Shown one piece after another: positions 1 through 64,000 of a stretch of 64,000 nucleotides of DNA. The position numbers and the translations under genes are program-made. The stretch's first letter is position 1. Every line of letters begins with the position of its first letter. The notes under the pieces were generated by a model. That model did no database searches. It was not told the DNA's origin and saw only the letters and a list, made by a program, of their open reading frames with translations. The stretch spans positions 118,668,001-118,732,000 of the forward strand of contig OX597818.1 of NCBI GenBank assembly GCA_951406725.2, given 5' to 3'. This stretch comes from Octopus vulgaris. Taxonomy: Eukaryota.

Positions 1-1285
1 TATATATATATATCGTGGTATGTGATACATATTCCTTGATACATACATTTACGTCATGATATTAATTAAAATATAGAATATTTTACATGCCGTTATATTA
101 TATTACTGAAAGTAAACTGTAATCAAATGACTTTGACTTGCGTAACTCTATTCCGATCTTTTGACCCGGTTATCACTATTCACATAAATGTTCAAAGATT
201 GAGTCCGTAGTGCATACGTTTTCAATGATTGCCCATGTGAGATGTTGTTTACTTACATATCGATCCCTTGTTTTGTGATGTTAGATATGCATAAGGGATT
301 CGCTGTATAGATTTCCGGACTAGGTTGTTCGTATTTCGTATAATGGTACACATAGATACATATTATTATAAAAGTAAATACCTATAAACATACATCCATA
401 TACAATATAATTTATGTATATTTATATGTGTGTGCCTGTGTTGGTGTGCTTACTTACGAACAAGTTTATTTGATTTTGTGTGGATTTTTGTTTGAATATG
501 TATATTTAACTCTTTATGAAAGACTGCAAAATTCTGTATTTTAACTTTTGTTAAGCAGACTAACAGAAAATTGTAATGCTGTCAAAATAACCGTAGCAGT
601 TCTGAAACAGATCAATAGGTTTTAAAGAAGCAAAGTATCTGTTCCATAGAGAGACGTAATCTGAATGTAAATATTGCTATAATGGTATAGGAATGAAGCC
701 TGTTGAAGATACTGCAACAATAGTTGTGACTCTGGCCAAATATCATGGATTCTAAATGCATTCATTGTTTGTTTCGGAGTGATTGAAAGGCATTTTGCAG
801 CTTTTTTGTTCTTTAAAAAAAAAAGTAAAACGATTAAAGTGGATTCTGCAAGCAACAAACTCAGGAAATAAACCACTGAACTGAAAAGTATGGCCTAAAA
901 CATCTTGAAAGCTATTCCATAGACATGTTACGTGGGTGCTCATTGTTCGTGTTTTATTTTAATGGAAATGACGCCTCGCATATATCGAGTGCCAATTCAT
1001 ATTCAGCTGTTATAAAAATGGTTATTCTTAAACCGAGAACAAATCACATTTACTTACAAATGGTAATGTATTTTGTTTTGCTTTTGTTTATGTACCGTTT
1101 TAGCCATATATAAACATTCTGAGAGTAGAAATAAGATCATTGCGTTTCTAACCGTGACCCTCTGGTCTTTTAAAGAATAATGAATCCTCACAGTCTATTG
1201 TATTAATCCATGGTATTAATTCGTTTTTCTACTACAATAGACTTTCCTTTGATTATGACTTGTTTATCATAATTAACCTCTGCAG

Positions 1286-1541
1286 GTTTCCTGGTTTCCT
1301 GGTTTCCTGGTATCTGAGTTAGGTAGCAATCAGCCCCTTTTGCTATCATTCCCAGGGCACCCATGACAACTGGTATTGCTTTAGTCTTCAGGTCCCACAT
1401 TTTGCTGATTTCTATTTCCAGATCTTTATATTTGCTCAGTTTCATGTAGGTCTTGACAGATACGTTTATATCGATTGGGACAGTCATATCAATGAGGAGG
1501 CATGTTATTTGTCTGAAGTCTTTTACTATGATGTGTGGCCT
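1286..1541 (-). mobile_element. R4/Dong-clade non-LTR retrotransposon fragment (restriction-like endonuclease domain)
   Basis: Translation NRPHIIVKDFRQITCLLIDMTVPIDINVSVKTYMKLSKYKDLEIEISKMWDLKTKAIPVVMGALG matches the RPD..D/E..P..K..KY..L..PVV.GALG RLE motif; the 5' end abuts a (TAA)n array. Confidence 0.85.
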
Positions 1542-1575
1542 ATTATTATTATTATTAATATTATTATTATTATTA

Positions 1576-1635
<60 letters not shown>
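1541..1635. repeat. (TTA/TAA)n microsatellite
   Basis: Direct reading; source of the poly-N and poly-L ORFs. Confidence 0.98.
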
Positions 1636-1636
<1 letters not shown>

Positions 1637-1959
1637 GGCAAATTTGCAAAATCTTCACCCGAACCGGTCAAAGGCTTAGTGGTTTTTACCTTTTGCATTC
1701 AATTTCCTCAAAAATAGTCACTGTGATCGAAAGACTCTTCTAGCCTCCTTCCTCACTCATAAATTCCGGCATTGTGCTTGTAGTAGACTGCATTATTATA
1801 ACTTATCTTATAATTACTTGCTATTGTGGCTTTGTTGCTATATTTTCAATTCTAGATAATCACTATTTTCGAAGTCCTCTGCATGTGACCCTCTTTAAAA
1901 GCAATTCTCTTATTGTCATTTCTTATTAAGACAAAAGAAACACAGTTTTGTGCTATTAT

Positions 1960-2350
1960 TCTTTTATTCTTCTATTCTATTATTTGTTTCAGTCATTTGA
2001 GTGCGGCCATGCTGGAGCACCGCCTTTAGGAGAACAAATCGACCCCGGGACTTATTCTTTGTAAGCCTACAACTTATTCTCTCGGTTTCTTTTGCCGAAC
2101 CGCTAAGTTACTGGCACATAAACACACAAGCTTCGGTTGTCACGTGATGGCGTGGAGACAAACACAGACACACACATGTATATACGACTGGCTTATTTCC
2201 GTTTCCCACTACCAAATCCATACACAAGGCTTTGGCTGGCCTGGGGCTATAGTAGAAGAGACTTGCCAATGATGCCATGCAGTGGGACTGAATCCGGGAC
2301 CATGTGGTTGGCAAGCAAGCTCTTTACCACACAGCCACTCCTGCGCCTAT
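1960..2350 (-). mobile_element. tRNA-derived SINE, family A
   Basis: Minus-strand head TAGGCGCAGGAGTGGCTGTGTGGTAA with A-box and B-box-like (GGATTCAGTCCC) motifs; body and tail (..CAGCATGGCCGCA.TCAAATGACTGAAACAA) recur in about 8 other copies in the window. Confidence 0.9.
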
Positions 2351-3284
2351 GATCTCAATTTTCAAAATTTAGCGCCCTACTTCTACGTTTTCCGTGTATC
2401 TTTTATATGATCATTACAACATTAACTGGTACATAGAACTAAAGATTTGCCTATGAACCTTACACAATACGAATGCATGAAACCCACGGTATCCTTCAAT
2501 AAAAAAAAAACAGAGACAAAAATATATCTTTAGCACAACTTTTCTAGTCAGAGAACAACACCACTTATAATGTACGTGAAGCCTCATATTTTGCTGATAA
2601 GGAAGCTTAAAGGCAACCGCTTAAATTCTACCAGTCTAGCATTGGCTGCCAATAGTGTCTGTATATCTTTCGTCAAGACAAAAACTAAATATACTTTTAG
2701 GGCAGTGCCCTATTAGACCAGGGCCTGACCGCTGATACCATTAGAGTCTACTATTTATAGATAATCAAATGCCAATATTTCAGTACTCTTTAATACAGAT
2801 TACAAATCTCACGGGACTAAAATTATTTTAGTTCCGATAATTTCGAAAAGGTACGAAATACTTAATGCATTTTGTTAAACAAGTTAATCACTCCAGATGT
2901 ATAGTCCTTGTCATTTTTAAAGAGGATAAGAATGTTAGTTTGAAGATTTGTGAAATCAACCATAATTAGTTTGTATGTTAATGTTAATAATAGAAAAAAT
3001 TGATATAAAATATATTGGAAAATGGACTTCCGACGTATAAAGTCAAAAGATATAACTCTTGGCATCAGAGCTTTGCTTCCTTTTGACTGATTTACGATTG
3101 TTATTCCCAAATGCCACTAACAAAGCCGAATTCCCTAATGATGCTTTCATAAACTTACAAAATAGTTCCAGACAATTCTTAGTATCCACAGCTCTGATAA
3201 GTTACATAATAATACATGAATTCAACGAACATTAAATAAGCATATTTTCGAATGGTCTTATATCATATGTGAATTAAATATCAT

Positions 3285-3285
3285 A

Positions 3286-3340
<55 letters not shown>

Positions 3341-3489
3341 ATGTGTGTGTATGTGTGTGTATGTGTGTGTGTATGTATAGATGTACGTATATATACATAT
3401 ATATATATATATCTTCATATACATATATGTGTATATATATATGTATATTATATAGATACATGCATATATATAGATATATATATAGACGA

Positions 3490-3524
<35 letters not shown>

Positions 3525-3624
3525 TGTATATACATACATATATATATATATACACATATATATATATAGATAGATAGATATAGATATATATATATATATA
3601 GACATAGATATATATGCCCACGCA

Positions 3625-3676
<52 letters not shown>

Positions 3677-3679
3677 CGT

Positions 3680-3735
<56 letters not shown>

Positions 3736-3775
3736 GCTATATGCATATATGTGAGCGAGTATGTGAGTATACATA
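3285..3775. repeat. compound (TA)n/(TG)n/(TAGA)n microsatellite
   Basis: Direct reading. Confidence 0.97.
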
Positions 3776-4011
3776 TAAAATTTCTATGGATGTATAAACT
3801 GATGAATTCTGCGTATGATTGCACATTGCTGTGTATTTAATTAAAATAATACAATGGATTGAAACTGGTGCGATTAAGCAAAAAAAAACATTCCACTCTA
3901 TATGATTTATGTACACAGACGGGAAATATATGTGTGTGTCTTTGTGTGTGTTAGCGTGTGTGTATGAATATGATTATATGAGTGGGTCTGTGTGTAGATA
4001 GGTGATATGTA

Positions 4012-4235
4012 TTACTCTTTACTCTTTTACTTGTTTCAGTCGTTTGACTGCGGCCATGCTGGAGCACCGCCTTTAATCGAGCAACTCGACCCCGGGGCTT
4101 ATTCATTGTAAGCCCAGTACTTATTCTATCGGTCTCTTTTGCCGAACCGCTAAGTGAAGGGGACGTAAACACACCAGCATCGGTTGTCAAGCAATGCTAG
4201 GGGAACAAACACAGATACACAAACACACACACACA

Positions 4236-4275
<40 letters not shown>

Positions 4276-4441
4276 TACGGCAGGCTTCTTTCAGTTTCCG
4301 TCTACCAAATCCACTCACACGGCATTGGTCGGCCCGGGGCTATAGTAGAAGACACTTGCCCAAGATGCCACGCAGTGGGACTGAACCCGGAACCATGTGG
4401 TTCTTTAGCAAGCTACTTACCACACAGCCACTCCTGCGCCT
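4012..4441 (-). mobile_element. SINE family A, full length, with internal (TA)n(TG)n
   Basis: Near-identical to the copy at 30011-30428 in the opposite orientation. Confidence 0.95.
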
Positions 4442-4467
4442 TATTTTATGTGTAACTATGCATATAT

Positions 4468-4703
4468 ATTATTTCTTTACTACCCACAAGGGGCTAAACA
4501 CAGAGGGGACAAACAAGGACAGACAAACGGATTAAGTCGATTACGTCGATCCCAGTGGGTAACTGGTACTTATTTAATCGACCCCGAAAGGATGAAAGGC
4601 AAAGTCGACCTCGGCGGAATTTGAACTCAGGACGTAGCGGTAGACGAAATACGGCTACGCATTTCGCCCGGCGTGCTAACGTTTCTGCCAGCTCGCCGCC
4701 TTA
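4468..4703 (-). mobile_element. tRNA-derived SINE, family B, full length
   Basis: Reverse complement of 14603-14837 (AAGGCGGCGAGCTGGCAGAAACGTTAGC..GAGTTCAAATTCCGCCGAGGTCGACTTTGCCTTTCATCCTTTCGGGGTCGAT..). Confidence 0.93.
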
Positions 4704-4984
4704 ATATACCTGCAAACACACGTAAACAAACACATACATACATATACAGATGTATGTATATGTATGTATGTAACATTTTACAATACAAATACTACAGAAT
4801 ATTAGAATCTGCATAGTCTTTGACCCAAGTTTACATAAATATAAGCAAACAATCACACACATCGCGGCGTTTGCAGATTCTCATAAATATCTCTTCCTGT
4901 TATCATAAATGTTTTCATTTATTCACCGGTCGATTTATTATTCTTTATCCGTATGTAATGTCTTGTTCCATGTGATTATAAATG

Positions 4985-5168
4985 CGCATACATACATACA
5001 TACATATATGTGTGTGTGTGTGCGTGTGTATCTGTATGTATGTGTATATCTATCAATCTATCTCTCTCTCTCTATATATATATACATATATATATATACA
5101 TACATATACATTTACATATATTTATAGATGTCCATATATTTCTTATTCCCAAACACATACACACACAC

Positions 5169-5199
<31 letters not shown>

Positions 5200-5251
5200 A
5201 TACAAATAATATATATACATATGTATGTATTATATATGCATATATATATAC

Positions 5252-5282
<31 letters not shown>

Positions 5283-5350
5283 TATATATATATATTATTT
5301 ATATTATTATGTGAGTGAACGCCACGCATCCTCTTCCAAGTAGGTTTTAT

Positions 5351-5446
<96 letters not shown>

Positions 5447-5450
5447 CACC
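4985..5450. repeat. compound (TA)n/(TG)n/(CA)n microsatellite region
   Basis: Direct reading. Confidence 0.95.
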
Positions 5451-6099
5451 CATACGCGCATGCGTACACAGATAAATATATATGCGAGTGCAAACATGTG
5501 TACATACGTACATATATCGATACAAAATACACTTATATATAGAAAGTGACATACACATATACCAACCGACAGATGGAGACAAATCTTTATGTGTGCGTGA
5601 GCGCATGTGTGTGTAATCGTGTGTGTGTGTGCATTTGCTTTAGTGTATGTGCGTATGCATTCATGTTTCACTGTGTATGTGAATGCGGCAAGGAATACAA
5701 ATATATTTTTATATAACTAGCATGAATATGTGTGTGTCTGTGTGTGTATCTGTGAATATATAGAATACGGTACACATTCAGGAGCAAGTTATTCGTTATT
5801 ATATGAAAAGTTCTGCTGGGATACAAGTTAACTATTAACTATCCAAGTATCAGCTGAGGCTGACCAATATTTCGGTCAATCAAAGATGTGTAGGCGTATA
5901 CTTGTCAATGTCTTGGCAAAACTGTAAAAATCAATTCCCACTTTCGCCAGACTTTTCAACCTATACATAGAATACGTAGAATATTCAATGAGACATTGGG
6001 CCGCATTTCGTAGCATAAATCGTAAAACGAAGACATATTTCTCCGTCGTTTATATGATCGGACAATGCATACATAAGTACCTGAACTGATATGTGTATG

Positions 6100-6292
6100 T
6101 ACGAGAGGTTGGTGAAACGTTCCTAGCTTTTAGAGTGTCGTGAAAGGTGTAATGGGTGGCCCAATGTTTCGAGCTCTTTTACAAGTATTAGGGAATTTGA
6201 AGGACGGGAATAAGTTGAATTAAATCATCATTAACTAATCCTCCTGTATTTTCTTTTACAGAGAACCAGGAATCTTCAGCACGCAGCCATGA
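6100..6292. mobile_element. degenerate mariner-type MITE
   Basis: Left TACGAGAGGTTGGTGAAACGTTCCTAGC and right CCAGGAATCTTCAGCAC are imperfect inverted repeats resembling mariner TIRs (TA-CGAGGG..GAAAAGT). Confidence 0.45.
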
Positions 6293-6294
6293 GC

Positions 6295-6371
<77 letters not shown>

Positions 6372-6418
6372 GAAATATGTTACGAAAAGAAAATATAAAA
6401 TACACGTGGAAATGTAAG

Positions 6419-6472
6419 GGTAAAACATGAAAAATCAATGAAAATGCATTTTCGTTGATTTTTCATATTTTA

Positions 6473-6474
<2 letters not shown>
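6419..6474. repeat. 56-bp fold-back palindrome between (TA)n tracts
   Basis: GGTAAAACATGAAAAATCAATGAAAATG|CATTTTCGTTGATTTTTCATATTTTACC; 28-bp arms with 2 mismatches. Confidence 0.9.
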
Positions 6475-6529
<55 letters not shown>

Positions 6530-6839
6530 GTAAGATTTAATTATGCCTATATATATATATATTAATAACAATAATAAAATGAGACATCGATGTTAGGGAA
6601 ATAGAAGAATTTGTATATGTATATTATTGGACAATCAGTAAGTTGTCGTAATAGGACTCAGAGTTTCCAATGCCGGTGCTAACACCATCGTTGCATGCAT
6701 TTTTTAAATAATTGTTTAGCTTTTATAATTTTACCTGTCTATTAGAGAAACTCCCCTTTTATTAAACGGTTTTTTTTTTCATAGCGTCTATTGTCAAAAT
6801 AGCCGACGATAATACATCATATTCTTAGCTCCGCCATTT

Positions 6840-6911
<72 letters not shown>

Positions 6912-6945
6912 TACAGACAGACAGACAGATAGCTAGCTAGCTAGC

Positions 6946-6999
<54 letters not shown>
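6840..6999. repeat. (GATA)n/(GACA)n/(GCTA)n tetranucleotide microsatellite
   Basis: Direct reading. Confidence 0.97.
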
Positions 7000-7034
7000 T
7001 ACATCCGTACCCTCATCTACTTTTTTTCCATGCG

Positions 7035-7257
7035 AATCTCTGGACAGGAGGAGATTGAATTTTGCTTTGAAGAGGCATACATCAACATCGTGTAGGTCTC
7101 TGAAGTATCTTGTTAAGATATTAAACAGCTGCGGGTTCTTGAAACCCACGCTGTTGTACTGCCTTGTACTCTGACCTGACGGCAATGTTGAGATTTCTGG
7201 TACTATGCAGCGATTGGCCGTGCTGCTCTTAGCGTAATTTTAGTGCCAAAGTTTGAA
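7035..7257 (-). mobile_element. CR1-group LINE ORF2 C-terminal fragment
   Basis: RCIVPEISTLPSGQSTRQYNSVGFKNPQLFNILTRYFRDLHDVDVCLFKAKFNLLLS matches the S...GP.LFN.LP..LR......FK..LD..L end of CR1-group ORF2. Confidence 0.75.
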
Positions 7258-8133
7258 GAGCTACAGAGAGAGGCTGTAAAACTACTACTTTACTCCTTAG
7301 AGTGACAACCCGTACTTATTGTGTTGTATCAGTGAAATTACTTCAGAAAAGATTACGTACTTATTATGTTTCTTGAAGTATATGTCTAAAGTCTAGCCTG
7401 ACCATATAAAACCTATCTAAATGTATATGTTATCTCACCACCGTCTGCCTCATTCTACCAAGCATTTGTGAACGTAGCCGGAAAGGTTTAATTACAAACT
7501 TACTCTATGTCTGAGAAACCACTACGATGAGACACTGAAATGGAAATTCCTCCTGCTATATATATACAAATTTCCTTTTATCTAAAAAAAAAAAACATCA
7601 AAAGATTAGCATATTTAATAAGGTCAAAAATATCCGCAAGTCACATGATAAGAAGATGTGTGTGTTTCGTTTTCTAGAAATCGTGGAAAGTTAACTACAA
7701 CATTTTAAAAAATGTGTATGGAAATCGCAAAAGAAGAATTGCAGCGCCTGTATATACTAAAACTAAAATATACGATATACAGTTATATCTATCTAGAATC
7801 GGTTTTTAAATATTTTGACCAAAATAGTAGATGTGTTCATAATTTAGTTCTGTGAGATTACTGCGTAGTGCATGCACATCATTTTCGTTAGCTTATGAAG
7901 TGTTATGTTGCACGTAACTTATTTCAATGCAGTAAAATATTCTAGATATCATGATTGCATGAACTCAATTTTTATGATAAATTTTAATGAGTTTTCAGTC
8001 ACCCTTTAAAGCAAGGCTGGGTAACATGTACTCCGTTTTCACTTAATATCGTAGGCACTTATATTGTCGGGAGCAATATATAGGTGGTGTATTTACTTGA
8101 CACTGTTCACCACGCATCCTAAAACGGTTATTC

Positions 8134-8540
8134 TTATTTCTTTATTGCCCACAAGGGGCTAAACATAGAGGGGACACACAAGGACAGACGAAGAGATTAA
8201 AACAATTAGATCGATCCCGTTCGTAATTGGTACTTAATTTATCAACCCCGAAAGGATGAAAGGCACAGTCGACCTCGGTGGAATTTGAACTCAGAACGTA
8301 GCGGCAGTCGAAATACCTATTTCTTTACTACCCACAAGGGGCTAAACACAGAGAGGACAGACAAGCGGATTAAGTCGATTATATCGACCCCAGTGCGTAG
8401 CTGGTTCTTATTTAATCGACCCCGAAAGGATGAAAGGCAAAGTCGACCTCGGCGGAATTTGAACTCAGAACGTAGCGGCAGACGAATTACCGCTAAGCAT
8501 CTCGCCCGGCGTGATAACGTTTCTGCCAGCTCGCGGCCTT
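8134..8540 (-). mobile_element. SINE family B, tandem arrangement (full copy 8316-8540 plus headless copy 8134-8315)
   Basis: Two consecutive family B bodies. Confidence 0.9.
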
Positions 8541-8635
8541 TGCTGCGTCTGTGTCATTCACCGGACATAGGTACTAACACCCTGTAACTACCACCTTCAT
8601 TACATCGTTATTTTTAATGATTTTGTCATTACCAA

Positions 8636-8810
8636 TGAAGGCTTGGTGTTTAGTGTATAAGGCTAATGAACGTTAGATTGTAGTTTCGTTTCCTTGGACA
8701 AACCATTTCATTTCACGTTGCTCTAGTTCACTGAGATAGCAAAATTACTAGAATGGTGAGGTCGCGATATGTCTTGCAAACCGGCAAAGGATGATGATCC
8801 CGTCTCTAGA
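8636..8810 (+). mobile_element. degenerate tRNA-SINE, family C-like
   Basis: Contains TTTCACGTTGCTCTAGTTCACTGAG, shared with 18670-18985, 35430-35752 and 47142-47385. Confidence 0.55.
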
Positions 8811-9469
8811 ACAGAAGGTAACTTATGCAGTGGTGAGCCATAAACTTAGTTTGATGGTGGGTATTATCACTATCACTGTTTACTCACAGACCAGCTCTTG
8901 TGCAGGCCAGTTGAAATGATAAATTTTGATACCATTTGTGCATTTGCAGACTAACACTGCCCAAGAACAAGTTCTTGGTAGCAGGTTGCAATAAAGAACA
9001 AGGCCTGTGAATGCATCGATGTTTTAACACAGAACATTGTGGTAGTTTTAATATTTATTCCTATTCCTGTCATAAAGGTGGGCGATATCAAGAATACTGC
9101 TCTTATTTGTAAAGTAAAGTTATATAAATCTAACATTATATATTTACTTTTGCTATTAAGTTCTGTTTTTATGATTTCCTTTTCTAACACATTTCACTTG
9201 CTTTTATCTAGATTGAGTCTGTCTTTGAAACTATACTTCTCTCCACTGGGATATATTCGTCAGAAAATACACTGTACTTGATGCTGTTTACGCGGTTGTC
9301 TGGTCTTTTTTTCTATATGTATATATCAAATAAAATCTTTTAGAATTAAGTAATTTTAACAATATTCTGATATCAGTTCGGCACTGTATATCGCATGGTT
9401 CGTTAATGACTTTCTGTTCCAAGTCATTGCATTGTATTACTCATATCGTTCTTCTTTTAAATTTTTCCT

Positions 9470-9768
9470 CTATCTCTTCTTATCCCTCGCTCCATTCTCT
9501 TCGTCCTCAACACCATCTTTTTCTTCTTCTTCTTCTACTTCTTATTCTTCGTTTTCTTCATCGTCATCCTCATTTTCTTCTTCTTTTACTTCTCCTCCTC
9601 CTCTCCTCCTCCTTCTTCTTCTTCTTCTTCTTCTTCTTCTTCTTCTCCTTCTTCTTCTTCCTCTTCTTCTTCCTCCACTTCTCCCCCCTCCCCTTCTTCC
9701 ACTTCTTTCCCTTTTTGTCCTTCCTCTTCTCTTCTTCTTCTTCTTATTATTATTATTATTATTATTAT

Positions 9769-9827
<59 letters not shown>
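9470..9827. repeat. compound (TTC/CTC)n - (TTA)n - (TAG)n trinucleotide array
   Basis: Direct reading. Confidence 0.97.
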
Positions 9828-10410
9828 TATACGTCGCATAGTATGCAATATTACGAGGCTGTTAATTGATGATATTGTGACTACCGGGGGTTTGTACTGT
9901 TTGTCAAATCATAACAAAGACCTCAAGACAGAAAGTACTTTACGCAATATGTGTACAGTTGCGAGTAATGACGATTTTTGCAATACACCTAGATTGTAGG
10001 GTATTTCTAAGTTTCCAGATATTTCTTCAGTTTGGGTGGAATTGAACTCAGATGACAACAGAGACAACCTTTATGTTTGACTCCCTTAGGTGCCACATCT
10101 TGGCGATCTCAATTATCAAGCCTCCATATTTATCAATCATTTCTCTTTTTCTTTTTTCATGATGATATGTTGATCTTTTGGCACTACTATGTCGATTAGT
10201 AGGAACTCTTGTTATCTCTCCCAAAGGTTAATATATCCGGCCTTCGGTGCTCTAATACATTGTCTGTCCGGAAGTCAAAGTCTCACAGTATGTTTGTCTT
10301 CCTATTACCGTCCATGGCCTTTTGCGGTGTATGTAGGTACCAGGCACCCGTTACCTCATATGTATACTTCCGCCAGGGTAGACTGTTGGAAAAGACAAAT
10401 TACTAACTTC
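9828..10410 (-). mobile_element. R4/Dong-clade retrotransposon 3' fragment (RLE domain and 3' UTR), pseudogenised
   Basis: Across stops and frameshifts: WYLHTPQKAMDGNRKTNIL*DFDFRTDNVLEHRRPDIL..LLIDIVVPKDQ..DKYGGLIIEIAKMW..LQKSSLLATVHILRKVL; the 3' end runs into (CTA)n(TAA)n. Confidence 0.85.
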
Positions 10411-10457
10411 GGGCTACAATAAATAACCTTACACGTCAACCTAACTCCTAAGCGTCC

Positions 10458-11015
10458 TTATTATTATTGAGTGAGAGCAGTGCATGCCATCATAGTGACA
10501 CTGGGGTAAAATATACGAAGCTCAGCATGACTACTCTTCCAATAAGAGAACACAGGTACATGCATCACAACTATATGTGCACGAGATGTTAATTTAATAT
10601 CAAGATAAATAGCGCATGATCTTGCAGGTGGGGATTAGTTAGGATTTTATTCAGTTCGAGTAGCACGTACTGCTCAAAAGCTCCCTGAATAAGGGTTGTT
10701 TAAGGATATTGAACGAAACACCCTTGTTTCCCATGGTTAATTGTCCAAATTCCAAAATTTCCCTTTCAACACATGGTTATAATACTCTCCCACTACATGT
10801 AATTGTGATCAGAGTTCTACTTATCGTCAGCCACTAAGGGGCATGCTCAACTGGTTATGGTCAAACAACTGACAAGCAAATCAGTGGTATTCAGCAGAAT
10901 ATTTGCTGTTACCCATCTTTTATACCAAAACAAAACAATGTACGTGATAACACTTCCAGTCAGTTAAGATCAGAAGCCAATAGAGCCACTGTATGGTAGT
11001 GCATGAGGGCAACTT
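10458..11015. repeat. probable interspersed non-coding repeat beginning at a (TTA)n run
   Basis: GC-richer 560-bp block without an ORF starting TTATTATTATTGAGTGAGAGCAGTGCATGCCATC; recalled as an abundant octopus repeat, single copy in this window. Confidence 0.4.
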
Positions 11016-11504
11016 TTACTATTTCCTTTTAATCTGCATGTTTGTTACATTCATTCGCCAAGACACACTCAGCGCCCTAGGGTGAGTGAAGGATAAGAGA
11101 TATTACAGTATGACTGACAGCTTGGAGAGGGGAAGTGACAGTGGCGAAAAATCTTCACGTATTACAATACATACACTGAAATTTATAGTTTTCCTAAAGA
11201 TGTCGGCAGGAGTTCTGAGCACAATTTCTTGGATTTCCTTGAGATATGGATCTCCTAGGATATTGTCTAAATGTTATGACCTGCCGGGACTCAGTGGGTG
11301 GATGCGCCACCATGATGCCCTTTTTGGGCGTCTGTTGTGTTATGACCCGCTATTTCTTTCTCGGTAGGTAGATGCCCTGCCAGGCTTTACCCTTATGGAC
11401 ACTATATTGGCGGGGTAAAAGAGCTTACGTCCGTGAGAGGGGCTATGCTGGATAGGTTCAACTATGCCGGATCCCTTTCTTTTTATTTTTATTTACCATA
11501 CCTA

Positions 11505-11955
11505 AAGTGAGCGGGAAGAAATCGTTAGAAAGCCGGACAAATTGCTTTACGGTATCTGATTTCTCCGTTCAGATTTCGCCGAGGCTGACTTTCATACTTT
11601 CGGGTCGTTGAAATCAGTATCAGTCGAGTAATGGGGTCGCTGATATTGCCTTCCATCTCCCCGATTATCTACTGGCCCAGTGTTAAAATTTGAAGCTACT
11701 ATGTTTCAATAGGTTTGGCTGAGTATTTTATTTCTATTATCACTTCATCATTCAGACGGCAAGCTGGAAGAAATGTTTGCACGCCGGGCAAAAAACTAAG
11801 TGGCTTTTGTTCCGTCTTTATGTTCTGAGTTCAAATTCCACCGAGGTCAACGTAGTCTTTCATCTTTTCGGTGTCGATAATATAAGTTGAACAATGGGGT
11901 CGATAAAATCGCCTTGCCCCCTAAAATTTCAAGCCTTGTGTCTATAGTAGAAATT
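11505..11955 (+). mobile_element. two degenerate SINE family B copies (11505-11700, 11755-11955)
   Basis: GTTCTGAGTTCAAATTCCACCGAGGTCAAC..TTTCATCTTTTCGG core. Confidence 0.75.
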
Positions 11956-12069
11956 ATTCTTCATCCTTTCCCTCATAAAACGTCTGTTGTTATTATTTGT
12001 GTTTTGTTAAGTAGATGCTGACTATTCTGGTACTTCTCGTACGGCATTTAAATACTATGATTTTGTACA

Positions 12070-12192
<123 letters not shown>

Positions 12193-13461
12193 TACGGAAG
12201 GCATACAATTCGTATCGTTGTATCGTTTTTAACCTAAAGGTCTCTGCATAGTCTTCTTTTTGTTTACCGAACGTTTCTTTCACAGATTAATTAAATGCTT
12301 TCTTTAGCAAGCGCTCTTGTTATATTTTCTTTATTCTAGATCTCTCTATTCAGTTGTACCGAGTGCATTCATCCTTTATTTTTCAATTTATACAATGTAT
12401 CAATTTGTCTTGTCTCTAGTCCACCAATTAGAATCAATACTGCCATTCTTACTGAATAAATTAGATCGGTTAGTTTATAACTAATCGACTTGGTGTTTTT
12501 CAGGAAAAAATATCTTGTAGAAATTTTTCATATTTGCCAATATTTTACGTTGAGATGGTTATTTATTTCTAGCATCTTCGGGGGTTTCCTTTCATCGTCA
12601 TATCGATTTCTCCTGACCTCATCCGCTAATGTGTTTACTTTTTCCTTTTGTATCTTCTCAATTATAACTATGAATGATATATTGCAAAATGTGATTATGT
12701 TTTATTGGTTTATATATGTGAAGTTTGCATTGTACCTGTGTATTTAGATTAATCTCTCCACGGGCAATTCTACGACCTCATTGATTGTTTGTTTCTCCGT
12801 TTTCCTACTCTGTTCACGTCTGAATTCGATAATTCCTTAATTGCTTCTTGTTAGGTGGATCATGATACAATTTTAAATTTTCGGATCTGCGAAATGTTTC
12901 TTATATATACCCGTACTTTCGCATAAATATCACAAATATTTTGGAAACTCTCTTTATCTCTTTTTCCAACAACTTGTGCGTCTAGTTTATACAAGTAGTA
13001 TAAGTAGTATATATATTATATATGAGACAGAACTCTATAAGTAATATTCTATTTTTGATATTCCAAAATTCAATATAGTTTATACTGACCTAACGATCTG
13101 TTGTAAATTTGACTTACAAACACAATAAATCTATAAATTAATCGAATGGACATAGATCAAATCAAAATTTTGTGTTGAAATTTGACACATTCTCAGAAAC
13201 GAGGAAATATCGTTAGAACATAGCGTGTATTTAAGCCTATATATATACACGACTTCCGCAGAATATCACGTCTTCTCAAATAATATCAGAAACTTAAGTG
13301 TAACTGTCGAAAGTAGCATATGCTGGGGCACTGTCACCAAGAATAAGAACAATATAACTGACATAAATTACACTTTGCAATTGGATACTTAGATATTTAG
13401 ATTCTACACATGCTAGTAACATTATCCCTACGCTTGCTCGACCCTATCTCGAATACTATAG

Positions 13462-13678
13462 CTTTACTCTTTTACCTGTTTCAGTCATTTTACTGCGGCC
13501 ATGCTGGAGAACCGCTTTTAGTCCAGGAAAATCTACCCCAGAACTTATTCTTTGTAAGCCTAGTACTAATACTATCGGTCTCTTTTGCCGAGCTGCTAAG
13601 TTACGGGGACGTAAACACACCAGCATCGGTTGTCAAGCGATGTTGAGGGTACATACACAGACACAAAAACATATACAC

Positions 13679-13735
<57 letters not shown>

Positions 13736-13900
13736 TACGACGGGCTTCTTTCAGTTACCGTCTACCAACACCTCTCACAAGGCTTTGGTCGGCTCGATGC
13801 TATAGTAGAAGACACTTGCCCAAGGTGCCACGCAGTGGGACGGAACCCGGAACCATGTGATTGGTAAGCAAGCTACTTACCACAAACTACTCCTACGCTT
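13462..13900 (-). mobile_element. SINE family A with internal (TA)n
   Basis: Homology to the other family A copies. Confidence 0.92.
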
Positions 13901-14602
13901 TCTGAATTTTCTCTATGCCAAACTAAGCATTATGGAAATTTTGAGTCACTGCAGACGCTAAATACAAAAGTAAAATAAAGAAAAAAAACAGTAAAATAGA
14001 CGAAAGGCATTGATTGCAAGATGTGCTTCAAAACTTCCATTCCCTCCATCACATCCTTGAGGACTACAACCTTCCTGCAATACGAAAATATTCCGTTAAC
14101 ATTGATATCAAGACATCACGTTAACAAATAAGTCAAGATTTGGACACCGTGACATATGTTGTCTATGATGTCGTGTTTCACTTCATACAGCTGCATTGCT
14201 GCACAACATTTTTACTATTCAACTAGATGCTGCCAGGAGAAATCAAACAAAAATTTCCATTTATGAGGCCGATTCTCAGCCCTCCCTACCGTGACTCAGA
14301 AGAAACCCAGGATACGAAAACAGTAGGGCGATATATGTGTAGCTGCACTACACTGATACTGATTTTCAACAGAGATAAAACCGTTGTGGTAATTTTAGGA
14401 CAACAGACGTCAACATACCGCTGGAAAGAACTCCTGATCTTATGAGGTAGACGCCAGTATCTTACCTAATAAACCATGCGTCTTCAATCACACTTAGTCA
14501 CACACACACAAACGCACTCACATATATACATAACTATTTCTTTTACAAGACTTGCATTAATGGCAAAAATTATAGGGTATAGTATTATTTATCCGGGGTA
14601 AT

Positions 14603-15000
14603 AAGGCGGCGAGCTGGCAGAAACGTTAGCACGCCGGGCGAAATGCGTAGCCGTATTTCGTCTGCCGTTACGTTCTGGGTTCAAATTCCGCCGAGATTAA
14701 CTTTGCCTTTCATCCTTTCGGGGTCGATAAATTAAGTACCTCTTACGCACTGGAGTCGATGTAATCGACTTAATCCGTCTGTATGTCCGTGTTTGTTCTC
14801 TCTGTGTTTAGCCCCTTGCGGGTAGTAAAGAAATAGGAAGTCCGTTTGCCGCTAAGTTCTTAGTTCAAATTTCGCCGAGGTCGACTTTGTCTTACATCCT
14901 TTAGAAGTCGTCTAAATAAGCACCAGTTACGCACTGGAGGTCGATGTAATCGACTTAATCCCTTCCCTAAGCTGCCCTTGTGGCAAAATTTCAAATCAAT
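14603..15000 (+). mobile_element. SINE family B, full copy (14603-14837) plus tandem headless copy
   Basis: Head AAGGCGGCGAGCTGGCAGAAACGTTAGC; B-box-like GGTTCAAATTCC. Confidence 0.92.
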
Positions 15001-16037
15001 ATTTCTCGGAAGCAATTAATAGTCCTCGATATCATGCCTCTTTATGTGCGCCTACATTTTTGTGACGAAGCGTAAACTGTTGGGTAAACAGCTGAGTTTC
15101 TCCTTGCGAAAGTGGTCATTTAATCATCTGAAGAAATTTAAAATAAATGCATAAGAGTTATTCACCATCAGCTCACTTTGTTGTCTGTTCTCTCCCGCAT
15201 ATGTGACTTTGTTATTTGTCTTAATTATCTCTTCAGATATCTAGAATTGTTACAATACACAACGATGCAGATGTCACAATTAATATCAGCTTCGTGACCA
15301 TCGAATATCTTCAACATCAACAGATTCATAGCCATAGTCCCCATCGCCGTCATTATCGTTATCTCCATCACGAGTTTTATTTATAAATGTATTACTAAGA
15401 AGGAAGAAAAGAGGAGAACAATGAGAAAATGGGAGAAGTGACGATGGGAAGAGACAGAGAAATAAAGCAAAAGTGGTGTGTATAGCAATAGAAATATTGA
15501 CTACATGATGTACGACAATAATTCGAGTTAAAATTGATCGAAATCTCAAAAGTTATATGGACTATAGTATAGAAAGCAGTGCAGAGGTGACAATGTATAG
15601 AAAAGCTGGTGATTTTAGCACCAAGATCTTCACAGAGTTTAAGGTCATTATATTTCATTGTATGCTTAGAACAACATATACATTTACATATATATATATA
15701 TATATTTATATATATGTGTGTGTGTGTGTGTAGGGAACAAGTATAGTGTGTGCGTGTGAGTGTGTACGTGTGTGTGTCTCTGTATGCATCGATGTATGCG
15801 TGTATGTATGTGAGGGCGGTGTTGCGTCAGTGTGTTTAAGAATCTCTCTTTGTAATCACGCAGTTTCGGTATTAGTCCTCCAGCGCAACTGCTTGGACAA
15901 GTGGATCTGCCTACAGTTATGGTTAGAGTCGTGTTTTGTGACCAAATTACATAGGTAGAACATGCGTCTAAACTCGTCATACGTACATACATCTATATAT
16001 GTATTTATGTATGTATGTATGTATATATATATGTATG

Positions 16038-16112
<75 letters not shown>

Positions 16113-16625
16113 CAAATCGAATAACCAATATAAAAAACAAACAATAACAAAACAACATGGAGTGTGTTAGATTTTGAGGCTTCGAGGATAAATCTTCGTC
16201 GTAAAGGAAAACGGATAATGCCCGGAAGTTGAAAGAAACAGTGAAAGTGCTTTTTGGGCATTGAAGTTTGTGAAGATGTCTAATGAATATGTATATGTGA
16301 GTATGCGTGTGTACGTGAATGAGAGTTTCGTCTATGTTATTCTACCAATTATATACGTTTTTATTATTTTTTTGCAATTTACATAGTCATTGATATTTTA
16401 TTGTTATTTTAATTTTAATATTTCTATTATATGTAATTTTCTAGATGGTATAATTTAATTATTCATTTTGAATTCATAAAAGGTGGCATTTTTTTTCTAG
16501 GTAGGTAGGTGGTTAGGCTGGTAGCTAGGTAGATATACAGCAGGTAGTTGTATGTCGGTATGTATGTAATGTATGTATGCATGTGATGGCATGGTTGTAT
16601 GTGTATGTGAGCGTGTGTATGAACT

Positions 16626-16771
16626 GATTCTTATCGAGGTACCCGATGGTGCTGCGTGGAAATTTTCTGTAAAATATTTACCGTCAAAGAACATAATGCA
16701 AAAAATACAAAATTATACATACACACATACATACGTACATATATATATATGTACATGTATATATATATATG

Positions 16772-16870
<99 letters not shown>

Positions 16871-17198
16871 CATACATATATATATACACATATATATGTG
16901 TATATATATATATATATACGTATGTATGTATGCATGTATATATATATACATATATATATATGTATATATATAAATATATATATATATATAGATATATATA
17001 TATATAGATATGTATGTATATATACATATATATATTATGTATGCATGCACATATATACAGATATTTACATATATGTGTGTGGGGGGGGGTATAGATTTTG
17101 CGTGTGTGATTCTTATCAGTGTTTCCGACGGTGCTGCGTGGAAATACTATGTAAAAGATTTACAGTCAAAGAAAATAATGTAAAAGATACAGAATTAA
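16626..17198 (+). repeat. about 90-bp direct repeat (16626-16715 and 17108-17198) flanking a (TA)-rich microsatellite
   Basis: GATTCTTATC..GGTGCTGCGTGGAAAT..TGTAAAA.ATTTAC.GTCAAAGAA.ATAATG.AAAA.ATACA.AATTA occurs twice. Confidence 0.85.
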
Positions 17199-17752
17199 AG
17201 ACAAATAGCCTAAGAAAACAGAATAAACAGATGAAATGGAGAGAAACAATAGTCCTACAAGCGTTTGAGACATAACTAGAAACTAAATATGATATACCTA
17301 GAAATATATTTATATATGTATTTTGTGAATATATCGTCATCATTAGTGGCGAGATTGGTAGATAAATACAGAGCTCCTGGATCTAATGGAAACTGATAAA
17401 CAAACAACATTTATTCCAATTTGTTTGTATAATAGATGTATATACACATACATGTGTGTGTGTATGCAGATATATGCACATATATAAATTTATATATACA
17501 TATATATAGTAATTTTGTTTACTTATTATATATTGATTATTCATTTTGGTTCTTTTTGTGATCTAGTTATATATATTTTTTTTAATATATTTTATTTATG
17601 ATTTGGTTTATATTTATCATTGTTTGAATTGTATAATCGTGGTCTTTCTCTAATTTATATATTATATATTTATATTGCGAAATTTGATTTAATACTAAAT
17701 TGAATTTTTCCCTGTAAGTTTGGGGTTATACTCCCTAATATTATTATTATTG

Positions 17753-17796
<44 letters not shown>

Positions 17797-18669
17797 TATA
17801 TTATATGTATGCATGTACATATGTATACATATGCATTCATGCATAGGCCTCTGAGTTGAAGCAGAAGCAAGGCAGGCAGCTAAAGAGCTTGATTTGCTCA
17901 GAGTTTAAAGCCACATTGAATGATAGATTGATAGATAGATAGATAGATAGTTAGATCGTAGAAAAACATACCAGGTCAGTCACAGGTCATGAAGACTGTC
18001 ATTGAGAAGAAAATGTGCATAGAAACAATATAAAGATAATCTATGTGTCCTTGTTGAATGAAAAATAAAACTAAAACAAGTAAAATCTCTTGAAATATAC
18101 GCTGTGCTCTCACACAAGTTTCATTTTCATGGCTATTGACGTTAAAAAGTAATATAATAAAATAAGCGAGAACCTTATGATGTTGCTAAACTAAAAACGT
18201 CTAAACAAGCAGTTGTTCTTTAAGATATGATCATTTTAATTTTAAAAAATTATGTATTTCTTTTATGAAATTGAAAAGATGCTATTATACATTGTGGAAA
18301 GAAAAGATTAAGCTCAAAAATAGAATAAGTATATATTACCAAAGAAAAGAAGATAAATCACTTAATTTTCCAAGCGGATTATCAAAGAGAACGTTAAAAA
18401 AAGTCCATAAGAAATTGAAAACAGGAAGACTTGTAAAATAATAAGTTCGGTAAGTCATGGCAGGAAAAAATTTCATGTTTTTCAATATTTTAAATTAGAT
18501 TATTCACATACAAAGCATTATAAAATGATAAGTATGTAGAGCAGTAGCTAGAAATACGATGTCCCAGTAAAAGTCAGGTTACAAATTAAAATCTGTATAA
18601 AATACCGGAAAGAAAGGCACGAGCACATACCATAGCATACAGGCATATTTTTGAGTGTCTGTATAAAAG

Positions 18670-18985
18670 TGCACGGCTTAGTGGTTAGGCTATTCAGCTC
18701 GGGATTGTAAGGTCGTGATTTCAATTCCAGACGGCGAAACGTGTCCTTGAACAAGACGCTTTCTTTGACGTTGCTCCAGTCCACTCGGCTGTCAAAAATG
18801 AGTTGTACCTTCATTTCAAAGGGACAGCTTTGTTACATTCTGTGTCAGACAGAATTTCCATCAGAACTACGTGAAGAACAATTGTGCCAGTAGAGTGCTC
18901 AACCATTTTCAGGTTAATATCCTGATCAGGCTGTTTCGCTGATAGGATCAGCTGGAACCCTCGTAGTCGTTACCGAGAGAGCGCT
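18670..18985 (+). mobile_element. tRNA-derived SINE, family C-type head
   Basis: GGCTTAGTGGTTAGG (A box) .. TTCAATTCC (B box) .. GTGTCCTTGAACAAGAC .. TTGCTCCAGTCCACTC. Confidence 0.8.
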
Positions 18986-21900
18986 TGTGTTTATGTGTGG
19001 TATGTTGCGGGATGTTTGTGTGTGTACGTATGTGTGCACTAGTCAAATTATACACTCTAACAAAAGACTAATGATAGGTTTCTAAACCTTAAATAGAGTT
19101 CCATTGAATACACAAATTAAGTCGAATGAGCCATCAAATGTCATCTCCAAAGTTTGTTCAACGAAGTTGAGAATGACGAAGAAGTGAACCTTCAGGTACC
19201 ATAACAGTTTTAATTTTCTCTGCAATAACTAAAAGTGACAATAGACGTAATAATTCGGTCCCTTTAATTCACCAATTCAGAGGTCTACTAATTCAGAGAT
19301 TTCATTCGTCCAATAGTCACAATACACTGCTAGATCAGATAGACACCTGCCATGATAGTGAAAGATAGTTCTTCTCTGAAAACATAAAGCTTGAGGAGAC
19401 GACCATTCAGTCCCATTCATTTAACCATCGCAGAATCACACAAATTTTGAAATTTTACAGAGCACTTCCACGTAACACTGCAGATCCGAATTGCAAATGT
19501 TCGTAAAATCTTTAATTTTTTCTCGGTCCAGAGACCACCATATTCCGAAGACAGTCGAATAATGTTTACTTTAAATACTAAACATATATGCTTGGAATGT
19601 GATCCGAGTGTCATCCGAGAAATATCAAATTCAGATGTTTTTCCATGTCTTATCTATCGAATGTTGCTTGTTTACTCGAGGGATACAATATTATTAATTA
19701 GAATAAAAAAAAAAAATTCCACGGTATTTTCCCTGTAAACATACGTGCTGTATTCTGTAAACACGTATTCGAAACTGCTCACTGGTTCCCGTGCACAGCC
19801 TCCATTTTAAAAATCTATACATTTAGCTCCATATATTCATTTTACTGCAATATTTCCCTTTCGAGAAATCAACCATTGGACGTTGCAAATGAAACCGCAC
19901 TGTTACCTAATTACCCACCTGATCCGGTCATTCCGAGCATTACGCAACGGGGATAGCTTGTCCAATCTAAAACAACCAGTCTTCTGAAGTATTTCAGTTT
20001 ACGAATCACTGACCTTCATATGTCTCAGCCTCGAAGTTAACGACACGATCTTTTGAAACACTATGCTGCCTCACATTACAAACCTGACCCAAAATCTATT
20101 TATAAACTATCTGGATGGCCCGATGTGTTTTGTCCCTTCCACATTGGTAGATTCCTTATACCCAGACTACACCTTACGTTCACTTTGGACGTCTTCAGTA
20201 AGATTGTTATATTCTATTTTCCCACGAATTATTTTATCAGCATAGTAATCAAACTAAGCCTATAAAAGGAAATCGATAGCAAGAAAGCCCTTTGCTACAT
20301 GTGAAGACCAACTGTTATTGCTAATCGAAACATTGACTAGCAATGACCTGAAAAAACTCACCTTTACCACAGTTCTTCTGGGAAAGCTACATTCTATACA
20401 AGTCATAAAATATTATATAAAAATATAAGTTATTTCTTTCCCTCTAAGCACAATTATTTTGCATATTGTCGTTTCGTCTATTTGCAGTTGCAGCATCACC
20501 TTACTGCAAACCCCTTTATCCCTTGAGTGAATGTCCGTCAATAAACTCCCATCCATTGAGAGATTCAAATTTCAAGGATACCGACTACTTTCTAATCTCC
20601 TCATCTTTTTTTTTTTACCATAGTCCTGCATCCATAGATGTAGCCAACCAGATTTTACATGTACTAAAATGAACGATTCATTTTCCTTTGAAAAGCAGAC
20701 GTTATTTAACGTGTTTCTGAAAAAGCCAATCTACTACAGTAAACTTTCAGGCTACTTGGTATCATTATTTAGAAATTTCTTTTCTGTCTCCATCATATGC
20801 AACAAATCTAAATCATTTTCGTCTCCTAATCAACTGTCCGATGTTGATATTGCAGCTGCTTCTTCGATAGTCTTGCTATGCTACTGCTGTCATTATAAAT
20901 GCTATTTGTGATGGAGGCGGCTGTGATGTTGCTGATCAATGAGACAATGACCTCTCTATCGTAGACGTTTCAATCTGACCGCAGCGTAACCTTATTTAAT
21001 GACAGCTATGGTCGTAGACGATGAATCACTTCCGTCGCCGAGATCGAGAATATTAGTGTTTATGCTGCTAGTAAATATCGTGGAGATTTTAGTGGTGTTG
21101 TTATAAGCTGATGGTCGCTACCTCTACTGCCATCAGTTAACGAATGCGTGGCTAAAACTTACATATTTCCTCCTCCATTATTATAAGAATGTGAAAGTTC
21201 TCACCTGCTTACTTTCACTCTCATCTCTGGTCTTCATCGATTTCAGGTTCTCCGAAACAAATAACGCGCTTTTAAATATGTACTAATATAAAATATTTCG
21301 CTTTGTCTTTTGAATATGGCGTCAGGGCCATATACAATCTCCTCTTTATATAAATGGAATATTTGAAAACTAACGTAGCAACAAACATATTTTCTGTAAG
21401 GCTAAATCGAGAAACACGTTATCCCACTTTCTATTTCAATAAAAGTTCCTCAATAAAATACATTGTAATGTTTAATTTATCATAATTGTAAATATGGACA
21501 ATTTTAGTGACCTTTTCCCTCAATCAGTTGAGATAGATGTTAAACCTCATCAGAGATTACATGATTGTTATAAGTAGGAAAAGCAACGTGATACAATATA
21601 ATGATGTGCATCAATTTGACTCTCACTGCCTTAAGTGTTCATTACTATTTAATATAAACTCGGCAGACATCCGGTATTAGTAAATAATTCGTTTCTTGAG
21701 TACTATAAAGAACGAACATTTTGTCGCGATATAAACATTCGAAGTTAACTCTCACTGAAGAGACACAAAAAACTCAAAACACAGGTGTTATAATGTCACA
21801 GCCATTCACTCAGTCCAGTGTTTTATGTACTCAAATCGTCTGAAGGAAAACGCTTTACGAATGTAAATTATTTAATCGAATTGCATACTTGCGTTCAAAT

Positions 21901-22834
21901 CTTTCGGAAAGTATTATGAATGAAAATATAGCTCTTTGAAATATCAGATATATTTCAATAATTTATTCGTGTGGATAAGTTGAGGTCCAAAAGTATTTTC
22001 CTCGTTGAGCGTGAAATTATTTTTAACACCACAATCCATTCATCTAGAAAGAAAAAAATTGTTTCATTAAGACGCTAAAGAAGATGAATGAAATGTTATA
22101 GAGATTGAGACTGCTCTTTCAATTGTTTAACAAAAGGTTTCTCTCAAAAACGGAATTCAGTTCCAGAATAATTTATTATATAAATTTATATTTTTGAATA
22201 TATGGAATAAATATGAGCAAGAATATTCCAGAGCAGATATGCATATTATATTTAGAATAGCTGCCATATGCACTAATCATGTGGTTCTGTTGTCATTCTC
22301 GATATCAAGTTATTTCCGTTTCACCGGTCAGTAAGATGAATTCAATCTTTCAATACAACAATAAAGAGATTCTATTAAGCTAGTTATTATTATATTTGGT
22401 ACAATGTAAATTCAGGAAAAGGCCACGAAACGCAACTTTGAATTTTGAACCAATCTATTTTCATATTTTTCTAAATTTACCAGGATTATTATGCATGCAG
22501 GAAGGAATAACGGAGACGTGGGTTCACCACGATGTGAAAGCTTTCTTTTCTCTCTTTTCACATCAACTGATAATACGTTAACAATGTAAGGAATATCCTC
22601 ATGAACTGGGATTCAAAAATCATCAACCAATACTACGATGTTCTAACTAAATGTGAAATAATAATTCTAGTAGGTATTGTTAGCTGTCCATTATGGACAT
22701 TTCAATGTACAAATGATGCTTAACAAAATATAATACTTGATTATAAGTGAGAGGTATATGTGTGCATGTATGTAGTCATGTATATGCATATATCTATGTA
22801 TATGTCTGTATGTATATAACTTTACATGTATATG

Positions 22835-22877
<43 letters not shown>

Positions 22878-22989
22878 GTGCATGCTTACATACATATATA
22901 TATTCATACATAAACACACGCATAAACACTTATATATACACTTACACAAATATGTGTGTTTGTATGTATGTCTGGATGTATGTATATGC

Positions 22990-23146
22990 CATTATTTAGT
23001 TTATTTCAAGATTTCTTGTCAATAGAGAAAGAATCGATTTTTCACCTAGATCCAAGGCTCCTTCATTGGAACTACACCATCAGCAACGAGGTGTTTTGTA
23101 TGTATGTATGTATGTATGTATGTATGTATGTATGTATGTATGTATG

Positions 23147-23177
<31 letters not shown>

Positions 23178-23892
23178 GTATGTATATATGTATGTATGTA
23201 TGTATGTAAAGTTAATCCAAACATGAAAACACAACAACGCGAGGACGCGGAACAAGTATAGTGTTATTGGACGTTCAGGAAAGGAAAGAAAGAAGGGGAA
23301 TTTAACGTTTCGAGCGAATCTTTTCGTCAGAAACACAGAAAAAAGAAAGGTCCAAGGAAGGGAAAATCGCCATGTAGATTTGTATGTTTTATGTATGTAT
23401 CCTCATGCTTATAGTTACATATCTAGACTTGCTCATATATATTTAAATGATGAACTTTTGGAAAGTTTTACAGATTTGTATTGGATCTGTAGTCTTCGAA
23501 TTATCTTTCTCCTTTCTGCTTTTGAGAAGCCTAATTTCTCAAGTTTTGTATTTAGGATGTGATTTACATATCCGAGGGCCCAAATAATTACAGGTATAAA
23601 CCTGAACTTGTAATCTGGATAAAATAACTGCAGATTTCTCAATGGTTAAGCATAGGTGTTCTATTTCGCACTGATTTTCACCTTTATCTTAACATCCGCT
23701 GAGCAGCTATTTTCCATAACTGTGTACAGTTTCTCTTCTTTATCCCAAGTCTTATGATGGTTTTCACATGAATGGGTCAGATCTCATCAAGCGTCCAATC
23801 AAGCATCCCAAATGTTGGTATGAGTATTGGCACTGCAAACACATTATGAGCCACAATTTTATTAAATGCAGAGAGTTCTGAGGTTCAAATTT
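22990..23892 (-). mobile_element. RLE-type (R4-like) non-LTR retrotransposon remnant, copy 1, in (TACA)n
   Basis: WDKEEKLYTVMENSCSADVKIKVKISAK*NTYA*PLRNLQLFYPDYKFRFIPVIIWALGY at 23430-23750; 3' UTR 22990-23090 matches 23947-24040; interrupted by (TATG)n and a foreign block at 23209-23370. Confidence 0.8.
23300..23334 (-). ncRNA. degenerate minimal type-I hammerhead ribozyme-like motif (Penelope-like element pLTR remnant)
   Basis: Minus strand GUUU-CUGACGA-AAAGAUUCGCUC-GAAA-CGUU-AAAU: both catalytic boxes present, palindromic stem III, stem II imperfect. Confidence 0.5.
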
Positions 23893-23946
23893 ATGTATGT
23901 AACTGTATATGTATGTATATATATATATATATTTATGTATGTATGT

Positions 23947-24530
23947 CATTATTCAGTTTTATCTCAAGATCTTTGCCAACAGAAAAAGAGCCGTTTTGTA
24001 ACCTAGATCAACGGCTCCTTTACTGGAATTCAACAGCCTATTTTGGCTTTTATGTATATGTGCAGTATTTGCAGTCAGTGCAGGTTCGCATTGTTGAATT
24101 TTGCTTTAGGCAAGTATTTTCATGCATAAAGTTGCTGGTCCAAACATACGCACATATACCTAACTGATAAACTTCCGGCAAGTTTTACAGATTTTTACAG
24201 TTCCAGTCATGGTTTGGATGTGTTGTCTTCGAATAAGCGTTCTCCTCCTGCGTTTGAGAAGCCTTGTTTCCTACGATTGGTACTCAGGCAGTGTTTTACA
24301 TACCCTAATGCCCCAATAATTACTGCTATAAATCTGAGCATGCAGTCGTGTAGAGTTACTATAGATTTCTCAATAGTTCAACGTACGTATTTCTTTATCG
24401 CTGATCTTTAGCTTTACTTCAACACCAGCTGCACACAGTCTCCCTTATCTGTCGCAAATCATTATGTCACGTCTATTATGTTTACATTTGATTAATATTT
24501 TCACTGTTATGAGTGTTTATTGTTTCTACC
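23947..24530 (-). mobile_element. RLE-type (R4-like) non-LTR retrotransposon remnant, copy 2, in (TACA)n
   Basis: KCKHNRRDIMICDR .. FIAVIIGALGYVKHCLSTN; same 3' UTR as copy 1, followed on the minus strand by ACATACATAC; (TATG)n at 24598-24680 lies upstream. Confidence 0.75.
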
Positions 24531-24814
24531 ATACTGTAAGTTCTTATTACTTTAGCCTCAACGTTATCCTTTCGACGGATCTCATTATACGATGTGTGTA
24601 TGTATGTATGTATGTATGTATGTATGTATGTATGTATGTATGTATGTATGTATGTATGCATGTATGTATGTATGCATGCATGCGTGTATGTATATGTACG
24701 TATAGAGAGACAGAGTGACAGAAGGTGAAATGGGTATCAATGGCTGCTGAATTTCCACGATTGCTCTGAAATCTACAAGAATTTCTGCTGATTTTCATTT
24801 TTGACTTTCTTTTC

Positions 24815-25038
24815 TTCTTTTATTCTTTTATTTGTTTCAGTCATTTGACTGCGGCCATGCCGGAGCATGGCCTTTAGTCGAGCAAATAGACCCCAGAACT
24901 TATTCTTTGTAAGCCTAATACTTATTCTACCGATCACTTTGGCCGAACCGCTAAGTGACTGGGACATAAACTCACCACCATCGATTGTCAAGCGATGTTC
25001 GAGGACAAACACAGACACACAAACATATAAATACACAT

Positions 25039-25085
<47 letters not shown>

Positions 25086-25265
25086 AATATATATATATAT
25101 ATATACATACATATATACATACGACGGACTTCTTTCAGTTTCCGTGTACCAAATCCCCTAACAAGGCTTTGATCGGCCCGAGGCTATAGTAGAAGACACT
25201 TGCACAAGGTGAACCCTGAACCATGTGGTTGGTAAGCAAGCTACTAACCACACAGCCACTCCTGT
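24815..25265 (-). mobile_element. SINE family A with internal (CA)n(TA)n
   Basis: Homology to the other family A copies. Confidence 0.92.
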
Positions 25266-26042
25266 TTAAATTCGACTTGTTTAAATTCCAATATATTGTA
25301 CCGAATTTGTTGATTTGTTAGGAAAAAAAAACCTTTGAAAACGATAAGCATCTTTATTGACTAGACTTATCTTACATCAAGAGTGCTGTTAACATTTAAC
25401 TGTTATCTTTACGTCGAGAAATTAACGCTACATAGAAAAAGTTACATACTTGAGAAAACCCTATTTTTGTTTACTTCTCATTTCTATTGTGAGAAAGTTT
25501 CTATAATTATTTAAAAATTAGAAGTCAGTATACAAAAAGAACCCGTAGAAATTCGACATACCATTTTTGTGTTTCATTATCTAGTTTAATTGTTACCTCT
25601 ATGGCCTATAATGATAATTAATTGCCTACTTAATGCCTAAGTGAAGTACAGATGCTACATTAATTCAACAACTAATTCTACTACGCTCTGATATCAATTG
25701 AAGTTCGATATTTATAAAGTATTATGATTTATTCGCAAAGGAGAGGATGCTGGCACTCTATCTTCAATAATTTACTTTGATCAATTACTGACTGGAAAGT
25801 ATAGAAGATTTCTGTGTATTAGGATATATGTCTTTCAAGGCAAGATGAGAAAATTGCAAAAATATTCACATCATGTAGAAATTGATATAATCTCTCAAGA
25901 GGTCATGCAGTATAAAATATATTCAATTTGCAATACAGCTCAGCACAAAATATTTGTGACTTAATCGAAGGTGACATATGGACTGAATAGAAATAATAAT
26001 CGAAATAACGACCAAGTGGTGGAATATACAAGACCTTGGAAA

Positions 26043-26455
<413 letters not shown>

Positions 26456-27176
26456 AAAGAATACAGAATATAAAAACACGAATACTTACGTACACGCACC
26501 TGCTTATATATATGTACACACACATATATCTATATAGATAAATATATATGTATATACAGATACACACATATGTATATATATATCTATATATATATATATA
26601 CATACATATATATATATATATACATATATACATACATACACGCACGCACATCAAACATTTTCAATAATATAAATATTCATACTTACACTAAGAATCATTC
26701 TTAGATCTACATATGCCCTCGGCAGCATTCCAGCCCGATATTATCAGATTTACTTTAAAGATTTTCAATATTCGTAACAATTCTTTTGAAACTAATCAGT
26801 CGAAGAACTCTATCGCCAGCTATTTATATAACCACAAGATTCCTGTAGCAATTTGCATTCCTCAACACTGCCTATAGAGTTGTTTAGTTCACTGTTTATA
26901 TCATGGCTAATTGGATAACGGAAGTAAGAAGGTGGTGTAGTCTGTGCGCGGCTTTTTTTTTGTTTGTGTTTTTTAGTATGATTTTAGTTCTTTTTTCCAC
27001 AATTTTCCAAGGTTGTATTGCTTTTTCCTATGTTATTTCTTCCCTTTCAATCCTGTTTTTTCTTTCCTTTTATTAGCTCCAAGAATCTTTGCGACTTCTG
27101 TATATTGCAGCATCATTTTCTTAATTACTGTACAAGTCAATAAGTTTTATGACGGTTCAGAATACGTTATAGACCT

Positions 27177-27335
<159 letters not shown>

Positions 27336-27730
27336 ACACAGAGACATATATATGTATGTATGTATGTACGTATAAATATTGATAAATATTGATTTCCAGT
27401 CTTATATTGAATTAACCTTCATATATAGAAACACTTTTACTCGCATATATATGCAAGTACACATACATGCACTCTCACACATATAGTAATATGTTAGTAC
27501 GCTCTAGGGATCAATGTATAGGAAGTTAGTAATCTTCGTGTATTTACTCCGCAAGCGCTGATGACAAAAGCTGAACAACAAGTTTTCTTAATAACCTAAG
27601 TTACGCATTGTGTTCCGTACTGAGATTAAAAGGAGTGTCGATAATCTGACAGTTACCACTCACCTCACGGTTGAATAGAGATTAGGGGTCGTACAGGTAA
27701 AATGCAATTTTGTTTATACATATACATATA

Positions 27731-27765
27731 TAGGTGCAGGAGTGGCTGTGTGGTAAGTAGCTTGC
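27731..27765 (+). mobile_element. SINE family A head (5' piece of the copy split by the 2.25-kb insertion)
   Basis: TAGGTGCAGGAGTGGCTGTGTGGTAAGTAGCTTGC; the SINE continues at 30011. Confidence 0.93.
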
Positions 27766-27806
27766 GCAGTTAGTCGGTTGCTTCTGGTTGAGCTAGAGTG
27801 GACGTG
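27766..27806 (+). promoter_or_regulatory. putative internal Pol II promoter (Inr-like CAGTT/TTAGTC plus DPE-like GGACGTG)
   Basis: Inr-like motifs at 27766-27775; GGACG at 27800-27804, about +29 from the A at 27772 (one base off the canonical +28). Confidence 0.4.
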
Positions 27807-28471
27807 AGTAACAAGCTCTGTCCAACTAAAGAAAAAAGACCAAAAACGGAAAGTTGTCGAGGTAAGTGATTTTGTTTATTGTGAGTTGGGCATAATTTAT
27901 TGCGTGCCAATTATTATTTCAGTAGGTTGTGTCCAACTCTGAGACAATTTCGCCTGCGCTAGGCGGCTGCCGTTTTTGTGTTCATTGAAAAAAAAAAAAA
28001 AAAAAAAAACAGTGGAGAGGCGTATACTCAGAATTCAATACAGTTACTGTTAAAATTACCGTTGGCAGTAGCCAGTACTGTGTTTGAGTTTGCTGAATTT
28101 ATTCCCTTGTCAGAGTACTTCGCAAGAAAAGTATAAAAATAGGCCACTATTGGATTACCTTTCGGACCCATTTTCGTGGAGGTTGTGTTGCAGTTGCGGC
28201 GTTCCAGGTTCAACCCAGGCCGGGAGTACCGCAAGGCCAGAATATTTTTGCTGTGTTTTTTCTGTTTATTAACTTTCTTTTGAACTTCATTTAACCACCC
28301 CCCCCTTTTGTTTTTTTCTTTATTGCGACTTTCCGTTAATTTCTTCCCTTCTGTTGTGCTTTCTCCTTTTTGTTTTTTCAAAAATCTATCAAATTTTATT
28401 TAGACTTTTGAACTTTTTCTTCCTGCTTTTGAGTTTAATTTGAATATATTTAAAAAAAAAAAAAAAAAAAA

Positions 28472-29738
28472 ATGGCAATGAAAAATAACAAAATTTTGGA
28501 GTGGGAAATCATACCACCCAAAAAGTGGTTAAAAGACCGTGAAGATAGGACGGTGGTGTTGAGAACCTACTCCAAGGCACTTGACACCATCGCCCTATTC
28601 GAAAAGACGGCAATTGAGGAGGAGTTGGAAGAGTATTTGCCAACAATTAAATTCATTTCCAGGGGTGTCAAATATGCAACGGTGTGGTTGCTATTTGACA
28701 CCCCTGAAGAGGCTTGCAAATTTGCTAGCAAACCCTTGGAGGGTAAGGAAATCTTATTCCTGCCCACGTACAAAAAAAAGAAATTGATGAAAGCTTGGAT
28801 CTGCGGACTGCCACCCGACATAGAACCCGAGTGGATAGAGGAGACTATCCGCCGGGGTCTGGGTGACAGCGAAACTAAGCTCCTCAATGTAAAAGTTCTT
28901 CCTGCGGCTGCTTGGGTTGGGTCGAAATCAATTTTGACCCTGTGGCCCCAATCAGCCAATCTGGTTCTTCCAGATTTTTTGAAAATGGCCGGGTGCAGGT
29001 ACCCGGTGATGCTTGAGGGTCGCCCCCCTAAGTGTCATCGGTGCTTGGAGTCCGGCCACATAAAGAAGAACTGTCCTCGGGAACAAAATAGGATCCCGGA
29101 ACAGTTAAGTAAAACCCCCTCTAGAAGAGGGAACGATAACGGCCGAGAAAGCAGAGGACGCCTCAAACAGAGGCCGAAAGAGGAAGGTGAGCAACAATGG
29201 TGGCTCAACAAAGGATAATAGGGATGAGGAGAGGAAGGCGAATCTTCCAGCCACGGAGGAGACGCACCCTCCTCAGTTGAACAGGGAAAAAAAGAAAAAG
29301 AGGAAGAAAAACGGGACATTACCGGCTGTCAGTGTAGCACCGGAATGTCGCGGAACTACGTCGGTTGGGGTTGTGCCACCGACAAGAGAAGGAATACCGT
29401 TGGCGGAAACTGTGCTGCCAACGAAAGAACTGAATGTATTGGTCCTCTTCTATAGAGGAGGAGAAATTGAAAAAGTGATGGAAGAGCACTACAAGGGAGC
29501 ACCTTTAGCCTTCACACAGGACCCCGAATGGCCTCCGCAGGTAGCTGTGGAGGCCGTGGCGTTCGACGTGACGCTAGGGCTAAAGGAGCTCAATGAAGAT
29601 TATAACTTGGTCCCGGGCGACGCGAACTCGGAACTTGACTACGTTCTGAGGGAGGCGTGGTTGATGGTGGAGGGCGCGGGCACAATCTATTTCGCGGACG
29701 ATATGTTTATTAGTAATGGACTTAAGTCCAAAAATTGA
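28472..29738 (+). CDS. L1/Tx1-type ORF1 protein (RRM-like region, CX2CX4HX4C zinc knuckle, basic linker, uncharacterised C-terminal domain); one +1 frameshift between 29109 and 29218
   Basis: ORF 28472-29218 contains GRPPKCHRCLESGHIKKNCP; the overlapping frame is open 29109-29738; the joined product would be about 421 aa. Confidence 0.8.
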
Positions 29739-29836
29739 AAAATTGTAAGAGGATTAATACCTCGTTTTGTATTAATAATGGACTGCTAAGCCCAAAAATT
29801 GGAAAAATTGTAAGAGGTTTTATACCTCGTTTTGTG
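29714..29836 (+). repeat. about 62-bp tandem duplication spanning the ORF1 stop codon and 3' UTR
   Basis: TAATGGACT..AAAAATTG.AAAATTGTAAGAGG.T..ATACCTCGTTTTGT occurs twice. Confidence 0.9.
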
Positions 29837-30010
29837 TTTATCTTTTTAAAAAGAACAATGTTTTAGAGAAGCAAAAGTCGGCGGGCGCTTTCTGTCTTCT
29901 CCCATCCTTATCATCTTTCTTTCATTATCATTCACCTCATTAATGTCCTCGTCCAGCACGCAAAGCTAACTTAATCTGTGTACTGCCTTTATGGCAAATG
30001 TTTTGAAATA

Positions 30011-30153
30011 AAGTAGCTTGCTAACCAACCACATGGTTCCGGATTCAGTTCCACTGCGTGGCATCTTGGGCAAGTGTCTTCTACTATAGCCTCGGGCCGA
30101 CTAGAGCCTTGTGAGTGGATTTGGTAGACGGAAACTGAAAGAAGACTGTCGTA

Positions 30154-30203
<50 letters not shown>

Positions 30204-30428
30204 TGTGTGTGTATATGTTTGTGAGTCTGTGTTTGTCCCCCTAGCATTGCTTGACAACCGATGCTGGTGTGTTTACGTCCCCGTCACCTAGCGGTTCGGC
30301 AAAAGAGACTGATAGAATAAGTACTGGGCTTACAAAGAATAAGTTCCGGTGTCGATTTGCTCGACTAAAGGCGGTGCTCCAGCATGACCGCAGTCAAATG
30401 ACTGAAACAAGTAAAAGAGTAAAGAGTA
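30011..30428 (+). mobile_element. SINE family A, remainder of the split copy
   Basis: Resumes AAGTAGCTTGCTAACCAACCACATGGTTCC and ends GTAAAAGAGTAAAGAGT. Confidence 0.95.
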
Positions 30429-31959
30429 ATATATGTGTACGTGTGTGCGTGTGTGTCTATCTACCTATCTATCTTTATACATAGTGTACTGCTCCGTGTT
30501 GTGTTGGTAAAATCAACAAAAGAACTACTGTATCTGGTGTGAGATTAATATTATTTAGTAAATACGATATATTTTTTATGTGCTCCTTTTAGTTTCATGC
30601 GATGAAAGCATGACAGGCAGTATTTTTTTAACACGTCTCGTGTTTCAGCACAATCTTCAGGCACTGCCTACATGGCATAACAATATGATAGGATAAGAGA
30701 AAAATCAAGAAAATACGAGAAAGAAGTAGATATAAAAGATGGTAGGTTTAAAAACGGAAACCGGAAACAGAAAGAAGCAACAGGGTGAAGGAGTGATTAA
30801 GAGTTATTTCACCTTAGACTGCGAAACATAAAGAAGAACAGATGGTGCTATCGAGTCTGCGGTATAGCTGCTCCGTATGGAGTGGATGATACTTTCCAAT
30901 TGGCCCAAGTAACTTAGTGTTATGCTTACAAACGCTGAACATTTCGGATCTAGAATTTAGCTGTGTTAGAGTTATTGGGTCTGAAAAGGATGTGAATTCT
31001 TTCAGCTAGTGATATCTTACATCCTTTTGATGTTATATTTGAAGTTAACAGTGAATAGAAAAATATTGATCAACGATAATTGAATAACATCGATTGTTAC
31101 TATATTTTATAGACAAAGTGCATTTCATCTAACAGCCGTTTCTGCTTCCGATGTTCCTCGATGTTGCCATTGAAAATTTTGAGAAAGATATTCGTCATAT
31201 TTTGTAACATATCCGAACTTGAACATGGTGCTTCATCACTGTGAAGAAAAATACATAAAGTGAAGGAAACGAAAAGAAAAAGGACCTCGAGAAAAAATAA
31301 GAAAGGCTTAATATATTTAAATCATATGTGACGCTCCATAACGTTGAGTAAATGACTCAACTATAAATACTAATTGGTGTGTTAATTTTTCTTTAGGGGT
31401 AACAGGTTGTATAAATGATGAAAAAGGTAAAATAAAAACTTTAACGTAACGGGATACGCCAATAGGTCTACAAAAAGAGAGAGTGATAGTGCCATAACGT
31501 TTTGAAGTAATCAGAATAGATCTGAATGTTACGTTAAATAGTAGCAAGTAATCGTTGTCGAGAACCAGAGCGAGTCGCAGAAGACCCTTGAGTCGCTTAA
31601 GGAAACGACTTCCAGGTCGGATTCCAAAAGTGACAGGAGCGCGGAGATTGGTCTTTTGTTGCGGAAGGTGACTATTTAGAAAGAGATGATGTTAAAACTT
31701 AGGTAAATAAGATATTTTTTGAAACCTAACTAGTCCGTGAACCTTTTGCTACCAACCCGTATATATATGTCTTCACATTTTGAATTCAATTTACTCCGGA
31801 TTTGAATTTGTCTTACATCTTTTCTGAGTTGGTGATATAAGTGCTAGTTCAGCACTGGATTCTATGTAATCGGCTTACATCTCCCGAAGAAAATCAGGCA
31901 TAGTGCCTATAATAGACATAGTTATGAAAATTGATCTAAAATAATAATTTAACATTTAT

Positions 31960-32300
31960 ATGAGAATGCGTGCCTGCACGTGTATGGTTACGTGTGCACT
32001 AGTGTGTGTGTGTGTTTGTGTGAATGTATGCCTGAGCCTCTGAGAGTACGCGTGTGTGGGTCTGTGAGTGAGTGCGTGTATGTGACACTGGAAGCCTGTA
32101 TATGTGTGTCTGCGTGTTTGTGTATGTCTGTATCTGTCTCAGTGTGTGTGTGTAAGTTTGTGTGTGCCCGTTTCTCTGTTAGTACGCGCGTGTGGATCTG
32201 TGAGCGGGTGAGTGAGTGTATGTGCCTCTGCGAGCCCGTGTGAGTGTGTCTACGTGTGTGTGTATGTGTATCTGTATGTGTGTGTGTTTGTTTGCGTTGG
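31960..32300. repeat. cryptic (TG)-rich simple sequence
   Basis: Direct reading. Confidence 0.85.
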
Positions 32301-32629
32301 TGTATCTAATATTGAGACTGCGATATCAAACGTTCTATTACTATTTTCTCCATACGAGAAACTCATTGAATAGTAATTAATCAGCGTATGGTTTGCAAAT
32401 TATAAAGCAGGGAGTAAATTGGTGAGATGTTGATAGAATAACGTGGAAGTAATATATACAAGCAAAACATATACAAACAGCGTGTTCGGAGGATTTAATA
32501 TTTAAATGATATTTGATGTTTTCGTGGTAACATGCAAAATACATTAGCGAAATATACCATACATAATATACATGCGTACATACATACGTACGTGAATACG
32601 TAAATATTGGTATGTATACACATATATTC

Positions 32630-33147
32630 CCTTGATCACCTTGACCGACCAGTCCGTCGGGCGTCCATTTGATACCGCTGGTCATAGCACGCTGTCCACT
32701 CCTCTCTTGATCGCGCCTTCCTCATCCACGTGATCCCAATCATCCTCCTGAAATCGTAACTCCACCGTCGTGGAGGCCGTCCGAGTAACCGCTCGCGCGG
32801 GTACCACTCAACAACTGCGCGGATCCACCGATTATCGGTGAGCCGGGCGACGTGTTCAGCCCATCTAAACTTGCTGCGTTTTTATTCTACGATGACATCC
32901 CTCACGCCGGACTTCTCTCTGATGACCTCGCTACTGATGTGCTCTCTCAACGAGATTCCAAGCATTGATCCCTCGATGGTTCTTTGAGCTCTTACCAATC
33001 TCTGTTCTTCTCCTGTTGTTGTATCCCATGTTTCACTACCATATACCATTGCAGGTAGAACTGTGCTATTGATGAGGTTGGCGCGGTTGGTCCTGTCAAA
33101 CCTTCCCTTAAACCATACCTTATGCCATTAAACGCCTTCCATCCGGC
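32630..33147 (-). mobile_element. RTE-clade LINE, 5'-truncated 3' fragment
   Basis: AGWKAF..NLINSTVLPAMVYGSETW..EEQRLVRAQRTIEGSMLGISL..KFRWAEHVARLTDNRW..WYPRERLLGRPPRRW. Confidence 0.92.
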
Positions 33148-33269
33148 ATTTAATCACCGTGAGATCTCCTGTTCGATATCTCGGCACATATTCACTTCCT
33201 ATCCCAGGTAGGCATATTCCTTTACCTTCTCCTCTATATAGGTAAAGGAGACAAGGAAAATATATATTG

Positions 33270-33507
33270 ACACACCCACGCATATTGGTTTCAGATTTTG
33301 GCATTTGGCACACAGTCAACAATTTTGGGACAGAGTTAAGTCGATTACATCGATCTTAGGGCTCAACTGCTGCTTATTTCATGGGCCCGAAAGGATAATA
33401 GGCAAAGTCGACCTCGGCGAAATTTGAACTCAGAATGCAAAGATGAACGAAATGCCGTTAGACATTTTGGCTGGCGTGATAATGATAACGATTCCGTCAG
33501 CTCGCCG
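33270..33507 (-). mobile_element. SINE family B
   Basis: GGCAAAGTCGACCTCGGCGAAATTTGAACTCAGAA core. Confidence 0.85.
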
Positions 33508-33512
33508 TTTTC

Positions 33513-33585
33513 GCGTGTGTATGTGGTGTGTGTGTGTGTGTGTGTGTGTTTGTATGTGTGCGTGTTTGTGTGTGTGTGTGTGTGT

Positions 33586-33624
<39 letters not shown>

Positions 33625-33740
33625 TGTGTGTGTGTCTGTGTGTGTGTTTGTGTGTGTGCGTGTTTGTGTGTATGTGTTTGTGTGTACGTGCGTGTGTGTG
33701 TTTGTGTGTGCGTGTGTGTGCATGCGTGTCTGTGTGTGTT
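33513..33740. repeat. (TG)n microsatellite
   Basis: Direct reading. Confidence 0.97.
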
Positions 33741-34660
33741 AAATGGTATCTTTTTATATAACTTCATTTAATTTATTTCTTATCTAAATTGTTTCCTCTT
33801 TTCATCTGTTTGTCTCTTAATTTTTTACTGCTTTCATCTGTAAAGTTTTCTTCGTTGTAATTTTTAGTATTCTTTCATCTCTGATTAAGGATCCGCTACA
33901 ACCTTCTTCACAGATTTCTTCTTTAAGGTTTCATCTTCATTTTTGCCTTCTTCCTTTCTTACTCCGTTTTCTTTTTCCTCAGTCATTTCCTTCTGTCCCT
34001 TCTTTGTTTCTTTCTTCTTGGTTTCTTCAAGTAGGGATGAAATTAAAAGAAAACGTCAAGCAGAAGACGCAATGCTTCAACAGAAAAAGAGAAACAGACA
34101 GTATTTAATATTATTTGTCCCACGAGTTCAGCAGCTCACCTCTTTCATCAATTATGCATTCAGCGTATATATTCGATCGTAAAATGTCTGTAAAATATTT
34201 ATACCAACATCTACTGACATGTTTTCTGCGTAAATGATTTCGCTTCAATTATTTAACGGTATTAATGATGAAGAATATAATGGTGTAAAGATACTTTTGA
34301 AATTTATTTCATAAGACTTTAAAAGAAAATACAAAGAAGTCGTATGTCTTCTGTAGATTATTTATATTTACTCTTGAGATAAGGTTTCAAATTTGATATT
34401 TAATCTCATGGGAGCTTTCCTGTGTTCATTTCTTTTCTTCTAAGCAAAAACTATCCAGAGCACTGCATAATCTCACCAAAAAAAATTACTGCGTCTCTGT
34501 GTGTGCGCGCGCGCTGGTCTGCGTGGGCATTCGTGTGAGCATGCGTGTTTCTGTGTGCATGTGTGTGCTCGTGTGTGCGCGTGTGTGTGTGTACGCGCGC
34601 GCGCGTGTGTGTGTACAAAGCGGTAGATATATAGAAATATAAATAGACAGACAGACACAC

Positions 34661-34754
<94 letters not shown>

Positions 34755-34760
34755 GTAGAT
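34661..34760. repeat. (GATA)n microsatellite
   Basis: Direct reading. Confidence 0.98.
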
Positions 34761-35429
34761 ATCTTTAAAGTTCATAATCTGACATCAGAGATAAAAGTGA
34801 CGAGGATCTGTCTAATCCTCCGTAGAAGTTCTCGTGTTGTACATGAAGAGGATTAGTGTTAGAGGATCATAAACCTTCGCTGACACTAAACATGTTCGTG
34901 TATATATACACAGAATGCACAAAAAAAAAAACACACTTATAGACTCACCACCACCACAAAAACGTCAGAGAAACAGCGGTAAACATCTAACTGTATGTTT
35001 GTTTGTTTTTTAATCACTTATTGATATAAGTTCGAATATGAAGTCTTCGTATATCGAGTTACCTATCTATGAAAACTAATGATTCGGGTTTTCTGGATTT
35101 TCTTGTTTTACAGCTTAATTGTATTAATCCGCATATCAATATCACTCTTGCATAACTACCTTCATGAAGTTTGCTATATAAAGCCCGCTCGCAGTTATCG
35201 GCTACCATATGCTAGTATATAACAAAATGAGGTTACTTCACTGATGTTATATCTGAGAATCCGTAAATATCCGCAGAGTTTACAAAAACATTGACAAACA
35301 GAATGGGTGAGCGATTCGCTGTTTTACATAATCATTCAATTGCTTCATTGGCACATTACTAGAACATTTTTTTCTATGATGCCATTTTATTATATACGAA
35401 GTAATGGTGCGAATCAGTATCATTTAAGT

Positions 35430-35752
35430 TGAGACCCCCTTCGGTTATGACTGACCGTGGGATTGCACCTAGAAAGTTACCCTCTCAGGAAAAACTCCGG
35501 CCGAGGTTGTTCATGGAAGACCAGCAGTTGCCCATGCATACCGGCCTCCCCTCTCCATGCCAGCGTTATCCAAGGGAAAGGCAAACGGGCCGATAGAGCT
35601 TGGCATCAGTGACGACGCAACTCATTTCTGCAGTTGAGTGAACTGGAGCAACGTGAAATAAAATGTCTTACTCAAGAACACAACATGCCCGGTACGGGAT
35701 TCGAACTCACAAACTCATGATCATAAGATCGACGCTCTAACCACCGAGGCAT
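35430..35752 (-). mobile_element. tRNA-derived SINE, family C head with RTE-like 3' body
   Basis: Head GCCTCGGTGGTTAGAGCGTCG..GAGTTCGAATCCC with clear A and B boxes; core TTGCTCCAGTTCACTCA; GC-rich tail GGGAGGCCGGTATGCATGGGCAACTGCTGGTCTTCCAT. Confidence 0.85.
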
Positions 35753-35799
35753 TTGTGTATGTATATATATATATATATATATATATACAAATTACAGAC

Positions 35800-36045
35800 G
35801 ATCAAGAGTCCTTCCCGACCCAAAGTCCTTCCCGACCCATAAGGCGGAATGCCAGAAGTCTGTTATATACTTTTCTGCTGGATATGATGCCAGCCCGTCT
35901 CAGGTTACACTTGGGACTTGAGGGAACTTCAGTAATATGATGTGAAATATTTTGCTCGAGATGCAACATATCACACGGCTCTGTGTTTGGGAGCACAATT
36001 TTACAAACATGAGTATAACACCATAACCACTAAACCATGCGCCAC
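35800..36045 (-). mobile_element. old degenerate tRNA-SINE
   Basis: Head GGCGCATGGTTTAGTGGTTATGGTG at 36020-36044. Confidence 0.5.
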
Positions 36046-36494
36046 CACACTCACCCCCACACACTCACACACACACAGGTATATATGATCTGCGATCGTT
36101 TTATTCCAATGTTAGATCGTTACGCATTAGTTTGTTTGGCGTAGTGATCCGAAATCTTATGTAATACAGCCACAATTTCTTTCAGTATAGTACAAGTAAA
36201 CATATCTAAGCCGTATTAACAAGATACTTTGCATTCTTTACATAATTCAGTCATCATTCTTGCCAAGATTTCAGAAAATGTTTACAGGTAAATGGATATA
36301 ATGTGTACAAAATGGCCAAAGTCGCAATAAGAGCAATTAGCAGAAATATTTATTTGAATTATATTCAAGAGTTCTACATTTATTTGCTGGTACTCAACAC
36401 GTGAACATATAAATATATGTATGCACGTATATACGGTTGCTTGTATAGCTATACATATGTGTAGGTATACATATACAAACACACATGTTCCTAG

Positions 36495-36608
<114 letters not shown>

Positions 36609-36978
36609 GTGTGTGTGTATGTGTGTTTGTATTTATGTGTATTTATGTGCATTCTTGCATTCTTCAACTATTACATATAAATCCAATGCACATTCCAATA
36701 TCGTAGTGGTAAGCAAATTATTTGTAGTTTCTCTTTTAGCCGTTTGATTACAGAAGCATTACGACCCCGTACCTAACACATAAAAGCACATACTTCTCAT
36801 AGATGCGAACATATGGAGATACAAACTTATCCTCCATACATGTATACACATACACACACACACACACAGACACATATATATATAGCTATATGTATATATA
36901 ATTACATATGTATATATATATAAGTCAGTAAATGGTGGGCTTGCATTTATGTATTTAAATATATATATATATATATAT

Positions 36979-37693
36979 AGTATTAATTTATAAAAATATG
37001 GTAAAGTAAAAAAATTCACTTTACCGCACACCGAACTTTTCAGAAATAGCAGCCAAAAATTTGGCTATTTCTTCAACTGCAAGTAAAAGTATCCAGACAA
37101 TGCATACTCAGAAAATAACTCACATAGGTATAAGGTAAAAACAATAAAAGATCACATCCATATAAGATACCCGAGAACAGCCTGTTTCTGGATTCGTGCG
37201 TTAAATGCCACTTTTCCTTCATCAGCTCAGAGATTTCTTTTGATTTGGATTTGAAAATACTAAGAACCAAACATACCTATCCGATATCTGTAACATCGGA
37301 CAAACTATGCTGGAGACCCAGTACTAGCGAATCCAAAAATACAAATGAGATCTATTATTCTCCCTGTCCACCCACGTGAGTCATAGAGTAGTGCATTTCT
37401 ACAGAGGCGAAAACTGTAGTTCAAATTCTTGGAGAGAAAGCATTATATTGTCAGTAAATAAGGGTAGAATTAATTAATTGTTAATCAATTCGACCAAGCA
37501 GTATTCGGTATGTAAAAGGACCATTTACGGTGGCTGCTATTTCTGAAAAGTTCGGTGTGCGGTAAAGTGAATTTTTTTACTTTACCATATTTTTATAAAT
37601 TAATACTTCAAATATACCGTAAATGGTCCTTTTACATATAAGTTGAAGAAATAGCCAAATTTTGGGCTGCTATTTCTGAAAAGTTCGGTGTGC

Positions 37694-37697
<4 letters not shown>
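36979..37697. repeat. nested inverted-repeat structure within (TA)n
   Basis: 36979-37054 is perfectly inverted at 37532-37607; 37022-37078 is inverted at 37641-37697; 37509-37531 is inverted at 37616-37638. Confidence 0.92.
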
Positions 37698-37759
<62 letters not shown>

Positions 37760-38194
37760 TGTATGTATGTATGTATGTATGTATATATGTATCTATGTAT
37801 GTATTTATAGAAATATGTATGTATATATACACGCACGCATACGCACACTTAAATATATGTATATGTACGTATACATAATTACATATATATATATATGTAT
37901 TTATAAAAATATTTTTCTATATATACATACACGGACGCACGCACACACACACACACACACATATTTATATATGTATTTATAAAAATATTTTTTTATATTT
38001 ACATACACGAACGCACACACACAAATATTTATATATGTATATCACTTGCATTGCTTTGGGAACCTTCTTTTTTGTATATAAAGGGTTGTATATACTCGCA
38101 TATATGAATGCATGTATATATATATGGTGCCTATACATATGTATGTATGTGACTCCACCCTTTCACGGCATCCTGAATGCTATAATACCTGGGT

Positions 38195-38333
38195 AGATAG
38201 TTAGACAGATAGACAGAAAGATAGATAGAGAGAGAGATAGATATATAGATAGATAGATAGATAGATAGATAGAAAGATAGATAGATAGTTAGACAGATAG
38301 ACAGAAAGATACATAGATAGAAAGATAGATAGG

Positions 38334-38402
<69 letters not shown>
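38195..38402. repeat. (GATA)n-type microsatellite
   Basis: Direct reading. Confidence 0.95.
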
Positions 38403-38429
38403 GTACGTATGTATGTATATTTGTATAAG

Positions 38430-38900
38430 TCTATTACTTAGATTTAGAGGCTCTCACGTCTTGAGACGCACGCGAGAGTCAAGTTGCCCCACAGATCACT
38501 GTTCGTTGAGTCTATCAAGACGTTATTCCATGTTCCTTTCAATCAGCTGCATGTCCCTCACTGATTGTTTTGTGCCAAATCCTATTCGGGCATCGTCACT
38601 GTCCCTTTTACATAGGTTTTTCACTGAACGATTTCTTTGATGAATCTTTCGCGTGAGAGTCGTATTACGCGATCCAGCCTCCCCGGACGGCTTTTACACG
38701 CAGATTTATGTAAAGTTTGTCGGTTGGTCTTTGTTCCAGTTCTTAGTTTGTGTTCAAGTCACTCCATTTGAATGTATGCATTTACTATGAAAACCATCCA
38801 ATCTCTTCTCTTGTGTGTTTTACATCTACCACGTTGGGCACTCATAAGGTAGAAATGCCAGCATATTACTGCTGTAGAACCACATGATTTTTGCTTGGCT
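38430..38900 (-). mobile_element. heavily degenerate RTE-clade LINE 3' fragment
   Basis: ECPTW*M*NTQEKRLDGFHSKC..LDRVIRLSRERFIK..TWNNV..LWGNL..CVSRRESL*, followed by a microsatellite tail. Confidence 0.7.
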
Positions 38901-39825
38901 GGAACAATGTTTTAGCCCAATGAAGAAAACCAACAGCGTAGAGAAGAAATCTGCTTTCAGCATATATAATGAACTGAGTTTGGTTGACGGCAACAACAAT
39001 ACTAGTTTGAAGACTGCATTGGGAATTTCCTCTCATGCAAAGACAGATTGGTGGGTATACATTATGGTAGTGTTTTCAGCTTAAAAGCAGGACGTTTTCC
39101 ATTAGGGATTCTAATGGGTCATTGGAGTAAGGCAAAAGAGTCACACAATACTATCAATATGTTACTTTGATTGGTACGTTATGTTGAATTGAAGTAGAAA
39201 GCTGGAGGTGACTTGAAGCTCTTAGGTTTTCAACTGGAATTCCAAAGGGTTATACGAACTTTTGCTCCTTCATGTATGTACGCCTATATGTATACATGTG
39301 TGCATGTGTGTATACGTGTGTATTTTTGAATGTATCACCTTCTTTATATCAAAAAAGGGCGACCCAAACTATAAGAATAAAATTCTAAAACCTTTATATA
39401 GATTTTAAAACTTGGGGTTTTACGCAGGAAACGTTCGGCAAATACTCTTGCTCCTCCATTAAGGAAAATGAAGACAAACGAATATAAAAGCAAAGAAGGA
39501 AGAAGGGGAAAAGATTGGGAAAGTTTAATGGGATCATTTGGATAGGCGTAAGTAAATTCTATATTTTGTGAACATAAAGGTGATATATTTTCTTTTCTGT
39601 CTTTCACATTGATACACTTCAGATTGAGCAATGGAAGAGAAATTAGATCAAAATAATTAAGAATTATTGATTTAAAGCAGAGAAGTTTAATTAGGTTTCC
39701 TAATTATATAATGGAAGTCGTTAATTTCAAGGTATTAAACTATAAAGTGATTATAAAAATTAAGTTAGAAGATACAATAGAAAATTATCCAAATAAACAG
39801 ATAAATTTGTTATATAATTACAAAC

Positions 39826-39935
39826 GGAACTAAGTGAAATATAGGAAAGCTAATACAAAAAGGAAATGACGGAACAAATAGGAACTAAGTGAAATATAGG
39901 AAAGCTAAAACCAAAAGGAAATGACGGAATAAATA
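39826..39935 (+). repeat. 55-bp tandem duplication
   Basis: GGAACTAAGTGAAATATAGGAAAGCTAA..AAAAGGAAATGACGGAA.AAATA occurs twice. Confidence 0.93.
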
Positions 39936-40224
39936 AAAAGAAAGATTAATTGTGAAAGCCGGATATGCACTGTGGTATAGATATTCGTTTAACTTCAAGT
40001 ATATTCGTATCATATTCGTACGGATTGCAGGCGAAAATCTAGCAGAGATGGAATAGGGCCCGGAACATTATTTTGCCTTAGCTATAGCACAGGTTAAGTC
40101 TTTTTAAATTCATTTTCTCGGTTTTGTATCAGTAAATTATGCTGTGGGTGTGAACCCAGAATCATGTTGTTAGGAAGCAGGTTCCGTACCACGCAGCCAC
40201 GTTTGTGCCAATAAATACATAAAT

Positions 40225-40420
<196 letters not shown>

Positions 40421-40686
40421 TTGAGGAATATTATTTCTAACTTCAGGGAAAATTCAACTTAGAAATACTAAATCAAATTTCACAAAATATAATATATATT
40501 TAAAAATTAGAAAAAACACCTTATGAATTCAAAATGAACGATTAACTTACACCATCTAGAAAACTACATATAATAGAAATATTAAATATAAAATAACAAT
40601 AATATACTGATGATTAAGTAAATTGCAAAATAATAAATAAACCTATATATTTAATATATATATATATATATATATATAGATATATT

Positions 40687-40867
40687 ATTTGAATATGTAA
40701 CCCTAGTGAATGCTACTGATTAGCCAGGAACCTCCTCCAGCGGTATAGACACACTTTCTGTGCCCTATCAGTATTTTCAAATACTGATAGGGCACAGAAA
40801 GTGTATCTATAGCCAGCTGGAGGAGGGTCCCTGCTACAAACTGTACTCACCCTTAGTATATTCAAAT
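40687..40867. repeat. long fold-back hairpin
   Basis: 33-bp inner arms 40744-40776 and 40779-40811 (1 mismatch, 2-nt spacer); outer pairs CCTCCTCCAGC/GCTGGAGGAGG and ATTTGAATAT/ATATTCAAAT. Confidence 0.92.
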
Positions 40868-41642
40868 GGCAAATATATCACGATGTGTTGCTGCTACTGT
40901 TTATAACTCCTCTGAGATTTATCATTGTTATATATATATATATATATAAATGTATGTATGAATGCATTATGTATGTATAAATTTAACGTACTTATACATG
41001 TACATTGTTTATTGTTATTTGGTATTTGTTCAATTTCCAGAAGAAGATGATTTTAATCAATCAAGTGATTTTATTGTAAGGAGTTTGATATACCACTATT
41101 TCTCTATCTTCTTCAAGCCGATAGCACTGGCCAAACTGAATTATTTTTGTTAGATAATTTTTGTACATATTTTTTAAATTACCTACACGATAAGAGTTTT
41201 CTACACATTTGTTATATACCTAAGGCCCTTGAGTACTGGCGATAAGATCGGTCATTTTTCGTGCCGATGGGAGCTATAGAACCTCAAACTCATGTCTGCT
41301 AACATGAAACATTTATCTTAATACATTAACCATAATGTATTAACCATAATCTGCAGTGTCCGAAATTCTTCAATACCTTACTATTACGGGAAGAAATATT
41401 TATTGTTAGTGGGTGTATTAGCAAAAGAATTAGGAGAATCTCAGTAATGCAGATCTTATGAGTTTATTTGTTTTAAGTGCATCATTTTAACAGAGTATTC
41501 TTCGTTTTCATATTTTAGAATAAGAGAGTGAATTTCTTCGTTTTCTTTTTCGCTTTTTGGAATAAATTCAAGGCGTATGTTTTGGGTGATTACAAGGAAG
41601 AACGCATAGTTAAATATGAGTCTTAAATAATACGCCTTACCT

Positions 41643-41830
41643 AAGGCGGCAAGCTGATAGACACATTAGCGCACCGAAAAAAAAAACCTCAATGGCTTTT
41701 TGTCCGGCCTTACGTTCTATATTTAAATGTCACCGTGATAGATCTGTCTTTTATCCTTTTTTAGGATTAATAAAATGATCACTTGTCGGGCAGTGAGATC
41801 GATGCATCGACTTATCCTAATCCCCAAAAT
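41643..41830 (+). mobile_element. degenerate SINE family B
   Basis: AAGGCGGCAAGCTGATAG head. Confidence 0.65.
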
Positions 41831-43051
41831 TGTTGAGATAAAAACCAAATTTACCTCCCAGGAGGATAAATCAGCCGAATCGTTGTGTAAACAACAAACA
41901 AAATGAAGAAAAATATACGTCGAATGTAAATAATGAGAAATAATGTACATGATACCTCATCTCTTTAGCATAGAACTGTATAAAAGCCAAAATTTAAAGC
42001 CAATATATACCTTAACAAAGTTATCGGTTTTAAGGTACCGTACATTTAACTGGACAGCAGGAATTTGTAAATTAATTAGCATTGGCCGTCATACAGGACA
42101 AATATTACGCTTAAAACCTTTTTAGTAATTATTAATTTTCCTTCTACCGAAGTGCTTCAATTTCAAGAGTTTAAATGATACAAGAATTGAAAGTGGAAAT
42201 CCTTTTTATGTTTCCTTGTTTTATTTTGAATATCCATATTAAGTATGTAATTTCTGTCATACATTTATAAAACTTAAGTATTTCTAATAAATATGGCTTT
42301 ATGAATGTGATATCATTCCAACATATATTATTACAAATATTTTGTTGGATTTGCTTAGTGGACATGTGTGCGAGCGCCTCATATTATTTCCATGTTCGAG
42401 GTGAAACGGCTGGTATTTTAAGAAGCCTCTTTATACGTTATCTATCCGTAGAACTTGGAGTGAAGACTTGGACTATAACGTTTAAGAACCTTCTGAGATA
42501 AATATTCATAAATGTACACATTCACATACCTCACCCCGCACACACACATACAGAAAATGGATACGTTGATAGTCAAAGCTTCACATAAACGGAACCTGCA
42601 GTTTCTTGCCTTAATGTTTTCGAGTGGAGCACTGTTTTTATTTAAGATACTTGTAGAAAAGTCATGTAAAGTGTGAGTTAGTGGCAGAAAATGCATACGT
42701 TGACTGGAAATTGAAACAGCTAAGTAGTGTAAGCTCAGTAATTGATAAATGTCTTTACATCTATTATGCGTTTGTATATATCGACGGAGGTTTGAGGAGT
42801 TACATTTTTCAGAAATCATAGATTACATTTAATACCGTTCTCCCTTTCTTTCACTATGCCTTTACACAGTCACGTTATATTTGGATATACTTCTACGTAA
42901 AACGTATCGAGATATATTCAAATATTTACATTTAAGTATACACACTTTTAACTGCTTGCATCTGATTTTCTTCCTCCGTCTTCAGTTTCCTTTTGTCTGA
43001 TTTTTTTTTCTATTCTCATATACGAGGTATTTGTTTTAGAAATATCATAAA

Positions 43052-43426
43052 CTGGCAGTATCGCCCGGCGTTGTTCGGGTTTGTTTCGACCCTTTAGAAT
43101 TGGAATTTTTGAAAAGTAAAAATTTTGCATTATGTAGGTTGTTATTCTCTTTAAGTGAACATTTTCTGGTTGAAATACACCTAAAACTAGCGACACAGCA
43201 GTCAAAAAATCGTTAAAATAGGGATTTTCATAGAAAAAAGCACCTTCTTGATGTAAATAATTTTTGGTCTTAACATTTTCTGATTTGAATTTTATCTACT
43301 ACGGAAAGAAGAGCAAGCCTTCTTCTATCATACTCTCAATTTTGGTCAACTTGTGCCGCAAGGCCTCGAAGGAGATAGTGTTTGTTTTCTGCCATACACA
43401 GACAACTTCGGCTTTGTATATATAGA
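43052..43426 (-). mobile_element. non-autonomous Helitron-like element
   Basis: Minus strand starts A|TCTATATATAC, ends with subterminal hairpin CCCGAACAACGCCGGG then GCCAG|T (consensus CTAG); A|T target and no TSD. Confidence 0.7.
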
Positions 43427-43944
43427 TTTGCAATTTCCAAATACTTTTTATTATAAACGTTGACCAAGTTTAAACGCATTTTGCTAATATTTTACTTCCA
43501 TATTTGTTCAGATTCATCATATTTAATGAATACTTTTACTTTAATTGTATTTTCATAAAATAAAATTAATGAACTCCATTATATCATCGTTTAGTTTTAA
43601 TTAGTCATTCTACAAACTATATTATCAGAAAAATCATTTAAATCAACGACGCCATTTTTAATTCTATTAGATTCTCTAAGTTACCGGTTATATTTGTTTT
43701 ATTTGTCGTAATTGTCATCAGCCCATGAACGAATTAAAATTTAGATCTTATTTTATCTCGTATATTTTTCCTAATTTTCATTATTTATTATTCTTTTCTA
43801 ATCCGGGAACACATTTATAACCCTTACATTCGCTCTTTAAAAACACCTTATTATTGAAATTACATTGTTATATAACAAAGTTTATTTGCGCATTTGTAAA
43901 TTTGGAAGTTAAGTACTAAGAAATTTAATATTATCTTCTTCATT

Positions 43945-44390
43945 AGGACGGTGAGTTAGCAGAATCATTAGCACACCGAGCAAACTGCTTAGCGACATTT
44001 CGTCCGACTTTACGATCTGAGTTCAAATTCCACCGGGTTCGACATTGCCTTTGATTCTTTCGGGTCGATAAAATAAGTACCAATTTACCAGTTGTATCGA
44101 TGAAATTGGCTTAAGCCCACCCAGGAAATTGCTGGCCTTGAGCCAAAATTTGAAATCAATATCATATTCTTCATTCAGAACGTGAGCTGACTAAACCATT
44201 AGCACGCCAGGCAAGTTATCCAGCGGCATTTTAATGTTTACGTTCTGAGTTCAAATTCCGCTGAGGTCAACTTTGCCTTTGATTCCTTTCACCGGTCGAT
44301 AAAATAAGTACCCATTATGTACTATGGTCGCTGTAACCCACTTGTTCTGTCCCTCGAACATGTTGTCCCCAGGCAAAATTTTAAGGCAAT
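43945..44390 (+). mobile_element. two tandem degenerate SINE family B copies
   Basis: TCTGAGTTCAAATTCC..GCCTTTGATTC..GTCGATAAAATAAGTACC occurs twice. Confidence 0.82.
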
Positions 44391-45579
44391 AGTAATGCGA
44401 AATTTTGGCTTTAAATTAAAATATAACGTGAAAACGTTTTCACTTAGCCTTCCTACATACAATTTCATACCCAACTCTTACCCTAATTTTCAATATCCTT
44501 TCCATTTACATTTCGTAATTTTTTTCACACTTTCGTTATTCTCCCTCCTAAGAATGTAATTTCCGTCATGCGAATATATAAAACTTAAGTATTTCTAATA
44601 ACTATGGCTTTATAAATGTGATGTGATATCATTCCAACATATATTATTGCAAATATTTTGTTAGATTTGTCTAGTGGACATGTGTGCGAGCGCCTTATAT
44701 TATTTCCATGTTCGAGGTGAAACGGCTTGTATTTTAAGAAGAGGCCTTTTCATACGTTATCTATCCGTAGAATTTGGAGTGAAGAGTTGGACTATTACGT
44801 TCAAGAACCTTCTGAGATAACATTTTACATTAGATTATTTCCTTTTACATACGGCATATGTCTTTCGGTCTTTTCTTCTCTATTTGTGAGTGTGTATATG
44901 TGTATGCGAGGCGGGGTATGTAAATGTGTACGTTTATGAATATTTTTATGATAAACCGGTACACTTGAAAGCTGGTTTTCCATTCTTTCTTGGTCTTTCA
45001 TGATCACGTTCCTGTATAGTACGGATTTCATTAAGCCCGACATTTATAGACTATGTTTGAATTAAGTTTCAACAATCAAAGTTCAATATCACACATAAAT
45101 TATTCACACAAACTATAATCATCTCAATAATATTCGCTAGTAAACAAATCGTATCTGCCATTTGTTTGATTGTATTTTTTTTTCTCTCACTTAATTATAA
45201 ATTAGTCTTCTCTGTTATAACTGCTTTTAGAATTATTATTCAAAGAAACGTAACACATTTCAGTAGACGTGTTTAAGGTTATTTCTAATATTATGTAGCA
45301 AAGATCGAAATACGGGTTCAGAACTATGAAATAACGTATATATTGTATCTAACGTTACTGGACAAATATAAGGACATTGTCCACCAAGCTTTGAAAACTA
45401 ACATCATAATTCCTCACTTTGTTAATACCCTTATGAATTTCCACAAATAAAAAATATTTCGGATGATAGGTTCACAATTTGTTCCCAAATTTTTTTTTTA
45501 TAAATTTTACTAAACTTTCCACTATAATCAATCATTCATTGTCCACAACAGAATCTGGGATAATAAATTCTTTCCTATT

Positions 45580-45779
45580 TAATTTTGGCAAAATTGAAGG
45601 GAGGGCACAATTAGAATACATCGTCCCTTGTGCTCAACCGGCAATTCTGCTATCCATCCCGAAAGAGCGAAAGGCAAAGTTGACCTCGGCGGGATTCGAT
45701 CTTAGCATTTAAAAAGCCGGAAGAAATAACGCTAAGTATTTCTGTTCGACGTGCTAAAGACTCTGCCTGGACGTTGTCT
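45580..45779 (-). mobile_element. degenerate SINE family B
   Basis: AAAGGCAAAGTTGACCTCGGCGGGATTCGA core. Confidence 0.7.
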
Positions 45780-46390
45780 GGATCTTTACATTTTGGCCTG
45801 CAGATTTAAAAGATATTTTTTTGTAACTGAACATTTTCACACTTCGGACACTGGTAGATTGTGTCATATAAAACATGTTTTATCTTAGCATTTTTGAGAA
45901 AAACTTATATTTACGAAGTTATTTCGCATTAAAGTTCTACTATTTCGGTAATATCAACCAATCACTGACGTGTATTCAGCTGAATAAAATTAATGCTGTT
46001 GTTTGTCAACAAGAACTTCCTTTGTCACTATTATTTATGACAACCCTAAAACCCTAACCCTAACCCTAAAATCCTAACCCTAAAACCTTAAAACCAGTAC
46101 AAACGCACGAACGATGTCATAAATATCAGTGACAAACGAAAAATACACCGCTGATAGTTGTTTACAAACAACGGCAGTAAATTTATTCAGCTGATACACG
46201 TCATTGATTGGTTGAAATCACCAAATTACGAGGACTTTGACGTGAAATATCTTCATAAATATAAGCTTTTCTCAAAAATGCTAAGAGTAGAAGATGTTTT
46301 ATATGACACATTCTACCAGTGTACTAAGTTTGAAAGTGTTTAGTTACAAAAAATTATTGTTTAAATCTGTTGGTCAAAAGGTAACGATCC
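45780..46390. mobile_element. MITE with about 240-bp imperfect TIRs (GGATC..GATCC), central telomere-like repeats and a degenerate 8-bp TSD; Merlin-like
   Basis: Arms 45780-46012 and 46158-46390; flanks CGTTGTCT and CGATGCCT (6/8 identical); AACCCTAA repeats at 46043-46092. Confidence 0.8.
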
Positions 46391-47141
46391 CGATGCCTCA
46401 GTCTAAGGTGTTATAAGTCAAAAACAAACAATTAATAACTGGTTGGTATCGGTGTAAATTATTTCACCCAGCAGTAATTTGTCCATTGATAACTACTTGC
46501 ATGACTACAAACTAATAGTTCAGTTTTCGTATCTATACCAACCGTAATTGGATCCTTACGCCAAATGGTCAGAGTTAGTTAATTGTCTTCTGAACAACAA
46601 TCTTAGATTTTGATGACACTAACAAGATTTGATGTACGTATACGAAAGAGACACTGAAGATTAAGCTGTACATTTTTACACTAAGTTGCATACTTAAATT
46701 CAACACCACATACGTCAATTCTTCTAGAAATTCTGCCATTTACATTAGTTTTATTATCTGTATTCTTTACTTATTTATTTCTAAGTAGAATCATGTGATA
46801 TTTAGAGTCAATTAACTACATATAAGACGAATTGTGTACATTCACATTGTTATTTGGAAACCTTTTGGCTTACACCTCCATCGGAGTTTTATACGTAGTG
46901 TGTATACACGTGGACCACAGAATCACGTAATTATTGTCTTAGCTGTGATATCTCCTGCCGAGTGGATTCTATACATTGATAAAGAGTAACAAGCTAGATA
47001 AGCTATTTATAGATTTAATATGAAGAGTCAAAGAAGGTCAGAGTATCGTCATAAGGAATCTGATTAATACGGTATGACGAAAACATAAATATGAACAAAT
47101 TCTGATTTGCTAGTTCTTATGGTTACACTCATAAGGCGGGT

Positions 47142-47385
47142 TGGCGTGTGGCTTGGTGGTTAAGGTGTTAGACTCATGAACATAAGATTGAATTTTCGAT
47201 TCCTGATCCGGGCGATTAATTGTGTCATTGAGCAAAACACTACGTGTGTCGTTGCTCCAGTTCACTCATCTTCCAAACATCAGTAATTCTGCGATGAAAT
47301 GGTATCCCGTTCAAGGGGAGAATATTCACACCTCAGAATCCGGGAAAATGGCCTTATATATTAAAGGCTCGTGAAGGACATTTGA
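47142..47385 (+). mobile_element. tRNA-derived SINE, family C head with V-domain-like segment
   Basis: GGCTTGGTGGTTAAGG, TTCGATTCC, TTGCTCCAGTTCACTCA, CTGCGATGAAATGGTATCCCGTTCAAGGGG. Confidence 0.7.
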
Positions 47386-47534
47386 TCCTTTATAACAAAA
47401 TTAAAAGTAAACAGTATACATTGGGAAAAGCATAGTCATTGGGTTGTGACGTTCAGGTGTTTACATAGAGCATAAAATGAATAAATAATCTATCGGCATT
47501 TCATTTTTTCTTATGTTCGGATGAAAAAGCTTAA

Positions 47535-48350
47535 TAGGGAGGGATGAAAAGTTTATAGGCTGACCACGATGCAATCGTCGAACTTGACCAAATATGCTTT
47601 ATTTTTCGACATGGCCTCCCCTGCAGCCCATACGATTCTTCCATCGATGTTGCAGCGCTTGGAATCCCGTGATATAGAAACTCTAATCCTGACCCTCAAA
47701 AAGTCCCCAACAGCAGATATGACCTCATCATCGGTTCGATACTACTTCGCAGCCATGATTTTTTTCTTATGTTGGAGAACAGAAAATAATCAGATGGTGC
47801 CAAATCAGAATAGCCAGTTCAAAGCCACAGTCGCGCACATCAGCCAATACAACCACAGAGTTGTTTGCAAGATCATTGTCCTGGTGAAGCAGAAACCGGT
47901 TCGTCTGATTAATATTTAAACGTCTGTCATGCATCAAAATGTGGTGAACACGGTCGACGTTCTATTGGGTGGTGGCTGTGACAGGGCGTCTGAACTTTGG
48001 ATCTTCTTCAAGACTCTCCCTAACCCCCTTGAATTCAGCTGCCCACTTTTACACAATTGATAGAGCTGAACCATCATCTAATGTAGACACCATGTCAGCA
48101 TGAAAGTCTTTGGGGATTAACCTCTTTCTCTGCAGATATTTGATAACACCACGGTGCCAAGTTTTATCCATTTTCCCGAAATGTCTCTAGTACCACTTTT
48201 CCAAGTGCTCAATTCTTTATCTAGTGTGGGTTTATCTGGAACTGGAAAACGCAGTTAGCATCAGTAAAGGTTGAATTTAACGCATGCCGAGTTTAATTTC
48301 TATATAACTCCTTCTTAGTCAGCCCATGAACTTTTCAACCCACCTTTGTA
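47535..48350 (-). mobile_element. internally deleted mariner transposon (transposase pseudogene, both TIRs)
   Basis: N-terminus MDKTWHRGVIKYLQRKRLIPKDFHADMV..KWAAEFKGVRESLEEDPKFRRP from about 48171; C-terminus YRTDDEVISAV..FYITGFQALQHRW..GGHVEK*; TIRs GATGAAAAGTTTATAGGCTGAC and GTCAGCCCATGAACTTTTCAAC. Confidence 0.9.
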
Positions 48351-49639
48351 TATGCTAATCATTATCAATGATATCATGGAAAATATATGACCGCCCTTGC
48401 AATAGACATTGAGGAAACTGAAGACATTCCAAACGTTTAAGCCAGAAAAATCTAATAACTGTAGACGAATGTATAATACGTGATACACGGATTAGGCATC
48501 GCAACAGTACTATAAAACCGGTAACTACAGGAGACAGAATGGCAACAAAAATAGTGAAAATGTACAAACTATACCGTGGTCGGAATTAGTTATAGATTAA
48601 ATGGAACCAAACATACAATATACAGTAAACAGTGTACGAAATAAGATGAGAAAAGATTTCCCTAAATATTCAAACTTACAGAATTCGCAGACATAATTAT
48701 TTTTCATGGAAATTCTCTGGAGACGCATAGGCCAGGCTGTAGAGATTGTTCTTACACTGTAATAAAATATTGCCACAAGAAATAATACAAAGTAATTTAA
48801 CTGAATCTCTCTCTATATATATATACATAGGTTCATTACGTGTGTTTGTGCGTATTGCTGTATATGTGTGGTTGTGTGTACAGCGGCATTCTTCCATACA
48901 CATATATACACATAACGATTCTGCGTGGATTGCAATCTATTGAGAAAATGAATGAAATTAAATACAGTGAATACAAAATACATTAAGTTTAATACGATAT
49001 CTTCTTCCAAAAACTTGCAACCTGCAGACAGGTATTATATTTATAGGTCACTTTTTGTGAATAATTATCTTCAAATAATTTTTGTGGAGATACTCACTGT
49101 TTCTTTTTAATCATTTCCGAAACCCTACAATACGACACGGTGACAGATGTACCAACGCCTCTATTTGCTAAGGTGAAATATTTATTTTATGTACATCTGA
49201 CACTGAAGATCAAAGCATTTATTATAAATTAGCTTCTAGGCTGTAACACAAATATGTTAAGCGTTATTTTCCTGAATAGTCCTTGGAATGGATGTTTTAT
49301 ACTTTGTTTTAACGATTTCTTTCTACTAACAGTGCTTCAACATTTTTCAGGGGTTAATCTAAATTGTCCCTCACTGCGTTTAAGCAGCTTTTCTATTAAA
49401 TTACCATCTAAGCATATCCAAGATATATTTCTAACGCATTCGTTCCATATATAGAACCAAAACAACTATACTACTATCATTCCGGAAACGAATGTTAAAC
49501 TTCAGCAGTGATTCATCGTTACTGCCATCCTAAAAACAATTGCTTCTTAATCCTATATCATAAACCTGAAATTCATGCTTTGCCAGTTAATAGAAACTTT
49601 TCTTGTAATTTAATTACCTATGACGCAGAGGTTTGTCTT

Positions 49640-50000
49640 TAGCGCGTAAAAACTATGATTTGCAACCACTATATTGTTAGGAATTCGGTTTTACTGTGCG
49701 GCGGCATGAGATTTTGACTTTCAGAGCATAGCCCAGACCCGATTGTGGAGTATATTTGGGAGAGGAAACTTTAAAAGATACCAATCGCAAAATACGTATA
49801 TTTATTTGTGTGTATGTGTGTGCACGTCTTGTGATTGATTTCCTACCGCTTAAGAAAAGAGGTTACATCGTTTATATTCGCGAACATTAGCGATTCATTG
49901 AGTGAAACCGACAAAGTCATATCAATACATTTAATTATTGGTGATACGGTAGGTTTTATTGCATAAACCGATTAAGGCTGGGATTCTGCAAGGTCATGCA
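49640..50000 (+). mobile_element. very old family A-like SINE
   Basis: Colinear traces: GCAACCAC, TTGTGGAG..GGAAACT, internal TG tract, TTAGCG.TTC..AACCGA. Confidence 0.45.
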
Positions 50001-50215
50001 AGTTTCATGAGGGAATGAAATCAATTTATAAAAGAATTAAAGGGTCATAGATGTGCTGACTTTCAGGGCCTGATACATTTATAACTGGGGTATTTTGTTT
50101 TTGTCTTTGTTTCTTTAGATGCAACGTCTACTCACACGATCATTTGTTTCGTGTTTTTTTTTTTCTGTGAACACCTAAGACAAATATCTTGCATTAATAT
50201 TTTTCTTTTGAAGAA

Positions 50216-50420
50216 AACGGGGAGCTGACAGAAACGTTAGCACACCGGGTGAAATGCGTAGCCGTATTTCGTCTGTCTTTACGTTCTGAGTTCAAATTTC
50301 GCCGAGGTCGACTCTGACTTTCATCCTTTCTGGATCGATAAATTAAGTACCAGTTGCCAACTGGGGTTGGTCTAATCGACAAGACCCAAACGTTTCGGGC
50401 CTTGTTCATAAAGTAGAAAT
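50216..50420 (+). mobile_element. SINE family B
   Basis: GAGCTGACAGAAACGTTAGCAC..GTTCTGAGTTCAAATTTCGCCGAGGTCGAC. Confidence 0.88.
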
Positions 50421-50484
50421 CACTATTTCTCTCTTCATCTGAAAGAGGCATTCTATGATAGTTGTGCTATATATATATGTGTGT

Positions 50485-50521
<37 letters not shown>

Positions 50522-50536
50522 CTGTTATATTTCACA

Positions 50537-50965
50537 CTTTTACTTTTTTACTTGTTTCAGTCATTTTACTACGGCCATGCTGGAGCACCGCCTTCAGAGG
50601 ATTTTATCGAAAAAATCGACCTCAGCTTATTCTTGTAAAGACTAGTTCTTATTTTATCGGTCTATTTTGCCGAGCCGCAAAACGTAAACACACCAACATT
50701 ACTTGTCAAGCGATAGTGTGTGTGTGGGGGGGGAGGCTAACATAGACACAAGACCCACACATATAAATATATACATATATATATTCATACATATAAATAC
50801 ATACGACAAGCTTCTTTCAGTTTCCATCTACTAAATCTAATCACAGGGCATTGCTCGACCCTAGACTGTAGCAGAAAACCCTTCCCTAAGGTGCCACGCA
50901 GTGGGACTGAACGAGAAATCATGTGGTTGGTAAGTAAGCTTCTTGCCATACTGCCACGCCTACGC
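50537..50965 (-). mobile_element. SINE family A
   Basis: Homology to the other family A copies. Confidence 0.88.
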
Positions 50966-52834
50966 CAATTGATAAAATGTTACGAAATACACGTTATGAT
51001 TTCATTTTTTTAGGGATATTCCGTCATCACAAACAAATAGGGAAGAATAGGGAAAATGAGAAGATATATATTAAAGAAATGACGACATAGAAGAAGGGAG
51101 TAAAGGAATAAGTAGATGGAAAGAGAGAAGAAAAAAAGAAGCATAATCGTGCATAGATCTATATGAGTTAAAATCCTGATATTGTAATAATGCAGAGAAG
51201 AAAGTCGCAGATATATCAACGTTCAATAACATAATGGTTGCCGAAGTGGTAAAACGAAAGTGAAGTAAATAAATAGAAAGAGAGATAAGTAGGGTGAAAG
51301 GGGAGTTTAGGATAAATTAAGGTGTATGAGCATATAGTGACTAAGAATATTGTGTACCGGAGTAGCTGAGAAGATAAGAGAGCGGATGAGGAGGTAGAGG
51401 AAGATAGCGTAAAAAATAAACAAAATAGAGCAAATTGAAGGAATTTAAAAATCGTAATAGGTGTCGGTGTTAGTTTCTAGTCTATAGGTGCTGGGAAGGA
51501 AATCTAGTAGTAAATACTTATGTTCGTTTTGGCTAAGATCAATGGCTGCAATGTTATTTTTACCCATGAGGTTTTGGGTGTGTAGGTAGCCGAGAATGGA
51601 GGAGCTAGCTGAATGTTAAATTATTTATGAGTGCGAGTTAGAATTAGTTGTTAGCCGATTTATTGGGTTAAGGTTTAAAAACTAAATAAAAGATAAATTA
51701 AAGAATTAATATTTATCGCATAATAACCATATAGAAGAGTCTCCCTTGTATCCATATTTTTGAGCTTACAAATTACCAATGCAACAACGCTTTATTTGAA
51801 TGGAGGTTGGTGGTTTTCTTGAGGTCTATTACAGCAAGGTAAGTGTTACTTTTGCCCACCTATTGTTGAAAGTGTTTGACCAGTAACAATGCCAACCAAA
51901 CTTATGATGGTATAACTGAACTGAATGACAACCTCAGCATTATACTTCTTCTGAGTTTCATGCTGGTAAACACTGATCTCTTCTAAAAATTTGTCACGCA
52001 TCACTTATATTAGACAGTACACATGCAGCTCAGTATAGCTATAAAGAGATTTCGCTGATTTTAATGTACTGAGAGACATCCGCATTCATTGTTACCACCT
52101 CCAGCATCATCATTCTGTAGCAAGCCTCACCTTAAACATCTGCAACAGTATATAGCAGAAACGCAACCTCGCAGTTTTCAGAACTAGTAAATTGATCTCG
52201 ATCCTTTAGTGAAAATATACTTTCCTACTGAGATGAAAATAAAAGCCACTTCCTAAAGTGTACTCATATGTAATATGTATGCAGCATGCAATGAGAACAA
52301 TTTTTTTCATGGACATATTTTTTTCTTCAATGCATAAATATGAACGGAAGACTTAAAAACAGTGTTTTAGCAAATGTAAGTTTTGCCAAAGTAAAAGAGT
52401 GCCCTAAGTGCCGTGCCGTTTGAAACTTTTTCTTTTTTTTTTTTACATTGAATTCCTTATACGACATTCACGTTCATACACGAGCAGAAGGTAAAACATA
52501 CATGTCATACACAAATGGCGTGTGAGATTCTCAAAAAATAAAATAAAGTGTATTAAAATTCTTTTGTGCTGTGCGCCACCATACGATATTAAATGCACAG
52601 GCGCCTCTCCCCATCTCCACACACAATCATATGCGCGATAGTAAAAAAAAATTACAGTACACACGCATATATTGTACATGCATAAATAGATATAGACATA
52701 CAAATATTCAAACAAGAATGGAAAAATTCTATTGATCTGTCGCCATTCTTTGACTTTATCAACTGCTATTATCCATGCCTTACTCTTCCTTTCACTCACA
52801 ACTGTGCTTCCTCTGACTCTCTCACTTTCTCACC

Positions 52835-52836
<2 letters not shown>

Positions 52837-52878
<42 letters not shown>

Positions 52879-52998
52879 TACACACACACACACTCTCTCT
52901 CTCTCTGTCTATCTCTATCTCTATCTATCTATCTGTCTTTCTAGCATTCTAAATATATATCTATCTCTGTGAGAACATGAATCGGTTAGCGTGCCCTC

Positions 52999-53045
<47 letters not shown>
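52837..53045. repeat. (CT)n/(CA)n/(CTAT)n microsatellite cluster
   Basis: Direct reading. Confidence 0.95.
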
Positions 53046-53051
<6 letters not shown>

Positions 53052-53389
53052 GCACACGCACACATACACACACATGCACTCTCTCTGACGTCAGCAAAAA
53101 TTCAATTTATGCTGAGTAGTCCATTCAATCACATACAATCACAAAAATATGCTAGATTTTTTTTATGCATCTTTCTTGAAGTAAAAGTCTATAGAATTGC
53201 ATTTCTTGCTATTTAGATCCAATTTTAAAATTTCATTTTAAATATATTCTCTGAAACATAGAATAAACTGAACATATAATATAGATAAAATCGCACCCGT
53301 GGTTATCTATCTCTATTAGTGCACACTTGTTTATACACCCATAGACATACATGCACACAGTTATTCATTGTGCATGATGTACCGAATCA

Positions 53390-53635
53390 TACTCTTTTAC
53401 TTGTTTCACTCATTTGACTGTGGTCATGCTGGAGCACCGCATTTAGTCGAGCAAATCGACCCCAGGAATTATTCTTTGTAAGCCTAGTACTTATTTCATC
53501 GGTCTCTTTTTGCTGAACCGCTAAGTAATGGAGACGTAAACACACCAGCATCGCTTGTCAAGCGATGTTGGAGGGACAAACACAAACACACACACATACA
53601 CGCACACGTATATATACACTGAGCGTATATATATA
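53390..53635 (-). mobile_element. SINE family A, 3' half only
   Basis: Tail and body up to the internal microsatellite. Confidence 0.88.
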
Positions 53636-53874
53636 TACTTTTATCTGTCTGATTTGAGAACACTTTTGCTGTGTGTGCATTCAATTCAATAGTATTAATA
53701 TTTCTCTCTCATTCTTTCATGTTCGGTATATTTGCAATATGGAAAGCTATTTTTATGTTTTCTATTTTATAGAATAATAGAAAAAATATGCTTTTGACTC
53801 ATCTAATTTCCATGAATAATAATCATCAACCGAATATCATATTGAAGCGATTAATTTAATGCGGGAAGGTATGT

Positions 53875-53908
<34 letters not shown>

Positions 53909-53915
53909 TATTACA

Positions 53916-53962
<47 letters not shown>

Positions 53963-53990
53963 CATTACTCCCGCCTTATATATATATATG

Positions 53991-54036
<46 letters not shown>

Positions 54037-54614
54037 CATATATGTGTGTGTATAGGAAATTGGAAAGCCCTGTCCAGTCTCCCCAATTCAGTCCAGTCCA
54101 GTATAGTTCTGACCAGTTCAGAAATGTACTGGACTCGAAAGCACACGGCTTCAGTGACCACTGTATGGCCAGATTGAAAAATGCCTTAATATAACATGAT
54201 GTACAAAACTTATGTCACATGGTGGGGAAGAGGTTTTCGCCCTTTTTAAAGACTGTATATATCTGTCTGACTAACCATAACTGTAACGAGATCCAGTTTT
54301 CAGTAGCTCCTCTGACGTTCTTTGTCCATTTTCCCGCGATCCAATATGAGTGAATGTTTGTAACGCCAAGAATCTATGTCAGATAATCGAGCGCTCAATT
54401 CTTACAGAACCGGAAGCTCAAACCCGTGTCCTGCAAATGAAATCTTATATTTGACATCTGTTCACAGCGCCGCCCCACGTATAGTTTCTTTCTATTTCAA
54501 TAGTAGGCTCAACGAGATAAGATAGTTTTGTGGATACGTTGTGGTATATAGAGATATATGCTAACTGAATACTTTTAGAGAACTACAACAGTGTTCATTA
54601 TATCATCAATATTG

Positions 54615-54985
54615 TGGTTTTCGTTCGTCTGTCTTTACGTTCTGAGTTCAAATTCCGTCGAAGTCGACTTTGCTTTTCATCCTTTCGGGGTCGATAAGTT
54701 CAATTCAATACCTCTTGCGTACTGGGATCGATCTAATCGACTGGCTTCCTCCTCAAAAATTCCGGGCCTTGTGCCTAGAGTAGAAAACAATATATTTTAA
54801 GGCGTCGAGCAGGCAGAAATGTTAGCACGCCAGGCGAAATGCGTAGCAGTATATCGTCTGTACATTCTTAGTTCAAATTCCGCCGAAGTCGACTACGCCT
54901 TTCATCCTTTCGGGGTCGATAAATTAAGTACCAGTTGCGTAATGGAGTCGATCTAATCGACTGGGACGTCCTCAATAATTTCGGT
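54615..54985 (+). mobile_element. two tandem SINE family B copies (54615-54790 headless; 54799-54985)
   Basis: GTCGACT..TTTCATCCTTTCGGGGTCGATAA occurs twice. Confidence 0.87.
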
Positions 54986-55269
54986 CGTCGTCGATGATGA
55001 CGCCTCGTCATCTTCATCATCTCAATCATTGGCGTCATTAAAACTAACAATCAATGTATCAGTTTTGCTGCTAGTATCACTGCTGCGTTTTTTAAAGCAA
55101 AACATTTTGTTTCCATAAATATTAATAACGCAAAATCTGTAAGGTTACTTCAGATGTAAGTCACCTAAGACACATGATAATACTGGCATCCGTAAAATAC
55201 AAATTTTTACATCATTTATTACTCTTATATTGCGAAATATGCTTACTCACACGCATGCATACAGGCAAA

Positions 55270-55676
<407 letters not shown>

Positions 55677-58037
55677 GGAGACAGATAGAGGGTGTGTATG
55701 ATAAATGGATAGATAATTAAAAAGATACACCTCCTTTGTTGAGTTAAAAGCCTTTCATTCTCTCCTTACCCTTTTTGAGATTTCAGCATACGTGTCTTAG
55801 CGTACATTAATTGCATGCCTGATTAGAGGTACTCCTTCATCTCCACGATTTCATTCGCTAAGCGCCCCTATCCGGCCACAAATATGTTGTTTTCATACTA
55901 GTGAATGCGATCTGAAAAGCCACTTGCAAGGGGCCTCCTTGATGATGGGAAGATGAGTTACTGTAGGAATTTGGATTAAGATGGGACAGAAAGGCACAAT
56001 GAAGACAGATCTGGATGCGCATCATGGCAAGTGGTGTATAACATGCTCAGATAATCTCTTTGATGTGTGTCTGTATGTGTGTGTGTGTGTGTGTGTGTAC
56101 AACTGTGGTGTGCCTCTGTATATGTATGTAACTCAAATGCTTTATGGCTTCGTACAATAGAGACTGCAGGAAGGAGAATAGATGTGCTTTCAAACATAGC
56201 TCCATAGATCGTAAAACGAATGTTCTTTACTATTTTTGTCAAACATCATCAACTGGCGATATATACTTCTCTCAATTTCCTTTAATCTTCTATTGTTGCG
56301 CATGAAATTACATCATTAGTTTACTTGGGAAAAGATATTCAAGTGGTACTCGTCTCAGGCCTTTTTATGATGTTAAATATATCTCAATTTGTGTGAAAAT
56401 ATGTTCTTAAAAACTAGCTCTTCTATATTGGATTCAGAGCTCTGCCGCGGTATTGTACACATCAATGATTTCATCAAAGAATCGTAAATGATGCCTAGAT
56501 ATCCTACACAACAATGATTGTATCAAGTGAAGATCTGAACTTTCATTTCTACTTTAAAACTCCAGGAAGTGTGTGGATGACGCAAAATACCTTGAAATTC
56601 AGGAGTGGATGACTTTTGTATTTGCATTCGTAATTAATTGCGCAGATATTTTCGGTTGGGTTGTTTTCAAAAAGTTTACAAATACTATTTTTGTATGAAA
56701 AACCAAATGCAAAGTATGAAATGAAATACTATTTTGATAGCTGTCACGACAGGGAACTAATCCTTCACCAGGCTTCTTTCCAATAATTAAATCATATGAT
56801 CCTGAAAACATAAAACTAGATACTGTCTAGTTAGTACTTAGATTTAAGTATCTGGGGTATTGAAAACCATCCAACAAACTGCAACAGAAAAATTAGCTTC
56901 CGTTGCCAAAGGCAACTGCAATGCATTTGATAAATTTATGAGCTAGCTTAATATGTGTAAATATTTATTTATCTCCCATAGAGCGCAATTACTGCACAAT
57001 TAATAAAATGAATGGAAAGAATAGTTTAACGTTTATATGATCTGCTCTTGCAGATATGTTGATATAGTGTTATGGATTTATTAAACTGCAAGTGTAAGTC
57101 AGAGAGTAGTACAAATAAAAATGGCACTTCTTTCTGACTTATCCTCTTATACATAAAAACTAATGAAAGACCGTTGCGGAATAAGTGATATACTATAACC
57201 GGAAAACGAACTTCAATGTGTCGCTCAGTCCCATGTAAGCTTATCAACTATTGCTTGGCACTTTCTGTTAGAACTTTTCCTTAATTTCCATGACGCTAGA
57301 AATATTTGTTCTAAAATCTTGCGGAAACTTACAGGAATGTATTATTGGTGCAGAGCCCTAGTGCAAGCCATTTACAGACATAACGGAAGCAGCTATATTT
57401 ATTTATGTTTTGTAGCTTTATACGTGACAGCATAATTTTATGTATCTTTTCAGTATTTAAGACGGCAGTACTTACGATCAGACAAATTCGGCTGCTTTGT
57501 ACAAAACGTAGATCAACGAAATAAAGGCTCTTCCATTGTCGCAATAGACTTATAATGTTCATTATTTCTTACTACAAAAACAACTTACCGCAACACACGG
57601 GATAGAGAAGTAGAATGTGTATATTTTAAATACTGTGGCTTAAAGTGCATCAGCATAATAATAATATATGCCACTAATCTGATTTAATCTGATTTTCCTT
57701 TCAAAGTACACTTAATCTGCGACAACTTCTAAGCTCACGAAGTATTATACTTAACATATTAAAGAGACTTAGATTAAAATGCTGGTGCTTATATTATTTA
57801 TAACATATATAGAAATATGGAACTGGACTCGATTAATTATTTCCTTTCACTAAGACATCGCAAAGCTATATGTGATTATAATAAACCTAGCATTATTAGA
57901 AATAGCTGAGTGGAAATAGAGCGCCTTATAACGTAGCAAATTAATGTGGATTTCGGATATAAATATGGAAACTCGAAGAAATTGTAATCCATTGATGAGT
58001 CGAAGAAAGTAGATTTCGTAATTGTGTTTAATATATT

Positions 58038-58343
58038 GGATCTCTTCACTTTGACCGGCAGATTTTTAAAATAATTTCTTTGTAACTAAACACTTTAAAA
58101 CTTCGTATACTGGTAGAATGTGTTACATGAAACATATTCACCTCAATAGACGTCATTGATTGATTGAAATAGCCGAAATGCAAGAAATTAAACAACAAAT
58201 AGCTTACAAACTACAGAATTTTCTCAAGAAAGCCAAGAGAAAAAGATGTTTTATGTAACACATTCTACCAGTATACGAAGTTTAAAAGTGTTTAGTTACA
58301 AAGAAATTATTTTTAAAATCTGCCGGTCAAAGTGAAAAGATCC
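58038..58343. mobile_element. MITE, same GGATC..GATCC family as 45780-46390, about 95-bp near-perfect TIRs, 8-bp TSD AATATATT
   Basis: GGATCTCTTCACTTTGACCGGCAGATTTT.. and ..AAAATCTGCCGGTCAAAGTGAAAAGATCC; AATATATT at 58030-58037 and 58344-58351. Confidence 0.88.
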
Positions 58344-59866
58344 AATATATTTAATGTTATATGTTTTATATTTTGTTTTCTGACCAGAAGTTTAATTTGA
58401 TGTGCTTCAATACAACATACTATGTCAAATCCGTTCGTTGTTTAACTAGGGAAAATACAGTGAAAGGCAAAATCAAAATGTTTCTGCTGCGGAATCGAAT
58501 AACAATGGTGCATTTTTATGTCTAAAGCGTTATTTCACCATTCCTTTATTTTCTACGTATGACACTATAGTGAACAGTATCTATATGTCCAGCATTATGA
58601 AATAAATTCCTAAAAATTAAACAAAAACGTTGTCTTTAATTGTTCAAAGGATTTTACTATTATATTTTAAATAAAATAAACTAAAAATACTTGTGTTTCA
58701 AAGCTGTCGTATCATGAAACGGGGAAAAAAAAATAAAATAAATATTAAAGTATTGGCAGTGATCCGAAATTGAATGAAGAATTTCTAGATTATACAAAGA
58801 AAACTTTTCATTCATTGCTCGAACATAGTAAATAAATTAGAAAAGAGCAAAAATAAATTTCGACTTATATTCAGTATTACTGAATCTACACCAAAAATCT
58901 ATTCACGAACATGTATTTTTAACATGCATTCTAAAGGAATCCACTGCTGCATACAATATAAACTAGAATAAAATTATATAATTTTGTATTGAAGAAAGTA
59001 TCCGCTGCCTTTAGAATATTTTTATAAAGAGATTGCTTCTCTCTCTGTCAATCTATCTATTTCTCTTTCTCTCTCACTCTTTCAAGAGAGGTTTCTATAC
59101 TGCTAAAGAAGTTATGGGGGAAAGCCGCTTATTTTACTTCTTTGCATTATATTTTCTATAGCAGTTATCTATATCGAAATATGCTGTATTGAAAGGAATT
59201 GTGTTACAAATCAGCAATGGATATTCGAAAATATGCGATTCCCGAGACATGACTGCGTACAGGTAAAGCAGTGTATTAAGTTTCAGCGGAAACATATCTA
59301 CATCTATCGACAAATGAAGTCAATGAAATCAAATTTAAATATTGTAAAACGTTATCCTGCACCTGAGGAATCCATATTGAAAAAAGAAAACTTATATTTA
59401 TGTATATGAAAAGCTGAGCATTGTAGAATGTGCTTTCGTGGGCGACGCGCATTTGTGGGCAATATGGAGGACGGTGTACGCTGTGAAAGAAATATTATTC
59501 GAAGTTTTAACAATTGTCTCCATGGGATTTCATATTTAAAAGTTGTATTTTATTACTATTTCATGATGAGTAATATGTCCATGCTTTCCCGTTCATCAAT
59601 GAGTGTATCTTTATAGGTTTGGACCAAAAGATATCTTAGATTAGTCTTACTCAAACATTTCTTCTATTCTTCCAATTTTCGTCGCAAATAATATGTTACA
59701 TTTCGCTGTAATTTATATATACTCGTATATAATACCCAATATAGTTTTCATTGTTTGTCATCTGGTGCCGCCTTCACAAAATCCGGTAAGGAATTACGAG
59801 ACACATTCCAAACCTAGGCCTACAAGCATGACGTCAATACTTGTGTATGTATGTGTGTGTGAGTGT

Positions 59867-59906
<40 letters not shown>

Positions 59907-59930
59907 GCGTGCATATAAATATATGTAAAG

Positions 59931-60113
59931 TAGGCGTAGGAGTGGCTGTGTGGTAAGTAGCTTGCTACGAACCACATAGTTCCTGGTTCAGTCGTACTAC
60001 GTAGCAACTTAGGCAAGTGTCTTCCACTATAGCCTCAGGCCGACCAAAGCCTTGTGACTAGATTTGGTAGACGGAAACTGAAAGAAGCCCGTCGTATATA
60101 TATATATATATAT
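59931..60113 (+). mobile_element. SINE family A 5' half, ending at its internal (TA)n where the LINE begins
   Basis: TAGGCGTAGGAGTGGCTGTGTGGTAAGTAGCTTGC..GAAGCCCGTCGTATATA. Confidence 0.9.
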
Positions 60114-60117
60114 AATT

Positions 60118-60318
60118 TTATTAACTTTTTAGGCTGACATCTTAGTTACGATTGTTTGTTTATTAATTTTTTAGGCTGACATCTTAGCTACGCTTGTTTG
60201 TTTATTAATTTTTTAGGCTGACATCTTAGTTACGATTGTTTGTTTATTAATTTTTTAAGCTAACATCTCAGTTACGATTGTTTGTTTATTAAGTTTTTAA
60301 GCTTACATCTCAGTTACA
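60118..60318 (+). repeat. about 41-bp tandem repeat, about 5 units, at the LINE 5' end
   Basis: TTATTAATTTTTTAGGCTGACATCTTAGTTACGATTGTTTGT repeated. Confidence 0.93.
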
Positions 60319-60844
60319 TATCTTACTCTTTTTCTCATCTCCTTTCCTCCCATTCATATCATCCTCTTCTCTCATCTCTCTTTCCTTTCCATCTTACATC
60401 TACCTCTCCTCTCGTCACCTCACCCTCTCTCTCATATACTTCTCATCCGCCCATTCTTCTCTCCCTCTCTCTCACATCCTTCATCCTGTCTCTCCTTCAC
60501 TCTGTCTCTCTTTCTCTTGCTATCCTCTCCACATCTCTGTTTCTCTTTCTCTTCCCTCCTCTCCTTCACTCTGCCTCTCTTTCTCTTCCCCCTTCTCCTT
60601 CACTCTGTCTCTCCTTCTATTCCCTTCCTCTCCACCTCCCCTACCTTCCTCTATCCTTTTAACACACCACACCCACTTGCTTTCCTCCTATCACCCCCTC
60701 GATTTATTTCATAGCACCTCTCTCTTTCCTTCCTATCTCCCTCTCTCTTTCCCTATTTTCCCCTCTGTGTTTCTCCGTCTCTACCTCTCTCTATCCCTCA
60801 TTACCTCTCTAGCCTCTACACCCCCTCTGGAATTCAAAACGAAG

Positions 60845-61790
60845 ATGGCACCAAAGTGGGAAAAGAAAGAGTTAAATCTTCTGCTGAGAGCATGGACGAT
60901 TGCTAGTGGCGATCCGCCGAACAACATCATCACTGCCGCGCTAAAAAACAATGGTTTTCATAGAACCATTGACCAGATAGAGCAGAGGAAAAATGAGTTT
61001 ATCCGGTCTTACATGCTTATAAGACCACACATCAAAACACTGGACAACATAATTGAAAATTATTGTAGCAAAGCTGATGAGTATGAAGAGGACAAAAAAG
61101 AGAAGGAAGCCGGAAGTCTCTGTGATCGGGGGTTCCTCAGGAAAATGGATCACCTACCCCGGTGAACGACCAAGTAGTGAAGGATAGGGGAGCCAAGGGA
61201 GCAGAAACCGGAAGCTCCCCTGTACCAGTAGTCCTACGAAAAAATGAAAAATTAGAAAAAATTAGAAAAACAGAAGAAAAAAGGAAGGACCGAAAACAAA
61301 AATAAGGAGAGAAAAGGAGGAAAAGGCAAAACAACCAAAGCTGAAACCCCAACCCACCACACAAACAGCAGAGAACCCCATGGAGGATCCAATGCCACCC
61401 AGTACACTTCAGGAAAGAAGAAATCTGGAAGGCACCGAAGAACCTGTAAGTTCTGCGGAACAAATGTTGGCATGGTGAGGACAGCAAAAACTGCCGGTTC
61501 GCCCACCCTACACCCCGAAAAAAATTTAAGGGGGCTCAAAGAGAAAAACTTTACCGAGAGAACACAAGAAATCTCTCCCAGGGAAACTTTCAAAAACGAA
61601 TTGCGCTCCTCAGATGTTCTGCGCAACGCAGCAGCTGAGCAAGAGTCTTTTTTTATGCATGGCGGAAAGAATTGTCCAGCAGCTAACCAGGCTACACCAA
61701 GCACACAGAAGGAACCCTGCCCACCACTATGCAAGACCACCACAGTCAACAGACACGGGATGGCCTCCCCTAATGCCTGCAGAGCCGTCA
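60845..61790 (+). pseudogene. LINE ORF1 remnant: Myb/SANT-like (trihelix) N-terminal domain plus CCCH-type finger
   Basis: MAPKWEKKELNLLLRAW..IITAALKNNGFHRTIDQIEQRK; later TCKF/NKCWHGEDSKNCRFAHP at about 61442-61509; multiple frameshifts and stops. Confidence 0.65.
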
Positions 61791-64000
61791 CCCCAATACT
61801 TTTACTAAATATTGGGGGCCTGTTGTATCAAAATAGAAACAAAATTTCTTTCCTAAGAGATCTTACTGCATGCAATCAAGCCTAATGCATAGCACTTGTG
61901 GAAACTCACCTCAACCCTGATATAGAGGACGCAGAAGTACACATACCAAACTATGAACAGACAGAAGGGAAAGGAGCCATGGTGGAGTTGCTGTATACAT
62001 CCGAGATGGCCTCACACCACAGGTCTTGATGACATACTCAAAAACGGTATGTGACACCTTAATTGTATACATAAGACAACATAATATAGTCATATGCAAT
62101 ACATATTGCCCACCGGATGCCCCAAATCACATAGGCAAGTTTGAATATTGCCTCACAAGAATTAAAGAAATCCTCATGAATCTGGAACACCACGTGACCG
62201 TATTTCTTATGAGTGATTTCAATTTCCCCAACGTTAAATGGCCCGAAGGTCACATACTCTCAGGAATGAATCATTGCAAGCAAGTACAGGTGGAGTCCCT
62301 GCTCAACCTCACCAATGCCTTATTCATGGAGCAAGTTGTACTCAAGCCAACTAGGGCGAATAACATTCTGGATCTCTGCTTCACGAACAATATGGACATC
62401 ATTCATGATGTGAAAGTGACACCGACATCAGTTTCGGATCACAACATAATAGAGCTGTCTATGTTTGGGCCGAAAGTAACCAGAGACATACAGCCTAAAG
62501 GAAGCACCTGAAATCTCTCCAATCTGAACTTCCACAAAGCAGATAGGAAATCGATCCAAAAAGAGATCCTCAGAGAGGACTGGCCGGATTGTCTCTCCAC
62601 AGCAGACATTGACATGAAACTAGAATGTTTCATGTCTTCTGTGCAAGCCGTATGCCAGAAATATGTCCCAGAGCGCAAGGCCAAAACAAATAGGAGCAAG
62701 ATTCCAAGAGACAGGAAGATCCTCATAGGACGACGGACGAAGGTTGCAAATCGTCTCAACCAACATCCCAAAAGTAGCGAAACGTCCCGCCTAAAAACAA
62801 CACTGATGCAGATCGAAAAAATTCTGCAACAATCCTATGTGAAGGAGAAAGCAGACAAAGAAGCCTGGGTTATAAAAAAACATTAAATCAAACCCAAAGG
62901 CCTTCTTTCATTACGCGAAAGAAACAGTCTCAGTGCACTACAAGATAGGACCCCTCCTTCAAAAGGATGGCTCCCTCACAGACAGTCCAACTATGATCAG
63001 TGAGATGCTGAATGACCAGTTCAAAAGTGTCTTTACCACCCCGTTGGAACACAGACAAGTGAACGAACCAGTGGACTTCTTTGCCGCCTCACCTATAACC
63101 AGCGAGGCGGTTGCAATAGAATGTATTGACATTAGCGAAAAAGATGTCCTACTAGCCATAGATGAAGTGGACACAAACTCAGCTGCTGGTCCAGACGGGT
63201 TCCCAGCCATCCTTCTCAAAGCGTGTAAGCATGCCCTGGCAAAACCCCTCAAGTTTCTCTTCCAGAGCATTCTTGCGAATAGCAAACTGCCAAGCAAGCT
63301 GAAGGAGGGAATAATATGCCCAATACATAAAGGGAGAAGTAGAGCAGATGCCAAAAACTATAGGCCTATCTCTCTGACTTCACACATCAGCAAAGTCATG
63401 GAACGGATAGTCAGAAAGAAACTAATCGCATTCCTTGAGGAAAATAACTTGCTGAGTAATACCCAGCATTGTTTTCGACCAGGTTGGAGCTGCCTGACCC
63501 AGCTCTTACAGCATTATGACTGGGTGTTACTCAACAAATCAAATGTGGACGTAATCTACCTTGATTTTGCAAAAGTTTTTGACAAGGTGGATCATGATAT
63601 GATATGCCACAAACTACGTGACCTCGGCATAGCTGGAAAACTTGGAGTGTGGTTGCATGACTTCCTGAAAGATAGGAGTCAGGCAGTAGTGGTTAATGGA
63701 GCCACCTGTGTGAACACACAAATAGTGAGCGTTGTTCCACTGGGCACTGTCTTGGGACAACTGCTTTTTATAGTGGCCCTCTCAGATATGCCCTCAAATG
63801 CCCGGATAGTCACTCTGGCCAGCTATGCAGACGATACGAAAGTCTCGCAGAAAATACAGAACCCCAGCGATGTTGCACACCTGCAGCAGGAGTTGGACTC
63901 AATCTACAGATGGGCTGAGGATAATAATATGCAGTTTAATGCTGAAAATTTCCAGGCCCTGCGCTACCAGCATCCAAAACTGAATATTAAACTTACAGGA
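61780..64000 (+). pseudogene. LINE ORF2 (APE endonuclease + reverse transcriptase), disrupted; frame from 62879 appears open to the window end
   Basis: Stops at about 61883 and 62509; frameshifts near 61955 and at the A-run 62874-62880; RT motifs are partly degenerate (VVPLGTVLGQLLF in place of GVPQGTVLGPLLF). Confidence 0.92.

What the first reader, a model, noticed from the sequence alone, without database searches (positions are those of the whole stretch)
27755..30021. Complete ORF1-only 'half-LINE' retroelement inserted into a SINE with an 11-bp TSD
Seen: a family A SINE head stops at 27765 and resumes at 30011, with AAGTAGCTTGC duplicated on both sides, so the 2245-bp insert arrived as one unit. 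It has a 700-bp leader, a single coding unit with an L1/Tx1-type ORF1 signature (GRPPKCHRCLESGHIKKNC), a short 3' UTR ending in a TGCC-TTTAT-GGCA hairpin and AATAAA at the junction, and no endonuclease or RT. Known: variable-length TSDs and an AATAAA end typify L1/Tx1 target-primed reverse transcription, and ORF1-only non-autonomous HAL1 elements exist in mammals and some other eukaryotes. Inference: this is a cephalopod HAL1-like family that makes its own RNA-packaging protein and borrows ORF2p in trans. Alternatively it is a retrocopy of a domesticated ORF1-derived gene (analogous to L1TD1 or ZCCHC3). I do not know of such a family being described in octopus.
Basis: partly seen in the sequence, partly recalled or inferred. 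Interest (0 to 1): 0.85.

Follow-up and report, generated by a model that had tools for sequence, protein, structure and literature searches.

The report
SINE-targeting half-LINE family in octopus
This is one copy of an octopus jumping-gene family that encodes only a predicted RNA-packaging protein, lands at one fixed spot inside another, far commoner jumping gene, and likely borrows its copying enzyme from a full-length element that lands at the same spot: a parasite of a parasite, living inside a third.

Summary
It is one of at least 213 copies of a young 2.25-kb ORF1-only retroelement. It is site-specific: 30 of 30 copies picked by their own 3' end sit at one position (GGT^AAGTAG) in the tRNA-like head of a SINE with more than 27,000 exact empty sites. 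Hosts differ four times more than inserts and the distances are uncorrelated, so insertions are independent. A 5.4-5.7-kb autonomous element (ORF1, APE-RT-zf ORF2, open in many copies) uses the same site (30 of 30) and shares a 3' hairpin with compensatory changes; it is the likely helper. The ORF1-only elements form their own lineage: several families, 28% identical to the helper's ORF1, dN/dS about 0.1-0.25, no ORF2 behind any copy examined, head-to-tail arrays. The protein is predicted to be two RRMs plus a CCHC knuckle (Tx1-type ORF1). Corrections: the window copy is frameshifted and 5'-clipped, the 11-bp duplication is partly microhomology, and AATAAA is completed by target bases. It works like HAL1 and HeT-A but belongs to neither. 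No description found in ten literature searches; Repbase and Dfam were not available.

The parts
27733..27754 (+). 5' part of the host SINE head (tRNA-like, A-box-like TGGCTGTGTGG), left of the insertion point
   Evidence: uninterrupted SINE heads align end to end with this genome's tRNA-Lys(TTT), score 55 against a shuffled maximum of 49, modest support
27755..27765 (+). left copy of the target duplication; last 3 nt (TGC) shared with the element's 5' sequence
27766..28471 (+). 5' leader, type A of at least three interchangeable leaders; about 13 nt shorter than in most full-length copies
27862..27922 (+). intron-like 61-nt segment (GTAAGT...TTTCAG) near the 5' end; splicing not shown
   Evidence: similar donor and acceptor in the other leader types; no spliced genomic copy, 0 matches
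28472..29713 (+). ORF1 gene (414 aa in open copies): two predicted RRM-like domains, one CCHC knuckle, a basic linker and a C-terminal block; frameshifted in this copy
29708..29841 (+). imperfect tandem duplication of about 62-70 nt at the start of the 3' UTR
   Evidence: 87.5% identical
29975..30010 (+). 3' terminal motif shared with the autonomous partner: 4-bp stem with 5-6 nt loop (29984-29996), then AAAT-N-GAAATA
30011..30021 (+). right copy of the target duplication (host SINE resumes)
30022..30428 (+). rest of the host SINE: B-box-like GGTTCAGTCC, body, internal (TA)n, tail ending in GTAAAAGA repeats
   Evidence: (7 other window copies match the first part, 7 the second)

Best explanation
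It is one copy of a multi-copy, ORF1-only retroelement family that inserts at one fixed site in the head of an abundant octopus SINE and is likely copied there by the endonuclease and reverse transcriptase of an autonomous Tx1/L1-type element that uses the same site. Shown: copy number, fixed site, independent insertions, no ORF2, shared 3' hairpin, purifying selection on ORF1, and a partner with open ORF2. Inferred steps: (1) the element is transcribed from its leader, or from just upstream in the SINE, since its 5' end carries target-like bases; (2) its own ORF1p (two RRMs and a CCHC knuckle, predicted) coats its RNA in cis, which would explain the selection on it; (3) the partner's ORF2p recognises the 3' stem-loop and GAAAUA end; (4) the APE domain nicks the bottom strand at about 5'-CTACTT/ACC-3' and the freed 3' end primes reverse transcription; (5) the 5' junction closes by annealing of the target-like 5' end, giving apparent duplications of 4-18 bp and re-creating a target, so that further elements stack head to tail.
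For: Copies: 25 near-full-length matches at 94-100% among 40 scored of 3212 candidates; 213 exact copies of the last 31 nt. Site: the first 30 of those 213 are all followed by the target; 50 of 50 loci have the target at both ends, 45 behind a SINE head and 5 behind another element's 3' end. Independence: in 44 loci the host SINEs differ by 8.4% and the inserts by 2.0%, Mantel r 0.015, p 0.41; identical inserts sit in hosts up to 8.6% apart; 5'-truncated copies lie at the same site. Partner: APE, RT and zf-RVT over the Pfam cut-offs; both junctions at the target in 20 of 20 copies, 3' junction in 30 of 30 picked by their 3' end out of 108; ORF2 frame of 1140-1150 codons open in 11 of 20, both ORFs in 3 of 20; copies as young as the ORF1-only ones (median 1.4% apart). 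3' stem: 98.9% of cells paired, 8 cells with changes on both sides, 0 of 500 shuffles as high, in 22 ends. First 30 of 209 filled junctions: 11 partner-type ends, 19 ORF1-only-type ends, nothing else. Selection: dN/dS 0.095-0.25 between the three deep families at dS 1.0-2.2; pN/pS 0.21 among 16 open young copies. Lineage: ORF1-only and ORF2-linked ORF1s split 100/100.
Against: No mobilisation, cleavage or binding was tested. The similarity to the partner in DNA is only the last 36 nt (78%, E 0.076 alone), and the hairpin has 4 pairs and no unusual folding energy (z 0.58); the 22 ends were picked by a pattern that assumed their layout and are related, so the shuffle figure overstates support. 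34 of 50 copies lack an open ORF. The 16 open copies were chosen for being open and their pairs are not independent. Only best-scoring candidates were scored, so older copies off target or a rare autonomous element with this ORF1 type could be missed; among 38 divergent loci 6 had no 3' target junction and 3 no 5' one. The tree groups were first assigned by which query matched, so their split is partly by construction. Tx1 versus another L1-group clade was not tested with reference RTs.
Confidence: 0.85

Rival explanations
1. SINE and insert move together as one composite element, so the shared site reflects a single old insertion.
For: Every copy has the same flanks, and the left junction often carries element-specific target-like bases.
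Against: Hosts are four times more diverse than inserts with no correlation. Host variants are duplicated on both sides in L012 and L038. Unrelated families and 5'-truncated copies use the same site. Older families sit in another SINE variant.
Confidence: 0.03
2. These are recurrent internal deletions or early-polyadenylated products of an autonomous element that carries the same ORF1.
For: The 3' motif and target are shared with autonomous elements. Two of 38 divergent loci hold ORF2 pieces nearby (L223, L238). Searches score only the best 150 candidates.
Against: The partner's ORF1 is only 28% identical over 196 aa. None of 50 close copies has room for an ORF2 between ORF1 and the 3' junction, and none of 38 divergent ones has ORF2 directly after this ORF1 type: in L238 the piece lies 2 kb beyond the 3' end, in L223 it follows a partner-type ORF1 fragment. 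19 of 20 divergent partner-type ORF1s do have ORF2 pieces. Synonymous sites are near saturation between ORF1-only families.
Confidence: 0.05
3. Retrocopies of a domesticated host gene like L1TD1 or ZCCHC3.
For: Atlas features include a ZCCHC3-like cluster at 0.91, and the leader has an intron-like segment.
Against: Hundreds of copies in several families, each under purifying selection between families, with swapped leaders and chimeras. The intron-like segment is kept in all copies, the opposite of a processed retrocopy. No single parent locus stood out.
Confidence: 0.02
4. The ORF1-only protein is a working partner of the autonomous element, as HeT-A Gag is for TART, for example guiding the complex to SINE chromatin, and not only a selfish packaging protein.
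For: Long purifying selection, mixed head-to-tail arrays with the partner, and the HeT-A precedent cited in PMC5786205.
Against: The partner keeps its own ORF1 under similar selection (dN/dS mostly 0.06-0.24 in deep pairs), and cis packaging alone explains selection on a passenger's ORF1.
Confidence: 0.12

Closest known systems
HAL1 (half-L1) of mammals
   Same: Non-autonomous, encodes only ORF1p (PMC5753468, passage seen).
   Different: HAL1 derives from the L1 clade (PMC5786205). This protein has no Transposase_22 match and is of the RRM+CCHC type. It has a fixed target site and no poly(A) tail.
HeT-A of Drosophila (with TART/TAHRE), and Ag-Sponge of Anopheles
   Same: ORF1-only elements listed with HAL1 in PMC5786205. 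HeT-A is targeted and forms head-to-tail arrays with its helper (recalled).
   Different: HeT-A is Jockey-derived and Ag-Sponge CR1-derived. HeT-A adds to chromosome ends (recalled); this element enters an internal sequence in a dispersed SINE.
Target-specific Tx1 elements: Tx1L into Tx1D, Keno into U2, Kibi/Koshi into microsatellites, crocodilian Tx1-Mar with SINEU
   Same: APE-type elements with target preference, some into other transposons, with a non-autonomous passenger that shares the target and stacks in tandem (PMC4494074, passages).
   Different: The targets in those passages are DNA transposons, LTR elements, snRNA or 5S genes, satellites and microsatellites, not a SINE head. The known passenger (SINEU) is non-coding; here it is a protein-coding lineage. 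Site fidelity here is 30 of 30, against 13-90% for SINEU families.
Octopus L1-Tx1 repeats in genome annotations
   Same: L1-Tx1 is reported as an expanded and partly recent class in octopus (PMC13282606 Table 1 and supplement: 80 families; PMC8967140).
   Different: Neither text, as searched by term, mentions target specificity, nesting or ORF1-only families. The consensus libraries themselves were not seen.

Membership tests
HAL1 | encodes ORF1p only, no ORF2 | tested here: met
HAL1 | dispersed multi-copy family with TPRT marks (duplications, 5' truncation) | tested here: met
HAL1 | ORF1 of mammalian L1 type (Transposase_22) | tested here: not met
   Pfam gives only a weak zf-CCHC (E 0.008, under the cut-off); fold matches are tandem-RRM proteins
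HAL1 | poly(A) tail and dispersed T-rich targets (recalled feature) | tested here: not met
   no tail, one fixed site
Tx1 clade (autonomous partner) | ORF2 with APE endonuclease, RT and C-terminal zinc finger | tested here: met
   best solved relative is human L1 ORF2p, E 1e-66
Tx1 clade (autonomous partner) | Type I ORF1 (RRM + zf-CCHC), stated to fit the Tx1 clade in PMC5203782 | tested here: met
   RRMs are from a model of the ORF1-only protein (pLDDT 74) with low TM-scores
Tx1 clade (autonomous partner) | target sequence preference | tested here: met
Tx1 clade (autonomous partner) | RT groups with named Tx1 references in a tree | not testable with these tools
   no named Tx1 sequence among 27 homologues
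HeT-A | ORF1-only with head-to-tail arrays beside its helper | tested here: met
HeT-A | Jockey-clade origin and telomeric position | tested here: not met
   partner is closest to L1 ORF2p; copies lie inside dispersed SINEs along the contigs
Domesticated ORF1 gene (L1TD1, ZCCHC3) | single-copy host locus as parent | tested here: not met
   150 scored matches each, of about 12,000 candidates; all loci fetched are element copies
tRNA-derived SINE (host) | tRNA-related head | tested here: inconclusive
   ARAGORN and Rfam find no tRNA; alignment to 30 genomic tRNAs of 8 types beats shuffles in 2 of 3 heads, narrowly
CORE-SINE (octopus OR1) | about 60-bp CORE domain | not tested
   OR1 is named as a CORE-SINE in PMC4824008; no reference sequence was at hand; a CORE-like CCTTGGGCAAG motif is recalled only

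The most novel reading that the evidence does not exclude
An uncatalogued system in which a LINE has made a SINE's Pol III promoter its fixed target, follows whichever SINE subfamily is spreading, and keeps an ORF1-only companion lineage whose protein is a working partner in the manner of HeT-A: three tiers of mobile elements evolving together, with each insertion splitting the SINE's A box from its B box.
Probability: 0.15. Interest if true: 0.88.

Novelty: new variant of a known kind. Interest (0 to 1): 0.7.

Why it matters
ORF1-only LINE derivatives were listed from the L1, Jockey and CR1 clades, and target-specific Tx1 elements from several other targets. This joins the two: a likely Tx1-type, sequence-specific, ORF1-only lineage, with a SINE head as target. 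It gives a natural test of an open question, why a passenger keeps its own ORF1 when the helper has one: helper and passenger proteins are only 28% alike, both exist as open young copies, and the 3' signal is about 36 nt. A site-specific APE retrotransposon with a short trans-acting 3' signal is also of interest for targeted insertion. In octopus genomes it explains a class of nested repeats, arrays of up to about 20 kb inside one SINE, that automatic libraries would split or merge. It fills under 1% of exact sites (209 against 27,671), so it is unlikely to control the SINE.

Tried and rejected
Spliced genomic copies of the 5' intron-like segment: 0 matches; one leader type and one acceptor only. 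RNA: no RNA holder listed on record; four runs laid as contigs gave no splice joint among the rows shown, which were crowded by empty-SINE joints; no evidence either way. A frameshifted subfamily that spread without its knuckle: rejected, the C6-to-C5 change is scattered over the tree (9 changes against 9.5 shuffled, 10 of 69 rows), which fits homopolymer error or slippage. Homologue search with the ORF1 alignment among longer proteins: none. Rfam and ARAGORN on the SINE: nothing. Folding energy of the 3' end: ordinary. The blastn screen returned nothing for many loci that one search then resolved by pattern; I used. Earlier scan findings: nothing in three look-ups. Bao and Jurka 2010 (PMC2923044) was not held. 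No complex prediction was run.

Full report
Observation. Three details differ. The coding region of this copy is split into 254-aa and 209-aa frames, with indels against copy L002 at 29115, 29270 and 29286. The copy lacks about 13 nt of the usual 5' end and joins through a shared TGC. AATAAA at 30007-30012 takes its last two bases from the target, and there is no poly(A) tail.

A family, not a single event. A DNA search of the own genome scored 40 of 3212 candidates and gave 25 near-full-length copies at 94-100%, plus a group that joins at position 351 with another leader. The last 31 nt occur exactly 213 times. Of 50 copies examined (30, 14, 6; chosen by score, the window copy included), 16 have one open frame of 412-414 aa, and 29 of 50 frameshifting indels lie in homopolymer runs. 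One recurrent frameshift is scattered over the tree, so some breaks may be assembly error. In the four sequencing runs laid, the extra base at 29115 is absent from most of the depth.

The SINE is the fixed target. All 50 copies begin and end at the same position, GGT^AAGTAG, 45 behind a SINE head and 5 behind the 3' end of another element. To avoid selection by flank I took the first 30 of the 213 exact 3' ends in genome order: 30 of 30 are followed by the target. Exact empty sites number 27,671 and exact filled junctions 209. Among 38 divergent relatives, 35 have the 5' junction and 32 the 3' junction at the site, 29 both. The site lies just after the A-box-like motif, in what aligns with the D-loop of a tRNA; the tRNA origin of the head has only modest support here.

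Insertions are independent. In 44 loci the host SINE parts differ by 8.4% on average and the inserts by 2.0%, without correlation (Mantel r 0.015, p 0.41); identical inserts lie in hosts up to 8.6% apart. Host variants are duplicated on both sides in L012 and L038, while in other copies the left side keeps element-borne target-like bases that differ from the host. Apparent duplications run from 4 to 18 bp. 5'-truncated copies of 96 to 1209 bp lie at the same site, and truncated partner copies have duplications of only about 1-6 bp. So part of the long duplication of full-length copies likely comes from the RNA's own 5' end.

The likely helper. Directly upstream of one relative lay an RT gene ending in the same kind of hairpin and the same junction. 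It belongs to a 5.4-5.7-kb family with a 466-aa ORF1 and a 1133-aa ORF2 carrying APE, RT and zf-RVT; the best solved relative is human L1 ORF2p. All 20 copies fetched have both ends at the target, 11 have an open ORF2 frame and 3 both frames. 30 of 30 picked by their 3' end, out of 108, are followed by the target; their median distance is 1.4%. Of the first 30 of 209 filled junctions, 11 end in partner sequence and 19 in ORF1-only sequence. Across 22 distinct ends the 4-bp stem is paired in 98.9% of cells with changes on both sides in two pairs, while the loop varies. The ends were picked by pattern and are related, and the DNA likeness between passenger and partner is only the last 36 nt.

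The protein and its lineage. An AlphaFold model of residues 1-207 (pLDDT 74) shows two alpha-beta domains and matches tandem-RRM proteins such as hnRNP A1 at E 4e-4, with low TM-scores of about 0.3. Atlas neighbours are CCHC, RRM and ZCCHC3-like clusters. RRM plus CCHC is the Type I ORF1 that PMC5203782 links to the Tx1 clade (passages). The protein is 28% identical to the partner's ORF1 over 196 aa. ORF1-only and ORF2-linked ORF1s fall on two sides of a long branch, 100/100, also with 17 outside homologues added; the O. sinensis protein falls among the ORF1-only rows, though its context was not seen. Between the three deep ORF1-only families dN/dS is 0.095-0.25 at dS 1.0-2.2; closer pairs give 0.17-0.63; 16 open young copies give pN/pS 0.21. 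None of 38 divergent loci has ORF2 directly behind this ORF1 type; two hold ORF2 pieces that belong to other insertions. By contrast 19 of 20 divergent partner-type ORF1s have ORF2 pieces nearby.

Dynamics. At least three leaders are swapped onto the same ORF, and chimeras between families occur. Each insertion re-creates a target, and arrays form: four mixed units or more on C4, at least six on C5, and on C1 six counted units after one SINE head with a further unit and a partner copy beyond. Whether arrays grow by serial insertion, read-through or unequal exchange is open. Older families sit in an AAGAAGCTTGCTTCC variant of the SINE and mimic it at their 5' ends; younger ones use AAGTAGCTTGCTAAC.

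Mechanism. Shown: family, site, independence, lack of ORF2, shared 3' motif, selection, a young partner with open frames. Inferred from established TPRT biology: partner ORF2p binds the 3' stem-loop, nicks the bottom strand at the site and copies the RNA; the element's own ORF1p packages it in cis; the target-like 5' end closes the junction. I put this at 0.85.

Relation to known systems. It works like HAL1, HeT-A and Ag-Sponge, the ORF1-only LINE derivatives named in PMC5786205 (passage) and PMC5753468 (passages), but fails their clade-specific features. Its targeting resembles Tx1L, Keno and crocodilian Tx1-Mar with SINEU (PMC4494074, passages), whose listed targets do not include a SINE and whose passenger is non-coding. 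For octopus I read the first third of PMC13282606, searched its text and its one supplement by term, and searched PMC8967140, PMC4824008 and PMC8869645 by term; none describes this. Ten library searches listed no paper whose title or abstract start describes a SINE-targeting Tx1 or an ORF1-only Tx1 derivative; other listed papers were seen as listings only. Subscription papers, Repbase Reports, Dfam and the consensus libraries were out of reach, and a Repbase entry is quite possible.

Verdict. A real, well-supported new variant of known kinds: a sequence-specific ORF1-only retroelement lineage with its likely autonomous helper, nesting in a SINE head. Interest 0.7.

Noticed in passing
window 27862-27922; L027, L038, L072, L075 leaders: All ORF1-only leader types carry a GTAAG or GTAGG donor about 90-135 nt from the 5' end and a pyrimidine-rich AG about 60 nt later, although their sequences differ; many partner leaders have a donor-like motif at 45-75 nt. 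No spliced genomic copy was found.
   Followed up: partly
G000 C1:223.689-223.709 Mb (L097, L248, L249); C5:78.745-78.758 Mb (L063, L077); C4:151.498-151.510 Mb (L072, L078): Head-to-tail arrays of 2-kb ORF1-only units, some with a partner copy, inside a single SINE.
   Followed up: partly
L117, L124, L165, L168, L169, L175: Chimeric copies: 5' part from another ORF1-only family, 3' part from the window's family; four of them switch at the same position (insert 1633).
   Followed up: no
L232-L241, L064-L068, L137, L149: Older families of both kinds sit in, and mimic, an AAGAAGCTTGCTTCC variant of the SINE, which suggests tracking of SINE subfamilies over time.
   Followed up: partly
L134: A partner-type ORF1 at the target site with no ORF2 piece in the 7.4 kb fetched: a broken copy or a second, independent ORF1-only derivative.
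   Followed up: no
window 60293-63357 (+): Another LINE remnant; the frame 61957-62511 matches Exo_endo_phos_2 (E 8e-12).
   Followed up: partly
window 1203-1667 (-): A frame that looks like the C-terminal end of another LINE protein, broken by an (AAT)n run; no Pfam match.
   Followed up: no
L079, about 2754-4019 on the reverse strand: A 415-aa helicase-like frame of Helitron/PIF1 appearance (recalled likeness) begins right after a SINE head broken at nearly the same position.
   Followed up: no
P0003 (Octopus sinensis): A gene model that fuses about 45 aa of this ORF1's N-terminus to an integrase domain, probably a mis-joined annotation over nested repeats.
   Followed up: no
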